This document shows, piece by piece, positions 1 to 64,000 of a stretch of DNA of 64,000 bases. Each line of letters begins with the position of its first letter. The stretch's first letter is position 1. This stretch comes from an uncultured Candidatus Rokubacteria bacterium. Lineage in GTDB: Bacteria > Methylomirabilota > Methylomirabilia > Rokubacteriales > CSP1-6. Where the stretch lies: contig CAVXJS010000021.1 of assembly GCA_963762145.1 (NCBI GenBank), positions 800,001-864,000 on the forward strand, written 5' to 3'. The translations under genes were made by a program, and so were the position numbers. The notes under the pieces were generated by a model that saw nothing but the letters and a program-made list of their open reading frames with translations, was not told the DNA's origin and did no database searches.

Positions 1-294
1 GTGCTCGCGCAGGAGTTCGGGCGCGACGGCATCCGCGTCAACGCCGTCTCGCCCGGCATGGTCCGCACCGGCATGACCGCGCAGGTGTACGAGAACGCGA
101 CGATCGCGGCCGAGCGCGACGCGCTGGTGCCGCTCGGGCGCGTGGCCACGCCGGAGGACATGGCGGACGTCATCGCGTTCCTGCTCGGCCCCGACGCGCG
201 CTACGTCAACGGCCACGACCTCGTCGTGGACGGCGGCGTCACCGGCAACTTCCTGGGCCGCCTGCCGGGGATCTCGAAGATCACGAAAAGTTAG
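1..294 (+). CDS. Short-chain dehydrogenase/reductase (SDR), C-terminal part (5'-truncated by the window)
   Basis: GIRVNAVSPG...T and PLGRVATPED...YVNGHDLVVDGG are typical SDR C-terminal motifs. Confidence 0.9.
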   Translation: MLAQEFGRDGIRVNAVSPGMVRTGMTAQVYENATIAAERDALVPLGRVATPEDMADVIAFLLGPDARYVNGHDLVVDGGVTGNFLGRLPGISKITKS

Positions 295-330
295 CACTGT
301 CAGCGGGGTGACTGGGGTCGCCTGACAGTG
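295..330. terminator. Hairpin directly after the SDR stop (terminator, or dyad protein-binding site)
   Basis: CACTGTCAG (295-303) and CTGACAGTG (322-330) form a perfect 9-bp inverted repeat, with further inner pairing; no U-tract. Confidence 0.4.
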
Positions 331-403
331 GCCCCGGAGCCGCCGTGACACCCCTGCCACGCTCGTCAAGTAGCCGGAAACAATCTTCTGGGCCCCTCCC
401 GCT

Positions 404-419
404 TGGCACCCCCCTCGCA
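404..419 (+). promoter_or_regulatory. Putative sigma-54 promoter
   Basis: TGGCAC-CCCCC-TCGCA, GG-N10-GC spacing exact, just upstream of the lytic transglycosylase. Confidence 0.6.
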
Positions 420-457
420 TACCTCCTGGCCATCCGGAGGTGTGCGAATGGGTCACC

Positions 458-1383
458 ATGCTGACTAAGACCTGGAGCCGATACTTCGACGCCGATCGCC
501 GCCAGCTTCCCCTCTTTCCGGAGTGGGAGCGCATGCGGTGGCTCGCGCCGCTGCCGTCATTGGGTGCCGCGCTCGCGCTCGCCGTGCTGGTCGCGGTGGG
601 AACACCGTGGACGTCGTCGGACGTATTCGAGCGCACCGTCTCGTTGACCGAGCCGGCCGTCGAGCGCCGACGAGCCGGCGACGCCCCAGTACGATCTCGC
701 GGCCATCCCCGACCACATCAAGGCGGCCGCGCAGCGTCACCGCCTGTCCGAAGCGCTCATCACCGCGGTGATCTCGGTGGAGTCCAACTTCGATCACGCC
801 GCGGTCTCCCAGAAGGGCGCCAAGGGCCTCATGCAGCTCATGCCCGCGCACCGCTTCCATCATGGGCGTCCGCGATCCCCACGATCCCGACGAGAACATC
901 GACGCGGGGGCCAGCCACCTGCGCGCCATGCTCGACACCTTCAAGGGGGACCTGCCGCTCGCGCTGGCCGCCTACAACGCGGGCGAGAAGCACGTGGTCC
1001 GCCATCGCGGCATCCCACCCTTCCCGGAGACGCGGCAGTTCGTGGCGCGCGTGCTGCGCCGGATGGGCGACAAGCAAGGCGCGGAGACGGTGCTGGCCAA
1101 GCCGGTCCCGGCCCCCGCAGTGGATCGCGCGCAGCCCGCGCTCGCAGTCGAAGGCTCACATGGTGAGCGCCCCGCCCAGGTACCCGACCCCCACGCGACC
1201 GACCATGCTCCAGGTCGCCAGCCCCCGGGCAGGGGAGCGGGCGGCCGCTCAGCTCGTGCTGCACGAGCTGGAGCAGCGGCCCAGCTCGCGCACCTGGTCG
1301 CCGATGCCGGCGACCACTGCGCGGTGGATGCCCGCCGCCGATGCCCGACCCCACCGTCCAGATCGGCGCCCGTGCCCCCGTAG
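458..1383 (+). CDS. Lytic transglycosylase (SLT domain) with N-terminal TM segment; several frameshifts, probably sequencing errors; ends uncertain
   Basis: Motifs split over frames: VISVESNFD...SQKGAKGLMQLMP, DPDENIDAG, LALAAYNAG, IPPFPETRQFV. Confidence 0.8.
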
Positions 1384-1469
1384 CCCTCCCCGCGTTCTTC
1401 CCACCTGCTCGCTTCCTGCGCTACGATGGCGGCGCCCGACGCCGCCACGTCGGCGCGAAAGGAGCGAGC

Positions 1470-2768
1470 ATGCGATTCGGCATCTTCTACGAGCACCAGC
1501 TCCCGCGCCCCTGGGACGGAGGGCAGCGAGCAGCAGCTGTTCCAGGACGCGCTCGCGCAGGTCGAGCTGGCCGACCGGCTCGGCATCGACTACGCCTGGG
1601 AGGTCGAGCACCACTTCCTCGAGGAGTACTCGCACTCCTCGGCGCCCGAGGTGTTCCTCGCCGCCGCGTCCCAGCGCACGAAGCGCATCCGCCTCGGCCA
1701 CGGCATCGTGCTGATGCCGCCGGGCTACAACCACCCCGCGCGCGTGGCCGAGCGCATCGCCACGCTCGACCTCGTCTCCAACGGCCGCGTGGAGTGGGGC
1801 ACGGGCGAGTCGGCCTCGCGCGCCGAGCTGGAGGGCTTCGGCATCGACCCCGCCGAGCGCCGCGCGATGTGGCGGGAGACCGTCGAGCAGGTCGCGAACA
1901 TGCTGGCGATGGACCCCTACCCGGGCTTCCAGGGCAAGTACTTCTCGATGCCGGTGCGCAACGTGGTCCCGAAGCCCGTGCAGAAGCCGCACCCGCCGCT
2001 CTGGGTGGCGTGCTCGAACCGCGAGACCATCCACCTCGCCGCCCAGCTCGGCATGGGCGCGCTCACCTTCGCCTTCATCGACCCGGCCGAGGCGAAGCAC
2101 TGGGTGGACGACTACTACGAGACCTTCAAGCGCGAGTGCGTGCCGATCGGCCACGCCGTGAACCCCAACATCGCCATGGTCACGGGCTTTTCGTGCCACG
2201 CCGGACGGCGAGGAGGCGCGCGCGGCGCGGCACCGACGGCTTCCGCTTCTTCCAGTTCGCGCTCGGCCACCACTACGTCTTCGGCACGCACACGCCGGGC
2301 CGCACCGACATCTGGAACAAGTACGTGGCGGTCGCGCGACGCAGCTCGGCCTGGAGATCCTCGGCGGCGGCACCGGCTGCATCGGCACGCCCGACGAGCT
2401 GCGCGCGACGCTCCGCGCGCTTCCAGGACTGCGGGCGTCGACCAGACGGTCTTCATCCAGCAGGGCGGCAAGAACCGGCACGAGCACATCTGCGAGTCGC
2501 TGGAGCTGTTCGCGGCCGCGGTGATGCCGGAGTTCAAGGAGCGCGAGGCCGAGCGCGGACGCGCGCAAGGCGGAGGAGCTGGCCCCGTACGTCGAGGCCG
2601 CCTTCGAGCGCAAGCGGGCGACTGCGGGCGCTGGCCGACGACGAGATCCCGACCTACCAGGCCTACGGCCTCACCGTGCGCCGAGGTGGATCTCGACGAA
2701 GATGCCGGAGGCGAACCGGCGGCGTCCTGACCTTCAGGCGGATGCGGGAGATCATGGAGGGCCGCTAG
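1470..2768 (+). CDS. Luciferase-like (LLM class) flavin-dependent oxidoreductase, frameshifted
   Basis: MRFGIFYEHQLPRPW, WEVEHHFLEEYSHSSAPEVFL, HPARVAERIATLDLVSNGRVEWGTG, PKPVQKPHPPLW; the frame switches several times. Confidence 0.9.
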   Translation: MRFGIFYEHQLPRPWDGGQRAAAVPGRARAGRAGRPARHRLRLGGRAPLPRGVLALLGARGVPRRRVPAHEAHPPRPRHRADAAGLQPPRARGRAHRHARPRLQRPRGVGHGRVGLARRAGGLRHRPRRAPRDVAGDRRAGREHAGDGPLPGLPGQVLLDAGAQRGPEARAEAAPAALGGVLEPRDHPPRRPARHGRAHLRLHRPGRGEALGGRLLRDLQARVRADRPRREPQHRHGHGLFVPRRTARRRARRGTDGFRFFQFALGHHYVFGTHTPGRTDIWNKYVAVARRSSAWRSSAAAPAASARPTSCARRSARFQDCGRRPDGLHPAGRQEPARAHLRVAGAVRGRGDAGVQGARGRARTRARRRSWPRTSRPPSSASGRLRALADDEIPTYQAYGLTVRRGGSRRRCRRRTGGVLTFRRMREIMEGR

Positions 2769-2775
2769 GGCCGGC

Positions 2776-4347
2776 ATGGCGCCGGAGCTCCCGGAGTCGC
2801 CCCCGAATCTCGCCGGTCGGCTTCGACGCGTCGGCGAGATGCTCATCGGACTCTCGGGCTCGCCCGTCCCCACCCACCTCTTCCAGACGCTCGCGGAGCA
2901 GGCGCAGGCCGTGGTCCCGCACGACTACCTCGCGGTCTGCCTGGAGGACGCCGAGCAGCAGGGCTACCTGGTGCACTCGCTCTCCGGCCTGCCGGGCGAG
3001 GCGGTGGCGGGCCGGCTCTTCGGCAAGGACGAGGGACTCCCGGGGCGCACCATCCGCACCGGCCGCGCCTACCTGGTGGCGGAGCTGGATACGATCCCGG
3101 ACGCCGCGCCCGATCTCGACGGCGGTGCTGGTCCGGGCGGGGCTCCGGGTCGCGCTCACCGTGCCGGTGCGCCGCGGCCCCGAGGTCCTGGGCGCGCTGC
3201 TCTTCGCCCGCCGCGCCGCGCCCTATACCTTCGACGACCTCGAGATCGGCACGCTCGTGGCGGCCGGCCTCTCGGGCGGGCTCGAGACCTGTCGCGCCTA
3301 CCAGGCCCTGGCCGACGAGCGGGGCACGCTGGCCGCGGTGCTGACCAGCACCGCCGATGCGGTGGTCATGGTCGGCCAGGACGGCCTCGTGCTCCTCGCC
3401 GAACCCGGCGGTGCGCGCGATGCTGGGCGTGGCGCCGGAGCGCCATGACCGGCCGCCCGTTCGTCGAGGCGATCGCCCACGAGCCGCTCCGCCGGCTGCT
3501 CGAGGCCGGACGGCCCGGTATCGCAGAGCTGCTCCTGCCCGATGGGCGCACCGCCCAGGCCAGCCTCGTCGTCGTGACCACCGAGTACGGCGAGCCGGTC
3601 GGCCTGGCCGCGATCCTCCGGGACATCAGCCTGCTGAAGGAGCTCGAGCAGATGAAGACCGATTTCGTCAGTACCGTGTCGCACGATCTGAAGAGCCCGA
3701 TCATGGCGATCGCCATGACCGCGGAGCTCCTCTTCAAGGCGCCGCCCGCGCCGGGCGGCGAGCAGGCCTACCGCGATCGGTGCGACCGCATCCTGCGCAG
3801 CGCGAAGAACATGACGGATCTCGTGACCGACCTCCTGGACCTCGGCAAGATCGAGGCCGGCCTCGAAGGGGCGGGCGAGCCGGTCGACCTGGTGCCCCTG
3901 ATCGCGGACGTGGTGAAGGCGCTCGCCGCACCGGCCGAGGACAAGCGGATCGCGGTCGCGGTCGAGACGCCGGCCGCGGCGGCGGTCCGCGGCGTCCGCC
4001 CCCGCCTGCAGCAGGTGCTGACGAACCTGATCGGCAACGCGATCAAGTACACGCGCGACGGGGGCCGCGTGCGGGTCACGGTGGAGGCGCCGGACGGCCG
4101 CGGGAGCCCGGTGCGCATCCGGGTCATCGACAACGGCATCGGCATCCCCGCCCGGGACCTGCCGCACGTCTTCGACAAGTTCTACCGCGTGGCGAACAAG
4201 GCCACCGCGGGCATCTCGGGCACCGGCCTCGGCCTGGCCATCACCCGGAGCATCGTGGAGGCCCACGCCGGCCGCATCGGCGTGGAGAGCACCGAAGGCG
4301 CGGGCAGCACGTTCTGGGTGGAGCTGCCGGGCGGCGTCCCCGGCTGA
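2776..4347 (+). CDS. GAF/PAS sensor histidine kinase (compensating frameshifts about 3120-3445)
   Basis: H-box FVSTVSHDLKSP, N-box NLIGNAIKY, G boxes DNGIGI and GTGLGL; GAF continues in another frame (LTVPVRRGPEVLGAL). Confidence 0.9.
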   Translation: MAPELPESPPNLAGRLRRVGEMLIGLSGSPVPTHLFQTLAEQAQAVVPHDYLAVCLEDAEQQGYLVHSLSGLPGEAVAGRLFGKDEGLPGRTIRTGRAYLVAELDTIPDAAPDLDGGAGPGGAPGRAHRAGAPRPRGPGRAALRPPRRALYLRRPRDRHARGGRPLGRARDLSRLPGPGRRAGHAGRGADQHRRCGGHGRPGRPRAPRRTRRCARCWAWRRSAMTGRPFVEAIAHEPLRRLLEAGRPGIAELLLPDGRTAQASLVVVTTEYGEPVGLAAILRDISLLKELEQMKTDFVSTVSHDLKSPIMAIAMTAELLFKAPPAPGGEQAYRDRCDRILRSAKNMTDLVTDLLDLGKIEAGLEGAGEPVDLVPLIADVVKALAAPAEDKRIAVAVETPAAAAVRGVRPRLQQVLTNLIGNAIKYTRDGGRVRVTVEAPDGRGSPVRIRVIDNGIGIPARDLPHVFDKFYRVANKATAGISGTGLGLAITRSIVEAHAGRIGVESTEGAGSTFWVELPGGVPG

Positions 4348-4350
4348 GGT

Positions 4351-4743
4351 TCAGCCCTCGGCCTTGACCTCCGCGAACACCTGGCCCGCCGCGATCATGG
4401 CTTCGCGGATGATGGGCACGCCCACGTAGCCCGACATGTGGATCAGGGTCTCGATCAGCTCGGTCTCGGTCCAGCCTTGCCGCAGCGCCATGCGCAGATG
4501 GATCTTGAGCTCGGGCTCGCGTCCGGTGGCCGCGTCGGAGACCACGCACACGAGCGTGCGCGTCTTGAGATCGAGGCCCGGGCGCGTCCAGAGCGCGCCG
4601 AAGACATTCTCGGTGGCCACGTCGATGAACGTCTTCATGACCGGGTCCTTGTAGGTGGTCGCGTTCACACGCTCCACGTACTTGTCGCCCAGGAGCTTGC
4701 GGCGGATCTCGCTGCCCTTCCGGTGGAGCTCACTCTCTGCCAT
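4351..4743 (-). CDS. Carboxymuconolactone decarboxylase (CMD/AhpD-like) family protein
   Basis: FGALWTRPGLDLKTR...ELKIHLRMALRQG...HMSGYVGVP; AGGAG upstream. Confidence 0.85.
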   Translation of the reverse strand: MAESELHRKGSEIRRKLLGDKYVERVNATTYKDPVMKTFIDVATENVFGALWTRPGLDLKTRTLVCVVSDAATGREPELKIHLRMALRQGWTETELIETLIHMSGYVGVPIIREAMIAAGQVFAEVKAEG

Positions 4744-4770
4744 GTTCATCTCCTGTCTGGATCGTGTGAG

Positions 4771-4806
4771 GTGGGGGGAGTTCGGAAGGGGGCGGAGCCC
4801 CTCCGA
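4771..4806 (-). repeat. Palindromic intergenic repeat, family A (TCGGAGGGG...CCCYTCCGAAC(C)TCCCCC)
   Basis: Matches the element at 27932-27970 and a partial copy near 26477. Confidence 0.65.
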
Positions 4807-4811
4807 GTCCT

Positions 4812-5126
4812 CTAGCGCCGGGCGCCGGGACCAAAGAACCCGCCCTTGGGTCGGCCGTGGGCGTGGTAGTGATCGGGGATGTTGCGCATGTGGTCGTCGA
4901 TGTAGCAGTCGCCGAGCTGCGCGGTCGCGATCTCGCGCAGGCGCGCGTGCATGTGGGTGAGATGCTCGGCGGGGGGCTCGGTGCCGTGGTAGCGCCAGAC
5001 CACCATGGGCACCGCGCAGATCTCGCACTCCGCGATCCAGCAGATGTCGTCTTCGTGGAACCACGGGGTGATGCGCGCGGCACGGCAGAGATCGCAGCCC
5101 GCGACGCGGGCGAAGGCGGGATCCAT
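4812..5126 (-). CDS. Small HIT-like protein with two CxxC motifs
   Basis: CDLC, CEIC and C-terminal HYHAH (HxHxH). Confidence 0.6.
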   Translation of the reverse strand: MDPAFARVAGCDLCRAARITPWFHEDDICWIAECEICAVPMVVWRYHGTEPPAEHLTHMHARLREIATAQLGDCYIDDHMRNIPDHYHAHGRPKGGFFGPGARR

Positions 5127-5149
5127 GGGAACGGAACGGACCGGCTACC

Positions 5150-5575
5150 CTACCCCCAGAGCGCCCGCATCACGTGCATCGCCACGCGCCGGTTGTAGTC
5201 GCGCACGAGCTTGTTGATGCGGAAGAAGTCCAGCACCCACCACGCCGCGAGCCCGCCCAGGGTGATCCAGAACAGGAGCTGGAGGCCGCGCTTGCGCAGG
5301 TAGAGGTAGTGCCAGCCGAGGGGCAGGAACGCGAGCGCGACGGCCGGCGATTTCGCCTGGGCCCGATAGCGCCACAGGAATGCGCGCTGCTGATCCGGGG
5401 TGAGATACGCGAGCTGCTCGCGCACCGTGCGCGACAGGGAGCGCGCGACGCGCGCGGGAATCACCACCGAGCGATCGCTGCGCGCCTCGGGGCCGCGCCG
5501 CTGGGCGGCGCGATCGGGTGGCGGCGCGGTCGGCTTGCGAAACACCGACGGTTCCTGTCCCGTTTGAGCCCTCAT
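5150..5575 (-). CDS. TM2-domain membrane protein (start uncertain)
   Basis: KSPAVALAFLPLGWHYLYL...LLFWITLGGLAAWWVLDFF matches the TM2 pattern. Confidence 0.7.
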   Translation of the reverse strand: MRAQTGQEPSVFRKPTAPPPDRAAQRRGPEARSDRSVVIPARVARSLSRTVREQLAYLTPDQQRAFLWRYRAQAKSPAVALAFLPLGWHYLYLRKRGLQLLFWITLGGLAAWWVLDFFRINKLVRDYNRRVAMHVMRALWG

Positions 5576-5717
5576 GACACTCGGTCCCCCGGGCCGGGAA
5601 GGAGCAAGAACGACGCCAGCCGGGCGGGTCAAGCGGGACTTGGACTTAGCCGAGGCGCGCGAATGAACGATTCTCACGTGTCACTCCGGTCGTCCATGGG
5701 AGGACGCTTGCTGGGTG

Positions 5718-6560
5718 TCAATTTTTGACCTCGGGCCAGACCACCATGCCGGTACCCGATCGCCAGGCGACCGCCGGCATGTAGGCGAGGACCTCGGCGG
5801 CACCGCTGGTGAACGCGAGCGCGAGAATCCAGGCGAGCAGCTCCGCGGTACCGCCCGAGCCGGCGGCCTCCATCCGCTCGAGCGTGCACTCGCGCAGGAG
5901 CGCGGCGTGATCGCCCTGCTTGAGCAGGCCGAGGAACCACCGGTCGAACTCCTCGTCCACCCAGAAATAGCGCGGGCCGCCCGGCTCGTGCGAGAGCCCG
6001 CCGGTGGCGACCACCGCGACCCGCTCGTCGCTCGGATAGGCCCGCACCATCTCCCGCATGACCGTCCCCACCTCGTAGGCGCGGGCCGGCGTCGGGATCG
6101 GCGGGACCGTGCAGTTCATCGTCACCGGGACCAGCGGGATATCGCCCGCGGGGTTCAGATAGTGCATCGGCACCGACACCCCGTCGTCGAACTGCATCTC
6201 GCGCAGATACGAGAAGGCGAGCCGCCGGCGCGCACCCTCGTTGACCAGGTGACGGGCGAGCGCGGGGTGTCCGGCGATGCGGTACTTGGCGAGCGCGAGC
6301 CACTCGTCGTACCAGTCGGCGGGGCCCACGTGCTCGGCCCCGATGCCCACCGTGTACTCCGGCGTGTTGTTGATCGGCCAGTTGAGCAGGTGGTCGTTGC
6401 TGAACAGCAGGATCACGTCGGGCCGGGCCGCCCGCAGGCGCTCCCGCATCTCGTCGAGCGCGCGCCGGGCGTCAAGCCGCTGGTCCTCCGGGGCCCGGTC
6501 GAACCAGCCGGTCAGGCCGGGCGAGTGCGTCATCGCCATCGCGGCCACGATGCGCGCCAC
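5718..6560 (-). CDS. Class III extradiol ring-cleavage dioxygenase, LigB-type catalytic subunit
   Basis: THSP, SNDH, ATGGLSH and GTAELLAW motifs. Confidence 0.85.
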   Translation of the reverse strand: MARIVAAMAMTHSPGLTGWFDRAPEDQRLDARRALDEMRERLRAARPDVILLFSNDHLLNWPINNTPEYTVGIGAEHVGPADWYDEWLALAKYRIAGHPALARHLVNEGARRRLAFSYLREMQFDDGVSVPMHYLNPAGDIPLVPVTMNCTVPPIPTPARAYEVGTVMREMVRAYPSDERVAVVATGGLSHEPGGPRYFWVDEEFDRWFLGLLKQGDHAALLRECTLERMEAAGSGGTAELLAWILALAFTSGAAEVLAYMPAVAWRSGTGMVVWPEVKN

Positions 6561-6562
6561 GC

Positions 6563-6907
6563 TCAGCCCTCCCGCCGGGCCGGCGCGGCGAGCCGCTCCG
6601 CGGCGGCGGTCTCGGCCGGGTACGCGCGCTTGTAGGCCTCGAGCGCGGGGTGGCTATTGCTGTTGGCGGAGGCGCCGTAGAAGAGCCGGAGGATCTGGGG
6701 GATGTAGTACTGGTGCACGCCCATCTCGTTGAGCCGCCGGACGTCCTTGTCCCGGACCGCCTCGTACTCCTCGCGGCTCAGGCCAAACTCGCGGGCGAGG
6801 CCTTCGAGATCGCTGAGCCACCGGGCTCGGAGCACGGCGTCCCGGCGCACATAGAAGATCATCTCGTTCACCGGCAGGGTCTTGTCGCAGCGCTCGACGT
6901 TACCCAT
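6563..6907 (-). CDS. LigA-like dioxygenase small subunit
   Basis: Small helical protein (REFGLSREEYEAV...LNEMGVHQY) directly upstream of the LigB-type gene. Confidence 0.7.
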   Translation of the reverse strand: MGNVERCDKTLPVNEMIFYVRRDAVLRARWLSDLEGLAREFGLSREEYEAVRDKDVRRLNEMGVHQYYIPQILRLFYGASANSNSHPALEAYKRAYPAETAAAERLAAPARREG

Positions 6908-7268
6908 CTGTCCTCGCGGACAGCACCTTGGGGTTGACCTTGAGGAACATGATGACGCAGCGCTCGGGGCCCAGGTTCCGGACGTCGTGCATGACGCTCT
7001 GCGGGAACTTCACGATCGAGCCCGCATTCACCACCACTTCCTCGCCGCCGATGCTCATGTGGGCGGTCCCCTCGAGCACGAAGATCGCCTCCTCCTCCTT
7101 CGGGTGCGTGTGCATCACGGTGGACTGGCCCGGCTCGTAACAGGCGATCTCCGACCAGAGCTGGTCGGTCTTGAAGAGCATCTTGCGGACGCGCTTGTCG
7201 GGAGCGAAAGCCTTCAGCGCGTGCAGATCGAAGATCTGCGCTACACCAGTCACACGCGTCTCTTCCAT
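6900..7268 (-). CDS. Cupin-domain protein
   Basis: PGQSTVMHTHPKEEEAIFVLEG...P...H cupin motifs. Confidence 0.85.
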   Translation of the reverse strand: MEETRVTGVAQIFDLHALKAFAPDKRVRKMLFKTDQLWSEIACYEPGQSTVMHTHPKEEEAIFVLEGTAHMSIGGEEVVVNAGSIVKFPQSVMHDVRNLGPERCVIMFLKVNPKVLSARTDG

Positions 7269-7377
7269 TGCGCCCGAATCATAGCGCGGTCGCGGAGCCT
7301 CCGCCACCGGCCCGCCGCGCGCTCGGAAGTTCGTCGTTGACATCCCCCGACCCGTTCAGTAGAACAGGCCGACGACC

Positions 7378-8775
7378 GTGCCACAACCTCCCGCCTCGTC
7401 CCTCTCGGTCGCTCGGCGCCTCGCGCGATTCGTGTCCGGCTTCTCGCTCGACACGGTGCCGCCCGCCGTCTCCGCGCAGGCGACGCGGCTGACGCTGGAC
7501 ACCCTTGGGAGCTGCCTGGCCTCGTCTCGGCAGGCGTTCGGACGGGCGGTCACCGACGCGGCGGGCCGACTCGGGGGCCCGCCGGAGAGCGTGGTGATCG
7601 GCAGCAAGGCGCGGGTCGGCGCGGCCGCCGCCGTGCTCGCCAACGGCACGCTGGCGCACGGGCTCGATTTCGACGACACGCGGGAGGACGCCATCGTCCA
7701 CACCGGCTGCGTCGCGGTCACGACCGCGCTGGCGGTCGGCGAGGCGGTCGAGGCCTCCGGGCGCGCCGCGCTCGAAGCCTTGATCTCCGGCGTGGAGGTG
7801 ATGTGCCGGATCGGCCTCGCGGTGCCGGGCCGCTTTCACGCGCGGCACTACCACCCCACCGCGCTCACCGGCAGCTTCGCGGCCGCCGCCGCGGCGGGTC
7901 GCCTCTACGGATTGACCGAGGACCAGCTCGTGCACGCCCTCGGCATCTGTGGCAGCCAGGCGTCCGGCATCATCGAGTACCTGACCGACGGGTCCTGGAC
8001 CAAGCGGCTGCATCCCGGCTGGGCCGCCCACGCGGGAGTGACCGCGGCCTTGCTCGCCCGCGCCGGGTTCACCGGTCCGGAGACGGTCCTCGAGGGGGAG
8101 CACGGCTTCTACGCGGCCTTCGCGGGCGGTCACGAGCCGGAGCGGCTCCAGGCGCTGCTCGCGAGCCTGGGGCAGACCTGGGAGATCTCGAACCTCACCT
8201 TCAAGCCCTACCCGTGCGGGTCCATCGCGCATCCCTACATGGACTGCGCGCTGCGCCTCCGCGAGCGCTACCGGCCGCGCCCCGAGGACATCGCGGAGAT
8301 CCGCTGCCGCACCGCGGCGGGCCCGATCCCGCGCCTCTGGGAGCCGCTCGCGGCCAAGCACCGGCCCCAGAACGGCTACGCGGCCAAGTTCAGCCTGCCC
8401 TACCTGCTCGCCTCGATCCTGGTCAACGGCCGGGCCACCCTCGCCGACTTCACCGACGAGGCGGTACGCGACGAGCGGCTGCGCGAGGTGGCCGGCAAGG
8501 TCTACTACGACATCGACCCGAGCATCGACTACCCGCGTCACTTCATCGGGCACGTGGCGGTGCGCCTGACCGACGGCCGCGTGCTGGAGGAGCGGCAGGA
8601 TCACCCGCGCGGCGGGCCCGATGCCCCGATGACGCGCGAGGAGCTCACCGCCAAGTTCCGCGGCAACGCGGCGGAGGCGGTGCCCGACGCGCAGGCCGCG
8701 CGCGTGGTCACGCTCGTGGACGCGCTGGCCGTGCAGCCCCGCCTCGCCCCCCTGATGGACGCCCTCACCGCCTAG
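7378..8775 (+). CDS. MmgE/PrpD family protein
   Basis: NGTLAHGLDFDD, KRLHPG, FKPYPCG, AKFSLPY. Confidence 0.9.
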   Translation: MPQPPASSLSVARRLARFVSGFSLDTVPPAVSAQATRLTLDTLGSCLASSRQAFGRAVTDAAGRLGGPPESVVIGSKARVGAAAAVLANGTLAHGLDFDDTREDAIVHTGCVAVTTALAVGEAVEASGRAALEALISGVEVMCRIGLAVPGRFHARHYHPTALTGSFAAAAAAGRLYGLTEDQLVHALGICGSQASGIIEYLTDGSWTKRLHPGWAAHAGVTAALLARAGFTGPETVLEGEHGFYAAFAGGHEPERLQALLASLGQTWEISNLTFKPYPCGSIAHPYMDCALRLRERYRPRPEDIAEIRCRTAAGPIPRLWEPLAAKHRPQNGYAAKFSLPYLLASILVNGRATLADFTDEAVRDERLREVAGKVYYDIDPSIDYPRHFIGHVAVRLTDGRVLEERQDHPRGGPDAPMTREELTAKFRGNAAEAVPDAQAARVVTLVDALAVQPRLAPLMDALTA

Positions 8776-8782
8776 AGGAGTC

Positions 8783-9808
8783 GTGATGAGATACCGCCGC
8801 CTCGCGCTCGTCCTGCTGGTCTCGGCCCTGATCGCCTCCGCCGCGCCCGCTTCCGCGCAGGACGCCCGGCTCGAGGCCGCCCGCAAGGAGGGCAAGGTCG
8901 TCTGGTACACCTCGCTCGCGCTGACCAGCTCGGAGAAGGTGGCCAAGCTCTTCGAGACCGCGTACCCGGGCGTGAAGGTCGAGGTGCACCGCACCGGCTC
9001 GCAGCGGATCCTGCAGCGGATGATGCAGGAGCTCCAGGCCAATATCAAGAACGTGGACGTCGTCCACACCTCGGACGCCGGCCACTACGTGCTGCTGAAG
9101 GACAAGCAGCTCCTGACGCGCTACACCCCGGCCGGGGTGGACCGCTTCGGGGCCGGCTTCAAGGACAAGGACGGCTTCCACTACGGGCTGCGCGCCACCG
9201 TGAACGTCATCGCCTACAACCCGCAGAAGATCAGCGCGGCGGACGCCCCGCGCACCTGGAAGGACCTGCTCGATCCGAAGTGGCGCGGCCGGCTCGTCAC
9301 CGCCCATCCCGGCTATAGCGGCGTGATCGCCACCCACGTCCTGGCCCTCGTGCACCTGCACGGCTGGGACTACTTCAAGGCGCTCGCCCAGAACAAGCCG
9401 ATGCTGGTGCAGTCGGCGGTGGATCCCGGCGGCATCGTGGCCTCCGGCGAGCGGCCGGTCGCGGTCAACGGCGGGGACTACAACTTCTACCAGCTCAAGA
9501 AGAAGGGCAATCCGGTCGAGATCGTCTTCCCCAAGGAAGGCGTGCCCCTGGTGGTCTCCCCGAGCGCGATCACGAGCTTCGCGCCCCACCCGAACGCGGC
9601 CCGCCTTTTCACCGACTTCATCTTCAGTCGAGAGATCCAGCAGGTCCTGGCCGACACCGAGGGCCTCTACACCGGGCACCCGGAGGTGAAGTATCCCGCC
9701 GACCGGCCGAAGCTCGGGGAGCTCAAGCTCCTGCAGGTGGATCCGGAAGAGCTCGAGAAGCGGAACGAGGAGATCAAGACGCGCTTCGTGGAGTTCTTCG
9801 GCGCCTAG
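8783..9808 (+). CDS. ABC transporter substrate-binding protein (Fe3+/thiamine/polyamine class)
   Basis: Signal peptide, AARKEGKVVWYTS, APRTWKDLLDPKW, APHPNAARLF. Confidence 0.9.
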   Translation: MMRYRRLALVLLVSALIASAAPASAQDARLEAARKEGKVVWYTSLALTSSEKVAKLFETAYPGVKVEVHRTGSQRILQRMMQELQANIKNVDVVHTSDAGHYVLLKDKQLLTRYTPAGVDRFGAGFKDKDGFHYGLRATVNVIAYNPQKISAADAPRTWKDLLDPKWRGRLVTAHPGYSGVIATHVLALVHLHGWDYFKALAQNKPMLVQSAVDPGGIVASGERPVAVNGGDYNFYQLKKKGNPVEIVFPKEGVPLVVSPSAITSFAPHPNAARLFTDFIFSREIQQVLADTEGLYTGHPEVKYPADRPKLGELKLLQVDPEELEKRNEEIKTRFVEFFGA

Positions 9809-9819
9809 CGCGCCCGCTC

Positions 9820-11544
9820 ATGGCCGAGGCGTCGGCGGCATCGCTCAGGCCGGGCCGCTTCGAAGGGCTCGATCGCGCCGCCCCGGTCTGGCTCCTCGCG
9901 GCGGGCGCGCTGGTCATGCTGATCCTGCTGCCGATGGGCTGGCTCGCCTACATCAGCGTGACCGGCCCGCGGGGCGGCTTCACCCTCGCCCACTACGCCC
10001 GCGTGCTGGGGGACCCGCCGCTCCAGAAGGCGCTCTGGAACACGGTGGTGCTCGCCTTCTGGTCCGGCCTCGTCGCCCTCGCGATCGGGGCGCCGATGGC
10101 CTGGCTCTCCGCGCGCACCGATCTGCCCGGGCGGCGGCTCATCCAGAGCCTCATCATGGCCTCGTTCGTGACCCCGCCATTCCTGGGCGCCTTCGCGTGG
10201 GTGATGCTCGCGGGCCCCAACGCGGGCTATCTCAACCAGCTCTACCGCAGCCTCACCGGGGCGGAGGAGCCGCTGCTCAACATCTTCTCGATGCCGGGAC
10301 TGATCTTCGTGGTGGCGATCTACACGTTCCCCTACGTGTACATCATGATCGCCAACACCCTCGGGCTGATCGCCTCCGATCTCGAGGACGCGGCCGCCAT
10401 CCTGGGCGCGGGCCGCCTGCAGGTCGCGCGCACGATCACGCTGCCGATGGTGCTCCCCGCCGTCCTGAGCGGGTTCATCCTGGCCGTGCTGCAGGCGCTC
10501 GCCCTCTTCGGCTCGCCGGCCATCCTGGCCCTGCCCGCCGGCTTCCACACCGTGACCACCCAGATGTGGTCCTTCTTCCAGTACCCGCCCCGCGCCGAGC
10601 TGGCCGCCGCGTTCTCGATCCCGCTCCTGCTCGCCACTGCGCTCCTGCTGCTCGCGCAGAAGAAGCTGCTCGGCCGGCGCGGCTACGCCGCGGTGGGCGG
10701 CAAGGGCGGGCAGCGGCGGATCATCCGGCTCGGTCCCTGGCGCCTGCCCGCGCTCGCGGGCTGCCTCGCGGTGCTCGCCTGCGCGGTGTTCCTGCCCTAC
10801 GGCATCCTGCTGAAGACCGCGTTCGCCCGCGCCTGGGCCCAGCCGCTCACGAGCGCGAACTTCACGCTCGAGAACTGGTCGTTCACGTTCCTGCACGACG
10901 CGACCCGGGCCGCGATCGTCAACACGCTCGAGCTGGGCGTGCTCACCGCTTGCGTGGGCGCGGGGCTCGCCACCCTGCTCGCCTACGTGACCAACCGGAA
11001 GCTCGTGCTGGGCCACCAGGTCCTGGGCTTCCTCGCGGTCTCACCGGTCGTCATTCCGGGCGTGGTCCTCGCGGTGGCGCTCTTCGTCGCCTACACCCGG
11101 CCGCCCTTTCTCCTCTACGGCACCCTCTGGATCCTGTTCATCGCCTATCTGACCAAGGAGATGCCGGTCGGCTACTCGCAGGCCGACGCCACCATGCGGG
11201 GCATCCATCCCGAGCTGGAGGAGGCGGGCCGCATCCTGGGCGCGGGCCGGCTGCGCGTGCTCCGCGAGATCACCGCGCCGCTCGCCCGCAGCGGCATCAT
11301 CGCGACCTGGTGCTTCGTCTTCATCGGGGTCATCCGCGAGCTGTCGGCCTCCATCATCCTGTTCTCCCCCAACACCAAGGTGATGTCGGTGGTGATCTTC
11401 GACCTGAAGGAGGAGGGCCAGTTCGGCGCCATCGCGGTGCTGGGCATCTTCATGCTCGTGATGACCTTCGCCATCGTGGCCGCCATGCAGGCCGTGCTCG
11501 GGCGCGACGTCATGGGGGCGCGATCCTCGGGCGGATCGGGCTGA
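9820..11544 (+). CDS. ABC transporter permease (FbpB-type, two EAA loops)
   Basis: Multiple TM helices; LEDAAAILGA and LEEAGRILGA. Confidence 0.9.
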   Translation: MAEASAASLRPGRFEGLDRAAPVWLLAAGALVMLILLPMGWLAYISVTGPRGGFTLAHYARVLGDPPLQKALWNTVVLAFWSGLVALAIGAPMAWLSARTDLPGRRLIQSLIMASFVTPPFLGAFAWVMLAGPNAGYLNQLYRSLTGAEEPLLNIFSMPGLIFVVAIYTFPYVYIMIANTLGLIASDLEDAAAILGAGRLQVARTITLPMVLPAVLSGFILAVLQALALFGSPAILALPAGFHTVTTQMWSFFQYPPRAELAAAFSIPLLLATALLLLAQKKLLGRRGYAAVGGKGGQRRIIRLGPWRLPALAGCLAVLACAVFLPYGILLKTAFARAWAQPLTSANFTLENWSFTFLHDATRAAIVNTLELGVLTACVGAGLATLLAYVTNRKLVLGHQVLGFLAVSPVVIPGVVLAVALFVAYTRPPFLLYGTLWILFIAYLTKEMPVGYSQADATMRGIHPELEEAGRILGAGRLRVLREITAPLARSGIIATWCFVFIGVIRELSASIILFSPNTKVMSVVIFDLKEEGQFGAIAVLGIFMLVMTFAIVAAMQAVLGRDVMGARSSGGSG

Positions 11545-11548
11545 GCGC

Positions 11549-12658
11549 GTGCCCGGCGTCGTCATCTCCGGCCTCACCAAGCGCTTCGGCGACGTCGCCG
11601 CGGTGGCGGGGCTCGACCTCACGGTGCGGCCCGGCGAGCTCGTCGCCCTGCTCGGTCCGTCCGGCTGCGGCAAGACGACGACGCTGCGGCTGGTGGCGGG
11701 CTTCATGGCGCCGGACGCGGGGGAGATCCGCGTGGGCGACCGCGTGCTCTCGTCCCCGGGCTCGGTGATCCCGCCCGAGCGCCGGCGCATGGCGATGATC
11801 TTCCAGAGCTACGCACTCTGGCCGCACATGACAGTGGCGCAGAACGTGGCCTACGGCCTCCGCTTCGCGAAAACCTCGCGGGGTCAGCGGGACGGCGCGC
11901 CGGCGCGCGCCCAGCGGGACGTCAAAGTCGACGAGATCCTCCGCGCGGTGCAGCTCGCGGGCTACGGCGCGCGGTATCCGGGCGAGCTGTCCGGCGGCCA
12001 GCAGCAGCGCGTGGCGGTGGCCCGCGCCCTGGTGGTGGAGCCCGAAATTCTGTTATTGGACGAGCCGCTCTCCAACCTCGACGCGAGCCTCCGCGAGGAG
12101 ATGCGCTTCGAGATTCGGCGCCTGCACGAACGCTTCGGCATCACCACGCTCTATGTCACCCACGATCAGGCGGAGGCCATGGTGATCTCGGACCGGGCCG
12201 CGGTGATCCGCAACGGCCGGGTGGAGCAGATCGGCGCGCCGCCCGAGCTCTTCGAGCGGCCGCGCACCCGCTTCGTCGCCGAGTTCATCGGCAAGACCAA
12301 CCTGATCGACGCGATCGCCGACGGCGCGGGCACCGTCGCGCGGGGCCGGCTGCGCCTGCGCGTGGCCGCCGACACCCTCATCCCCGGCGCGCCGGCGGTA
12401 GTGTCGATCCGGCCGCACGTGATCGCGCTCGGCCCGCGGGCCGCCGCGCAGACGCCGAGGGCGGGAGGGAACGTCCTCGCGGGCACCGTGCAGCGGGCCA
12501 GCTATCTCGGCGACGCGGTGGACTATCAGGTCGCGCTGGAGGACAGCGACGTCGTCCTGCGCGTCACCGGCCCGACCCCGGCGCGAGCCCGCGCGGGCGA
12601 TCCGGTCTCGGTGACGGTGGCGGCCGAGGCCTGCGTGCTGCTACCCGCCGACGACTGA
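11549..12658 (+). CDS. ABC transporter ATP-binding protein (PotA/FbpC-like, TOBE domain)
   Basis: GPSGCGKT, LSGGQQQR, LLLDEP. Confidence 0.95.
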   Translation: MPGVVISGLTKRFGDVAAVAGLDLTVRPGELVALLGPSGCGKTTTLRLVAGFMAPDAGEIRVGDRVLSSPGSVIPPERRRMAMIFQSYALWPHMTVAQNVAYGLRFAKTSRGQRDGAPARAQRDVKVDEILRAVQLAGYGARYPGELSGGQQQRVAVARALVVEPEILLLDEPLSNLDASLREEMRFEIRRLHERFGITTLYVTHDQAEAMVISDRAAVIRNGRVEQIGAPPELFERPRTRFVAEFIGKTNLIDAIADGAGTVARGRLRLRVAADTLIPGAPAVVSIRPHVIALGPRAAAQTPRAGGNVLAGTVQRASYLGDAVDYQVALEDSDVVLRVTGPTPARARAGDPVSVTVAAEACVLLPADD

Positions 12659-12668
12659 ACGGCCCCGC

Positions 12669-12706
12669 CCCCTCACCCTGCCCTCTCCCGCTCAGGGAGG
12701 AGAGGG
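12669..12706 (+). repeat. Palindromic repeat, family B (CCCCTCACCCTGCCCTCTCC-N-GGAGAGGG), between convergent genes
   Basis: Same element at 40389-40423 and 51179-51213. Confidence 0.75.
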
Positions 12707-12716
12707 TGGTGGTGGG

Positions 12717-13835
12717 CTACAAGCCGCCCCAGACTTCGTGGGCGAGCTCGACGCAGAGGGCGAGCTTCGCCTTCTGATGCTCGACGGTCACCTCGTTGCC
12801 CTCGAGCGTCGAGGAGAAGCCGCACTGCGGGCTCACGCAGAGCTGATCGAGCGCGATGTACTTCGACGCTTCATCCAGACGGCGCCTCAGATCGGCCTTC
12901 GGCTCGAGCGCGGGCGCCTTGCTGGTCACGAGACCCAGCACCACCCGGATGTGCTTCGGGGCGTGGCGCAGGGGCGAGAAGTCGCCGGAGCGCGCGTCGT
13001 CGAACTCGAGGAAGAAGCCGTCGTAGGGCATCTGGTTGAAGATGACCTCCGCGACCTTCTCGTAGCCGCCCTGAGCGCGCCAGCTCGAGCGGAAGTTGCC
13101 GCGGCAGAGGTGCGTGCAGACCACCAGATCCCGCGGCCGGTCGCGCAGGGTGGCCTGGATGAGCTTCACCGACAGCGCCAGCACCTCGTCGGGGTCCTCG
13201 CCGCGGGCGCGGCTCTGCGCGCGCATCTCCTCGTCGCACAGATAGGCCAGGCTCACGTCGTCGAGCTGGAGGTACCGGCAGCCCGCCGCGTGGAGGTCGG
13301 CGATCTCGGCGCGGTACGCGGCGGCGGTGTCCTCCACGAAGGCGTCGAGATCCGGGTACACGGTCCGGTCGATGTTGGCGCGGCCCACCTGGGAGTAGAG
13401 CATGCAGGGCGACGGGATCGTCAGCTTGGCGGTGCGCGCGGTGGCCGACCGGAGAAACCGGAACGCGTCCACGAAGATCGGCGCGGGGCGCCCGACGCGC
13501 GAGGCGATGCGCAGGTCGGGCCGCGTGAAGTTGACGTCGCCCGCCCGGCCGTGGAAGGTCACCGGGAGCTGCTTGCCCTCGCTGGCGAGGCCGCCCAGGC
13601 GGGTGAGAAAGTCCATGTGCCAGGACTTGCGCCGCATCTCGCCGTCGGTGACGCCCAGGAGCCCGGCGTCTTCCTGAAGACGCACCGCCCCCAGGATCGC
13701 GGTGTCCTCCGCGGCGGCCAGCTCCGCCACGCTGGCCCGACCCGCTTCGCGGTCGAGCCGCAGGGCCTTGAGCGCGGGCGGCCGCAGCAGGCTGCCCACG
13801 TGATCGGCTCGGAAGGGCGCGCGCGGCGGGGCCAT
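12717..13835 (-). CDS. Cobalamin-independent methionine synthase, catalytic-domain-only family
   Basis: RADHVGSLLRP, TDGEMRR, HLCRGN, LEFD, SPQCGF (zinc ligands). Confidence 0.9.
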   Translation of the reverse strand: MAPPRAPFRADHVGSLLRPPALKALRLDREAGRASVAELAAAEDTAILGAVRLQEDAGLLGVTDGEMRRKSWHMDFLTRLGGLASEGKQLPVTFHGRAGDVNFTRPDLRIASRVGRPAPIFVDAFRFLRSATARTAKLTIPSPCMLYSQVGRANIDRTVYPDLDAFVEDTAAAYRAEIADLHAAGCRYLQLDDVSLAYLCDEEMRAQSRARGEDPDEVLALSVKLIQATLRDRPRDLVVCTHLCRGNFRSSWRAQGGYEKVAEVIFNQMPYDGFFLEFDDARSGDFSPLRHAPKHIRVVLGLVTSKAPALEPKADLRRRLDEASKYIALDQLCVSPQCGFSSTLEGNEVTVEHQKAKLALCVELAHEVWGGL

Positions 13836-13837
13836 GG

Positions 13838-14815
13838 CTAGTAGAGCCCCCGCCCGGCCGCGAAGACCCGGGCGAGGCCGAGCAGCGCGTCGGTGCCGGG
13901 CGTGGGCACGCGGACGCGTTGACCGATCTCGCTCACCGCAGTGAGGAGGCCGTCGATCTCGAGCGGCTTGCCCGCCTCCACGTCCTGCAGCATGGACGTC
14001 TTGAACGCGCCCAGCTTGCGGGTCACCGCGTTGCGCTCCTGGCCGCTCTGATGAATGGGGCAGCCGATGCGCTCGCCGATCGCCGCCGCCTCCGCCATGA
14101 TCGCGAGCGTGAAGCGGTCGAGCAGCGGATCGTCGAGGAGACGGTCGCAGGTGGCGCCGGTCAGCGCGGACATCGGGTTCATGGTCATGTTCCCCCACAG
14201 CTTGTACCAGACATCGGCCTGGATGCGCTTGCTCACCGTGGTCTCGAAGCCGGCCGCGGTCAGCCGATCGGCCAGCGCGGTCACCCGGCCCGACGCGCCG
14301 CCGGTCGGCTCGCCGACGATCAGGCCCCGGCCGAAGCCGTGCCTCACCAGGCCCGGCTCCCGCACCGAGCAGGTGGCGTGCACCACGCCGCCGATCACGT
14401 GCCGCACCGGGATCGCGGCGGCGATCCCGCCGTCCGGATCCACTGCCCGCACCGGCGCGCCGTCGTGCGGCCCCCCGAGCCCGTGGAAGAACCACCACGG
14501 GACCCCGTTCATCGCGGTCAGCACGACGGTGTCCGGGCCCAGCAGCGGCCGCACCGACGCGGCGAGGGCGGGCAGAGCCGGCCCCTTCACCGCGAGCACG
14601 ACCAGATCCTGGGGGCCGAGCGCGCCGGTGTCCTCCGCCACCCGCACGGGCGCGGTGAGCACCGCGCCGTTCTCCTCGAAGCGGAACCCGTGGGCGCGCA
14701 GCGCGGCCGCGGTCCGGCCTCGCGCGAGGGCCGACATCTCGGCGCCTTCCCGGGCCAGATGAACGCCGAGGAAGGTGCCGACCGCCCCCGCCCCCACCAC
14801 GCAGATCCGCGTCAC
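13838..14815 (-). CDS. panE: 2-dehydropantoate 2-reductase (ketopantoate reductase) family
   Basis: VVGAGAVG, LAVKG, WYKLWGN, KTSMLQDVEAGKPLEID. Confidence 0.8.
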   Translation of the reverse strand: MTRICVVGAGAVGTFLGVHLAREGAEMSALARGRTAAALRAHGFRFEENGAVLTAPVRVAEDTGALGPQDLVVLAVKGPALPALAASVRPLLGPDTVVLTAMNGVPWWFFHGLGGPHDGAPVRAVDPDGGIAAAIPVRHVIGGVVHATCSVREPGLVRHGFGRGLIVGEPTGGASGRVTALADRLTAAGFETTVSKRIQADVWYKLWGNMTMNPMSALTGATCDRLLDDPLLDRFTLAIMAEAAAIGERIGCPIHQSGQERNAVTRKLGAFKTSMLQDVEAGKPLEIDGLLTAVSEIGQRVRVPTPGTDALLGLARVFAAGRGLY

Positions 14816-15795
14816 TCGATCACCTTGTCCGCCCGGGCGAGCAGGGAGCGCGGCACGGTCAGGCCCAGGCTCGCGGCGGTCTTGCGGTTCACGATCAGCT
14901 CGAAGCGGGCCGGCCGCTCGATCGGGATCTCACCCGGCGCGACGCCGCGCAGAACCTTGACCACCACGTCGCCGGCCTGGCGGAACATGGCCGGCACGTC
15001 CGGACCGTACGCCATGAGCCCTCCCTCTTCTGCGAACTCGGGAAACGCCATGATCGTGGGAATCCGGTGCTTCGCGGCCATCGCGACGATCTGCCGTCGC
15101 GCCGAGTTGACGACGGGCGAAGGCAGCACGAGCATCGCGCCCCGCCCGGCGGTAACCGACCGGAAGGCGGCCTCGAGCGCCTCGGACCCCGGGGCCTCCA
15201 TCGTCGAGAGATCGACGCGAAGCGTCCGGGCCGCCGCCTCCGCGCCGCGGAGCAGGTTCGGAGGCGTGGACGGATCCCAGGCCACCGTCACCCGAGACAG
15301 GCGCGGGACGAGCTCCTTCAGGAGCTCGATCCACTTCCCGCTCAGCTCCGGAAAATCCAGGAACAGCCCGGTGACGTTTCCTCCCGGCCGGGCGAGACCG
15401 CTCACGAACCGCTCGGCGATCGGATCCGACTCCAGGTCCACGGCCACGATCGGGATGGACTTCGTCGCATCGGCGGCCGCGCGAACCGACGCCGGTCCGA
15501 TCGCCACGATGGCGCTCATTAGAAGCCGCGACAGCTCTCCGGCCAGCGCCGCGATCTCCCCGGCGGTGCCCGCCTGCACGCGGTAGTCGATGGTGAGATT
15601 CGTGCCCTCGACGAGCCCGATCTCCTGGAGGGCCTGGCGAAACCCGCCGAAATTCTGCCGGAAGACGGGGCCGTCCGGCGCGTTCCGAAGAACCCCGACC
15701 TTGGCCAGGCGCGCCGGCGCCGGTTGCGCCCCGGCATGCCCCGGCGCGGCGACGAGTCCTCCCGTCAGCATGGAGACGAATGTTCTACGGTCCAT
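14812..15795 (-). CDS. Orphan ABC_sub_bind-type substrate-binding protein with twin-arginine-like leader
   Basis: MDRRTFV, SGLARPGGNVTG, GGLMAYG, P.EIPIERPARFELIVNRKTA...LLARADKVIE. Confidence 0.9.
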   Translation of the reverse strand: MDRRTFVSMLTGGLVAAPGHAGAQPAPARLAKVGVLRNAPDGPVFRQNFGGFRQALQEIGLVEGTNLTIDYRVQAGTAGEIAALAGELSRLLMSAIVAIGPASVRAAADATKSIPIVAVDLESDPIAERFVSGLARPGGNVTGLFLDFPELSGKWIELLKELVPRLSRVTVAWDPSTPPNLLRGAEAAARTLRVDLSTMEAPGSEALEAAFRSVTAGRGAMLVLPSPVVNSARRQIVAMAAKHRIPTIMAFPEFAEEGGLMAYGPDVPAMFRQAGDVVVKVLRGVAPGEIPIERPARFELIVNRKTAASLGLTVPRSLLARADKVIE

Positions 15796-15813
15796 CGACC
15801 GCCTTGGAACGCC

Positions 15814-16911
15814 TCAATCCTTGAGGCGCACGACGTTGAAGGCCTTCACCGGCCGCTGGAAGCCCTTCAGTGTGAGCTCGCCGACCCCCTCGACCTCCGC
15901 GATCTCCTCCACCCCGCCCGCCACCCGCTGCGAGAGCAGGATCTGGCCCGGCTTGGCCTCGCCGCAGAGCCGCGAGGCGAGGTTAGTCACGGTGCCGATC
16001 GCGCCGTAGTCCAGGCGCCCCTCGAAGCCGACCGCCCCGATGGTGGCATAGCCCTGCGCGATGCCCACCCCGAAGTCGAGATCGAATCCCCGCTTGCGCC
16101 AGGCCTCGGTGAGCGTGCCGATGCGGTCCCGCATCGTGGCGGCCATGCGGACGGCGCGCGGGGCCGGATCCGGGACCTCCACCGGGTCGTTGAAGAAGAT
16201 CATCATGCCGTCGCCCGCGAAGCGCTCCAGGGTGCCCTCGGCGGCCACGATCAGCCGGCCCATCTCGGCGTGGTACTCGCGCAGCACGGTCATGACCTCT
16301 TCCGGCTCCGCGGTCTCCGCGAACGCGGTGAAGCCGCGCAGATCGAGGAAGACCACCGTGATCTCCCGGCGGTGGCTCTTGAGCGGATCCTCGGTGTCGC
16401 CCGCCACGATCAGCTCGGCGAGCTGGGGCGAGAAGAAGCGGCGCAGCCGCCCCAGGCGCTCGAGCTGGGCCACCTGGTCCCGCACCCGCTGCTCGAGCGT
16501 CCGGTTCAGCTCCTCGAGTTCCTGGTGCAGCGCACGGATTCGCAGCAGCGAGCGCACGCGCGCGAGCAGCTCGGGCTGGTTGATCGGCTTCGTCAGGAAA
16601 TCGTCGGCGCCTACCTCGATGCCCTTGACCCGCTCCGTCACCGGATCGAGCGCGGTCACCATGACGACCGGCAGGAGCCGCGTCGCCTCGTCGGCCCGCA
16701 GCCGCCGGCAGACCTCGTACCCGCTCATCTCCGGCATCACCACGTCCAGGAGGACGAGATCCGGCTGCTCGGCCCGCACCCGCTCCAGGGCGACCGCGCC
16801 GGACGGCGCGGTGATCACGGTGTACCCGTGCCCGGCCAGCACGCCCTCGAGCAGCTTGACGTTCATCGGGGTGTCGTCCACCACCAGGATACGGGCCGCC
16901 GGCTGGCTCAC
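15814..16911 (-). CDS. Response regulator fused to class III adenylate/guanylate cyclase
   Basis: REC domain (VVDD, LLDVVMP, TKP) followed by VFLDLRGFT, FAGDG, YGAIGTVTNLASRL. Confidence 0.92.
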   Translation of the reverse strand: MSQPAARILVVDDTPMNVKLLEGVLAGHGYTVITAPSGAVALERVRAEQPDLVLLDVVMPEMSGYEVCRRLRADEATRLLPVVMVTALDPVTERVKGIEVGADDFLTKPINQPELLARVRSLLRIRALHQELEELNRTLEQRVRDQVAQLERLGRLRRFFSPQLAELIVAGDTEDPLKSHRREITVVFLDLRGFTAFAETAEPEEVMTVLREYHAEMGRLIVAAEGTLERFAGDGMMIFFNDPVEVPDPAPRAVRMAATMRDRIGTLTEAWRKRGFDLDFGVGIAQGYATIGAVGFEGRLDYGAIGTVTNLASRLCGEAKPGQILLSQRVAGGVEEIAEVEGVGELTLKGFQRPVKAFNVVRLKD

Positions 16912-17287
16912 CGCGCGCGCTCGCCCTTCGCGGGGCGATCCAGCATCGCGCGGACCGCGGCGACGAACTGGTTCACGTCGATGGGCTTGGCCTGGTAGCC
17001 GTCGAAGCCCGCGGCCATGATCTTCTGCCGGTCCTGGGTCATGGCCGACGCGGTCACCGCGATCACCGGGATCGCCCGCGTCCGCTCGTCGGATCGGAGG
17101 GCCTGGAGCGCCTCGATCCCGTTCATGCGCGGGAGCTGGATGTCCATGAGGACCAGGGCGGGGGGCGTCGCCTGCGCGAGCGCGATGCCGTCCTCCGCGT
17201 TCTCGGCCTCCGCGGTCCGGTACCCGTGGAACTGGAGGATGTCGCGCTCCAGCTTGCGGTTCTTCTCGTTGTCCTCGACGATCAGGA

Positions 17288-17303
<16 letters not shown>
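16908..17303 (-). CDS. Single-domain response regulator (DivK-like)
   Basis: IVEDN, LMDIQLP, AVTASAM, KPID. Confidence 0.92.
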
Positions 17304-20722
<3,419 letters not shown>

Positions 20723-20732
20723 CGTTCCGGCG

Positions 20733-20761
20733 AGTGTAGGCCGGGGCTAAACCCCTGTCAA
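20733..20761 (-). promoter_or_regulatory. Sigma-70 promoter of the kinase operon, overlapping the 3' end of the upstream gene
   Basis: TTGACA-17 nt-TACACT, ending 10 nt before the ATG at 20722. Confidence 0.7.
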
Positions 20762-21900
20762 ATATGCCTCCGGCGCCCCGGACCCCAGCGGGCAGCCGGG
20801 CGGCATGAGCGCCGTCTTCTTCCGGATGATGTCGCCCGCGTACCGCTCGAGATAGTGGGCGATCGTCTCCACGCGGATCTTCACCGATCCGGCCGGCTTG
20901 GTCGAGTCCAGGTCCTGGAACGAGAAGAACAGCGTGCCGGAGCGCTCCACGATCTGCTGCACCGGCGTGTAGGTCGGCTGGTCCATGCCGCACTCGTAGC
21001 TGGCCAGCCGGACCACGCAGGCGACCCACGGCATCCGGGCCGCCGCCTTCGCGCCCCAGAGGATCTCGTTGGTGTTGCTGCTGTAGGACGAGGGCCACAC
21101 GTCACGGATGTCGAACGGGGATTTGATGTGGCCGGCCCGGACGTCCTCCCCGAACGCCCACTGCATCAGGTCGTCGTCGATCGGGAAGTACTGAGCCCAC
21201 AGCACCGGGTAGCCGTAGGCCTGCAGGTCCACCTCGATCTCGTGGCCGATGCCCGGATCCATGTGATAGGGCCGCGCCAGGACCATCAGGCACGCGCGGT
21301 TCTCGCGCGCGCACCACTCGAGGACCTCGCGGCCCTTGGCGCGAAGGCGGGCGTTGAACTCGGTCAGCGCGCGGTAACCCGCCTCCACCGCCCCGCGCCG
21401 TCTCCTCGCGCGGTGAGCCCGGGGATCACGCCGTCGAGCGCCTCCCAGAGCTGCTTGGGCACGAGCCGCGGCTCGTCGAGGGAGACGAACGGGGCGGCGT
21501 AGCGGATGCCCTGCTCCGCGAAGACGTCGCGCTCCTTCATGAAGCCGGCCTTGATGTTCTCGGGCGCGGCCATCACCCGAGGGCAGGTGAGCGTGCGCGC
21601 CACGTGGCCGGAGAGAAACGAGGGCAGGTTGTAGATCATCGGCGAGAAGAGGATGTCGAGCTTCTCGCGCTGGCCGAAGATCAGCTCGCCGTAGTGGCCC
21701 GCGATGCACTTGACCGGATAGCAGCAGTCCACCGTGCCCCGGCCCTTGCCGAACTGCCGCCCCTGCTCCTCGGAGGTGTCGGAGGAGAAGACGAGCTGGC
21801 GCGCTTCGACCCCCAGCTCGCCGAAGAAGCCCACCCAGAACTGGTGGGTGGACCAGAGGTTCAGGACGCGGGGAATGCCGATCCGGAGGCTAGCCCGCGA
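20747..21900 (-). CDS. DUF2229 / 2-hydroxyacyl-CoA dehydratase-like reductase module (PlsA C-terminal-like); frameshift about 21390; probably fused to the upstream activase
   Basis: LRIGIPRVLN, DCCYPVK, TCP, ARPYHMDPGIGHEI, YECGMD, GSVKIRVET. Confidence 0.8.
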
Positions 21901-24073
21901 CGGCCTCGGATCCCGCGCGGGAGCGGCGAAACGCGTCCTTCCGAACCATCTCGGCAACGTTAGGGTAGTCACGCTTGACCTCCTCCAGCTTCGCCTTCAC
22001 CTCGCGCAGCTCGTTCACGTCCTCGACCAGCCCCTTCGGGCAGGAGTTGCCGCTGATGACTCGCTCCCAGCCCGCGGCCAGGGGCAGCTTGCTCCACGGG
22101 CGCCCCCTGGCGCCGGGCAGCTGGACGTCGATGAAGGTGCGGGTGCAGTTGATCGGGCACCACTTGCAGACCGTGTCGGCGGCGGTGGTGCTCGTGTAGG
22201 TCAGGGCCGCGATGGCCTCGAAGCCCCGGAAGCGACTCGCGCGGCCGCCCCCGGCCTCGCGCCAGTCGGCGGCGCAGAGCGCGGCGCCGATGGCGCCCGC
22301 CTCGCCCGAATAGGGATGGAGGACCACGTCGGCCTCCGGCACCTTGCCGCGTATGAAGTCCACCTGGGCCTTCACCACCGCCATGTTGCGATGGGTGCCG
22401 CCCTGCAGCACGAACTTGCGCCCGACCGCGCGCAGATTCTGGAGCTGGCCCGCGTAGATCCAGACGTTGACCGGCAGCACCGCGGCCAGCGCGGCCATGA
22501 TCTCCTCCGCGGCCCAGCCCTTGCGCTGCTGGTTGACGATATCGGACTGGAGGAACACGCCGCAGCCCATCGCGAGCGTGGGCATCGCCTTGGCCTCGAA
22601 GGCCTTCTCAGCGTAGGCCTCGAGCGGGATCGCGTAGCGCTCGGCCACGCCCTGGAGGAATGCCCCGTTGCCCGAGGAGCACTGAGAGTTCAGCCGGAAG
22701 TCGGCCACGGTGCCCTGGCGCAGGATCATGATCTTGACGTCGGTGCCGCCCACGTCGCAGATCACGTCCGCGTCGGGGTGGAAGTGGAGCGTGCCGGTGG
22801 CGTGGGCCACCGTCTCGACCACCGCCACGTCGGCGCCGACCACGTCGTTCAGGAGGTCCTTCCCGTACCCGGTGAGCGCGAGTCCACCGACATCCGTGTA
22901 GCCGGCCTCGCGGACCTGGCGGAACAGCGACTGGGCGTCCTCGATCGGATTGCCCTTGGACAGCGCGTAGCAGGTGAAGAGCAGCTCGCGCGCGGGCGAG
23001 AGTACGACCGCCTTGGCGGTGGTGCTGCCGAAGTCGCAGCCGACCAGCACCGGGCCGGCCAGCTCCGCGGCGGCGCACGCCGATGCGGAGCGCTTGAGGT
23101 CGAACTCGGCCACGAACGAGGTGAGATCCTCCGCGCAGGCCACCAGCGCGCCGCCGCCCGCCTTGGCCTTCTCCTCCTGCTGGCCCTCGTCCACCCACCA
23201 GCGCAGCCGGTCGCGGCCCTGGTAGACCGCGACCTCGTCCGCCTCGCCCGCGCCGATCTCGACGCAGCCGAGGCACGCGTAGTAGAGCGCCTCCGCGGGA
23301 ACGGAGATGAGCGACGCGGGGTCGCGCCCCTCCGGCAAGGCCACCTTCCGCTGCGCCCACAGCTTGCCCAGGTGATGACGCCAGGCCTCCTGCAGGCCCT
23401 TGAAGAAGAGGTTCGGACCGCCCAGCAGCAGGACCTCGGGGGCCGGGGTATTGCCCTTGGTGAGCGTGGCGAGGTTCTGGTACACCACCGCCTCGAAGAG
23501 GCTCGCGATGATCTCCTCGACCGGCACCCCGGTCTTCACGAGGGTGTTGGCGTCGGTCTCGGCGAAGATGCCGCACTTGCTGCTGACCTTGTGGAGGCTC
23601 ATGCCCGCGTAGGACAGGATCGCGAGCTGCTCGCTCGCGACCTGGAGCTTGCGCGCGGTCTTCTCGATGAAGGTGCCGGTGCCGCCGCTGCACGCCGACT
23701 GCATGTAGACCTGCTTCGAGCGCCCGATTCCGGTGGGCGTGAAGAAGATCGTCTTCATGTCCTCGCCGCCGATCTCCGACACGAAGCGCACGTCCGGGTG
23801 CAGCCGCTCGACGCACGCGGCGACCGCGACCACCTCCTGGATCATCTTGGCCCCGACCAGCGGGCCCAGCAGGCCCGCGCCCGAGCCGGTGAAGAAGATC
23901 CGGTCGCGGCCGGGCTCGACCTGGGCCTCCTCCTCCATGCGCCCCAGGAACTCGAGCACCTTCTCGGCCTGGCGCGTGTTGTGGCGCTGGTAGTCCTGCC
24001 AGAGGATGCGCCCGTCTTCAAGGGCGACTGCCTTGACGGTGGTCGAACCGACGTCCATGCCGATCAGCTTCAT
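21890..24073 (-). CDS. Tandem BadF/BadG/BcrA/BcrD ATPase (acyl-CoA dehydratase activase) domains, PlsA N-terminal-like
   Basis: Two ASKHA modules: DVGSTTVK...EIGGED...CSGGTG...CGIF and DFGSTTAK...DVGGTD...CSSGNG...CGVF; CKWCPINC...GNSC linker. Confidence 0.9.
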   Translation of the reverse strand: MKLIGMDVGSTTVKAVALEDGRILWQDYQRHNTRQAEKVLEFLGRMEEEAQVEPGRDRIFFTGSGAGLLGPLVGAKMIQEVVAVAACVERLHPDVRFVSEIGGEDMKTIFFTPTGIGRSKQVYMQSACSGGTGTFIEKTARKLQVASEQLAILSYAGMSLHKVSSKCGIFAETDANTLVKTGVPVEEIIASLFEAVVYQNLATLTKGNTPAPEVLLLGGPNLFFKGLQEAWRHHLGKLWAQRKVALPEGRDPASLISVPAEALYYACLGCVEIGAGEADEVAVYQGRDRLRWWVDEGQQEEKAKAGGGALVACAEDLTSFVAEFDLKRSASACAAAELAGPVLVGCDFGSTTAKAVVLSPARELLFTCYALSKGNPIEDAQSLFRQVREAGYTDVGGLALTGYGKDLLNDVVGADVAVVETVAHATGTLHFHPDADVICDVGGTDVKIMILRQGTVADFRLNSQCSSGNGAFLQGVAERYAIPLEAYAEKAFEAKAMPTLAMGCGVFLQSDIVNQQRKGWAAEEIMAALAAVLPVNVWIYAGQLQNLRAVGRKFVLQGGTHRNMAVVKAQVDFIRGKVPEADVVLHPYSGEAGAIGAALCAADWREAGGGRASRFRGFEAIAALTYTSTTAADTVCKWCPINCTRTFIDVQLPGARGRPWSKLPLAAGWERVISGNSCPKGLVEDVNELREVKAKLEEVKRDYPNVAEMVRKDAFRRSRAGSEAVAG

Positions 24074-25615
24074 CAGCTGGCCTTCCGCGCCACGTGCAGC
24101 ACCAGGTTTGCGGCCTGCCCGGCGCATCCCATGTGAGGAACCCGGTAGGTCGCGCGCTTCATCTTCGGATGCGCGTCCAGGTAGGCCCGCACCTGCTCGA
24201 GGGTCATGCCGCTCCGCTCGAGGGCCTCGTCGAACTCGCGCTGCGCCCGCTTCCTGGCCTCGGTCAGGATCATCTGGCAGCGGGAGAGCGCGTGCACCTC
24301 CGCGTCGCCCTTGATCTCGAGCGGGGCATAGAGCAGGTCGGGGTACTTGCCGATCACGCCCGCCATCGCCCCGATGGACATCGTGTTGGGCATGCACGAG
24401 TAGGGCGACAGCTCGCAGATCATGTGGGCCTTCTTCTTCTGGTGCGCCCAGATCGCCTTGCCCACCAGCATGTCGCCCTCGCCGCCGTCGAGGCGGCTAT
24501 GGAAGTAGGGCGCGGCCAGCTTCCGGAGCTCGAGCTGGTACGGCAGCTCGTGCGGCAGGTTGCCCATGGCCCGGCGCAGCCGGTTGAAGGTGGCGCGGTA
24601 GATGGCCTGCACCGCGCGCCCGAGCCCGAGCTTGAGCCGCGCGCCCTTCTCGATGCCGGAGTAGTCCTCGAAGCGCTGCAGCCCCAGCCGCAGCAGGTAG
24701 TCCATCCAAACCGTGATGCCGGCCGGATAGACCTCGGCGCCCTCCGCCTCGAGCCAGCGGTGGATGTTGTAGTTGGGATCGCCCTCGACGGTCTGGAGGT
24801 AGAACTCGCCGGTGATCTTCACGGTCGGCTTCACCCGCAGGCGATCCACCTCGATGGCGTCGAACTTCGCCCGCACCTGCCGCATCGCCCGGGCGAAGTA
24901 GCCGGTGGTCAGGAACCAGAAGACCGAGCGCCACGGCCCCCGCTTGGGCCGGTTCCGGAACGCCTGGTAGAGGAGCTCGACCGACTCCTTGACCACCGCC
25001 TCGGTCTGCCCGGGCACGACCTCGTACGGGCGGACCTGGTACTCGAGGTCTTGCACCAGGTCCGTGCAGAAGATCGCCCAGAGGCAGCCGAGCGTGACCG
25101 GCAAGGTTGAGATCGAGCCCGTCGCCCATCGCCGCCTTCTGGTCGAGCTGATCCTGGGCGAGGAGGAACATGCGGAAGGCGTCGAGCCCGGAATTGCGCA
25201 GGGCCAGCTCGTAGCTCTGGTGGTACTGGCCGAAGCGGCACGCCCCGCACGAGCCCGCGGTGAGGTAGACGAACTTCTGGTTCACCTCCTCGGCGCCGAT
25301 CTGCTTCGACTTGGTCTTGAGGAAGTTGACCAGGTTGCCGGTGGTGAAGCTGGTCGGGCAGCACTGGCCGATGTCGGCGACCTCGCGGCCGGTGAGGAGA
25401 TCGTCCCGCGTGGCTACCGGCAGGACCTGCGCCCGGTGCCCGCCGCTCTCCAGCACCGCCTGCAGGATCCGCTCGACACGCCAGTGCAGGCCGCCGAAGA
25501 GGATCGTCACCGACTCGCGCTCGGCGCGGGTGAACGGGCGCGGGGTGTAGGCGCGGTAGTGGCCGGCCGCGGCCTGCGGTTCGCCTGGGCGGCGCTCAGT
25601 GGTTGCCGTTGCCAT
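24073..25615 (-). CDS. 2-hydroxyacyl-CoA dehydratase-like protein (PlsR-like); frameshift about 25104
   Basis: GQCCPT, GSCGACRFGQY, ITGEFY, GEG, SPYSCMPN, EIKGD; its stop overlaps the activase start (TGATG). Confidence 0.82.
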
Positions 25616-26432
25616 TGCGTCCTCCGTGTGGCGGCGCGGGAGCGCGGTCGGCGCCCCCTGCGTGCCGATCCATCCAGGACTCGAGGAGCTGCACCGTCTC
25701 GAAGCCGGGCAGACGCCGGATCGTCTCATCCACCTTGCGCGCCGCGGCCAGCCCCTCGGGCCCTCCGAAGAGATACGTGGCCAGGAAGCGCAGCTCGGCA
25801 TCGGGCTGGACTCCGCTGCCGACCGGGGCCCAGAACCGGTCAACCAGGAAGCGCGCGGTTCGCGCGACGCCGCGGCGCCCGAGGCGCAGCTCCGCCTGGC
25901 GGTAGTAGAAGAAGAAATGCCGCGATTCGTCGAGCGCGATGCGCTCGAGCAGATCCGTGAGCACCGGGTGATCGGTCAGGGCGGCCAGGCGCCGGTATCC
26001 GGTGAGCGTGGTCAGCTCGTTGATCGCGCCCCAGGTCATGTGGACCGCGCAGAAGCTGGGCCAGGCCTTCGACACCATCGCGGTCGCCGCCGCCTCCACC
26101 CGCTTCGCCCAGCTCTCCTGCCCGCGGGGCAGCGCACGCGCGCCCACCGGCGTGCCGGCAGCCTGCAGGAAGCGCTGGATGGCCAGGCCGTGGAAGGTCT
26201 CCTCGTAGACCCAGCAGGCGAGGAAGGTGGCGACGTCCGGATCGTCGACGGCGCGGGTGGCCAGCAGCGAGCGGAGGTAGATGATGGTGTGGCTCTCGAT
26301 GTCCTGCATGAAGCGCATGGTGCGCAGGGCCTCGGGAGGGACGGCATGCCGAGGGACCGCGGCCCAGTCGATGGCCGCTAGGTCCACCGCCCTCGAACGC
26401 CCGACATAGCTGTCGATGTCGAAAGCAGGCAT
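25596..26432 (-). CDS. Ferritin-like di-iron carboxylate protein (acyl-ACP desaturase-like fold)
   Basis: E (DIESH)...EETFH...E (AINE)...DESRH four-helix-bundle ligand pattern; overlaps the next gene by 20 nt. Confidence 0.8.
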   Translation of the reverse strand: MPAFDIDSYVGRSRAVDLAAIDWAAVPRHAVPPEALRTMRFMQDIESHTIIYLRSLLATRAVDDPDVATFLACWVYEETFHGLAIQRFLQAAGTPVGARALPRGQESWAKRVEAAATAMVSKAWPSFCAVHMTWGAINELTTLTGYRRLAALTDHPVLTDLLERIALDESRHFFFYYRQAELRLGRRGVARTARFLVDRFWAPVGSGVQPDAELRFLATYLFGGPEGLAAARKVDETIRRLPGFETVQLLESWMDRHAGGADRAPAPPHGGRNGNGNH

Positions 26433-26444
26433 CGCTCGCCTCAA

Positions 26445-26473
26445 GTCATACGACACTGCCGGTGGTATTTCAA
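26445..26473 (-). promoter_or_regulatory. Sigma-70 promoter for the ferritin-like / PlsR / PlsA-like operon
   Basis: TTGAAA-17 nt-TATGAC, ending 12 nt before the ATG at 26432. Confidence 0.55.
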
Positions 26474-26538
26474 TGCCCGAACCTCCCCGACCGCTGGGAC
26501 TCCCTGCCCTGAACTACGGGCCGAGAGGGGAACCGGAT

Positions 26539-27156
26539 CTACGAGGAGGGGCAGTGCGCCCGGACCAGGTCGGCGAGGTTACCGCCGCGGGGGACCGGGT
26601 CCAGCGGGCCGACCACCGCCCGGTGGCGGACGATGCCGTCGCGGTCCACCAGGAAAATGCCCTGCTCCATGGCGGTCATGGCGTGGTGGTGGAGCCGGCG
26701 GACGAAGTTCCGGTTCATGACGTCCAGCCAGGCGCCCCGGACCTGCGGACCCGTGTCGCCATGAGTGAACGCGTAGGAGAAGCTCACCACCGCCGAACGC
26801 GTCGCCTCGAGGGCGCCCCGGTCCCCGAGGCCGTAGACCGCGAAGAGGCGCTTGTCGGGATCGCAGACGAAGGGGTAGGGGGTGGGGCTATGGCCGAAGA
26901 AGATGCGGGCGGACTGGAGCAGGTTGGGACCGACCTGGATGATCTCGGCCTCCGCGGCCCGGAGCAGATCGTAACCCTCGCGCATGCCGTCCATGTAGAC
27001 CCGGCAGAACGGGCAGGTGAACCCGCGAGAGAACCAGACCACGACATTGCGGCGCCCGCGATACGCGGCGAGCTCCACCGGATCGCCCTGGACCGAGGTC
27101 AGGCTGAAGAGCGGCGCCGGCTGGCCGACGGCCGCAGGCTCGGGAACGGACGCCAC
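26539..27156 (-). CDS. AhpC/TSA peroxiredoxin-like (thioredoxin-fold) protein
   Basis: GQPAPLFSL, SRGFTCPFC, PFVCDPDKRLFAVYG, GIFLVDRDG. Confidence 0.82.
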   Translation of the reverse strand: MASVPEPAAVGQPAPLFSLTSVQGDPVELAAYRGRRNVVVWFSRGFTCPFCRVYMDGMREGYDLLRAAEAEIIQVGPNLLQSARIFFGHSPTPYPFVCDPDKRLFAVYGLGDRGALEATRSAVVSFSYAFTHGDTGPQVRGAWLDVMNRNFVRRLHHHAMTAMEQGIFLVDRDGIVRHRAVVGPLDPVPRGGNLADLVRAHCPSS

Positions 27157-27247
27157 GGGCCCACGATAGCACGCGGCCCGCAAGGTCTCGCCCAGATTGA
27201 ATTTATTGACGTAGGCGGCCCGGGCTCGCTACCCTTCCGGGTAACCG

Positions 27248-27946
27248 GTGAACCCCATCAAAGTCGTGTACCACTTCGGGTTTCCAGACGGGGGCTCTAA
27301 GGCCTATACCGTCGAGCTGGACCGCGCCACCCTCTCTTATCTGCCCTCGGTAGCCGAGCAGCCGCCCGCGTGGGCGCGGCTCGAGAACCACCAATGCGGC
27401 CATTGCCCGCTAAAACCGGCCGAGCATCCCTACTGCCCGGTGGCCACCAATCTCTCCACCCTGGTGGAGTTCTTCAAGGACAAGGCCTCGGTAGCGGAGG
27501 CGACGGTCACGGTGACGACCGAGGAGCGGACCTACGTCAAGCAGCTCTCGCTCCAGCGGGGTATCTTCGGCATCTTCGGCCTCGTCATGGCCACCAGCTC
27601 CTGCCCGTACATGGACTTCCTCAAGCCGATGGCCCGCTTCCACCTGCCGTTCTCGACGGCGGAGGAAACCATCGTTCGCTCGGTCTCCATGTACCTCCTG
27701 CGCCAGTATTTCGTGGCCAAGCGGGGCGAGCAGCCCGATCTGGGTCTCGAGCACCTCGAGACGCACTACGGGAACATCCAGCAGGTGAACGACGGCATTC
27801 TGGAGCGCATCAAGGGTGTCGTGGAAAACGACGCCGACCTCAACGCCCTCATCATCCTCCAGGGCTTCGCCGACCTCCTGACCATGGCGATCTCGAAGGA
27901 TCTCTCCAAGATCGAGCCGCTCTTCTTTAGATCGGAGGGGGCCTAG
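27248..27946 (+). CDS. Conserved hypothetical Cys-containing protein (DUF6901-like)
   Basis: WARLENHQCGHCPL...CPVA, MATSSCP, KPMARFHLPF; TTGACG-18-TACCCT promoter upstream. Confidence 0.7.
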   Translation: MNPIKVVYHFGFPDGGSKAYTVELDRATLSYLPSVAEQPPAWARLENHQCGHCPLKPAEHPYCPVATNLSTLVEFFKDKASVAEATVTVTTEERTYVKQLSLQRGIFGIFGLVMATSSCPYMDFLKPMARFHLPFSTAEETIVRSVSMYLLRQYFVAKRGEQPDLGLEHLETHYGNIQQVNDGILERIKGVVENDADLNALIILQGFADLLTMAISKDLSKIEPLFFRSEGA

Positions 27947-27970
27947 GCGACCCCCTCCGAACCTCCCCCA
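27932..27970 (+). repeat. Palindromic repeat, family A, overlapping the stop codon of the upstream gene
   Basis: TCGGAGGGGG-9 nt-CCCCCTCCGA perfect 10-bp stem followed by ACCTCCCCCA. Confidence 0.7.
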
Positions 27971-28031
27971 CGACAGACTGCGCCGGCAAAGCCAGCGCTC
28001 GAACAGAACCAGCCGGCACCGGGACCGTGGG

Positions 28032-28188
28032 CTAGCGGCCGTCGTTCTCCCCTGGGCACAACCGTGATTCGGCCGCTCTAGCGGCCGTCGTTCTCCCCTG
28101 GGCACAACCGTGATTCGGCCGCTCTAGCGGCCGTCGTTCTCCCCTGGGCACAACCGTGATTCGGCCGCTCTAGCGGCCGTCGTTCTCC
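28032..28188. repeat. Perfect 46-bp tandem repeat, 3 copies plus 19 bp
   Basis: Unit CTAGCGGCCGTCGTTCTCCCCTGGGCACAACCGTGATTCGGCCGCT at 28032, 28078 and 28124; partial copy at 28170. Confidence 0.95.
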
Positions 28189-29102
28189 AGCACCTCCCGG
28201 ATCTGCTCGACGGGCACCGCGATCTTCACGCCCGCGCGCTCTTCCTGCAGCAGCATGGCCACGCGCGAGTCTCGCTCGCTCCAGCCGCGGTTGATCGCCT
28301 CGGTGAGCTCTTCCAGAGCCAGGTTGGCCATCCGCATCGGCACGCCCAGCTCCCGGCCCAGGCCGACGGCCAGCGAGACGTCCTTGTGGCTCAGCCGCAG
28401 GCTGAACGCGGGCGGATCGAACGTGCCGGGCAGGAACTGGTCGGCGAGCCCGTCGAAGGTGCGGCGCCGCCCGCCCGCCCCCTGCCGCACCGCCTTCCAG
28501 AGCGTGAGCGCGTCCACCCCGCCCTTGACGCCCATCGTGAACACCTCCGCGAGCGCGGTCTGCACCGCGTACCCCGCGCAGTTGTGCACGAGCTTGGCGA
28601 CCGAGCCGGCCCCGATCGGCCCCACGTAGTAGGGCTGATCCCCGATGGCGTCCAGCACCGGCTTGAAGCGGTCGTAGACCTCCCGGTCGCCGCCGATCCA
28701 CAGCGCGAGCTTCCGTGACTTGGCGCCCTTGGGCCCGCCGCTCACCGGCGCGTCGAGCACGTGGATGCCCTTCTCCTTGAACGCGGGGTAGAGCCGCCGC
28801 ATCAGGGCGGGCGAGTTCGTGCTCAGATCAAAATAGGCCGCGCCCTTCTTCATGCCGTGGATGAGGCCGTCCGGCCCGAGGGCGACCTGCTCCACTTCCT
28901 TCGGCCCGGGGAGCGACGTGAAGACGACCTCCACGCCCTCGGCCACCTGGCGCGGCGTGTCCTTCCAGGTCGCACCCGCCTTGAGATGCGGCGCCGCCGC
29001 TTCCTTGCGCACGTCGCTCACCTGCAGCTCGTGACCGCCCGCCTGAAGATTGGACGCCATGCTGGCGCCCATGGTTCCCAGCCCGATGAACCCGACCTTC
29101 AT
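28170..29102 (-). CDS. NAD(P)-dependent beta-hydroxyacid dehydrogenase (3-hydroxyisobutyrate / tartronate semialdehyde reductase family)
   Basis: GFIGLGTMG, DAPVSGG, AKLVHN, KD. Confidence 0.92.
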   Translation of the reverse strand: MKVGFIGLGTMGASMASNLQAGGHELQVSDVRKEAAAPHLKAGATWKDTPRQVAEGVEVVFTSLPGPKEVEQVALGPDGLIHGMKKGAAYFDLSTNSPALMRRLYPAFKEKGIHVLDAPVSGGPKGAKSRKLALWIGGDREVYDRFKPVLDAIGDQPYYVGPIGAGSVAKLVHNCAGYAVQTALAEVFTMGVKGGVDALTLWKAVRQGAGGRRRTFDGLADQFLPGTFDPPAFSLRLSHKDVSLAVGLGRELGVPMRMANLALEELTEAINRGWSERDSRVAMLLQEERAGVKIAVPVEQIREVLENDGR

Positions 29103-29431
29103 GCCTTTTTCTCCTCGTAGACCTGCTTGACGACCTTCGCCGCGGACATCGCGCTGGGCCAGCCCGCGTAGAACGCCAGATGGGTGATGAGCTCGCCGAT
29201 CTCCTCCTTGGTGACGCCGTTGGCGAGCGCCCGCTCGGTGTGGCCCTTGAGCTGGTCGGGCCGATACATCGCCATCAGGGCCGCCACCGTGATGAGGCTC
29301 CGGTCGCGCTTGGAGAGGCCGGGGCGCTCCCAGATATCCGGATAGACCAGGGTCTCGGTCAGCTCGATGAGCCTGGGAGCGACCGTGCGGACCTCGTTGC
29401 GAGACGCCGATACCGCGGCTGGTAGGGTCAT
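29099..29431 (-). CDS. Carboxymuconolactone decarboxylase family protein
   Basis: IWERPGLSKRDRSLITVAAL...THLAFYAGWPSA; AGGAGG SD. Confidence 0.9.
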   Translation of the reverse strand: MTLPAAVSASRNEVRTVAPRLIELTETLVYPDIWERPGLSKRDRSLITVAALMAMYRPDQLKGHTERALANGVTKEEIGELITHLAFYAGWPSAMSAAKVVKQVYEEKKA

Positions 29432-29530
29432 GCGGGCTCCTCCTCCTGAGAGCGGTCGTGCGCGTTCAAGTGGGCCTTCCGTGTCAACGGGAAACGCGTA
29501 GAATCCTGCCACGGGAAAGGAGACTTGACC

Positions 29531-30295
29531 ATGCCCAATGCGCCCTACCGCATCTACGCCGTGCGCTACGCCCATCGCAAGTGCACCACCTCGGAGGCGT
29601 TCTACGGCGACTACCACCAGGCGCCCATGACGATGGACTACTTCGTCTGGGCGCTCACCAACGGCACCGAGACGGTGGTGGTGGACCTCGGCTTCACGGA
29701 GGACGTCGGCACGCGGCGGGGCCGCCAGTTCCTGCGCTGTCCGGGCAACGGCCTGGCCGAGATCGGGGTGGAGGCGGACTCGGTGAAGCACGTGATCCTG
29801 AGCCACTTCCACTACGACCACGTGGGCAACTACGCGCTCTTCCCCAACGCCACCTTCTACGTGCAGGACTCGGAGATGGCGTTCTACACCGGCCGCAACG
29901 CGGCCCTGCCCGCCTTCCGCCATTCGGTGGAGGTGGACGACGTGTGCGCGCTCATCCGCCTCAACTACGACAAGCGCATGCAGTTCGTGGACGGCTCACG
30001 CGAGATCGTGCCCGGCATCGCGGTGCACCACGTGGGCGGCCACACCGCGGGGATGCAGATCGTCTCGGTGGCGCACGCGCGCGGCCAGGCGGTGGTCGCC
30101 TCCGACGCTTCGCACTACTACCGCAACTTCGAGGAGCGCATCCCCTTCAACACCCTTCACGATCTGCCGCGCATGTACTCTGCGTTCGACAAGATCCGCT
30201 CGCTCGCGTCGTCGGAGGACCTGGTGCTGCCCGGTCACGACCCGCTGGTGCTCGAACGGCTCAAGAAGGTAGGCGACGGGATCGTGGAGATGTAA
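29531..30295 (+). CDS. N-acyl-homoserine lactonase-like metallo-beta-lactamase fold hydrolase
   Basis: SHFHYDHVG (HxHxDH), GGHTAG, SDASH, PGHD. Confidence 0.85.
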   Translation: MPNAPYRIYAVRYAHRKCTTSEAFYGDYHQAPMTMDYFVWALTNGTETVVVDLGFTEDVGTRRGRQFLRCPGNGLAEIGVEADSVKHVILSHFHYDHVGNYALFPNATFYVQDSEMAFYTGRNAALPAFRHSVEVDDVCALIRLNYDKRMQFVDGSREIVPGIAVHHVGGHTAGMQIVSVAHARGQAVVASDASHYYRNFEERIPFNTLHDLPRMYSAFDKIRSLASSEDLVLPGHDPLVLERLKKVGDGIVEM

Positions 30296-31118
30296 ATCTG
30301 GTGGCGTAGGCGCGGGTGAACTCCGCGCCGAAGAGGACGATTTGCGCCGAGTAGTAGACCCAGGCGAGGATGAGGATGACCCAGCCCGCCGCGCCGTAGG
30401 CGGCCCCGACCTCGCTGGTACCGAGATAGGCGCCGATCGCCAGCTTGCCGACAAAGAAGAGCCCGGCGGTGACCCCGGCACCCAGCCACACTTCGCGCCA
30501 CCGGATCGACGCGTCCGGCAGCAGCTTGAAGATCATCGCGAAGAGCAGCGTGTGCATCAGCATCGAGCCGAGGAAGTCGGCCAGCTCGAGCATGGGGCGG
30601 ATCGCCGGCAGCCAGCCCCACCCGTAGCGGCCGAAGGCGGCGACCACGGCGCTCAGAACCAGCGAGACGCTCAGCAGGAAGCCGGTGCCCAGCACCGCCG
30701 TGAACGACAGGAAGCGCGCCCGGACCATGTCCCAGATACCGCTGTGGGTCTCGGGCTCCACATCCCAGACCTTGTTCAGCGCCGACTGAAGCTGGCTGAA
30801 CGCGCTGGTCGAGCCGAAGAGCAGCACCAGGAGCCCGAGGAGGGTGGCCCGCCCGCCGGCGTCTTGCCGCCCGGCGCTCTCGATCAGCGACTGGATCGCG
30901 CTGGCGCCTTCCTCGCCGACCAGCCCGCGGATCTGCGAGACGATCTCGCCCTGCGCCGCCTCTTGGCCAAACACCGAGCCGGCCACCGCGATCGCGATGA
31001 CCAGGACGGGAGCCAACGAGAAGACGGTGTAGTAGGCCAGCGCCGCCCCGAGCGTCAGGCAGTCGTCGGCATTCCACTTGATCGCCGCGCGCTTGATCAG
31101 CCCCCAGGCCACGATCAC
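30261..31118 (-). CDS. YihY/BrkB family membrane protein
   Basis: GAALAYYTVFSLAP, AYGAAG, WVYYSAQIVLFGAEF; 3' end overlaps the convergent gene. Confidence 0.92.
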   Translation of the reverse strand: MIVAWGLIKRAAIKWNADDCLTLGAALAYYTVFSLAPVLVIAIAVAGSVFGQEAAQGEIVSQIRGLVGEEGASAIQSLIESAGRQDAGGRATLLGLLVLLFGSTSAFSQLQSALNKVWDVEPETHSGIWDMVRARFLSFTAVLGTGFLLSVSLVLSAVVAAFGRYGWGWLPAIRPMLELADFLGSMLMHTLLFAMIFKLLPDASIRWREVWLGAGVTAGLFFVGKLAIGAYLGTSEVGAAYGAAGWVILILAWVYYSAQIVLFGAEFTRAYATRFTSPRSRRLPS

Positions 31119-31130
31119 GGTCAAGAGCCT

Positions 31131-31146
31131 CGCAAGGCGCGTGCCG
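31131..31146 (-). promoter_or_regulatory. Putative sigma-54 promoter (YihY gene)
   Basis: CGGCAC-GCGCC-TTGCG, GG-N10-GC, filling the short intergenic gap. Confidence 0.6.
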
Positions 31147-32781
31147 TCAGATCGGACAGACGAGGTGACCGAGGCGCTCGGTCAGCTTCGGGTTCTCCCG
31201 GTAGTCCACCGGCACGTCGACGATCGAGGGGCCGTCCCACGCGAGGGCCTCGGCGAGCATCGGGGCCAGGCTCCGCGCCGACTCCACGCGGAAGCCCTTG
31301 GCGCCGAAGGCCTGGGCGAGCGTGACAAAGTCCGGGTTAGTGAACTCCACGCCCGACTCGCGGCCCAGGCGCGTCTGCTGCTTCCACTGGATGAGGTTGT
31401 AGCCCCCGTCGCGAAAGATCACGTTGACGATGGCCAGGCCCAGCCGCTTGGCGGTCTCGAGCTCCTGGAGGTTCATGAGGAAGCCGCCGTCGCCGCTGAC
31501 CGCGACCACCTTGCGATCGGGGTGCACCAGCTTGGCCGCCACCGCGGCGGGCAGCGCGAACCCCATCGCGGCGAGACCGTTCGAGATCAGCACGCTGTTC
31601 GGCTCGTAGGCCGGGAAGGTGCGCGCGATCCAGAGCTTGTGGCTGCCCACGTCCGAGATCACGATGTCCTCGCGACCCATCGCGGCGCGCAGATCACGCA
31701 GGATGCGCTGCGGCTTGATCGGGAAGGTATCGTCGTCGGCGCCCTCCGCGAGCTGCTCCAGGATGTAGCCGCGCAGCGCGCGATAGGGCGCCGGATCCTT
31801 CTGGCCCTTCACCAGGTCGTTGAGCAGCTCGAGCGCCTCGCGCACGTCCGCGACCACCTCGACCGCCGGCTCGTAGTGCCCGTCCACCTCGGCGGGGGTG
31901 AAGTCGATGTGGATGATGTGCTTCTTGCGCTCCGGGTTCCAGAACTTGGGCGCGTACTCGACCAGGTCGTAGCCCACCGCGATGATCAGGTCCGCCTTCT
32001 CGAAGCCGCAGGAGACGTAGTCGCGTGCCTGCAGGCCGGCGGTGAGCAGGGCGAGCGGATCGTCGTACGGCATGCATCCCTTGGCCATGAAGGTGTTGAC
32101 CACCGGGATGCCGTGGGCGCGGGAGAAGTCGCGCAGCTCCTTGGAGGCGCCGCCGCGGATCACCCCGTTGCCCGCGAAGATGAGCGGGAACGAGGCGGCC
32201 TCGATGAGGCGCGCGGCCGACTGGAGCGCCTGGCGATCCGGCGACGGGCGCCGCGGGCGCTCGGTGGAGAGCGGCTCGCCCTCGGCCGCCTCCTCCGCCA
32301 CGTCCTCGGGCACCTCGATGTGACAGGCGCCCGGCTTCTCGGCTTCGGCCACCTTGAAGGCCTTGCGGAACACCTCGGGGATGACCACCGGCATCTCGGC
32401 GCGCGCGTTCCACTTGGTGAGCGGGCGCATGAGCTCGACGATGTCAACGTACTGGTGCGACTCCTTGTGAACGCGGTCCCGGCCCGCCTGCCCGGTGATC
32501 GCCACGAGGGGCGCGTGGTCGAGGTTGGCGTCCGCCACGCCGGTGGCCAGGTTGGTGGCGCCGGGGCCCAGCGTGGCGAGACAGACGCCCGCCCGGCCGG
32601 TGAGCCGGCCGTAGGCATCGGCCATGAACGCGGCGCCCTGCTCGTGGCGGGTGGGGATGAAGCGGACGTCCGAGTCGATCAGGGAGTCGACGATGTCGAG
32701 GATCTCCTCGCCGGGGACCCCGAACACGTACTTGACCCCCTCGTTCTCCAGACAGCGGGCGATCAGATCGGATGCCTTCAT
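31147..32781 (-). CDS. ThDP-dependent acetolactate-synthase-like enzyme; candidate 2-oxoglutarate decarboxylase
   Basis: CLENEGVKYVFGVPGEE, RHEQGAAFMAD, GDGGFLMN...E; no small regulatory subunit nearby. Confidence 0.85.
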   Translation of the reverse strand: MKASDLIARCLENEGVKYVFGVPGEEILDIVDSLIDSDVRFIPTRHEQGAAFMADAYGRLTGRAGVCLATLGPGATNLATGVADANLDHAPLVAITGQAGRDRVHKESHQYVDIVELMRPLTKWNARAEMPVVIPEVFRKAFKVAEAEKPGACHIEVPEDVAEEAAEGEPLSTERPRRPSPDRQALQSAARLIEAASFPLIFAGNGVIRGGASKELRDFSRAHGIPVVNTFMAKGCMPYDDPLALLTAGLQARDYVSCGFEKADLIIAVGYDLVEYAPKFWNPERKKHIIHIDFTPAEVDGHYEPAVEVVADVREALELLNDLVKGQKDPAPYRALRGYILEQLAEGADDDTFPIKPQRILRDLRAAMGREDIVISDVGSHKLWIARTFPAYEPNSVLISNGLAAMGFALPAAVAAKLVHPDRKVVAVSGDGGFLMNLQELETAKRLGLAIVNVIFRDGGYNLIQWKQQTRLGRESGVEFTNPDFVTLAQAFGAKGFRVESARSLAPMLAEALAWDGPSIVDVPVDYRENPKLTERLGHLVCPI

Positions 32782-32888
32782 CGGTCCACCTCCACTCGCA
32801 GTCTACGCTCCCGCCCGAGACGCGGCCACCGTGGCACCAGTTGCCGCGTCTTACTCTCGGGCGCACCATGAGGACAAGGAGGGATGCC

Positions 32889-34253
32889 ATGAGCGTTCAA
32901 TCGATCAATCCGGCCACCGGCGAGGTCCTCGAGACGATCGAAGAGACGTCGAAAACGCAGATCGAGCAGGCCCTGGCGCAGGCGCACGCCGCCTTCCTCG
33001 AATGGCGCACCCGCCCGTTCGCGGATCGGGCCCGGCTCATGCGCGCCGCCGCCAAGGAGCTTCGCGCGAACAAGGCGGAGTACGCCCTGACCATGACCCG
33101 GGAGATGGGCAAGCCCATCACCCAGGCGGAAGCCGAGGTGGAGAAGAGCGCCGGGACCTGCGACTACTACGCCGAGCACGCGGAGGCGTTCCTGGCCGAG
33201 CAGCCGCGGGAGACCGATGCGAAACGGAGCTTCGTCCGCTTCGATCCGCTCGGGGTGGTGCTGGCCGTGATGCCGTGGAACTTCCCGTACTGGCAGGTCT
33301 TCCGCTTCGCGGCCCCGGCCCTCATGGCGGGCAACGGCGGCATCCTCAAGCACGCCTCCAACGTTCCGCGCTGCGCGCTGCAGATCGAGCAGGTGTTCCG
33401 CCGCGCCGGCTTCCCGGAAGGGCTGTTCCGGACCGTGCTCACCAACGCGGCGGGGGTGAAGGAGATCATCGCGGATCCGCGCATCGTCGCGGCGACCCTC
33501 ACCGGCAGCGAGCGCGCGGGCATGGCGGTGGCCGAGCAGGCCGGGCGCATGCTGAAGAAGACGGTGCTCGAGCTGGGCGGCAGCGATCCCTTCATCGTGC
33601 TGGCCGACGCGGACGTGGATGCGGCGGCCAGCGCCGCGGCGGACGCGCGGCTGATCAACAGCGGCCAGAGCTGCATCGCGGCCAAACGCTTCATCGTGGT
33701 CGAATCGGTGGGGGACCGCTTCCTCGAGCGGTTCAAGACGGAGCTGGGCGCGCGCCGCATGGGCGATCCCACGTCCCGGGACACCGCGGTCGGCCCCCAG
33801 GCGCGGCTGGACCTGCGCGACGAGCTCCACTCGCAGGTCACCGAGTCCATCAAGCGGGGGGCCCGGCGGATCCTGGGCGGCGAGGTGCCCGCGGGCAAGG
33901 GCGCCTTCTACCCGCCGACGCTCCTGGCCGCGGTGGACAAGGGCATGCCCGCCTTCGACGAGGAGACGTTCGGACCGGTGGCGGCGGTGATCGTGGCCAA
34001 GGACGCGGCGGATGCGATCCGCCTCGCGAACGACTCCCCCTACGGCCTGGGCGCGGCGCTGTGGACCGCCGACCGTGCACGCGCCGAGCACCTCGCCGCG
34101 CAGATCGAGGCGGGCGCGGTGTTCGTCAACGGGATCGTGAAATCCGACCCGCGCCTACCCTTCGGTGGCATCAAGCGCTCGGGCTACGGCCGCGAGCTCT
34201 CCGAGTACGGCATCCGCGAGTTCGTGAATATCAAGTCGGTGTGGATCTCGTAG
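32889..34253 (+). CDS. NAD(P)-dependent succinate-semialdehyde dehydrogenase (454-aa Sad/GabD1 type)
   Basis: SINPATGE, MPWNFP, LELGGSD, GQSCIA, EETFGP, PFGGIKRSGYGRE. Confidence 0.9.
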   Translation: MSVQSINPATGEVLETIEETSKTQIEQALAQAHAAFLEWRTRPFADRARLMRAAAKELRANKAEYALTMTREMGKPITQAEAEVEKSAGTCDYYAEHAEAFLAEQPRETDAKRSFVRFDPLGVVLAVMPWNFPYWQVFRFAAPALMAGNGGILKHASNVPRCALQIEQVFRRAGFPEGLFRTVLTNAAGVKEIIADPRIVAATLTGSERAGMAVAEQAGRMLKKTVLELGGSDPFIVLADADVDAAASAAADARLINSGQSCIAAKRFIVVESVGDRFLERFKTELGARRMGDPTSRDTAVGPQARLDLRDELHSQVTESIKRGARRILGGEVPAGKGAFYPPTLLAAVDKGMPAFDEETFGPVAAVIVAKDAADAIRLANDSPYGLGAALWTADRARAEHLAAQIEAGAVFVNGIVKSDPRLPFGGIKRSGYGRELSEYGIREFVNIKSVWIS

Positions 34254-34327
34254 CACGCGCGAAGACGTAGGGAGGGCTATCGGGTCGGAGCTACCCGGTA
34301 GGTGTTACCGCCGTTAGCTTCTCTTTT

Positions 34328-34362
34328 GGAATGCGGGGGCCCAGAAATGGCCCCCGCATTCC
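34328..34362. terminator. Strong hairpin between convergent genes
   Basis: GGAATGCGGGGGCC-CAGAAAT-GGCCCCCGCATTCC, perfect 14-bp stem. Confidence 0.6.
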
Positions 34363-34373
34363 CCCCGTCCCCG

Positions 34374-34907
34374 TCACTCGCCGTCCAGGGCCTCGGGCAT
34401 TTTTCGCAGCAGCCGGCCGTGGAAGTATGCGAGGGCGCCGACCATCGCCGCGGCGCCCAGGATGTGCCCGCCCAGGAAGATCACCGGGGTGACCGCCTGG
34501 CCGAGCCACTGCGAGAGCGCGTAGACCATCGCGAGGAACACCACCGCGAGGCAGCAGCCGAAGATGAAGATCAGCGCGAGGACACGCTTCTCGCGCTCGG
34601 CGAGCGCGAAGAGCCCCGCCACCCCGAGCCCGAGGGCCACGAAGCCGGCGAGGTGCACCGCGGTGTAGCCGGCCACCAGCCGCGCGGTCGGCGCGACCGC
34701 ATCCACGTCCCGCACCCCGTCGAAGAGCGCGGCGCCCAGCAGCGCGGGGGTCCGCAGGGGCACGCCCGCGGCCAAATCCACGATGAAGAACCACAGCATC
34801 ACGACGGCAGCTCCGATGAGCCCTACCGTGATGCCCTCTCGCACCGCGTGCGTCGATCGCCGCGACACGCGCGGCCGTGTTCCGTATCGCATCGTCGCTT
34901 CACTCAT
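34374..34907 (-). CDS. Hypothetical multi-pass membrane protein
   Basis: About four hydrophobic helices; GGAGG SD before the ATG at 34907. Confidence 0.75.
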   Translation of the reverse strand: MSEATMRYGTRPRVSRRSTHAVREGITVGLIGAAVVMLWFFIVDLAAGVPLRTPALLGAALFDGVRDVDAVAPTARLVAGYTAVHLAGFVALGLGVAGLFALAEREKRVLALIFIFGCCLAVVFLAMVYALSQWLGQAVTPVIFLGGHILGAAAMVGALAYFHGRLLRKMPEALDGE

Positions 34908-34933
34908 GTCGTGTCCTCCCGCTGATCCCGAGT

Positions 34934-34949
34934 TGCACATTCGGGACCA
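34934..34949 (-). promoter_or_regulatory. Putative sigma-54 promoter (leftward)
   Basis: TGGTCC-CGAAT-GTGCA, GG-N10-GC. Confidence 0.45.
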
Positions 34950-35061
34950 GAACCCGGCGCCCACGGCGCGGAAAGAAGTACGCGGCACTCTTTACCGGAC
35001 CGAGGCGCAGCTCACCGGCGCGCGAGGGCCGATTGGCCAGCATCCTCGTGCCTTTAGGTCG

Positions 35062-35077
35062 TGGCATACCGCTTGCT
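35062..35077 (+). promoter_or_regulatory. Putative sigma-54 promoter (rightward, small-protein/stress cluster)
   Basis: TGGCAT-ACCGC-TTGCT, near consensus. Confidence 0.7.
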
Positions 35078-35133
35078 CTCTTCCCCATGCGTCACGCAGC
35101 GCGGAGCAATCACGTAGCGCACAGGAGGACATC

Positions 35134-35340
35134 ATGGCGCGACAGTCGAAGACGAGCGGGGAGCCGCGCATCGGGCGGAAGGATCTTCAGGATCCGGACC
35201 GCGATGTGCGCAGCCCGCGGAAGGGCACCGTGGAACCCGATGCCGAGCGTAGTGACCGGGAGGCCGGTGCGGGGCGGCCCGTGCAGCTCGACGAGGAAGG
35301 GCGCTCGCGGCCGGCCGACGACGCCCCGGTAGCTAAGTAG
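35134..35340 (+). CDS. Small hydrophilic protein (68 aa)
   Basis: AGGAGG SD; charged, low-complexity sequence MARQSKTSGEP... Confidence 0.65.
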   Translation: MARQSKTSGEPRIGRKDLQDPDRDVRSPRKGTVEPDAERSDREAGAGRPVQLDEEGRSRPADDAPVAK

Positions 35341-35394
35341 AAAAGAACGGCGAAGTAGAAGGCAACCAAACTCGTTTCAAGGAGGAAGCAAACC

Positions 35395-35988
35395 ATGCGG
35401 TATGGCAAGACAATGACGACAGCCACGCTTCTCACCGCGCTCCTCGCGGCGGCTCCGTTCACCGCGGGCGCGCAGAGCAAGACGGAAGAGGCCAAGGACA
35501 AGACCAAGACGATGACCCAGGACGCGAAGGTCGCGGTCACCGACACCTGGATCACCTCGAAGACCAAGATGGCCATCTTCGCGGACGAGCGCGTGAAGGG
35601 GACGCAGGTCAGCGTCGACACCATGAAGGACGGCGTCGTGCACCTGCGCGGCAAGGTCGACTCGGCCGAGGCCAAGACGGCGGCCGGTGAGATCGCCAAG
35701 GGTATCGAGGGCGTGAAGTCGGTGAAGAACGACCTCCAGGTCGTGGCTCCGGCGGACCGCAAGATGGTGAACGCCAAGGACGAGGACATCGACAAGGCAG
35801 TGAAGGCGCGGCTCGCGAAGGACGCGCAGGCGAAGAAGGTCGACGTGCGTACCGATGCGGGCGTGGTGACGCTGACGGGCGAGGTGCCGAGCATCACCGC
35901 GGCGGCCAAGGCTTCCGAGATGGCGCGTGGCGTGGCCGGCGTGAAGGCGGTGAAGAACGAGCTGACCTTTCGCCAGGCCGGCAAGTAA
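35395..35988 (+). CDS. Dual-BON-domain periplasmic protein (OsmY-like)
   Basis: Signal peptide; DTWITSKTK...GVVHLRG...GVKSVKNDL, repeated twice. Confidence 0.92.
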   Translation: MRYGKTMTTATLLTALLAAAPFTAGAQSKTEEAKDKTKTMTQDAKVAVTDTWITSKTKMAIFADERVKGTQVSVDTMKDGVVHLRGKVDSAEAKTAAGEIAKGIEGVKSVKNDLQVVAPADRKMVNAKDEDIDKAVKARLAKDAQAKKVDVRTDAGVVTLTGEVPSITAAAKASEMARGVAGVKAVKNELTFRQAGK

Positions 35989-36019
35989 CGCCGGCAAGTA
36001 ACGAAGGAAGGATCGTTCC

Positions 36020-36211
36020 ATGGCCCGGCCGAGAGGCAAGGGCAGTCGCAAGGTCAAGAAGGTGATGGGCGAGTACAAGCGGGGCTCGCTCCGCTCGTCC
36101 TCGGGAGCAAAAGTTCGCAAGCGCAAGCAGGCCGTCGCCATCGCGCTGAGTGAGGCTCGCGAAGCCGGAGCCCGCATCCCACGGCGGCGGCGGAGATCCC
36201 GGGCTCGCTGA
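36020..36211 (+). CDS. Small basic protein (DUF6496-like)
   Basis: KVKKVMGEYKRGSLRSS...KQAVAIALSEAR. Confidence 0.8.
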   Translation: MARPRGKGSRKVKKVMGEYKRGSLRSSSGAKVRKRKQAVAIALSEAREAGARIPRRRRRSRAR

Positions 36212-36265
36212 CGCGGCCGGGAAGACCCGGCGCCTCGGGCGCCGGAAGGAAAGGAGTACGACGAC

Positions 36266-36415
36266 ATGGGCACCACGGAGAAGCAGGGCCAGCAGGGTCA
36301 GCCCGGTCACGACCGGGACAAGGACCGCCAGGGCCAGCAGCAGCAGGAGCCGGGCCGCAACCCGCAGCCGGGTGGCGGTCAGCCGGGTGGTGGTCAGGGC
36401 GAGCGTAATCGCTAG
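36266..36415 (+). CDS. 49-aa Gln/Gly-rich hydrophilin-like small protein (not in the ORF track)
   Basis: AAGGAG SD; MGTTEKQGQQGQPGHDRDKDRQGQQQQEPGRNPQPGGGQPGGGQGERNR*. Confidence 0.7.
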   Translation: MGTTEKQGQQGQPGHDRDKDRQGQQQQEPGRNPQPGGGQPGGGQGERNR

Positions 36416-36508
36416 TCGATAGCTCTTAGCTCCAGGGGCGGGCGTCGGGGAAATGGTTTCCCGGCGCCCGCCGGGCCACCCACGAAGGCCAGAAGAGGAG
36501 GACGCGCG

Positions 36509-36661
36509 GTGTCACTGATCTTGATCGTCATCCTGGTACTCATCCTACTCGGGACGCTGCCGACGTGGCCGTACAGCTCGGGGTGGGGTCCGTATCCGAG
36601 CGGGGGCGTCGGACTGGTGCTGTTGATCCTCGTGATCCTCTTGCTGACGGGACGACTCTGA
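36509..36661 (+). CDS. DUF3309-family small membrane protein (50 aa, not in the ORF track)
   Basis: GGAGG SD; MSLILIVILVLILLGTLPTWPYSSGWGPYPSGGVGLVLLILVILLLTGRL*. Confidence 0.88.
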   Translation: MSLILIVILVLILLGTLPTWPYSSGWGPYPSGGVGLVLLILVILLLTGRL

Positions 36662-36662
36662 C

Positions 36663-36878
36663 ATGAAAGCCTGCGCGGCGTCGGGACGGATCGCGGCGGC
36701 GGTGGCCCTCGCCATGGGCGGCCTCGGACTGGGGCTGCTCCTGCTGGGCAGTCGGCGCGCCGATCCGCTCCCGGTGGCGCGTTGTCCCATCCATGGAATC
36801 GCCTACGACGCCGAGCTCGAGGTTTGCCCCGAATGCGCCAAGACCGACGCGGCGGGCGGAAAGGGAGGCACGCGATGA
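36663..36878 (+). CDS. Small membrane-anchored zinc-ribbon-like protein
   Basis: TM helix followed by CPIH...CPEC. Confidence 0.6.
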   Translation: MKACAASGRIAAAVALAMGGLGLGLLLLGSRRADPLPVARCPIHGIAYDAELEVCPECAKTDAAGGKGGTR

Positions 36879-37039
36879 GCGGGATGCCGGCTCTGTACTG
36901 TCGGACCTGTAACACCTTTCGGGAGGTCGAAGACTGGCGCGAGCGGGGCGAAGCCCTCGTCATCGAGCTCGGACCCTGCGGCCACGAGATCCGGCGGAGT
37001 GCCGGCGTCGAATGGCCCATTCACACCGTGGCAGCGTGA
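36875..37039 (+). CDS. 54-aa zinc-ribbon-like protein
   Basis: GGAGG SD, ATGA overlap with the previous stop; CRTC...CGH. Confidence 0.6.
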   Translation: MSGMPALYCRTCNTFREVEDWRERGEALVIELGPCGHEIRRSAGVEWPIHTVAA

Positions 37040-37052
37040 GAAGGAGAACGTC

Positions 37053-37295
37053 ATGTTGAGTCGATTCATGCTCGGAGCGATCGTGGGCGGCATCGCGGTC
37101 TACATGTGGGGCGACGAGATCCGTCGCTTCGCGGACACCAAGGGCCGCACCGCGCGGCTGGCGGCGGCGGACACGCTGAAGTCGGTCCAGGACACCGCGG
37201 AGGGTCTCTTCGATTCCGCGAAGGATCAGGTGACGTCGACCCTGCAGTCGGGTCAGGACGCCATCCGGCCCGCGCGGGCCACTCGGGAGCGGTGA
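37053..37295 (+). CDS. YtxH-like small protein
   Basis: AAGGAG SD; FMLGAIVGGIAV TM segment followed by an amphipathic helical tail. Confidence 0.7.
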   Translation: MLSRFMLGAIVGGIAVYMWGDEIRRFADTKGRTARLAAADTLKSVQDTAEGLFDSAKDQVTSTLQSGQDAIRPARATRER

Positions 37296-37993
37296 TGAGC
37301 GCGCGGGCAGTCGTTGGCGGCGCGCTCGTGGCCGTGACCTTGCTCGGCGGCTGCGCCATCGAGACCACGAGCGGGCCGACGGGCCGGCCGACCGAGACCA
37401 CGCGCCCGGCCCCCGGCCAGGCCCCGACGACCCCGCAGAAGACGGTCGACCCGGCGCAGGTCGAGCGGCTCAAGAAGGTGATGATCCCGCTGTTGCAGGC
37501 CATGAACAAACCGAAGGCGCCGGGCCAGGTCAAGATCGGGATTATCGACGATCCGTCGATCAATGCGGCGAACGCCGGCGGCGGCGAGTTCTACGTGACC
37601 ACCGGTCTCCTACAGAAGGCGTCCGACGATCAGCTCCTCGCCGTGATGGCCCACGAGGTCGCGCACGACGACCTCGGCCACGTGGCCAAGGCCCAGGCCC
37701 TCGGCACCGGGCTCGGGATCGGCGCGGTCATCCTCGACCAGATCATCCCGGGGGCTGGCCGGGTAGCGCCGATCGCGGGGGCGCTCATCCAGAGCAAGTA
37801 CAGCCGAAGCGAGGAATACCAGGCCGACGCCCATGGCGTGGAGCTGCTCAAGCGGGTGGGCCGGAACAAGGACGTGATGATCAACACCCTCACCTGGCTG
37901 ATGAGCACGGAGGGGAGCGGCGGCGGGGGCGGCGGCTTCTTGAGCACCCATCCCGAGACCGGAGATCGCATCGAAGAGCTTCGCCGGCTGTGA
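37295..37993 (+). CDS. M48-family zinc metallopeptidase lipoprotein
   Basis: Lipobox LGGC, INAANAG, HEVAH, YSRSEEYQAD, FLSTHP. Confidence 0.9.
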   Translation: MSARAVVGGALVAVTLLGGCAIETTSGPTGRPTETTRPAPGQAPTTPQKTVDPAQVERLKKVMIPLLQAMNKPKAPGQVKIGIIDDPSINAANAGGGEFYVTTGLLQKASDDQLLAVMAHEVAHDDLGHVAKAQALGTGLGIGAVILDQIIPGAGRVAPIAGALIQSKYSRSEEYQADAHGVELLKRVGRNKDVMINTLTWLMSTEGSGGGGGGFLSTHPETGDRIEELRRL

Positions 37994-39255
37994 GCACGAT
38001 GAGAGGGCGGGCGGCGACCCGCGTGGTCTCCGTCGCCTGCCTTCTCCTCTTGCTCGTCAGTTGCAACCACGTCCAGCCCCACCTCAAGATCCCCGATCTG
38101 CGGATCTCCGAGCCGGCGCTCCGCGCCACGCTCGTCGGCTACACCGGCGGCGCGGTGGTGACCGGCAACCGGGTCGAAGTCCTCCTGAACGGCGAGGAGA
38201 TCTTCCCGGCCAAGCTCGCGGTGATCCGGGCCGCGCGCAAGACCATCACCTACGCCCAGTACGTGTTCGAGGAGGGGGCGCCCGCCGAGGAGACCGCTCA
38301 GGCGCTCGCGGAGCGCTGCCGGGCTGGGGTCAAGGTGCACGTGCTCATCGATGCGGTCGGCTCGCTGCTGATGCCCACGCAGTACCGCGACCTGATGACC
38401 GAAGCCGGCTGCGAGGTCGCGCTCTACCGCCCGATCACCCCGTGGACCATGGACCGGGCCAACTACCGGAACCATCGGCGCATCCTGGTCGCGGACGGGC
38501 GGATGGGCGTCACCGGCGGCTCGGGCACCAGCGGCAAGTGGAGCGGCAACGGCAAGCAGGAAGGGCAGTGGCGCGACACCGACATGCGGGTCGAGGGCCC
38601 GGTGGTGAACCAGCTCCAGGGCGCGTTCGCGGAAAACTGGCTGGAGGCGACCGGGGCCGCGCTGGGAGGGGCCGACTACTTTCCGTGGCCCATCGAGGCC
38701 AAGGGCGGGGTCGAGTCCCAAATTGTGCGCAGCTCGCCGGCGGGCGGCAGCGTGGCGATGTACACCATGTTCCTGCTCGCGATGGCCTCGGCCCGCCGGA
38801 CGATCTACATCACCAATCCGTACTTCGTGCCCGACGAGAAGATGATCGAGACGCTGCTCCAGTCTCGGCAGCGGGGCGTGCGCGTCGTCCTGCTCCTGCC
38901 GGGAGCGATCGATCACAATCTCGTGCGGCAGGCCAGCCGCTCGCAGCTCGGCCGTCTGCTCCAGGCGGGCGTCCAGATCTACGAGTACCGGGCGGCGCTG
39001 CTGCACTCCAAGACCATGGTGATCGACTCCATCTGGGCCACCGTCGGCAGCACGAATCTCGACCGTCGCTCGTTCGAGCTGAACGAGGAGCTGAACCTGG
39101 TCGTCTACAACGCAGACGTCGCGCGGCGGCTCGAGCGCGTCTTCGAGGACGATCTGGGACAGTCCCGGCCGGTCACCTACGAGCAGTGGAAGGACCGCGG
39201 GTTCATGAGCCGCTTCCTCGAGATGCTCTCGATCCCGGTCCGCGGGCAGCTCTGA
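37990..39255 (+). CDS. Cardiolipin synthase / phospholipase D family protein (ClsB-like)
   Basis: NHRRILVAD and LHSKTMVID...VGSTNLDRRSFELNEE; WRDTD; ITNPYFVP. Confidence 0.9.
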   Translation: MSTMRGRAATRVVSVACLLLLLVSCNHVQPHLKIPDLRISEPALRATLVGYTGGAVVTGNRVEVLLNGEEIFPAKLAVIRAARKTITYAQYVFEEGAPAEETAQALAERCRAGVKVHVLIDAVGSLLMPTQYRDLMTEAGCEVALYRPITPWTMDRANYRNHRRILVADGRMGVTGGSGTSGKWSGNGKQEGQWRDTDMRVEGPVVNQLQGAFAENWLEATGAALGGADYFPWPIEAKGGVESQIVRSSPAGGSVAMYTMFLLAMASARRTIYITNPYFVPDEKMIETLLQSRQRGVRVVLLLPGAIDHNLVRQASRSQLGRLLQAGVQIYEYRAALLHSKTMVIDSIWATVGSTNLDRRSFELNEELNLVVYNADVARRLERVFEDDLGQSRPVTYEQWKDRGFMSRFLEMLSIPVRGQL

Positions 39256-39292
39256 TCGCGCCGGCGGTTGACGGCCACGGTAGGCTGAAATC

Positions 39293-40382
39293 ATGAGCCG
39301 GTCGGCCACGCTCCTCCTCGCCGTCGCCCTGACCCTGCTCGCCGGCGATGGCTTCTCGCCCCTCGGGCCGGGAAGGTCGGGGGCCGAGAATGCGGTTCCG
39401 CGCGTCGCTCCTGGCTTCTTCGATCCCGCCCAGCGGGCGGGCAGCGCCTACAAGAACCTGGATCCCGAATACCGGCGCGCGTCCTACTGGGCTCGTCTGC
39501 ACTCGCTCGTGACTCGGCGCCACCTGGCTGGTGTCGGAGAGCCGGGTCGCGCCGCTGCCGCTCGGGACGCCGGATTGGGCCGCCCTGCGCGATCGCCGCC
39601 CGCACGCGCCGACCGTGACCTGGATCGGCCACTCGACCGTGCTGGTCCAGCTCGACGGCGTCAACTTCCTGACCGATCCGACCTGGGCCGATCGCAGCGG
39701 TCCCTTCAGCGGTTTCATCGGCGTGCGCCGCTACACGCCGCCCGGTATCCCCTTCGACGACCTGCCGCCCATCGACTTCGTCCTGATCTCCCACGACCAC
39801 TACGACCATCTCGACGAGCCCACCGTGCGCCGCCTGGCCCGCACGTCCGATCCGCTCTTCGTCGTGCCCCTCGGCATCAAGGCGTGGCTCGCCGATCGCG
39901 GCATCACCAACGCGGTGGAGCTCGACTGGGGAGAGTCGGTCACGGTCAAGGGGTTGACGGTGGTGTGTACACCGGCGCAGCACGGCGGCGGGCGCACCGC
40001 CATCGACCAGGGCCGTCGGCTCTGGTCATCGTGGGCGGTGCTGGGCTCGAAGCGCTTCTACTTCGGCGGCGACACCGGCTACTATCGCCACTTCGCGGAG
40101 ACCGGAGACCGGCTCGGCCCCTTCGACCTGGCCGCCCTGCCGATCGGGTCCTACACGCCGCGCGACATCGCCAAGGCCGTGCACATCTCGCCGGAGGAAG
40201 CGCTGCAGGCCGCGCTGGACCTGCGCGCTTCCCACATGCTCGGCGTGCACTGGGGCACCTTCGCCCTCGCCCGGGAGCCGTACGACGAGCCACCGGCCCG
40301 CATGCGCGCCGAGATCGAGCGGCGCGGGATCGACCCGGACACCGCCTGGATCCTCAAGCCCGGCGAGACCCGTACCTGGTAG
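39293..40382 (+). CDS. MBL-fold hydrolase (NAPE-PLD/RomA-like); frameshift about 39530
   Basis: TWIGHST, LTDP, SHDHYDHLD, PAQH, GDTGY, HWGTF. Confidence 0.85.
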
Positions 40383-40388
40383 TTTTCT

Positions 40389-40423
40389 CCCTCTCCCCGA
40401 CGGGGAGAGGGCATGGTGAGGGG
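40389..40423 (-). repeat. Palindromic repeat, family B, between convergent genes
   Basis: CCCTCTCCCC-GAC-GGGGAGAGGG-CATGGTGAGGGG. Confidence 0.75.
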
Positions 40424-40424
40424 C

Positions 40425-40751
40425 CTACATCCAGTAGTACGGGAACCGGTAGTAGTCGTGCAGTCGGGTCTCGTAGTCGCGCGTGAAGTCGACGTCCGGC
40501 TTGTACTCGGGCGCCTCCTGGATGCGCTTCTTCTCGATGTTCATCACCAGTGTCTCCCGCTCGGGGGCCACACTGCTGATCCAGGCGGTCGAGAGGACCA
40601 CCTTCTTGCCGGGGAGCCAGTTGCCGGTGTCGATGACGAGGTAGCGCAGCTTCATCTCCTGGTCGTCGATGATGAGATCGCTGACGCTGCCGATCTCCCC
40701 GTCGGTGGCGAGAATCCGATAATTGAGCACGTTCTTGATGGGTCGCAGCAT
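40425..40751 (-). CDS. PRC-barrel domain protein
   Basis: ATDGEIGSVSDLIIDD...RYLVIDTGNWLPGKKV...APEY...YETRLHDYY. Confidence 0.9.
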   Translation of the reverse strand: MLRPIKNVLNYRILATDGEIGSVSDLIIDDQEMKLRYLVIDTGNWLPGKKVVLSTAWISSVAPERETLVMNIEKKRIQEAPEYKPDVDFTRDYETRLHDYYRFPYYWM

Positions 40752-40793
40752 GGGGAGCTCCTTTCCGCAGAATGTGAATTCGACCGAAAACGG

Positions 40794-40809
40794 AGCAACA
40801 TCCATGCCG
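40794..40809 (-). promoter_or_regulatory. Putative sigma-54 promoter (PRC-barrel gene)
   Basis: CGGCAT-GGATG-TTGCT, GG-N10-GC. Confidence 0.6.
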
Positions 40810-40879
40810 CGATCGAAGCGGGCTCTGGCCGGCGTTTCCCCTGGGTGGGACGGCACTCGGGACGCGCGGCCGGAATCAA

Positions 40880-41374
40880 CTACTCGGTAGTATCGATGAC
40901 CTGGCGCACGTGGGAGGCGTCGCTCGTCTCGGCAAAGCGGCCGTCGCGGTACGCGCCACACACACCCCGCCAGAAACTGATCGCGGGCGCGTTGCGCGGG
41001 AGCTCGAAGATCTCCCACTGGCCCCTGAACCGGTCGAACAGCGTGAACACCGCCCGCCGGCCGATCCCCCGCCCGCGCTCGGACCGCAGCACGAAGAACT
41101 CGGACATCCGGAAGTCCATCCCCGGCCGCAGGTGGGGAGAGGGGGCGTGGTTGACGAGCGCGAAGCCGACCCGCCGGCCGTCCTCGACGATGATCAGCGG
41201 GTGGTCGGTGTCCTCCTGAAGCCAGCCCGGGAGGTGGTCCGGGCTCCAGAGACCGCGCTCGTCCAGCGTGTAGTAGGAGTCGTCGAACGCCGAGAGGTCG
41301 TGGAGATAGAACGGGTAGACGTTGATCAACCACTCCCGGTCGAGCAGCGAGCGACGCGCATCGCGTAGCTCCAC
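40880..41374 (-). CDS. GNAT-family N-acetyltransferase (start uncertain)
   Basis: MSEFFVLRSERGRGIG, NAPAISFW. Confidence 0.85.
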   Translation of the reverse strand: MELRDARRSLLDREWLINVYPFYLHDLSAFDDSYYTLDERGLWSPDHLPGWLQEDTDHPLIIVEDGRRVGFALVNHAPSPHLRPGMDFRMSEFFVLRSERGRGIGRRAVFTLFDRFRGQWEIFELPRNAPAISFWRGVCGAYRDGRFAETSDASHVRQVIDTTE

Positions 41375-41397
41375 CCGCGTGACTGGCGGAAGGGCGG

Positions 41398-42594
41398 CTA
41401 GGACGACTTCGAGTCGTCCACGTCCCGGGCGCCCACCGTGCGGTTGCGGAACTCGCTCGGGACGGCCCGGCCCGCGTCCGTGAACGCGCGGCGGACCGCC
41501 TCCACGTTGGGGCTGAAGATGGTCTTCCGGTTGCTGCGCGCCCACTCGTTGGAGTCGCGGATGGGGCCGAGCGACCCCTGGAAGCGCGGCATCACGTAGC
41601 GGGCGAACAGCTCGTAGCTCTTGAGGGTCTGCTCGCGGTTGGCCCACTCGTGGGCGCGGAAGAGGACGCCACCGAAGCCGCCCGCGCTCAGCTCCTCCAG
41701 CCGCTCGATGCCGCGAATCACGGTGTCGGGCGCGCCGACCAGCGTGGTGCCCATCTTCACGCCCTCGCGCAGCGGATCGTCGGCGCGGCCCGGCGGGCGG
41801 CCGAGGGTGTCCTCGAAGTAGGTGATGGTCTCGTGGCGCTCGCCCCGCGACACCTCCCGGAGCGCCTGCTCGTCGTCATCGGAGACGTGCACGTTGACCA
41901 CGAGCCGCCACTTCTTCCGGTCCATGGTCTTGCCGTGCTTGGCCGCGGTCTCCTCGGCGATCTTCCACTGATTGGAGAGCGCCTCGGGCCCGCCGGGCAG
42001 CCCGGCTCCGAGCGAGAGCACGCCGATGCCGTGCTTGCCCGCGGTCATGACCCCCGCCGGCGTGATGGTGCTGGCCACCGCGATCGGGAAGTGCGGATCG
42101 GTGTAGGGCGCGAGGTGCAGCCGGGCCTCGCGCAGCTCGAACCAGTCGGTCTTCATCGTGACCGGCTCCTCGCACCGGAGGAGCTGCATGATCGCGTCGA
42201 GAGACTCGTCCATCCGCGCGCGCTGGGTCACCGGCTCGATGCCCATCATGTACGCGTCGGAGACGAGCGCCCCGGGCCCGATGCCGAGCATGGCGCGGCC
42301 GCGGGTCATGTGGTCGAGCTGCACGAAGCGCTGGGCCACCATGAGCGGGTGATGGTAGGGGAGGCTCGTGACCCCGGAGCCCAGCATGATGTGACGCGTG
42401 CGCTCGGCCGCGGCGGCGATGAACACCTCGGGGGAGGCGATCAGCTCCCAGCCCGCCGAGTGGTGCTCGCCGATCCACACCTCGTCGTAGCCGAGGTGGT
42501 CCATCCACTCGATCAGCTCCATGTCGCGGTTCATCGCGAGCGTGGGGTTCTCGCCGACCCGGTGGAAGGGCGCGAGGAAGATGCCGAACTTCAT
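41398..42594 (-). CDS. LLM-class flavin-dependent monooxygenase (limonene 1,2-monooxygenase-like)
   Basis: MKFGIFLAPFH, WIGEHHSAGWE, SLPYHHP, LDHMTRGR. Confidence 0.9.
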   Translation of the reverse strand: MKFGIFLAPFHRVGENPTLAMNRDMELIEWMDHLGYDEVWIGEHHSAGWELIASPEVFIAAAAERTRHIMLGSGVTSLPYHHPLMVAQRFVQLDHMTRGRAMLGIGPGALVSDAYMMGIEPVTQRARMDESLDAIMQLLRCEEPVTMKTDWFELREARLHLAPYTDPHFPIAVASTITPAGVMTAGKHGIGVLSLGAGLPGGPEALSNQWKIAEETAAKHGKTMDRKKWRLVVNVHVSDDDEQALREVSRGERHETITYFEDTLGRPPGRADDPLREGVKMGTTLVGAPDTVIRGIERLEELSAGGFGGVLFRAHEWANREQTLKSYELFARYVMPRFQGSLGPIRDSNEWARSNRKTIFSPNVEAVRRAFTDAGRAVPSEFRNRTVGARDVDDSKSS

Positions 42595-42699
42595 GCCTTT
42601 GTGAGCCAATGCCGCCTCCGTGGCCAGGGAATCCGCGTCGAGATACGGCTGAATGTAGCATGCCTTGAGTCGGCGGCCCACCGGTGCTAGAAGAGGCCC

Positions 42700-43890
42700 A
42701 TGGATTTCACCTACACGCCCGAGCAGGAGAGCTTCCGCGCCGAGATCCGCGACTGGCTCCGCGCCAACCTCACCGACGATCTGCGCATCGAGGATCCGAC
42801 CGACGAGCGGGTCGCGCCCGATCGCGCGACGTTCGAGCGCCGGCGCGACTGGCAGCGCCGCATGTACGCGGCGGGCTGGGTCGGGATCTCGTGGCCCAAG
42901 GACTACGGCGGGCGCGGCGCCACCCTGATGGAGCAGGTCATCTACGACGAGGAGTGCTTCCGGGCGCGTGCCCCCGTGCTCCCCGGCTACTCCGGCATCG
43001 GGATGGCGGGCCCGACCATCATCGAGTGGGGCACCGAGGCCCAGAAGCAGCGCTACCTGCCCCGCATCCTCGGCGCCGACGACATCTGGTGCCAGGGCTA
43101 CTCGGAGCCGGGGGCGGGCTCGGACCTGGCCGGCCTCAGCACCCGCGCCGACGACCGGGGTGACCACTTCGTGGTCAACGGCCAGAAGGTGTGGACCTCG
43201 GGCGCGCAGTACGCGGACTGGATCTATCTCCTCGTGCGCACCGATCCCGCCGCGCCCAAGCACCGCGGCATCAGCTATCTCCTGGTCGACATGAAGACGC
43301 CCGGCATCGCGGTGCGGCCGCTCGTGCTGCTCAACGGGCACCGGCACTTCAACGAAGTGTTCTTCGTCGACGTGGCGGTACCGAAGGCCAACCTCATCGG
43401 CCGGCAGAACGAGGGGTGGAAGCCCGCGATGACCACGCTCATGTACGAGCGCAAGGGCGGCGGCGGGCGCGGCCACGAGGAGCAGCTGGCGCGGCTGCGC
43501 GCGCTGGCCATGACGGTGCCGCTCGACGGCCGGCCCGCGTGGGAGCACCCGGTGATCCGCCAGCGCTTCGCCCAGCTCGTCATCGACGCGCAGTGCCAGC
43601 GCTACACGCGCATGCGCAACCTCACCCGGCAGCTCCGCGGCGAGCCGCCCGGGCCGGAGGGGTCGATCCTCAAGCTCTTTGGCTCCGAGCTGGGCGTGCG
43701 CATCGCCGACTTCGCGGGGGAGCTGCTCGGCCCGCACGCGCTCGTGAACCGCGCGAGCCCCCAGGTGCCCGATGGCCCCCGCTGGTACAACCGCGTGCTG
43801 AGCGCGCGGCAGTACACGATCGCGGGCGGCACCAGCGAGATTCAGCGCAACATCATCGGCGAGCGGGTACTCGGGCTCCCCAAAGACTAG
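42700..43890 (+). CDS. Acyl-CoA dehydrogenase family protein
   Basis: WCQGYSEPGAGSDLA, NGQKVWTS, FNEVFF, TIAGGTSEIQRNIIGER. Confidence 0.93.
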   Translation: MDFTYTPEQESFRAEIRDWLRANLTDDLRIEDPTDERVAPDRATFERRRDWQRRMYAAGWVGISWPKDYGGRGATLMEQVIYDEECFRARAPVLPGYSGIGMAGPTIIEWGTEAQKQRYLPRILGADDIWCQGYSEPGAGSDLAGLSTRADDRGDHFVVNGQKVWTSGAQYADWIYLLVRTDPAAPKHRGISYLLVDMKTPGIAVRPLVLLNGHRHFNEVFFVDVAVPKANLIGRQNEGWKPAMTTLMYERKGGGGRGHEEQLARLRALAMTVPLDGRPAWEHPVIRQRFAQLVIDAQCQRYTRMRNLTRQLRGEPPGPEGSILKLFGSELGVRIADFAGELLGPHALVNRASPQVPDGPRWYNRVLSARQYTIAGGTSEIQRNIIGERVLGLPKD

Positions 43891-43902
43891 GCGCCGTTGA
43901 AG

Positions 43903-43998
43903 GGCGAGGTGCAGCCGAAGGCGAGCCGGTGGCACGGCGAGGTGCAGCCGAAGGCGAGCGGTGGCACGCGAGGTGCAGCGAGGCAGCCGAGCGAATCC
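43903..43998. repeat. Degenerate 33-bp tandem repeat, about 2.5 copies
   Basis: GGCGAGGTGCAGCCGAAGGCGAGCCGGTGGCAC at 43903 and 43936; partial copy from 43968. Confidence 0.85.
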
Positions 43999-44015
43999 AA
44001 AAAGGGGGTCACCGT

Positions 44016-44402
44016 TTGAGCGACACGAACCGAGAGCAGCAGGCGGAAGCGCTCATCGCGAAGATGAAGGCCGCGCGGGGCTACATGTACCCGGAGTGGG
44101 AATTCGCGGCGCGGCAGGACCCCGAGTTCGTCGAGGCCTACAACCGTCTCTACGAGCTCTCTCTGGGCGAGGGCCGGCACGTCTCGGCCAAGGTGCGCGA
44201 GTTCGTGGCCATCGCGCTCCTCTGCTTCCGCGGGGGCGAGCGGGCCGGTCTGGTGGCGCACATGCGCCGCGCGATCCAGTTCGGGGCGACCCCCGCCGAG
44301 CTCTTCGAGGTGCTCGAGGCCTGCGTGGTGCCGGGGGGCGCCCCCACCTTCCACCGGGGTCTGGGCGCGCTCATGGAGGTCGTGGGCCCCGCACCGCGCT
44401 AG
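44016..44402 (+). CDS. CMD/AhpD-like family protein (TTG start)
   Basis: DPEFVEAY...SAKVREFVAIALL...HMRRAIQFGATPAELFEVL...PGGAP. Confidence 0.8.
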   Translation: MSDTNREQQAEALIAKMKAARGYMYPEWEFAARQDPEFVEAYNRLYELSLGEGRHVSAKVREFVAIALLCFRGGERAGLVAHMRRAIQFGATPAELFEVLEACVVPGGAPTFHRGLGALMEVVGPAPR

Positions 44403-44408
44403 GCCGTC

Positions 44409-44481
44409 TTGACAGGTCCCCGCCGCGGGGCCTAGAGTGCCGGACACGCTTGCCAGCTGGTCGCTTCGCGGAGGCACGGAT
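44409..44481 (+). promoter_or_regulatory. Sigma-70 promoter plus conserved leader motif, copy 1
   Basis: TTGACA-18-TAGAGT, then GCCGGACACGCTTG...GCTGGT...GGAGGCACGGAT. Confidence 0.7.
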
Positions 44482-44601
44482 GGAGTCAGTGCCTGATCAC
44501 GAACGCTCCTCTCGGTGCGCCGCTCGCGCAAACCCTGTCGTCCTGCTTTCCCGAGCAGTGAACCGCCCCCCATCTGTCCGCCTCGACGCGGAGGAGGTCC
44601 C

Positions 44602-45879
44602 ATGAGCACTCGACGCGAATTCCTGACCACGGCCATCGCCGGGGGCGCCGCCGCGGCGGCCCTCGGGCCCCGACGCGCCGGCGCCGCCCCCAAGTCGATG
44701 GGGGTCGTCCACGAGAGCTCGTTCATCAAGGGTTTCGACGATTTCTTCGTGAAGACCCTCTCCCCCGAGTACGAGAAGCTCACCGGCATCAAGGTCGCGT
44801 ACGAGCCGGTGAGCGTCGGCAGCATGCTCACCCGGCTCACCACGATCATCGAGACCAAGTCCGGCCCCGAGATCGTCGCCACCGGCGTCAACTGGCCCCA
44901 TCTCTTCGACCCGGGCCTGCTCGACGTCACCGACGTGGCCAACGAGATCGGCAAGAAGATCGGCCCCTGGCACGACAACATCCTCGACTCGGTGGTGGTG
45001 AACAAGAAGTGGAAGGCGCTGCCCTGGGGCAACATCGGCCAGCTCGAGGTCTACCGCACGGACTGGTTCAAGGAAGTGGGCGTGACCAAGTTCCCGGACA
45101 CCTGGGAAGATCTCCTCACCGTGGGCCGCATGCTCAAGAAGAAGGGGCACCCCTTCGGCTTCGAGCTGGGCCACGGGTTCGGCGACAACCACGGCTGGAT
45201 GTACCCGCTGCTGTGGTCCTACGGCGGCCGCGAAGTGGACAAGGACGGCAAGACGGTGCTGATCGACTCCAGCGAGACCGCCCAGGCGGTGGATTTCTGC
45301 CGCCGGTTCTACAAGGAGACGATGCTCGAGGACGTGCTGGGCTGGACCGACGTCAACAACAACAAGGCGTTCTTCGGCGAGCAGATCTCCTGCACCAACA
45401 ACGCGATGTCGATCCTGATCGTGGCCAAGCGTGATTTCCCGGACATCGCGAAGGTCACCGACCACGGCCTCAATCCCCAGGGGCCGAAGGGCCGCTACCA
45501 CCTCTACAATCCGCAGTCCCACGCGATCGCCTCGCACGCGCCCGACCCGGCGGCGGCCAAGGCCTTCCTGCGCTGGCTCTACGACGACAAGCAGCTCTCC
45601 CGCTGGCTCGTCTCGGGCGACGCCTACTACGCGCCGTTCCTGAACGGCTACGACAATCACCCGATGTGGAACGTGGATCCGCGCTACATGCCCTTCAAGG
45701 AGTCGTTGAAGACGTCGCGCCTGCACGGGTGGCCCGGCCCTCCCGGCCACGCGATGTCGGAGAGCGTGGCGAAGTACGTGCTCTGCGACATGTTCGCCAA
45801 GGCCTGCCGGGGCGATTCGACGAAGGACGTCATCGCCACCGCGGCCGCACAGCTCAAGCAGATCTACAAGGCGAAGTAG
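44602..45879 (+). CDS. Carbohydrate-type (CUT1) ABC substrate-binding protein, Tat signal
   Basis: STRREFL, YRTDWF, FPDTWED, GHGFGD. Confidence 0.9.
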   Translation: MSTRREFLTTAIAGGAAAAALGPRRAGAAPKSMGVVHESSFIKGFDDFFVKTLSPEYEKLTGIKVAYEPVSVGSMLTRLTTIIETKSGPEIVATGVNWPHLFDPGLLDVTDVANEIGKKIGPWHDNILDSVVVNKKWKALPWGNIGQLEVYRTDWFKEVGVTKFPDTWEDLLTVGRMLKKKGHPFGFELGHGFGDNHGWMYPLLWSYGGREVDKDGKTVLIDSSETAQAVDFCRRFYKETMLEDVLGWTDVNNNKAFFGEQISCTNNAMSILIVAKRDFPDIAKVTDHGLNPQGPKGRYHLYNPQSHAIASHAPDPAAAKAFLRWLYDDKQLSRWLVSGDAYYAPFLNGYDNHPMWNVDPRYMPFKESLKTSRLHGWPGPPGHAMSESVAKYVLCDMFAKACRGDSTKDVIATAAAQLKQIYKAK

Positions 45880-45882
45880 GCG

Positions 45883-46818
45883 ATGGCGGTCCGGCCCGAC
45901 CTGGTGGCCCGATCGGCCCAGGTCGCGGCCCGGCCGCGCCTGTTTCACGGCGTGCTCGAGCGGGAAGCGGCGTTCAGCTGGATCATGCTGGCGCCGGGCG
46001 TCCTCTTCCTGCTCGCGTTCGTCGCCTACCCGCTCTTCTACGGCGTCTGGCTGAGCCTGCACGATCGGCCGGTCGCCAAGCCCGGCGTCTTCACCGGGCT
46101 CGGCAACTTCGTCACGCTCGCCCACGACGCGGTGTTCTGGCAGGTGACCCGCAACACCTTCGTGTACACCATCGTCACCACCGTGCTGAAGCTGCTGGGC
46201 GGGCTCGCGATGGCCCTCGTGATCAATCAGCACTTCCGCGGGCGGAGTCTCGTCCGCGCCTTCCTGCTCCTGCCCTTCATCGTGCCGACCATCCTCAGCA
46301 CGGTGGCCTGGATGTGGATCTTCGATCCCACCTTCAGCGTCATCAACTGGACGCTCGTCAAGACCGGCGTCGTCAGCAGCGGATTCTCGTGGCTGGGCAA
46401 CAAGGATCTCGCGATGGTGGCGATCATCATCGTCAATACCTGGCGCGGCATTCCCTTCTACGGCATCACCCTACTCGCGGGCCTCCAGACCATCTCGCCC
46501 GAGCTCTACGAGGCCGCCGCCATCGACGGGGCGTCGGTTCGACAGCGGTTTCTTCACGTGACGCTGCCGATCATCATGCCGATCCTGATCATCGTGACCA
46601 TGTTCTCGGTGATCTTCACCTTCTCCGACTTCCAGATCGTCTACGCCCTCACCCACGGCGGCCCCGCCAATGCCACCCAGGTGTTCGTCACCTACGCCTT
46701 CGACGTCGCGATGTCGGGAGGACAGCTCGGCATGGGCGCGGCGGCGGCCCTCGCCATGCTCCCGGCCCTCGCGGTCATGATCGTGGCCCTCACGCTCTAT
46801 CTGAGGCGTCAGTCGTGA
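45883..46818 (+). CDS. Carbohydrate ABC permease (MalF-type)
   Basis: LAGLQTISPELYEAAAIDGA, GGPANAT. Confidence 0.92.
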   Translation: MAVRPDLVARSAQVAARPRLFHGVLEREAAFSWIMLAPGVLFLLAFVAYPLFYGVWLSLHDRPVAKPGVFTGLGNFVTLAHDAVFWQVTRNTFVYTIVTTVLKLLGGLAMALVINQHFRGRSLVRAFLLLPFIVPTILSTVAWMWIFDPTFSVINWTLVKTGVVSSGFSWLGNKDLAMVAIIIVNTWRGIPFYGITLLAGLQTISPELYEAAAIDGASVRQRFLHVTLPIIMPILIIVTMFSVIFTFSDFQIVYALTHGGPANATQVFVTYAFDVAMSGGQLGMGAAAALAMLPALAVMIVALTLYLRRQS

Positions 46819-47660
46819 TCGACGGGCGCGGCTGGGGCTCGCGGATCCTCCGGATCTACCTGCCGGTGCTCGTCTGCCTGGTGGTGATGCTGTTCCCGTT
46901 CTACTGGATGCTCATCGCGTCCATCAAGCCGAACCGGGAGCTCTACAACGCCAAGATCATGCCGCTGGTCGTCTACCAGCCCACGCTCAAGCACTACTAC
47001 GACCTGCTCGCCGACACGAACTTCCTGCTGTGGACCTACAACACCATGCTGGTCGCGGTGATCACCACCGCGGTCTCCCTGGTCCTCGGGGCGATGATCG
47101 CCTACCCGCTCGCCCGCATGAACTTCCCCGGCGCCGCGATCGTGGCGATCGGGGTCGCCGCCACCTACCTGGTCCCTCAGCCGCTCCTCTTCATCCCGAT
47201 GGCCGACATCATCAACCGGCTCGACCTGGGGAACACCTTGAGCGCGGTGATGCTGACATACCCCACCCTGCTCATCCCGTTCTGCTCGTGGCTGCTCATG
47301 GGCTACTTCAAGAGCGTGCCGCGGGAGCTGGAGGAGGCGGCCCGGATCGACGGGGCGAGCCGCTTCCAGGCGATGTGGCGCGTGGTGCTGCCGCTGACCA
47401 CCCCCGGCCTGCTCTCCGCCGGCATCTTCGCCTTCACGCTGGCCCAGAACGAGTTCCTCTACGCGCTGATCTTCCTCGCCAAGAGCGAGGTGCGCACCGT
47501 GCCGGTCGGCGTGATCACCGAGTTGATCCGCGGGGACGTCTTCTACTGGGGCCAGCTCATGGCGGCGGCGCTCCTCGGCTCCATCCCCGTTGCGGTCATC
47601 TACTCCTTCTTCGTGGACTACTACGTGGCGGGGCTCACCGCGGGGTCCGTCAAGAGCTAG
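46815..47660 (+). CDS. Carbohydrate ABC permease (MalG-type)
   Basis: VPRELEEAARIDGA, WGQLMAA, GLTAGSVK; GTGA overlap. Confidence 0.92.
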   Translation: MIDGRGWGSRILRIYLPVLVCLVVMLFPFYWMLIASIKPNRELYNAKIMPLVVYQPTLKHYYDLLADTNFLLWTYNTMLVAVITTAVSLVLGAMIAYPLARMNFPGAAIVAIGVAATYLVPQPLLFIPMADIINRLDLGNTLSAVMLTYPTLLIPFCSWLLMGYFKSVPRELEEAARIDGASRFQAMWRVVLPLTTPGLLSAGIFAFTLAQNEFLYALIFLAKSEVRTVPVGVITELIRGDVFYWGQLMAAALLGSIPVAVIYSFFVDYYVAGLTAGSVKS

Positions 47661-47703
47661 CGTCGTCCCTCCCGCCGACCCCCCGCCCCACGGGGGCCGC
47701 GCC

Positions 47704-47780
47704 TTGACAGGGGCCGGGCGCCCAGCCTAAAGTGCCGCACACGCCTGAATAGGCTGGTGTTCTTGGAGGCCGGATCTGGC
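47704..47780 (+). promoter_or_regulatory. Sigma-70 promoter plus conserved leader motif, copy 2
   Basis: TTGACA-18-TAAAGT, then GCCGCACACGCCTG...GCTGGT...GGAGGCCGGAT. Confidence 0.7.
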
Positions 47781-47856
47781 AGAACCCCTCTCCCGGGGGC
47801 AGGATGTTCGGCGCACGACCCAATGGCAATACCACGCCACATACAAGGGGAAATGC

Positions 47857-49155
47857 ATGGCACAGCCCAAACAGTCGAAGGCCACCCGTCGTAGCTTTCT
47901 GAAGCTCGCCGCCGCCGGGGCCGCCGGGGTCGCCGCGGGTCCCTGGATCTCCCGCAATGCCCAGGCCAAGCCGGTATCGATCACGTTCGCTCGCGAAAGC
48001 TCCTACGTGAAGAACTTCGACGTGCACTTCCAGAACGTGATGGCGCCGGCCTACGAGAAGGCCACCGGCATCAAGATCGAGTACCAGATCCAGGCCGCGG
48101 GCGGCAGCGCGGTGCCCCAGCTCGTCTCCATGGTCGAGAACAAGGCCGGCGCCGACCTGGCCTGGGTGCAGCAGGAGTGGCTCTATCGCGACGCCCTGGT
48201 GGACGTGTCCGACATCGCCGAGGAGGTGGGCAAGCAGCAGGGCGGCTGGTACGACGAGATCAAGCTCCTGTCCGTCGAGAAGGGCAAGTGGAAGTCCATC
48301 CCCAACGGGAACATCGGCCAGCTGATGAACTACCGGAAGGACTGGTTCGACGAGGCCGGCGTCAAGAGCTTCCCCGAGACGTGGGACGAGTTCCTGGAGG
48401 CCGGCATCAAGCTGAAGGCCAAGGGCCATCCCTTCGGCATGTCCATGGGACACGGCTTCGCCGACAACTACTCCTGGCTCTACCCCCTGCTGTGGTCCTA
48501 CGGGGTGACGGTCATGGACAAGGACGGCAAGAAGGTGGCGCTCGACACCAACGAGACCGCGCGGGCCGTCGAGTACGTACAGAAGCTGTACAAGCAGGCC
48601 TGCATCGAGGACTGCATCGGGTGGCTGGATCCGGCCAACAACAAGGCCTTCCTGACCAGCCAGATCTCGTGCACCAACAACGCCTACAGCATCATGGTCT
48701 CGGCCAAGCGCGACCTGCCCGAGATGGGCAAGGTGATCGAGCATGGGCTGAATCCCAAGGGCCCCACCGGCAAGCGCTACCACGCGCTCGTACCGGTGAC
48801 GCACGGCGTGTTCGCCCACAGCAAGGACCCGCAGGCGGCCAAGGATTTCCTACGCTGGATGATGGACCCGAAGCAGTACCGGCCGTGGATCGCCTCGGGC
48901 GACATGTACTTCGCCCCCTACCTGCACGCGTTCGACAAGGTGCCCGAGTGGGACGTCGAGCCGCGGGTGAAGCCGTTCCAGAAGGTGCTCGAGACCGGCA
49001 AGCTCACGTCGTGGCCGGCGCCCGCCAACCGCCAGCACGGCGAAGTGGTCAATCGCTGGATCGTGATCGACATGTTCACCAAGGCCTGCACGGGCACGCC
49101 GGTCAAGTCGGCCATCGCGGAGGCCGTGAAGCAGCTCAAGACCATCTACGGGTAG
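47857..49155 (+). CDS. CUT1 ABC substrate-binding protein, Tat signal (paralog of 44602-45879)
   Basis: TRRSFLK, GNIGQL..YRKDWF, GHGFAD, QISCTNNA shared with the paralog. Confidence 0.9.
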   Translation: MAQPKQSKATRRSFLKLAAAGAAGVAAGPWISRNAQAKPVSITFARESSYVKNFDVHFQNVMAPAYEKATGIKIEYQIQAAGGSAVPQLVSMVENKAGADLAWVQQEWLYRDALVDVSDIAEEVGKQQGGWYDEIKLLSVEKGKWKSIPNGNIGQLMNYRKDWFDEAGVKSFPETWDEFLEAGIKLKAKGHPFGMSMGHGFADNYSWLYPLLWSYGVTVMDKDGKKVALDTNETARAVEYVQKLYKQACIEDCIGWLDPANNKAFLTSQISCTNNAYSIMVSAKRDLPEMGKVIEHGLNPKGPTGKRYHALVPVTHGVFAHSKDPQAAKDFLRWMMDPKQYRPWIASGDMYFAPYLHAFDKVPEWDVEPRVKPFQKVLETGKLTSWPAPANRQHGEVVNRWIVIDMFTKACTGTPVKSAIAEAVKQLKTIYG

Positions 49156-49157
49156 GG

Positions 49158-50096
49158 ATGAGCAAGATGCTCGAGGCCTCTCGGGCGGGCGCCCTCGCGG
49201 CGCCCGCCCGGCGGCCGTTCCGGCTCCGCGCGTTCCTGGAGCGGGAGTCCGTGTTCTCCTGGCTCATGGTCACGCCGCCGGTGCTGTTCCTGCTGTTGTT
49301 CCTGGGCTATCCGTTCTTCTACGGCGTCTATCTCAGCTTCTTCCAGCGAGAAGTCGCCCGCCCTCCCTCCTTCGTGGGCCTGGGAAACTTCGTCACCCTC
49401 TCGAACGACCCGATCTTCTGGCAGGCGGTCAGGAACACCCTCCTGTTCACCGCGGTGGCGACCGTGCTCAAGGCGGGCGGCGGGCTGGCCATGGCCCTGG
49501 TGATGAACCAGAACTTCCGGATGAAGGCCGTCACCCGGGCCATGCTCCTGCTCCCGTTCATCGTGCCCACCGTGCTCAGCACGGTGGCGTGGCAGTGGAT
49601 CCTGGACCCCGGCATGGGCCTGTTCAACCGTCTGCTGGTGGTGAGCGGCCTGGCGACGACGGGCCCGTCCTGGCTCGGCACCCCGACCATGGCCATGATC
49701 TCCATCATCATGGTCAACACGTGGCGCGGGCTGCCGTTCTTCGGCATCTCGATCCTCGCGGGCCTGCAGACCATTCCGGTCGACCTGCACGAGTCGGCGA
49801 CCATCGACGGCGCCGGCACCTGGGGCCGCTTCCGGTACGTGACGCTGCCCGCGCTCCTCCCGGTCATCTTCATCGTGACCACGTTCTCGATCGTCATCAC
49901 CTTCTTCGACTTCCAGCTCGTCTACGTGCTCACCGGCGGCGGCCCCGCCAACTCCACGCACCTCATGGCGACCTACGCCTACAGCCTGAGCATGGGGGCG
50001 GGCCAGATGGGGCTCGGCTCCGCGGTCGCGCTCAGCATGGTCCCGGTCCTGGGCCTCCTGCTGGTGCTGCTCACCCTCTACGTGCGCAAGGACTGA
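49158..50096 (+). CDS. Carbohydrate ABC permease (MalF-type)
   Basis: LAGLQTIPVDLHESATIDGA, GGPANST. Confidence 0.92.
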   Translation: MSKMLEASRAGALAAPARRPFRLRAFLERESVFSWLMVTPPVLFLLLFLGYPFFYGVYLSFFQREVARPPSFVGLGNFVTLSNDPIFWQAVRNTLLFTAVATVLKAGGGLAMALVMNQNFRMKAVTRAMLLLPFIVPTVLSTVAWQWILDPGMGLFNRLLVVSGLATTGPSWLGTPTMAMISIIMVNTWRGLPFFGISILAGLQTIPVDLHESATIDGAGTWGRFRYVTLPALLPVIFIVTTFSIVITFFDFQLVYVLTGGGPANSTHLMATYAYSLSMGAGQMGLGSAVALSMVPVLGLLLVLLTLYVRKD

Positions 50097-50114
50097 GCGC
50101 CAAGGAATGAGTGA

Positions 50115-50960
50115 ATGGTCGGCGAGCTGACCTGGCGCAAGCGAATCTTCGGTCTCTGGCTGCCGTTGCTGGCGTTCGTCGTGATCGCGCTGTTCCCGTT
50201 CACGTGGATGGCGGCCACCTCGCTCAAGACCAATGCCGAGCTGTACAACCCGAAGGCCAATCCGCTGACGATCCAGCACCCCTCGCTGGTCCACTACATC
50301 GACCTGCTGAAGGAGACCAACTTCCTGACCTGGGTGGTCAACACCATGCTGGTGGCCGGGGTCGCCACCTTCATCTCCCTGCTCCTCGGGAGCATGCTGG
50401 CCTACCCGCTGGCGCGCATGCGGTTCCGGGGCGCTCCGCTGCTGGCCATCGCGGTGGCGGTGACGTATCTGATCCCCCAGACGCTGCTGTTCGTTCCGAT
50501 GGCCGATCTCATCGGCCGGATGAAGCTGGGCAATACGCTCAGCGCGGTGATGCTGACCTACCCGACGCTGCTCGTGCCATTCATCGCCTGGCTGCTGATG
50601 GGATACTTCAAGACGGTGCCGAAGGAGCTCGAGGAGCAGGCCATGATCGACGGCGCGAGCCGCTGGCGCGCCATGACGAGGATCATCCTTCCGCTCTGCC
50701 TGCCCGGCTTCCTGTCCGCCGGGATCTTCGCCTTCACGCTGTCGCAGAACGAGTTTCTCTACGCGCTCCTCTTCCTCAGCAAGTCGAGCGTGCGGACCGT
50801 GCCGATCGGCGTGGTGGGCGAGCTGATCCGCGGCGACGCCTTCTACTGGGGCCAGCTGATGGCGGGGGCGCTGCTGGGCTCCATCCCGGTCGCGCTCATC
50901 TACTCCTTCTTCGTGAAGTACTACGTCGCCGGGCTCACCGCGGGGGCCGTCAAGGGGTAG
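50115..50960 (+). CDS. Carbohydrate ABC permease (MalG-type)
   Basis: VPKELEEQAMIDGA, WGQLMAG, GLTAGAVKG. Confidence 0.92.
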   Translation: MVGELTWRKRIFGLWLPLLAFVVIALFPFTWMAATSLKTNAELYNPKANPLTIQHPSLVHYIDLLKETNFLTWVVNTMLVAGVATFISLLLGSMLAYPLARMRFRGAPLLAIAVAVTYLIPQTLLFVPMADLIGRMKLGNTLSAVMLTYPTLLVPFIAWLLMGYFKTVPKELEEQAMIDGASRWRAMTRIILPLCLPGFLSAGIFAFTLSQNEFLYALLFLSKSSVRTVPIGVVGELIRGDAFYWGQLMAGALLGSIPVALIYSFFVKYYVAGLTAGAVKG

Positions 50961-50987
50961 CTCCGCCTGCCCCGGCGCCTGGTCACC

Positions 50988-51152
50988 GGCCGGACGCGGG
51001 CGGGGGTGGCGGGGGGTGGGGCTCTGACCACGACACGCTTTCTCGTCTTGTTGCGCGAGTAGTTCCCAATCTGGGATGGCTTGGCTCCGGCGTTCGTTGG
51101 CGGGAAACGGGTCACCCGCCCCACCCCCCGCCACCCCCGCCCGCGTCCGGCC
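50988..51152. mobile_element. MITE-like element with perfect 35-bp terminal inverted repeats
   Basis: GGCCGGACGCGGGCGGGGGTGGCGGGGGGTGGGGC (50988-51022) and its exact reverse complement (51118-51152); no target-site duplication seen. Confidence 0.5.
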
Positions 51153-51178
51153 TCCCGCGTGGTCTCTTTCTGCTTCAA

Positions 51179-51213
51179 CCCTCTCCCCTCTGGGGAGAGG
51201 GTAGGGTGAGGGG
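51179..51213 (-). repeat. Palindromic repeat, family B
   Basis: CCCTCTCCCC-TCT-GGGGAGAGGG-TAGGGTGAGGGG. Confidence 0.75.
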
Positions 51214-51224
51214 CGCTGGCTCGC

Positions 51225-52040
51225 CTACTTCACGCTTCCGGCGGTGAGGCCGCCCACGAGGTAGGGCTCGATCAGCGCGAAGAGAATCACCACTGGGACG
51301 ATGGCGATCGTCGAGGCGGCGAAGAGGAGGTCCCAGTGCTGGACGTAGGCGGTCACGTAGGAGGTGATGCCGACGGTGAGGGGGCGCATCGAGGCGTCGG
51401 TCATCAGGGTGAGCGCGACGATGTACTCGTTCCAGGCCGCGATGAAGGCGAAGATGCCCGCGGTCACGATCCCGGGCGCCGCCACCGGGAGGATGATGCG
51501 GAAGAGGGTGCCGGTTGTTCCGCAACCGTCCACCGCGGCGGCCTCCTCGATCTCGCGAGGGATGGAGGCGAAGAAGGCGCGGAGGATCCAGATCGCGAAG
51601 GCCAGGTTGAAGGCGGCGTTGACCGCGATGAGCGCGGCGTAGGTGTTGATGAGGCCGAGCTCGAAGAACTCGCGGTAGAGGCCCACCACCAGCGCGGTCG
51701 GCGCGAACATCTGGGTCACCAGGACCAGGAACAGGAAGGCGGCACGGCCCGGGAACCGATGGCGCGCGGTGTGGTACGCGGCGGGCACCGCGGCCACCAG
51801 CACCAGCAGCGTGGATACGATGGCCACCACCAGCGAGACGGTGAGCCAGGACTGGAACTCCGGATCGCGCAGCACCGTCCAGAAGTTCTGCGGCCGCCAC
51901 TCGAGCGGCAGGAGCCGCGGCGGGCTCACGCGCAGCTCGGCCTCCGGCTTGAGCGAGGTGAGGAGCATCACCGCGTACGGCGCCAGCAGCGCGCTGGCCA
52001 GCAGCCACCCCGCCGCGCCCAGCGCCGCCTTGCGGATCAG
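51225..52040 (-). CDS. Carbohydrate ABC permease (MalG-type), probable CTG start
   Basis: IPREIEEAAAVDG, AWNEY, GLTAGSVK; the first TM helix lies upstream of the first GTG/ATG. Confidence 0.88.
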   Translation of the reverse strand: MIRKAALGAAGWLLASALLAPYAVMLLTSLKPEAELRVSPPRLLPLEWRPQNFWTVLRDPEFQSWLTVSLVVAIVSTLLVLVAAVPAAYHTARHRFPGRAAFLFLVLVTQMFAPTALVVGLYREFFELGLINTYAALIAVNAAFNLAFAIWILRAFFASIPREIEEAAAVDGCGTTGTLFRIILPVAAPGIVTAGIFAFIAAWNEYIVALTLMTDASMRPLTVGITSYVTAYVQHWDLLFAASTIAIVPVVILFALIEPYLVGGLTAGSVK

Positions 52041-52930
52041 ACCGGCTCCTCCCGCCAGCGCGCCACCCGCAGGTAGGCGACCACCGCGGCCAGGATCAGC
52101 AGCACGTTGACCACACCCAGCGCGGCGGCCAGGCCCACGTCCCGGAGCGCGCTCTTGAACGCGATCTTGTACATGAACGTGATCATCGTGTCATGGGCGA
52201 AGCCGGGGTTGCGGTCGTTGAGCGTCCACACGATCGGAAAGGAGTTGAACACGTAGATCAGGTTCAGCACCGCGGCCACCAGCAGCGCGGGCCGGAGCAG
52301 CGGCAGCGTGATCAGGCGGTAGCTGCGCCAGCCCGCCGCCCCGTCCACCCGGGCCGCCTCGTAGACCTCGCCCGGAATGGTCTGGAGCCCCGCGAGCAGG
52401 ACGTAGGTCGTGAACGGCAGCGACACGAAGACCCCGACCGCGATCATCGCCGCCATCACGGTGCGGTCGTCGCCCAGCCAGTCGATCGGCGCCAGGCCCG
52501 CCGCGGCGGTCACGCGGTTGAGCAGGCCGAAGTAGTAGTCGTAGATCCACACGAAGAGCTTCGAGGTCATGATGAGAGAGGCGGCCCACGGCACGATGAG
52601 CGCCCACCGCACGAGCCGGCGGCCCGGGAAGGACTCGTTCAGGAGCTGGGCCAGGCCGAGCGAGAGCGCGACGGTGACCGCCACCACCGCCACGACCCAC
52701 ACCACGGTGTTCGCGGCCACCCCGGGCAGCGCCTCCTGCTCGACCAGGCGCGCGTAGTTGCGCAGGCCCACCGCGCCCTGGTAGAGGCCGGTGATCGAGT
52801 AGCGGCCGAGGGAAGCGCGGACGAGCTCGACCGCGGGATAGATCACCACCGCCGCGATCAGCAGGAGGCTCGGGCCGAGCCACAGGAGCGCCCGGCCCGC
52901 GCCCGGGCCCCGCGGGCGCGGCCCCGTCAG
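52037..52930 (-). CDS. Carbohydrate ABC permease (MalF-type), probable CTG start
   Basis: LAGLQTIPGEVYEAARVDGA. Confidence 0.88.
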   Translation of the reverse strand: MTGPRPRGPGAGRALLWLGPSLLLIAAVVIYPAVELVRASLGRYSITGLYQGAVGLRNYARLVEQEALPGVAANTVVWVVAVVAVTVALSLGLAQLLNESFPGRRLVRWALIVPWAASLIMTSKLFVWIYDYYFGLLNRVTAAAGLAPIDWLGDDRTVMAAMIAVGVFVSLPFTTYVLLAGLQTIPGEVYEAARVDGAAGWRSYRLITLPLLRPALLVAAVLNLIYVFNSFPIVWTLNDRNPGFAHDTMITFMYKIAFKSALRDVGLAAALGVVNVLLILAAVVAYLRVARWREEPV

Positions 52931-54162
52931 CGAGCGCTCTCCGCCGCGTTCTTCTGGAGGCGGTCGAGTACCTGCTTCGGATCGCCGCCCGGCTGGACCG
53001 CCGCGCCGATGCTCTGCTGGACGTCGAGCTTCACCTTGTCCCAGGTGGGGTCGGTGGTGGGCGCCAGCCGCGCGCTCGGCAGCGCGTCGAGATACGGCTT
53101 GAGCTTCTCGTTGCCGCTCATGCGCTCGCGGCCCGACTTGGTCACGGGCAGGAAGCCTTCGGCGGTGATCCAGCGCGTGATCTGCTCGGGCTGATAGTAG
53201 AGGTCGAGGAACTGGCGCACCGCCTCCTGGTTGCCCTTCTTCTTGAAGGCCATCAGGTAGTCCTCGACCCCGAGAGTCACCGGCGTTCCCACGTTGGTCG
53301 GCATCTGGGTGACGCCGTAATTCACCTTCTTCTCGGCGTCGAGCTGCGCGGCGAGTGGGCTGAACCCCATGACCATGCCGACCTTGCCGTCCTTGAAGAG
53401 CTGGAACGCGCCGTCGGTGCGGTTGGTCTTGCCCGGATTGATCTGGGTCACCTTGTGGGTGTTGGCGAGCGCGGCCAGGAACTGGAGCGTCTGCACGTTC
53501 TTCTCGCTGTTGATCGTCCACGCCTCGCCGCTCTTCCAGTCGCCGCTGTTGTTCCACATCCAGATGGACCACTCGGCCTGCGCCTCCTCCGGCCCGAGCG
53601 GCAGCGCGTAGCCGATCGTCCCGTCCCCCAGGGCCTGCACCCGCTTCGCGGCCGACACGAACTCGTCCCAGGTCCGCGGCGGCGCGGCCACCCCGGCCCG
53701 GGCGAGCAGGTCGCGGTTGTAGAAGAACGCGCGCGCGCTGGCCAGGATCGGGAAGCCGTAGAGCTTGTCGCGATAGGTGCCGCCGCGCGCGAACGCTTCG
53801 AGGAAATCGTCCCGCGTCTTGGGCGACAGGGCCTCGTCGCCCGAATAGAGGAGGCCGTCCTTGGCGTAGCTGGAGAACGAGTTGAGGTTGAGCACGTCGG
53901 GCGGCTGGTTGTTCTGGATCATGGTGCTGACCTGCTGATCGATGGAGTTCCAGTCGATCACCTGCAGGTCGACCTTGACCCCGGTCTGCTTGGTGTACTG
54001 GTCGGCCAGAGCCTGCCAGAATGGACGGGTATGGTCGCGGCTGTACTCCGCGATGACCACCTTGATGGACTGGGGCTTGTCGCCGCCGCAGCCGCCGGGG
54101 GCGAAGGCGGCCACGCCGAGGACGACGAGGGCCAGGAAACCGCGGCGCGTCATCGAGCCCAT
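52927..54162 (-). CDS. CUT1 ABC substrate-binding (lipo)protein
   Basis: TRRGFL...GGC leader, FYNRDLL, PPRTWDEF. Confidence 0.9.
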   Translation of the reverse strand: MGSMTRRGFLALVVLGVAAFAPGGCGGDKPQSIKVVIAEYSRDHTRPFWQALADQYTKQTGVKVDLQVIDWNSIDQQVSTMIQNNQPPDVLNLNSFSSYAKDGLLYSGDEALSPKTRDDFLEAFARGGTYRDKLYGFPILASARAFFYNRDLLARAGVAAPPRTWDEFVSAAKRVQALGDGTIGYALPLGPEEAQAEWSIWMWNNSGDWKSGEAWTINSEKNVQTLQFLAALANTHKVTQINPGKTNRTDGAFQLFKDGKVGMVMGFSPLAAQLDAEKKVNYGVTQMPTNVGTPVTLGVEDYLMAFKKKGNQEAVRQFLDLYYQPEQITRWITAEGFLPVTKSGRERMSGNEKLKPYLDALPSARLAPTTDPTWDKVKLDVQQSIGAAVQPGGDPKQVLDRLQKNAAESAR

Positions 54163-54268
54163 ACTACAAAAGATCCGCCCCGGGGCGTAAGTCTTCCCGC
54201 ACAGCCCGCCCGCACATGCATAGAATGGGATGTCTCACTACTGCTGGCCCCATGGGAGGTTATCCCCG

Positions 54269-54682
54269 ATGCCAATGACACGTGTCCTCATCGTCGGCGC
54301 GCTCGTGCTGATGCTGACGTCGTGCGCCTCGTCCGGTCCGGCGCGGCAGCGGAGCGAGTTCGAGGACGTCCCGGTTCCCGCGGGCCTCACCCTGGACCAG
54401 GACCGGACCACCATCATCGAGTCGCCGACCGTGAAGGCGGCGCGCCTCTTCTACAAGAGCCGCATCAAGCCCGAGAGCCTCGGCCTCGCCTACCGGTCCT
54501 CGCTCGAGGCCAACGGATGGCGACACGTGTCCTCCACGACGTCGTCCTCCAAGGGCACGACCCAGGTCTACGAGAAGCAGGACAGCTCGCTGCAGATCAT
54601 GATCTACGAGGGGTGGTACTACACGTGGACCGAGGTCTCGACGACCCGGATCGTCGGGCGTCCGCCCGCGCCGAGCCGGTAG
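54269..54682 (+). CDS. Hypothetical lipoprotein
   Basis: GGAGG SD, lipobox LTSC, FEDVPVP. Confidence 0.75.
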   Translation: MPMTRVLIVGALVLMLTSCASSGPARQRSEFEDVPVPAGLTLDQDRTTIIESPTVKAARLFYKSRIKPESLGLAYRSSLEANGWRHVSSTTSSSKGTTQVYEKQDSSLQIMIYEGWYYTWTEVSTTRIVGRPPAPSR

Positions 54683-54699
54683 CCACCAAGGAGGACGCC

Positions 54700-55323
54700 A
54701 TGAGGAAGCGAATGGGAGTTCTGTCCCCGGCCCTGCTGTGGCTGGTCACGGGCTGCGCGGCCACCGAGCCGGCCTACGTCACGCCGGTTCCGGCCGCGCA
54801 ACCGACCCGCACGGCGCAGGCGGACGAGCGCGTCGCCGCTGTCGAGAAGCGCGTGAACGAGATGGGCCAGCGCGTGGAGACCCTCGAAGGCGGCGTCGCG
54901 AGCGCGCAGAGCCGGGCCGACGAGGCCGCCCGGAAGGCGGAAGGCGTGGACGGCCGGCTCACGCGCCTCTGGTCGAACCGCTTCAACCAGAAGACGGCCG
55001 ACAGCCTCGAGGTGTTTTTCTCGCCCGATAGCATCGACCTGAGCGATGCGGCCCAGACCGCCCTCACCGCGGTCGTGGCCGAGATGAAGGCGCATCCGAC
55101 CCTGACCGTCGAGCTGGGCGGCTACACCGACCCGCGGGGCGCCCTCGACTACAACTACGCACTGAGCCAGCGGCGGGTCGACGCCGTCCGTCGCTTTCTG
55201 ATGGACCGGGGCATCCAGCTCGCGCGGATCCAGTCGGCCAGCCTCGGGCCGATCTCCAGCACCGACATTCCAGACGTGAAGAAGCGGCGGGTCACCCTGC
55301 GCCTCATGGTCGACCAGGAGTAG
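54700..55323 (+). CDS. OmpA-C-like peptidoglycan-binding lipoprotein with coiled coil
   Basis: Lipobox VTGC; GYTDPRG..DYNYALSQRRVDAV; RRV. Confidence 0.88.
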   Translation: MRKRMGVLSPALLWLVTGCAATEPAYVTPVPAAQPTRTAQADERVAAVEKRVNEMGQRVETLEGGVASAQSRADEAARKAEGVDGRLTRLWSNRFNQKTADSLEVFFSPDSIDLSDAAQTALTAVVAEMKAHPTLTVELGGYTDPRGALDYNYALSQRRVDAVRRFLMDRGIQLARIQSASLGPISSTDIPDVKKRRVTLRLMVDQE

Positions 55324-55331
55324 CGCCCGGG

Positions 55332-55691
55332 GTGCAACCCGACGACGAACCGGCCGCGTCGTGCACGCGCGGGGGCGCGCGGAGCCCGTGGCGAGCGGCC
55401 GCCGCGGCCACGCTCGTCACGCTGCTCCTGGCGGGCTGTGCGGCCACCCAGCCCGGCCTCGTCAAGCGCCCGCCGCCGCAGCCGCCGCGGCGGGCCGAGA
55501 TCGCGCCGGTGGCGCCCACGCGCGCCCACGTCTGGGTGCCCGGCCAGTGGGCGTGGCACCAAGAGCGCTACGTGTGGGTGCCGGGGCGCTGGGAGGTGCC
55601 GCCCGCCCCGGGACTCACATGGGTCCCGGGCGGCTGGATGCCGCGGGAGGGCGCGTTCGTCTGGGTTGAGGGGTACTGGCGCGCTCGCTGA
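55332..55691 (+). CDS. YXWGXW-repeat lipoprotein (start uncertain)
   Basis: LAGC lipobox; WVPGQW, WVPGRW, WVPGGW, WVEGYW. Confidence 0.85.
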   Translation: MQPDDEPAASCTRGGARSPWRAAAAATLVTLLLAGCAATQPGLVKRPPPQPPRRAEIAPVAPTRAHVWVPGQWAWHQERYVWVPGRWEVPPAPGLTWVPGGWMPREGAFVWVEGYWRAR

Positions 55692-55719
55692 GTGGGCGCC
55701 GCGAAGGTCGCGAGCCGCC

Positions 55720-57087
55720 TCACGGCCAGAGCTCCTTGCCCTCCGCGGCGGGCAGCGCGAGGTTGAGACGGCGCGCGAGCGTGGTCGCGATGTCCCGCAT
55801 GTCGATGAGGCCGAGCGCGCGGCCGGCCGGCACGCCCGGCCCCACCACGAAGAAGGACGCGTGCAGGTCGGGTAGGTCCGGCAGGTGACCGTGCATGCCC
55901 GCCATCGCCGGTTTGCCCACCAGCGGGCCGGTCAGGCTCGAGCCCGCGTGCCAGTCCGGCTTGAGCCCGACGACGAACGCGGCGGTGGGAAATCCGCCGC
56001 GAGCCCGGAGCGCGGCCGCGTCCAGCACGCGATCGATCCCGTGCGCGGGATCGGCGGCCAGGCGGTCGAGCAGGGCCCGGACCGTCGCCAGGGTGTCCGC
56101 GTCGGCCGGATCCTTCAGCACGACCGCGATCGTGCCGCCGGCCGTCCACGACATCGCCTTCCAGTCGGTGACCTTGCCCGCGCTCACCGTGACCAGCCCC
56201 GCGCGGCGCAGCTCGGCGAGCAGGTTGAGCTCCATCGTGGTCTTGCCGAAGCCGTGGTCCGACACGATCGCGACGTGGGCACCCCCCGGGGCCACCGTCT
56301 CCGCGGATGCGCGCAGCGTGCCGACGAGCGTGTCGATCCGCTCGAGCACCGCCATGGTCTCGGCCGTGAACGGCCCGGTGACGTGCTGCACGTGATCGAG
56401 CGCGATGAGATGCAGCGTCAACAGGTTGGGCCGCTTCTTCTCGAGAATGCGCACCGCGTACCGCACGCGCTGCTCGTCCGACTCCACGGTGAGCGCGCGC
56501 GGATAAGGGCCGAGCTCCAGCTCGAGCTCGGCGAGCAGGCCCGGGGTGGACACCGCCCGGAGGAGCTTGGCGTCGTCGGGCGCGCCCGACCGCCAGAACT
56601 CGGGAATGTTCCAGGTCACGCGCGCGCCCACGCTGGCCGGCCACTGCACGCTGGCGGTGCTGAGCCCCGCGCGCGCCGCCGCGTCCCAGAGGGTGGCCAC
56701 CCGGATGTCCTCGCTGTACCAGTACCAGCCGCTCTGGTTCTCGCGCAACGGGTCGAACGTGAGATTGGCGTGGATCCCGTGAGTGGCCGGCGAGACACCG
56801 GTGATCAGCGTGGTGTGGCTCGGGTAGGTGACGGTGGGGATCACGCCCACCACGCCCTGGGCGAAGGCGCCCTCCCGGAGGAAGCGGCGCAGGTTCGGGA
56901 TCTTCGCGCCGTACGCGTCGGCGGCGGTCACGTAGTCGGGCCGGAGCCCGTCGATCGAGATCATGACGAGCAGCGGGGTCTGCACCGGCTGCTGCGCCGC
57001 CGCCCCCCCGACCAGGACCAGCACCGCGGCCACCAGGAGGAGGGCCCGCGGCGCGAGCCTGACCTGGCGGAGCCGGTCGGGTATCAT
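55720..57087 (-). CDS. Alkaline phosphatase superfamily nucleotide pyrophosphatase/phosphodiesterase
   Basis: ISIDGLRPD, PTVTYPSH, DHVQH, SDHG, MHG. Confidence 0.9.
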   Translation of the reverse strand: MIPDRLRQVRLAPRALLLVAAVLVLVGGAAAQQPVQTPLLVMISIDGLRPDYVTAADAYGAKIPNLRRFLREGAFAQGVVGVIPTVTYPSHTTLITGVSPATHGIHANLTFDPLRENQSGWYWYSEDIRVATLWDAAARAGLSTASVQWPASVGARVTWNIPEFWRSGAPDDAKLLRAVSTPGLLAELELELGPYPRALTVESDEQRVRYAVRILEKKRPNLLTLHLIALDHVQHVTGPFTAETMAVLERIDTLVGTLRASAETVAPGGAHVAIVSDHGFGKTTMELNLLAELRRAGLVTVSAGKVTDWKAMSWTAGGTIAVVLKDPADADTLATVRALLDRLAADPAHGIDRVLDAAALRARGGFPTAAFVVGLKPDWHAGSSLTGPLVGKPAMAGMHGHLPDLPDLHASFFVVGPGVPAGRALGLIDMRDIATTLARRLNLALPAAEGKELWP

Positions 57088-57124
57088 GGCGCCCACAGCA
57101 TATAGCACGGGCGCGGAGAGGACC

Positions 57125-57454
57125 ATGACGAGGCGGGCGACGGGCGTGGTGGGCATGCTGCTGCTGATCGCGACGCATGCGGGGCCGGCCTCCGCCCAGG
57201 AGGCGGAGAAGATGGCGATGGCGCGGGTCCGGCTCACCACCGAGCCCGGCCTCACCCAGGGCTGCGAGCGCGTCGGCACCACGCGCGACAACTCGATCAG
57301 GGACCTCCGGCGCAAGATCGTGAAGATGGGCGGCAACACCGCGGTCCTCGCCTTCGGCGGCAGCGAGGATCTCGCCATGGTCTACGCGGAAGTGTTCCGC
57401 TGCGGCGACCTGCCCGCCAGCGCGCCGGGCACCGCGCCGGCCCCGGCCCGCTGA
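57125..57454 (+). CDS. Small secreted hypothetical protein
   Basis: Signal peptide; GCERVG...MGGNT...AEVFRC. Confidence 0.65.
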   Translation: MTRRATGVVGMLLLIATHAGPASAQEAEKMAMARVRLTTEPGLTQGCERVGTTRDNSIRDLRRKIVKMGGNTAVLAFGGSEDLAMVYAEVFRCGDLPASAPGTAPAPAR

Positions 57455-57455
57455 C

Positions 57456-58223
57456 ATGGCCTGGGATCCCGCGCAGTACCTGAAGTTCGCCGACCACCGG
57501 CTGCGGCCGGCCATCGACCTGCTGAGCCGCGTCGGCCTCCCGCACCCGGGCGAGATCTACGACCTCGGCGCGGGCGCCGGCAACGTCACGCGCCTCATCA
57601 AGGAGCGCTGGCCCGAGGCGCGCGTCACCGGGGTGGACGACTCGCCGGCCATGCTCGCCAAGGCCGCGGCCACCGCCCCCGCGATCATCTGGGAGCAGGC
57701 GGACCTGGCCACCTGGAGGCCGGCGCGGCCGGCCGATCTCGTCTACTCGAACGCGGCGCTCCACTGGCTCACCGGGCACGAGCGGTTGTTCCCGGCCCTG
57801 CTCGCGACCCTGGCGCCCGCGGGGGTGCTGGCGGTCCAGATGCCGCGTAACTTCGGGGCACCGTCGCACACGCTGATCTCGGAGGCCGCGCGCGGCGGGC
57901 CGTGGCGCGCGACCCTCGAGCCCCTGCTCCGGCCGGCGCCGGTGGCCGATCCCGATTTCTACTACGACGCGCTCGCCTCCCGCGCCGCGACGCTCGATAT
58001 CTGGGAGACGGAGTACCTGCAGATTCTCGAGGGCGCCGATCCGGTCAAGGAGTGGACCAAGGGCACCTGGCTCAAGCCGCTGCTCGACGCGCTGGAGGAG
58101 CCGGAGCGGAGCCGCTTCGAGGCGCGGTACGCGGAGCTGGTGGCCCACGCCTATCCCCCGCGTCCGGACGGGCGCACGCTCTTTCCGTTCCGGCGCCTCT
58201 TCATCGTGGCCCGGGCGCGCTGA
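57456..58223 (+). CDS. tam: Trans-aconitate 2-methyltransferase
   Basis: WDPAQYLKF...RPAIDLL, DLGAGAGN, SNAALHW, AVQMP, FPFRRLFIVA. Confidence 0.9.
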   Translation: MAWDPAQYLKFADHRLRPAIDLLSRVGLPHPGEIYDLGAGAGNVTRLIKERWPEARVTGVDDSPAMLAKAAATAPAIIWEQADLATWRPARPADLVYSNAALHWLTGHERLFPALLATLAPAGVLAVQMPRNFGAPSHTLISEAARGGPWRATLEPLLRPAPVADPDFYYDALASRAATLDIWETEYLQILEGADPVKEWTKGTWLKPLLDALEEPERSRFEARYAELVAHAYPPRPDGRTLFPFRRLFIVARAR

Positions 58224-58230
58224 GGACCGC

Positions 58231-59358
58231 ATGAAGATCGACGCGATCGACGTCTACTGGATGAGGCTCCCGCTCGCCTTCGTGTGGAAGACGTCCTACG
58301 CCGACCAGTCCGTCACCGACACCATCCTGGTGCGGATGGAGGGCGGCGGCCACGAGGCGTGGGGCGAGAGCTGCCCGCCGTTCATCCCGGGCTACTCCGC
58401 CGAGCACACCCTCGCCGTCTTCCACACCCTGCGCGAGCACATGGTCCCGCGCATCATCGGCCAGGACATCGAGACCGCCCGGGACCTGCTCGACCGGCTG
58501 GCCTTCATCAAGGGCAACCAGTTCGCGCGGGCCGCGCTCGACATCGCCTGGTGGGTGCTGGACGCCAAGCGGCGCGGCCTGCCGCTGCACCGCGCCCTCG
58601 GGGGGACCGCGGACCGGGTCGCGGTCGGCGCCGACTTCGGGATCCAGGATTCGCTCGACCTCCTGATGGAGAAGATCCAGGGCGCGATCGACGCCGGCTT
58701 CCCGCGGGTCAAGCTCAAGTTCCGGCCCGGCTGGGATCTGTTCATGGTGGAGGCGGTCCGGTCCACCTTCCCCGACTTCACCTTTCACATCGACTGCAAC
58801 GCGGCCTACACGCCCGCGGACACCGAGCTCTTCCGGAAGCTCGACCGGTTCCGGCTCGCCATGATCGAGCAGCCCCTGGCCGACGACGGCATGAGCCTGG
58901 TCAACCACGCGGACCTGCAGCAGCGGATCGGGACGCCGGTCTGCCTCGACGAGAGCGCCCAGAGCCTGGCCCACGTGCAGGCGGCGATTCGCCTCAAGAG
59001 CTGCCGGGTCGTGAACATCAAGATGGCGCGGGTGGGCGGGCTCACCGAGTCGCGGGAGATCCAGGCCCTGTGCGCCCAGCACGACATCCCCTGCTGGGTG
59101 GGCGGCATGCTGGAGAGCGCGATCGGCGGAGCCATCTGCGCCGAGCTGGCCACCCTGCCCAACTTCACCTACGCGGGCGACATCTTCCCGTCCTCGTACT
59201 TCTACGCGAACGATCTCGGCAAGCCCGAGATCGTGCTGAGCGGCCGCGGCGAGGTCGCCACGTCCCGGGTGCCGGGCATCGCTCAGGCGCCCGATCCCGA
59301 GCTGCTCAAGCGCTGGACCGCCGAGCACGCGGCGTTTCGCCCCGCCTCGACCCGGTAA
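58231..59358 (+). CDS. menC: o-succinylbenzoate synthase / N-acylamino acid racemase (enolase superfamily)
   Basis: KLKFRPGWD, DCN, IEQP, LDES, NIK, GGMLES, GD. Confidence 0.8.
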   Translation: MKIDAIDVYWMRLPLAFVWKTSYADQSVTDTILVRMEGGGHEAWGESCPPFIPGYSAEHTLAVFHTLREHMVPRIIGQDIETARDLLDRLAFIKGNQFARAALDIAWWVLDAKRRGLPLHRALGGTADRVAVGADFGIQDSLDLLMEKIQGAIDAGFPRVKLKFRPGWDLFMVEAVRSTFPDFTFHIDCNAAYTPADTELFRKLDRFRLAMIEQPLADDGMSLVNHADLQQRIGTPVCLDESAQSLAHVQAAIRLKSCRVVNIKMARVGGLTESREIQALCAQHDIPCWVGGMLESAIGGAICAELATLPNFTYAGDIFPSSYFYANDLGKPEIVLSGRGEVATSRVPGIAQAPDPELLKRWTAEHAAFRPASTR

Positions 59359-59428
59359 GAACGCCCGGATCCGATCAGCGTTCGCTTGCGCGGGCTGGTT
59401 TATCGCCGCCTTTCGCGAACCGCGTTCG

Positions 59429-59444
59429 TGGCATCTCAGTTGCT
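59429..59444 (+). promoter_or_regulatory. Putative sigma-54 promoter
   Basis: TGGCAT-CTCAG-TTGCT, near consensus. Confidence 0.65.
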
Positions 59445-59529
59445 TGTGAGTGAATGGCATGAGTTCTTCATCGAGCTGCCATCACGGTGTCGCAGGCGGG
59501 CGCTACGGTTTGGTCTACGGAGGCCGATC

Positions 59530-59724
59530 ATGAACGTTCGCGAAAACGCGGCGAGGATCGCGACACAGTTCGAGGGCCGATGCACCTGCGCAGCCATGGA
59601 CGGCGGCGTGGATTGCCCCTGGTGCCAGGTCTTCTACGACGTGCTCCAGGGGTTTCCGATCACCCCACCTCCCGCCCCGCGGGGCGGCGCCCCGGAACGG
59701 CGGCTGTCACCCACCGCGGCCTGA
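59530..59724 (+). CDS. 64-aa Cys-rich small protein
   Basis: GGAGG SD; CTC...CPWC. Confidence 0.65.
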   Translation: MNVRENAARIATQFEGRCTCAAMDGGVDCPWCQVFYDVLQGFPITPPPAPRGGAPERRLSPTAA

Positions 59725-59730
59725 CCGGGG

Positions 59731-60521
59731 TCAGTTCAGCCGCTGACGCGGCTGGCGGCTCGTCTGCAGGTTGCGCTGGAGGAACGGGATGAGCTTGTCC
59801 CACGCGTCGCGCGCGGGGCCTTCCCGGTAGGTGGCGGGGTTCGTGAAGTTCAGAAACGCGTGCCCCGCGTCCGGGTAGCGGTGGAACTCGTGGGGCTTGC
59901 GGTACTTGTCGAGCTGGGCCGAGATCCGGTCCACGTCCTCTGGCGAGGGATTGGCGTCCTCGGCCCCGAAGAACCCCACGATCGGACAGTGCACGTAGGG
60001 CGTCAGATCGAACGGGGTCGGGCCGTTCCCCCACGCCTTCATGATGTTGCCGCCGTAGAAGACGGCGGCCGCCTTGAAGACCGGCTTGGACGCGGCCATC
60101 AAGTAGGCGACGCGTCCCCCCATGCAGAAGCCGATGATGCCCACGTCCCCGAGCTGGGTGTCCTTCAGCCGACGCGCGTAGTTGACCGCGGCGTTGACGT
60201 CGGCGATCACCTCCGGATCCCGGAGGCGGCCGATGCGGGTCATCACGTCGCCGTCATCTGAAACACCGGCCGCGGCGCTTGAAACACGGCCGCGGCGCTT
60301 GAAACACCGGCCGCGGCGCTGTCCTGCCGGTGGTAAAGGTCGGGGGCGATGGCCAGGTAGCCGAGCTGGGCCAGGTTGTCGACCCGGTCCTCGATGAACT
60401 TGTCCACGCCGGGGCCGTGCTGGATCACGATCACCGCGGGGAAGGCCCGGCCGAGGCTCGGCATGCCGACGTAAAGACGCATCGGGGACCCATCGACGTC
60501 CATGCGGTCCCACTGCGCCAT
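59731..60521 (-). CDS. Dienelactone hydrolase family protein; frameshift inside a tandem repeat
   Basis: APDLYHR, GFCMGG, FYGG, EDAN, YPDAGHAF. Confidence 0.9.
60259..60320. repeat. 21-bp intragenic tandem repeat, 3 copies (middle copy 20 bp)
   Basis: TGAAACACCGGCCGCGGCGCT; encodes SAAAGVS on the minus strand. Confidence 0.9.
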
Positions 60522-60545
60522 GCCGCGGCTTCCTCCGAGTACGTG

Positions 60546-60791
60546 AGAGAAACGGCCCGGCGGCGGAACCGGTCAGCCGCCCACCGGGCCTTGCTTTCTC
60601 GCGCGCAGGCCCTTTGCCTGCGGCATGTCCCGACCAAGGGCCGGGATCTAGGGTGCTCTAGCTGGGCTCGCGCGTCATCAGGCAGGACCCACGCCCGACG
60701 ACGCGCCGTACGAGCCGGGTGGCGTGTTCTCCATATCCTGACCTCCTGTGGGTTCACGGCACGACAGCCGGCGGCGCCTCACCGTCCGTCC
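60546..60791 (-). ncRNA. Highly structured leader or non-coding RNA candidate (6S-like RNA or attenuator)
   Basis: TTGACA-17-TTTCCT upstream; several G-U-containing hairpins; terminator-like stem at the 3' end. Confidence 0.4.
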
Positions 60792-60851
60792 AGTTCCAGG
60801 AAACCGCCGCGCGCGCTCGTTGTCAAGCGGGAGGAGGAGTAGACTGCAACC

Positions 60852-61241
60852 ATGTACCGGTTGGCCAGGCTCTCGCTGGTCGTGCTCGCCCTGCTCACGC
60901 TGGGGCCCTTAGGCGCATGGGCCGACGACCGGATGGGCGGGCGCCCGGGCTCGCCATTCCGGCCGCACCGGCCGTCCCGGCCCATTGCCCGGCCGCTCCC
61001 GATCATCGGATGCTGTCTGGACGGAGGGTACTTCCCTCCGGCACCGCCGGTGGTCGTGATCCCGCCGCCCCCGCCGGTCTACGTGATCGTCCCGTCGCCG
61101 CCGAGCCTCGTGTACATCCCGACGCCGCGGGTCGAGCCTGCGCCCGAGATCACGCTGCCCACCGGACGCTGGGCGCGCCACGGCAATGGCGTGGATTACC
61201 CGTACGTGTGGGTGTGGGTGGGCCCTGCCGCAGCCCGCTGA
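60852..61241 (+). CDS. Secreted proline-rich hypothetical protein
   Basis: Signal peptide ending AWA; Pro-rich; C-terminal GRW..HGNGVDYPYVWVW. Confidence 0.7.
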   Translation: MYRLARLSLVVLALLTLGPLGAWADDRMGGRPGSPFRPHRPSRPIARPLPIIGCCLDGGYFPPAPPVVVIPPPPPVYVIVPSPPSLVYIPTPRVEPAPEITLPTGRWARHGNGVDYPYVWVWVGPAAAR

Positions 61242-61247
61242 GCGAGC

Positions 61248-62744
61248 TCAGCCTCGCACGACGTAGCCGTAGCGGCGGTTGCTGCGGCCCATCCCGCGCC
61301 GCTCGTACTCGGCCTTGAGCTCGGCGAGCCGGCTGGGTCCCGCGAGCTCCACGTGGCGGTTGTAGCGATAGAGGCGCGCGACGTTCTCCCCGAAGATCGC
61401 GGTCTTCACCGGGCCGTCGGCCGCCCCGAGCGGCGCGAAGCCGTGCTTTCGCTGCATGTCCTCCGGGATCTCGAGCCGCCGCAGCCCTTCGATCTGCCAT
61501 TGCGGCGCGCCGGTCCACACCGCGTCGGTTCCCCAGATGACGTGGTCGGCGCCCATCCCGCGCACCAGCATGCCCATGAGGGCCGCGGTGAGGCGCGGCT
61601 GGGCCACCGTGGTCAGCGCGAAGAGCTGGCCGAGGTCGGCGTAGACGTTGCTCACCCCGTACTTGCCGGGGATCTCGGCCAGGTCCGTCACCCACTCCAC
61701 GCGGCCGGTCTGCTCGAACTGGGCCAGCGCGTCGGCGGGATCGCCGCCGCCCGCGAAGCGATACGCCCCGTGGTAGATGATGAAGTTGAGCTGCGGCCAG
61801 TCCTTCGCCGCCTTCCCCATGTCGCGCACGTCGCAGTAGGCGCGCAGGTTCGGGAACCGCTGGTCGAGCGCGGGCGCGAAGAGGCCCTTGTGGATGCAGA
61901 CGTTGATCACGCCCGCCTTCGCCATCTTCTCGTAGGCCGGGTAGAGTAGCTTCTCGTCGTCGAGCCGCCACGGGTGCCGGCTCTGGTCCTTGTTGGTGTT
62001 GTCCCCGATCGTGTAGCCCTTCATCGAATCGGGCTTGAGATCCACCAGCGCGCGATCGAGCGCCTCCATCCAGCCGGGCTGGCCCGGGGTGAAGATGGCG
62101 TGGGTGAGCAGCCGGCGCCCGCCGAGCCGCGCGTTCACGGTGGCGCGGGCCTGCGCCATCATCTCGTTGGTGAGGAACCAGTCGGAGGGCACGTCGGAGG
62201 GCGCGCTGCTGATGAGCGCCACCTTGGTGTCGCTGTCGAGGAAGATCTCCTTGAAGTAGTTGTCGAATTTTAGATCTTCGATGGTCTGCGGCCGGCCCGC
62301 GAGCCCCGGGTTCCACCCCGCCCGGCCCACCGCTTCCCGCATGCGCACGAAGCCGGTGAGGCGCGTGTCGTCCTTCAGGAAATGGGTGTGCGTGTCCATG
62401 ATGAACTGCCCGGCGAGCGCCTTCGCGCGCTCCGCCGCCATGTCCTTGTCGGCGGCCTCGGCGCAGGTGGCCGCGAAGAGCGGCCCGTACACCTCGTTCA
62501 TGGCCACGTAGGCCGCCGCCATGCCCGCCGCGGTGCGGAAGAAGGCGCGGCGGCTCAACCCCTGTCGGGCGCCCAGCTCGTCGCCGAGCGCCCGGGTCCG
62601 CACCTCGACCTCCCGCTGCGCCGCGGTCTGGCGCGTCGGGAAATACTCCTCGCTCGACACGATCTGGGTGGGCACGGGCCCGCGGAAGGCGTGGGTCTCG
62701 GCGGGCAGGAGCTGGTGCATCTCCTCGGCGCTCAGCAGTCTCAT
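61248..62744 (-). CDS. Amidohydrolase_2 family metallohydrolase
   Basis: MDTHTH, KGY, CIHKG, IIYH, WGTD. Confidence 0.88.
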   Translation of the reverse strand: MRLLSAEEMHQLLPAETHAFRGPVPTQIVSSEEYFPTRQTAAQREVEVRTRALGDELGARQGLSRRAFFRTAAGMAAAYVAMNEVYGPLFAATCAEAADKDMAAERAKALAGQFIMDTHTHFLKDDTRLTGFVRMREAVGRAGWNPGLAGRPQTIEDLKFDNYFKEIFLDSDTKVALISSAPSDVPSDWFLTNEMMAQARATVNARLGGRRLLTHAIFTPGQPGWMEALDRALVDLKPDSMKGYTIGDNTNKDQSRHPWRLDDEKLLYPAYEKMAKAGVINVCIHKGLFAPALDQRFPNLRAYCDVRDMGKAAKDWPQLNFIIYHGAYRFAGGGDPADALAQFEQTGRVEWVTDLAEIPGKYGVSNVYADLGQLFALTTVAQPRLTAALMGMLVRGMGADHVIWGTDAVWTGAPQWQIEGLRRLEIPEDMQRKHGFAPLGAADGPVKTAIFGENVARLYRYNRHVELAGPSRLAELKAEYERRGMGRSNRRYGYVVRG

Positions 62745-62842
62745 GGCAGGCTCCTCACGGCGCCCCCGGGCGCCGGATGGTGTGCGTGCCGGGATTCTGG
62801 CATACTCGGGCGCAATCCGGCGCGAAAGGAGCACCGTTCCCG

Positions 62843-63613
62843 ATGACGCGAGCGAATCTGAACGGCATCGAGATCGATTACGAGGCGACCGGCGCCGGCC
62901 CGGTGGTGCTCCTGAGCCACGGCTATTCCGCCACGCGCCGCATGTGGGACGATCAGCATCGCGCCCTCGGCGACCGCTACCGCGTCATCAGCTGGAGCAT
63001 GCGCGGCCACGGCGCGACCGAGAGCCCGGCGGACCCGGCCCGCTACTCGGCCCCCCTCACCATCGCGGACATGAAGGCCCTGCTCGGCCACCTGGGGGTG
63101 GAGCGGGCGGTCATCGGCGGGCTCTCCCTCGGCGGGTACGTCTCGCTCGGCTTCGCGCTCGAGCATCCGGGCATGACGCGCGCGCTCGTGATCTGCGACT
63201 CCGGTCCCGGCTATCGCAACGCCGACGCGCGCGAGGCGTGGAACGCGCGGGCCCGCGAGCGCGCGGTGTCGCTCGAGACGCGGGGGCTCGAGGCCCTCGG
63301 CAAGAGCCGCGAGGTCCGGGAGTCGGCGAGCCTTCACCGCTCGGCCCAGGGCCTGGCCCACGCCGCGCGAGGGATGCTCGCGCAGGAGGGCTCGCGGGTG
63401 ATGGACGGGCTCGCGGACATCCGGGTGCCGACTCTCATCATCGTGGGCGATCAGGACCAGCCGTTCCTCGCCCCCTGCGAGTACATGGCGAAGAAGATCC
63501 CGGGGGCGAGGCTCGAGGTCATCCGGGGCGCCGGACACTCCTCGAACCTCGACCAGCCGGAGGCCTTCAACCGCGTGCTGCTCGACTTCCTCGACGCGCT
63601 GCCGCCCGCCTAG
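62843..63613 (+). CDS. Alpha/beta-fold hydrolase
   Basis: LSHG, RGHG, GLSLGG nucleophile elbow, GDQD, AGH. Confidence 0.9.
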   Translation: MTRANLNGIEIDYEATGAGPVVLLSHGYSATRRMWDDQHRALGDRYRVISWSMRGHGATESPADPARYSAPLTIADMKALLGHLGVERAVIGGLSLGGYVSLGFALEHPGMTRALVICDSGPGYRNADAREAWNARARERAVSLETRGLEALGKSREVRESASLHRSAQGLAHAARGMLAQEGSRVMDGLADIRVPTLIIVGDQDQPFLAPCEYMAKKIPGARLEVIRGAGHSSNLDQPEAFNRVLLDFLDALPPA

Positions 63614-63619
63614 ACGCCG

Positions 63620-64000
63620 TTACTGGACGGGCGAGAAGGCCGACGGGAGCATGATCTTGTTGGCCATCGTGAGCAGCGAGTCGGCGCCGCCCGGAGGCGG
63701 CCACACCCCCATCTCGCGCGCCTTGTTCCGCACCGCGGTCCGCTCGTCGAGGCTCTTGTAGGCCCAGATGTGGATGAAGCGGTTGGCCTCGCCGTGCTCG
63801 ACGTGCCCGGCCAGCGCGACCGGCGACATCTTGACGCGCTCCTCGATCTTCGACTGCCAGCGCTTGATCAGGTCCGGAAGCGTGCCCGGCCGCATCGCGT
63901 AGTAGCGCATCTCGAAGAACGGGCCCATCTTCCCCGGCTTGAGGTCGGGCAGGAAGTCGAACGGCACCACGATCTCCGACTGCATGGTCTCGATGAACTC
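63620..64000 (-). CDS. NIPSNAP family protein (5' end outside the window)
   Basis: FEMRYY, NRFIHIWAYKSLDER, IMLPSAFSP. Confidence 0.88.
   Translation of the reverse strand, partial: EFIETMQSEIVVPFDFLPDLKPGKMGPFFEMRYYAMRPGTLPDLIKRWQSKIEERVKMSPVALAGHVEHGEANRFIHIWAYKSLDERTAVRNKAREMGVWPPPGGADSLLTMANKIMLPSAFSPVQ

Follow-up and report, generated by a model that had tools for sequence, protein, structure and literature searches.

A Rokubacterial gene cluster for a candidate three-polypeptide, permuted PlsA/PlsR-Ger type enzyme with a putative facultative di-iron accessory

Other bacteria form ether lipids with O2-sensitive enzymes, among them the anaerobic plasmalogen synthase PlsA/PlsR and the glycerol ester reductase Ger. 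In these closest described systems, PlsA consists of Act1-Act2-Red1, PlsR corresponds to Red2, and Ger comprises BBD plus additional segments (PMC12838417, PMC13159169). In the cited portions of these two papers, the combination of a double activase, a DUF2229 protein and Red2 is described only for PlsA/PlsR and Ger. According to the cited part of PMC13159169, the BBD core is conserved in all alkyl-ether producers, Ger activity was seen only upon anoxic expression, and Ca. Methylomirabilis oxyfera is entered in Table S21 as having neither ether lipids nor a Ger homologue. Here we analyze a 64,000-nt stretch of DNA (the window) whose host is a soil Rokubacterium (Methylomirabilota), counted as an aerobe because its genome contains two full COX1 matches.

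The cluster lies on the minus strand, with genes at the coordinates given in an earlier note on this DNA, and it contains every part that the note had drawn from PlsA/PlsR and Ger: two activase units (Act1-Act2), a DUF2229 reductase (Red1) and a further reductase. The first gene (25596..26432) encodes a di-iron carboxylate protein of 278 aa when read from ATG 26432, which is the start in most database homologues and is conserved in the genus g1 alignment, the ORF itself being open from GTG 26456. Next are R (24073..25615, about 510 aa), the second reductase module (Red2, the PlsR equivalent) assigned by homology and fold; BB (21890..24073, 727 aa), a double activase with two BcrAD_BadFG ATPase domains; and D (20747..21972, about 407 aa), a DUF2229 protein (Red1). 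R does precede the activase, the reversed order that had been proposed. The di-iron gene overlaps R by 20 nt and R overlaps BB by 1 nt (TGATG), both as noted before, and BB overlaps D by 83 nt, such that translation of the genes is tightly coupled. Within the BB coding sequence, a Shine-Dalgarno-like GGAGGAGG read directly at 21979..21986 (minus strand) lies 6 nt ahead of the GTG of D.

The minus-strand motif TTGAAA-17-TATGAC (26445..26473) is located 13-41 nt ahead of ATG 26432, the likely true di-iron start, and not of GTG 26456. The sigma-70 motif proposed at this position is conserved in 7 of 7 aligned genus g1 sequences; as read directly, however, it is weak (9/12 matches, with the final T missing), and it was not listed by a consensus promoter scan of 20400-27500. 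The sole site reported by that scan was TTGACA-17-TACACT (20733..20761, minus strand, 10/12 matches), which precedes the downstream histidine kinase gene and suggests that the kinase forms a separate transcription unit. A gene for an AhpC/TSA-family redoxin-like protein (26539..27183, minus strand, 214 aa, CPFC motif; Pfam AhpC-TSA, E 1e-17) adjoins the upstream side of the di-iron gene, and its membership in the operon is uncertain: in genus g1 loci it precedes the di-iron gene, in one genus g6 locus (L033) it follows D, and in the remaining Rokubacteria-type loci of our neighbourhood survey it was not found. Among the flanking genes of the window and of relatives' loci, we found no lipid-metabolism gene conserved next to the cluster. 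The window also contains the aromatic ring-cleavage genes LigAB, 13 kb from the cluster.

The double activase and DUF2229 domains that had been recognized earlier are both present, but as two genes and not as the single module that was described. BB matched Pfam PF01869 (BcrAD_BadFG) in two stretches (E 2.5e-67) and also TIGR00241, and it carries a C-terminal CxxCxxxC...C (Cys4) motif shared by 5 of 5 split-type members, with a variant of it in one of 11 other rows. D can be aligned with the DUF2229 portion of a 1531-aa fused BBD protein and contains invariant cysteines at C84, C130 and C327; from its start, GTG 21972, onward the nucleotides are almost invariant across two genera. The DUF2229 match, split over two frames in the window, is continuous in the relative L014 (E 8e-44), and D occupies a single frame in both relatives translated (L014 and L016). 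The position of the BB stop is kept in all 8 relatives' loci compared, with the codon varying among TAG, TGA and TAA, and BB-D is not one frameshifted gene. Judged from these alignments, BB and D are truly separate overlapping genes in all 8 loci.

R is a single reading frame in 8 of 8 relatives' loci and had no Pfam match at all, HGD-D included. Its sequence matches the "Red2" region at the C-terminus of fused activase proteins (25% identity over 371 aa to residues 1122-1464 of the 1531-aa BBD protein, E 9e-19), and Cys83, Cys124 and Cys405 are invariant in the alignment. Structural comparison with VIA-align matched R to HadBC (3o3m_B, Z 10.1), BzdNO (Z 9.5), DCCP (Z 9.2) and MbdON (Z 8.7), with the next match at 5.8, and the best 19 rows returned by Foldseek all belonged to the HAD/BCR/DCCP superfamily, 5 of them at E<=0.001. 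By these comparisons, R has the HAD/BCR/DCCP catalytic fold.

The E..ExxH/E..ExxH motif noted previously in the first gene corresponds to di-iron ligands (E54, E85/E86, H89, E147, E177 and H180) that are invariant or at least 90% conserved among 51 family members, and all six metal ligands are kept in the protein encoded here. Its AF2 model (pLDDT 90.5) best matched 1oq4 (Z 17.7), 1za0 (Z 16.7) and 4hr0 (Z 15.4); scores against stearoyl-ACP desaturase, DesA2, R2lox and RNR R2 were Z 15-18 over 209-238 residues, versus Z 10-11 over 125-150 residues for ferritin, Dps and rubrerythrin-type bundles. Pfam FA_desaturase_2 scored 21.2 bits, under its 22.7 cut-off, and a Pfam search found no rubredoxin or reductase domain. 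The identification of the lead gene product as a di-iron protein was correct: it belongs to the di-iron carboxylate type, and its fold is that seen in soluble acyl-ACP desaturases and R2lox.

A reading of the di-iron gene as a conserved, defining leader of the operon was not supported; the neighbourhood survey found it linked in one Rokubacterial subclade only. R adjoins the di-iron gene in 31 of 31 Rokubacteria-type loci, with BB present in 28 and D in 22, the loci without BB or D being cut by contig ends, and in a tree of 29 rows the linked di-iron genes fall on one side of a branch with SH-aLRT 99. R-BB-D without the di-iron gene occurs in family f1 (G059, G081 and G147) and in families f8 and f12, and none of 5 such genomes contains the di-iron gene anywhere. 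Conversely, G101, a congener of the host, has lost R-BB-D but retains an intact di-iron gene that directly adjoins the kinase gene. In 49 loci of other phyla, di-iron homologues have no R, BB or D nearby (DUF2229 was found in 0 of 5 such genomes); their commonest neighbours are a divergent ECF sigma factor (14/49) and an RskA-type anti-sigma factor (10/49), and Hsp33 and haem peroxidase genes also occur beside them. From R-BB-D in relatives without the di-iron gene, and the di-iron gene without R-BB-D in G101, we infer that the di-iron gene is dispensable and would be a facultative accessory, not a subunit, probably added to the operon by a single recruitment within one Rokubacterial subclade.

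The genes upstream of R vary (a luciferase-like monooxygenase, an AAT-like protein, a TPP enzyme). In 2 of 5 loci that lack the di-iron gene and had their flanks scanned (L103 and L105), R is immediately preceded by a TetR gene, which recalls the one that the cited portion of PMC9702350 describes ahead of pls in facultative anaerobes. In the relative G154 the order is canonical: R comes after a fused BBD of 1081 aa (36-42% identity). In a tree of 16 rows, the split clade and G154 group with fused 1421-aa Lachnospiraceae-type proteins and are set apart from the phylum's own fused paralogues (SH-aLRT 100).

We tentatively favour, at slightly under an even chance, the reading that this operon encodes a three-polypeptide, permuted enzyme of the PlsA/PlsR-Ger type with a facultative di-iron accessory. 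The encoded enzyme would be an ATP-driven iron-sulfur radical reductase of the BCR/HAD superfamily, in which BB would hydrolyze ATP and inject a low-potential electron into an R/D heterodimer. By analogy with PlsA/PlsR and Ger, the heterodimer may act on membrane glycerolipids, reducing their sn-1 acyl ester to an alkyl or alk-1'-enyl ether; an ether-lipid function of Rokubacterial R-BB-D is plausible. The di-iron protein would most likely be an O2-using oxidase or desaturase acting on a lipid (about half of this reading); alternatively (about a third), it would be co-produced with the O2-labile enzyme as a guard that consumes O2 in an aerobic host. Evidence against the favoured reading comprises the Table S21 entry for Ca. 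Methylomirabilis oxyfera, the identity of only 23-26% between R and D and fused homologues, the absence of a Pfam HGD-D match in R and of a conserved neighbouring lipid-metabolism gene, and the separability of R-BB-D from the di-iron gene.

It is possible, if doubtful, that an enzyme of the same class acts on another substrate, a non-lipid (thio)ester, aromatic or small molecule, and that the likeness to ether-lipid systems is architectural only. The nearest solved folds of R, subunits of DCCP, benzoyl-CoA reductase and 2-hydroxyisocaproyl-CoA dehydratase, point in this direction, as do the low identity to fused BBD proteins, the variable, lipid-unrelated genes upstream of R and the LigAB genes 13 kb away; however, the double activase, DUF2229 and Red2 set is confined to PlsA/PlsR and Ger in the published descriptions cited above, the HGD-D signature of CoA-ester dehydratases went unmatched, and the tree places the clade with Lachnospiraceae-type fused proteins. 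We consider it unlikely that the di-iron protein, joined in this genus by the AhpC-like redoxin, guards the O2-labile Fe-S enzyme against O2 or peroxide and does not modify lipid. Its best structural matches are substrate-oxidizing di-iron enzymes and not ferritin, Dps or rubrerythrin bundles, it lacks a rubredoxin or reductase domain, and G101 retains it after loss of R-BB-D, even though the host is an aerobe, the redoxin gene is linked in two genera at differing positions, homologues in other phyla neighbour stress-type regulators, Hsp33 and haem peroxidase genes, and R-BB-D can dispense with it.

Decay of the cluster, with R and D as pseudogenes, is improbable. The frameshifts flagged in the earlier note do exist, but they affect only R (one 1-nt insertion, an extra T near 25104) and D (two 1-nt insertions near 21409 and 21394), and all were found in the window only. 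Three single-base insertions in 3 kb of coding sequence, and the loss of either module in some relatives, would be compatible with real mutations; outside the insertions, however, every reading frame is conserved throughout, and intact orthologues are 88-97% identical. Over the same 5.7 kb, two other long-read-style MAGs have 12 and 5 unique 1-nt indels, insertions being frequent, compared with 3 in the window, while six short-read relatives have none within R, BB or D, their sole one falling at the variable di-iron/R junction. The breaks, unique to this long-read-style MAG, most likely arose in assembly. It is very improbable, and largely refuted by the domain searches, that the enzyme belongs to amino-acid or aromatic fermentation as a 2-hydroxyacyl-CoA dehydratase or class I benzoyl-CoA reductase. 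Membership in the superfamily at fold level and partial NCBIfam matches of BB to the A/D/Q subunits of benzoyl-CoA reductase (88-98 bits, where the cut-offs are 313-578) are outweighed by the fused double activase, DUF2229 in place of HGD-D, and the lack of HGD-D in R or D.

With HadBC/HgdAB (activator HadI/HgdC), BzdNO, MbdON and DCCP, R shares the catalytic-subunit fold (Z 8.7-10.1), and HadBC/HgdAB, class I benzoyl-CoA reductases and DCCP share with the predicted system the logic of ATP-driven electron activation; a sequence-level match to any solved chain was not found in this comparison, and those systems differ in having a single activator, HGD-D Pfam signatures and CoA-ester or small-molecule substrates. 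The di-iron protein shares the 2-His/4-carboxylate motif and a helical bundle of similar size with acyl-ACP desaturases, M. tuberculosis DesA2 and R2-like ligand-binding oxidases, known enzymes that act on or bind long acyl chains, but at 14-18% sequence identity and about 278 aa, compared with about 330-360 aa for plant desaturases. A functional analogy for the boldest reading of the di-iron protein is plasmanylethanolamine desaturase (PEDS1/TMEM189/CarF), a di-iron enzyme that completes plasmalogens in an O2-dependent step but belongs to the membrane histidine-box desaturases and has an unrelated fold. A search of the host genome for PF10520, run without a positive control, found no match.

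Ger (T. maritima Tmari_0479; Desulfatibacillum alkenivorans SHJ90043) has the BBD core in common with the Rokubacterial system. Ger, which makes saturated ethers, is a single fusion in which the core is followed by small HGD-D and DUF2229 segments, whereas the Rokubacterial parts are three proteins in a permuted order. According to the cited published descriptions, PlsA/PlsR (C. perfringens CPE1194/1195; a single fused gene in Enterococcus and Lactococcus) resembles our cluster in its two activase ATPase domains, DUF2229 Red1 and second reductase Red2, in its tight gene coupling, and in belonging to the BCR/HAD superfamily with presumed [4Fe-4S] clusters (PMC12838417, PMC9702350). The order is BBD-R in PlsA/PlsR and R, BB, D here, the PlsA equivalent is two overlapping genes, R is about 510 aa long with no HGD-D Pfam match, BB has the extra Cys4 motif, and the host is an aerobe. 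Because R matches Red2 and has the HAD/BCR/DCCP fold, the predicted system is a rearranged, three-piece, permuted version of the PlsA/PlsR-Ger-like parts list.

The window comes from a metagenome-assembled genome (MAG) of 6.26 Mb in 25 contigs, 88% complete, with a G+C content of ~70%; by its named homologues it belongs to Methylomirabilota / Candidatus Rokuibacteriota. On the minus strand of 20747-27183, the gene order is an AhpC/TSA-like redoxin gene (26539-27183), the gene for a 278-aa di-iron protein (25596-26432, or from a GTG at 26456), R, encoding a ~510-aa second reductase (Red2; 24073-25615), BB, encoding a 727-aa double BcrAD_BadFG activase (21890-24073), and D, encoding a ~407-aa DUF2229 protein (Red1; 20747-21972). 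The 20-nt overlap between the di-iron gene and R and the TGATG overlap between R and BB, both described in an earlier note on this DNA, are exact when read from the sequence. The sigma-70 motif placed ahead of the di-iron gene by that note is present as TTGAAA-17-TATGAC and is conserved in the genus, but it is weak and absent from the output of a consensus scan of the operon region; the sole site from that scan is a promoter-like site fronting a histidine kinase. This kinase (1144 aa, dCache-HAMP-3xGAF), together with a response regulator-adenylate/guanylate cyclase, lies downstream of D (15817-20722) and is tied to the cluster by position in loci of the window's own genus, with a functional tie putative at most. 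On the other side, a divergent gene for a Cys-rich DUF6901 protein (27248-27946, plus strand; E = 1.5e-74) is kept beside the AhpC-like and di-iron genes in loci of the same genus, and in the congener G101 it still flanks the di-iron gene although R-BB-D and the AhpC-like gene are missing there. Genes for a LigAB-type extradiol dioxygenase, a cupin and a luciferase-like monooxygenase are found at 5721-7355 and 1384-2727, placing O2-dependent enzymes in the same neighbourhood as an O2-labile enzyme class.

BB matches PF01869 in two stretches (E = 2.5e-67), indicating tandem BcrAD_BadFG activase domains in one polypeptide, and scores 226.9 bits against TIGR00241 (cut-off 125.4). D matches PF09989 (DUF2229) on the window's two frame pieces (E = 2e-25 and 1e-12), and its orthologue in the relative's locus L014 gives a continuous match (E = 8e-44); the D locus is the only DUF2229 locus in the window's genome by a search whose controls, the genomes of Thermotoga maritima and Lactococcus lactis, were both positive. 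R aligns by BLASTP with residues 1122-1464 of a relative's 1531-aa BBD protein, in which double activase and DUF2229 are fused (25% identity over 371 aa, E = 9e-19), and is 23-26% identical to fused proteins of 1382-1438 aa, some labelled Lachnospiraceae. The only structures above background for the AF2 model of R (pLDDT 79.6) were catalytic subunits of 2-hydroxyisocaproyl-CoA dehydratase, benzoyl-CoA reductases and DCCP (Z 10.1, 9.5, 9.2 and 8.7; next 5.8), and the top 19 Foldseek rows all belonged to the HAD/BCR/DCCP superfamily. Pfam gave R no family at E<=1 beyond chance-level matches and found HGD-D in neither R nor D, the R protein and R profile retrieved nothing meaningful from solved-structure sequences, and an hhalign comparison of the R and D profiles was not significant (E = 0.079), aligning the C-terminal Cys motif alone. 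R and D each contain three invariant cysteines. After its second activase domain, BB carries a C-terminal CxxCxxxC...C motif (window ~22020-22150), present in all five split-type members; among the other 11 rows compared, only P0393 has it, as a variant. The motif may bind an additional metal or cluster.

The tandem activases, the DUF2229 protein and the Red2 module anticipated in the earlier note were all found (Pfam, NCBIfam, BLASTP and fold). According to the accessible parts of two papers, the anaerobic plasmalogen synthase consists of PlsA (Act1-Act2-Red1) and PlsR (Red2), and glycerol ester reductase (Ger) is BBD plus further segments (PMC12838417, PMC13159169). R-BB-D is, judged by its sequence, the PlsA/PlsR-Ger-type parts list, split in three and permuted. 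A 2-hydroxyacyl-CoA dehydratase or class I benzoyl-CoA reductase, which needs a single-domain activator and two HGD-D or BcrB/C-type subunits, fails on the fused double activase, on the sub-cut-off scores of BB with the NCBIfam benzoyl-CoA reductase models (88-98 bits against cut-offs of 313-578) and on the lack of HGD-D in R and D.

What had been described as a double activase plus DUF2229 module contains both domain types, but as two overlapping genes, not one. The apparent BB/D 'frameshift' is, on comparative grounds, a true gene boundary, because the BB stop occupies the same position in all eight relatives' loci compared (two genera) with the codon varying among TAG, TGA and TAA, the GTG start of D, with GGAGGAGG before it, lies 83 nt ahead of that stop, BB and D do not overlap in the relative G146, and they are fused in frame in the relative G154. 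The D frame of two relatives translated in full (L014 and L016) is open from that GTG, with a stop codon further upstream. The 83-nt overlap (window 21890-21972, minus strand) is dual-coding, and its nucleotides are nearly invariant across two genera, as dual coding predicts; its codons are unusually AT-rich for a 70% G+C genome, and the SD-like GGAGGAGG sits within BB. A programmed frameshift was set aside on the synonymous variation of the BB stop, the SD and GTG before D, and the non-overlapping and fused arrangements in G146 and G154.

Within the window, an extra T near 25104 interrupts the R frame, and extra bases near 21409 and 21394, one at each, interrupt the D frame. In a 5.7-kb region aligned across the window, six short-read relatives and two other long-read-style MAGs, three 1-nt insertions are confined to the window, the other long-read-style MAGs (L023 and L048, 'MFD...') have 12 and 5 unique single-base insertions, and the short-read assemblies have no unique 1-nt indel within R, BB or D, their sole one falling in the variable stretch where the di-iron gene meets R. 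Since such indels are common in the long-read-style MAGs and absent from the short-read R, BB and D, we read the three insertions, on this comparison, as most likely consensus errors, not decay. Gene calls on long-read-style assemblies such as L023 and L048 will break the operon into fragments. The stretch or part of it was found in 20 sequencing runs from 11 studies, all of soil, rhizosphere or groundwater; the small-share RNA runs carry no habitat or expression claim.

The motif E..ExxH/E..ExxH attributed to the lead gene, whose product had been called 'ferritin-like', is borne out by 51 family sequences, across which all six ligands of this 2-His/4-carboxylate site are conserved (E54 is invariant, and E85, E86, H89, E147, E177 and H180 are at least 90% conserved). 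The family comprises 1041 representative clusters at E<=0.001. The AF2 model (pLDDT 90.5) aligns with the stearoyl-ACP desaturase 1oq4_A over 238 residues (Z 17.7, rmsd 3.5), and with DesA2 1za0 (Z 16.7), R2lox (Z 15.4) and RNR R2 (Z 15.1); these Z values are from an exhaustive aligner, and Foldseek returned nothing at E<=0.001 (best 4e-3). Ferritin and Dps-like chains reach Z 10-11 across just 125-150 of the 278 residues, a shared core that would permit a scavenging role, and the protein has no rubrerythrin/ferritin/Dps or rubredoxin-like Pfam domain. PF03405 (FA_desaturase_2) scores 21.2 bits on the window protein, against a gathering threshold of 22.7, and 16.7 bits on that of L014, and is borne by 16-42% of members in the nearest clusters of a language-model atlas. 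A complex prediction for R with the di-iron protein (score 0.00) gave no answer and counts neither way.

To what extent the two modules travel together was read from both sides. Among 80 genome loci with a di-iron homologue (31 Rokubacteria-type and 49 others), R adjoins the di-iron gene in 31/31 Rokubacteria-type loci, with BB also present in 28 and D in 22; the rest are truncated by contig edges. In the 49 remaining loci (42-70% identity), which belong to Binatia, Myxococcota, Actinomycetota, Elusimicrobia and further groups, no R, BB or D lies within 8 kb, and DUF2229 was found in none of five genomes of other phyla carrying the di-iron homologue. The neighbourhood survey proposed in the earlier note therefore upholds the pairing inside the Rokubacteria-type group and not outside it. 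The commonest neighbours in the 49 loci are a divergent ECF sigma factor (14/49) and RskA-type anti-sigma factors (10/49), with SDR, acyl-CoA dehydrogenase, Hsp33, PagL, CMAS and peroxidase genes scattered among them. In the family tree, which leaves out five of the 80 rows because their matches were short or contained stops, the R-linked di-iron genes form one group (29 rows, SH-aLRT 99), which suggests a single recruitment into the operon.

From the enzyme side, 83 genomes of a 201-genome phylum sample match R at E<=1e-10, 64 of which read from the table as split-type orthologues, and 52 hold a match to the di-iron protein. The two occur together in 49 genomes, R alone in 15 and the di-iron gene alone in three. 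The unpublished R-only genome G090 is used in these counts and nowhere else, and some R-only cases, lying at contig ends, are scored provisionally. R-BB-D occurs without the upstream di-iron gene in three genomes of the window's family (G059, G081 and G147) and in G105, G044, G051, G146, G189 and G142, and none of the five such genomes that were searched whole has a di-iron gene anywhere. Conversely, in a locus of the congener G101 (L115, contig C51, 3071-7305) an intact di-iron gene sits immediately between DUF6901 and the histidine kinase; the AhpC-like gene, R, BB and D are cleanly lost or lacking there. The modules are thus, by gene content, separable in both directions, given R-BB-D without the di-iron gene in relatives and the di-iron gene without R-BB-D in G101. 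The picture of the di-iron gene as a conserved leader did not hold: absent from some relatives with R-BB-D and kept alone in G101, it proves, on this distribution, to be a lineage-specific, dispensable add-on, which lowers the chance of a new pathway step without removing it.

Several features of the relatives' loci stand beside these counts. In loci without the di-iron gene (L103, 3763-4359; L105, 9051-9704), the gene immediately upstream of R encodes a TetR-family regulator, an arrangement reminiscent of the TetR gene that precedes pls in facultative anaerobes according to the accessible part of PMC9702350. Some relatives also encode a fused BBD-R version, 1465-1531 aa long (L021, G021 contig C77, 2779-7371; L022, G001 contig C111, 4296-8690), a distinct paralogue only 25-33% identical; the window's genome has the split locus only. 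The record titles of L025, L026 and L042 say Dormiibacterota or Verrucomicrobiia, in conflict with genome-based placement, since L026 is identical across all four operon genes to L014, whose genome is placed in the window's own genus.

Two full COX1 genes are present in the genome, so the host is an aerobe. Rokubacteria are abundant in soil and uncultured, and we know of no lipid data for them. We propose that R-BB-D is a PlsA/PlsR-Ger-type reductase whose putative substrate is, by analogy, most likely a membrane acyl ester, and that in one subclade an accessory O2-reactive di-iron enzyme would be co-expressed with it. This accessory may modify the lipid or may consume O2: its fold neighbours favour a substrate-oxidising enzyme, and the AhpC-like gene and the stress-type neighbours of its homologues in other phyla favour a protective role. 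A serious rival to the acyl-ester reading is that R-BB-D acts on a non-lipid substrate, as the genes conserved around the cluster include none with a link to lipids. We consider it improbable that the di-iron protein works, as a soluble desaturase or oxidase dependent on O2, on an ether lipid from R-BB-D, for example converting a Ger-type 1-O-alkyl lipid to a vinyl-ether plasmalogen. If true, this would be a third, hybrid anoxic/oxic plasmalogen route in abundant uncultured aerobic soil bacteria, and soil ether lipids would have an unrecognised source in Rokubacteria. No match to PF10520 (CarF/PEDS1 family) was found in the genome by a search run without a positive control. Even on its own, the presence of a PlsA/Ger-type enzyme in aerobic Rokubacteria would make them candidate producers of non-isoprenoid ether lipids, and one would have to ask how a radical enzyme sensitive to O2 operates in oxic soil, the class being O2-labile according to the accessible part of PMC12838417. 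A literature search found no paper combining 'DUF2229' with 'ferritin-like', and co-mentions of Rokubacteria or Methylomirabilota with 'ether lipid' were, judged by titles and abstracts, community surveys; the supplementary trees of PMC13159169 (data S1 and S2) might already include Rokubacterial homologues.

Compared with known systems, the second reductase of the PlsA/PlsR-Ger type bears an HGD-D signature, whereas R has no HGD-D match. The known type is encoded as BBD followed by R, or as a single BBD-R gene, whereas here BB and D are separate, overlapping genes and the order is R, BB, D, confirming the reversal pointed out earlier; the relative G154 has the canonical order, a fused BBD then R. 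In a 16-row tree of BB, D and R, in which homologues are unnamed or Lachnospiraceae-labelled only, the split clade groups with the canonical BBD and R pair of G154, and together they join Lachnospiraceae-type fused proteins, apart from the phylum's own fused paralogues. The split, permuted layout separates the Act, Red1 and Red2 pieces of the fused enzyme by nature, and could aid its biochemistry.
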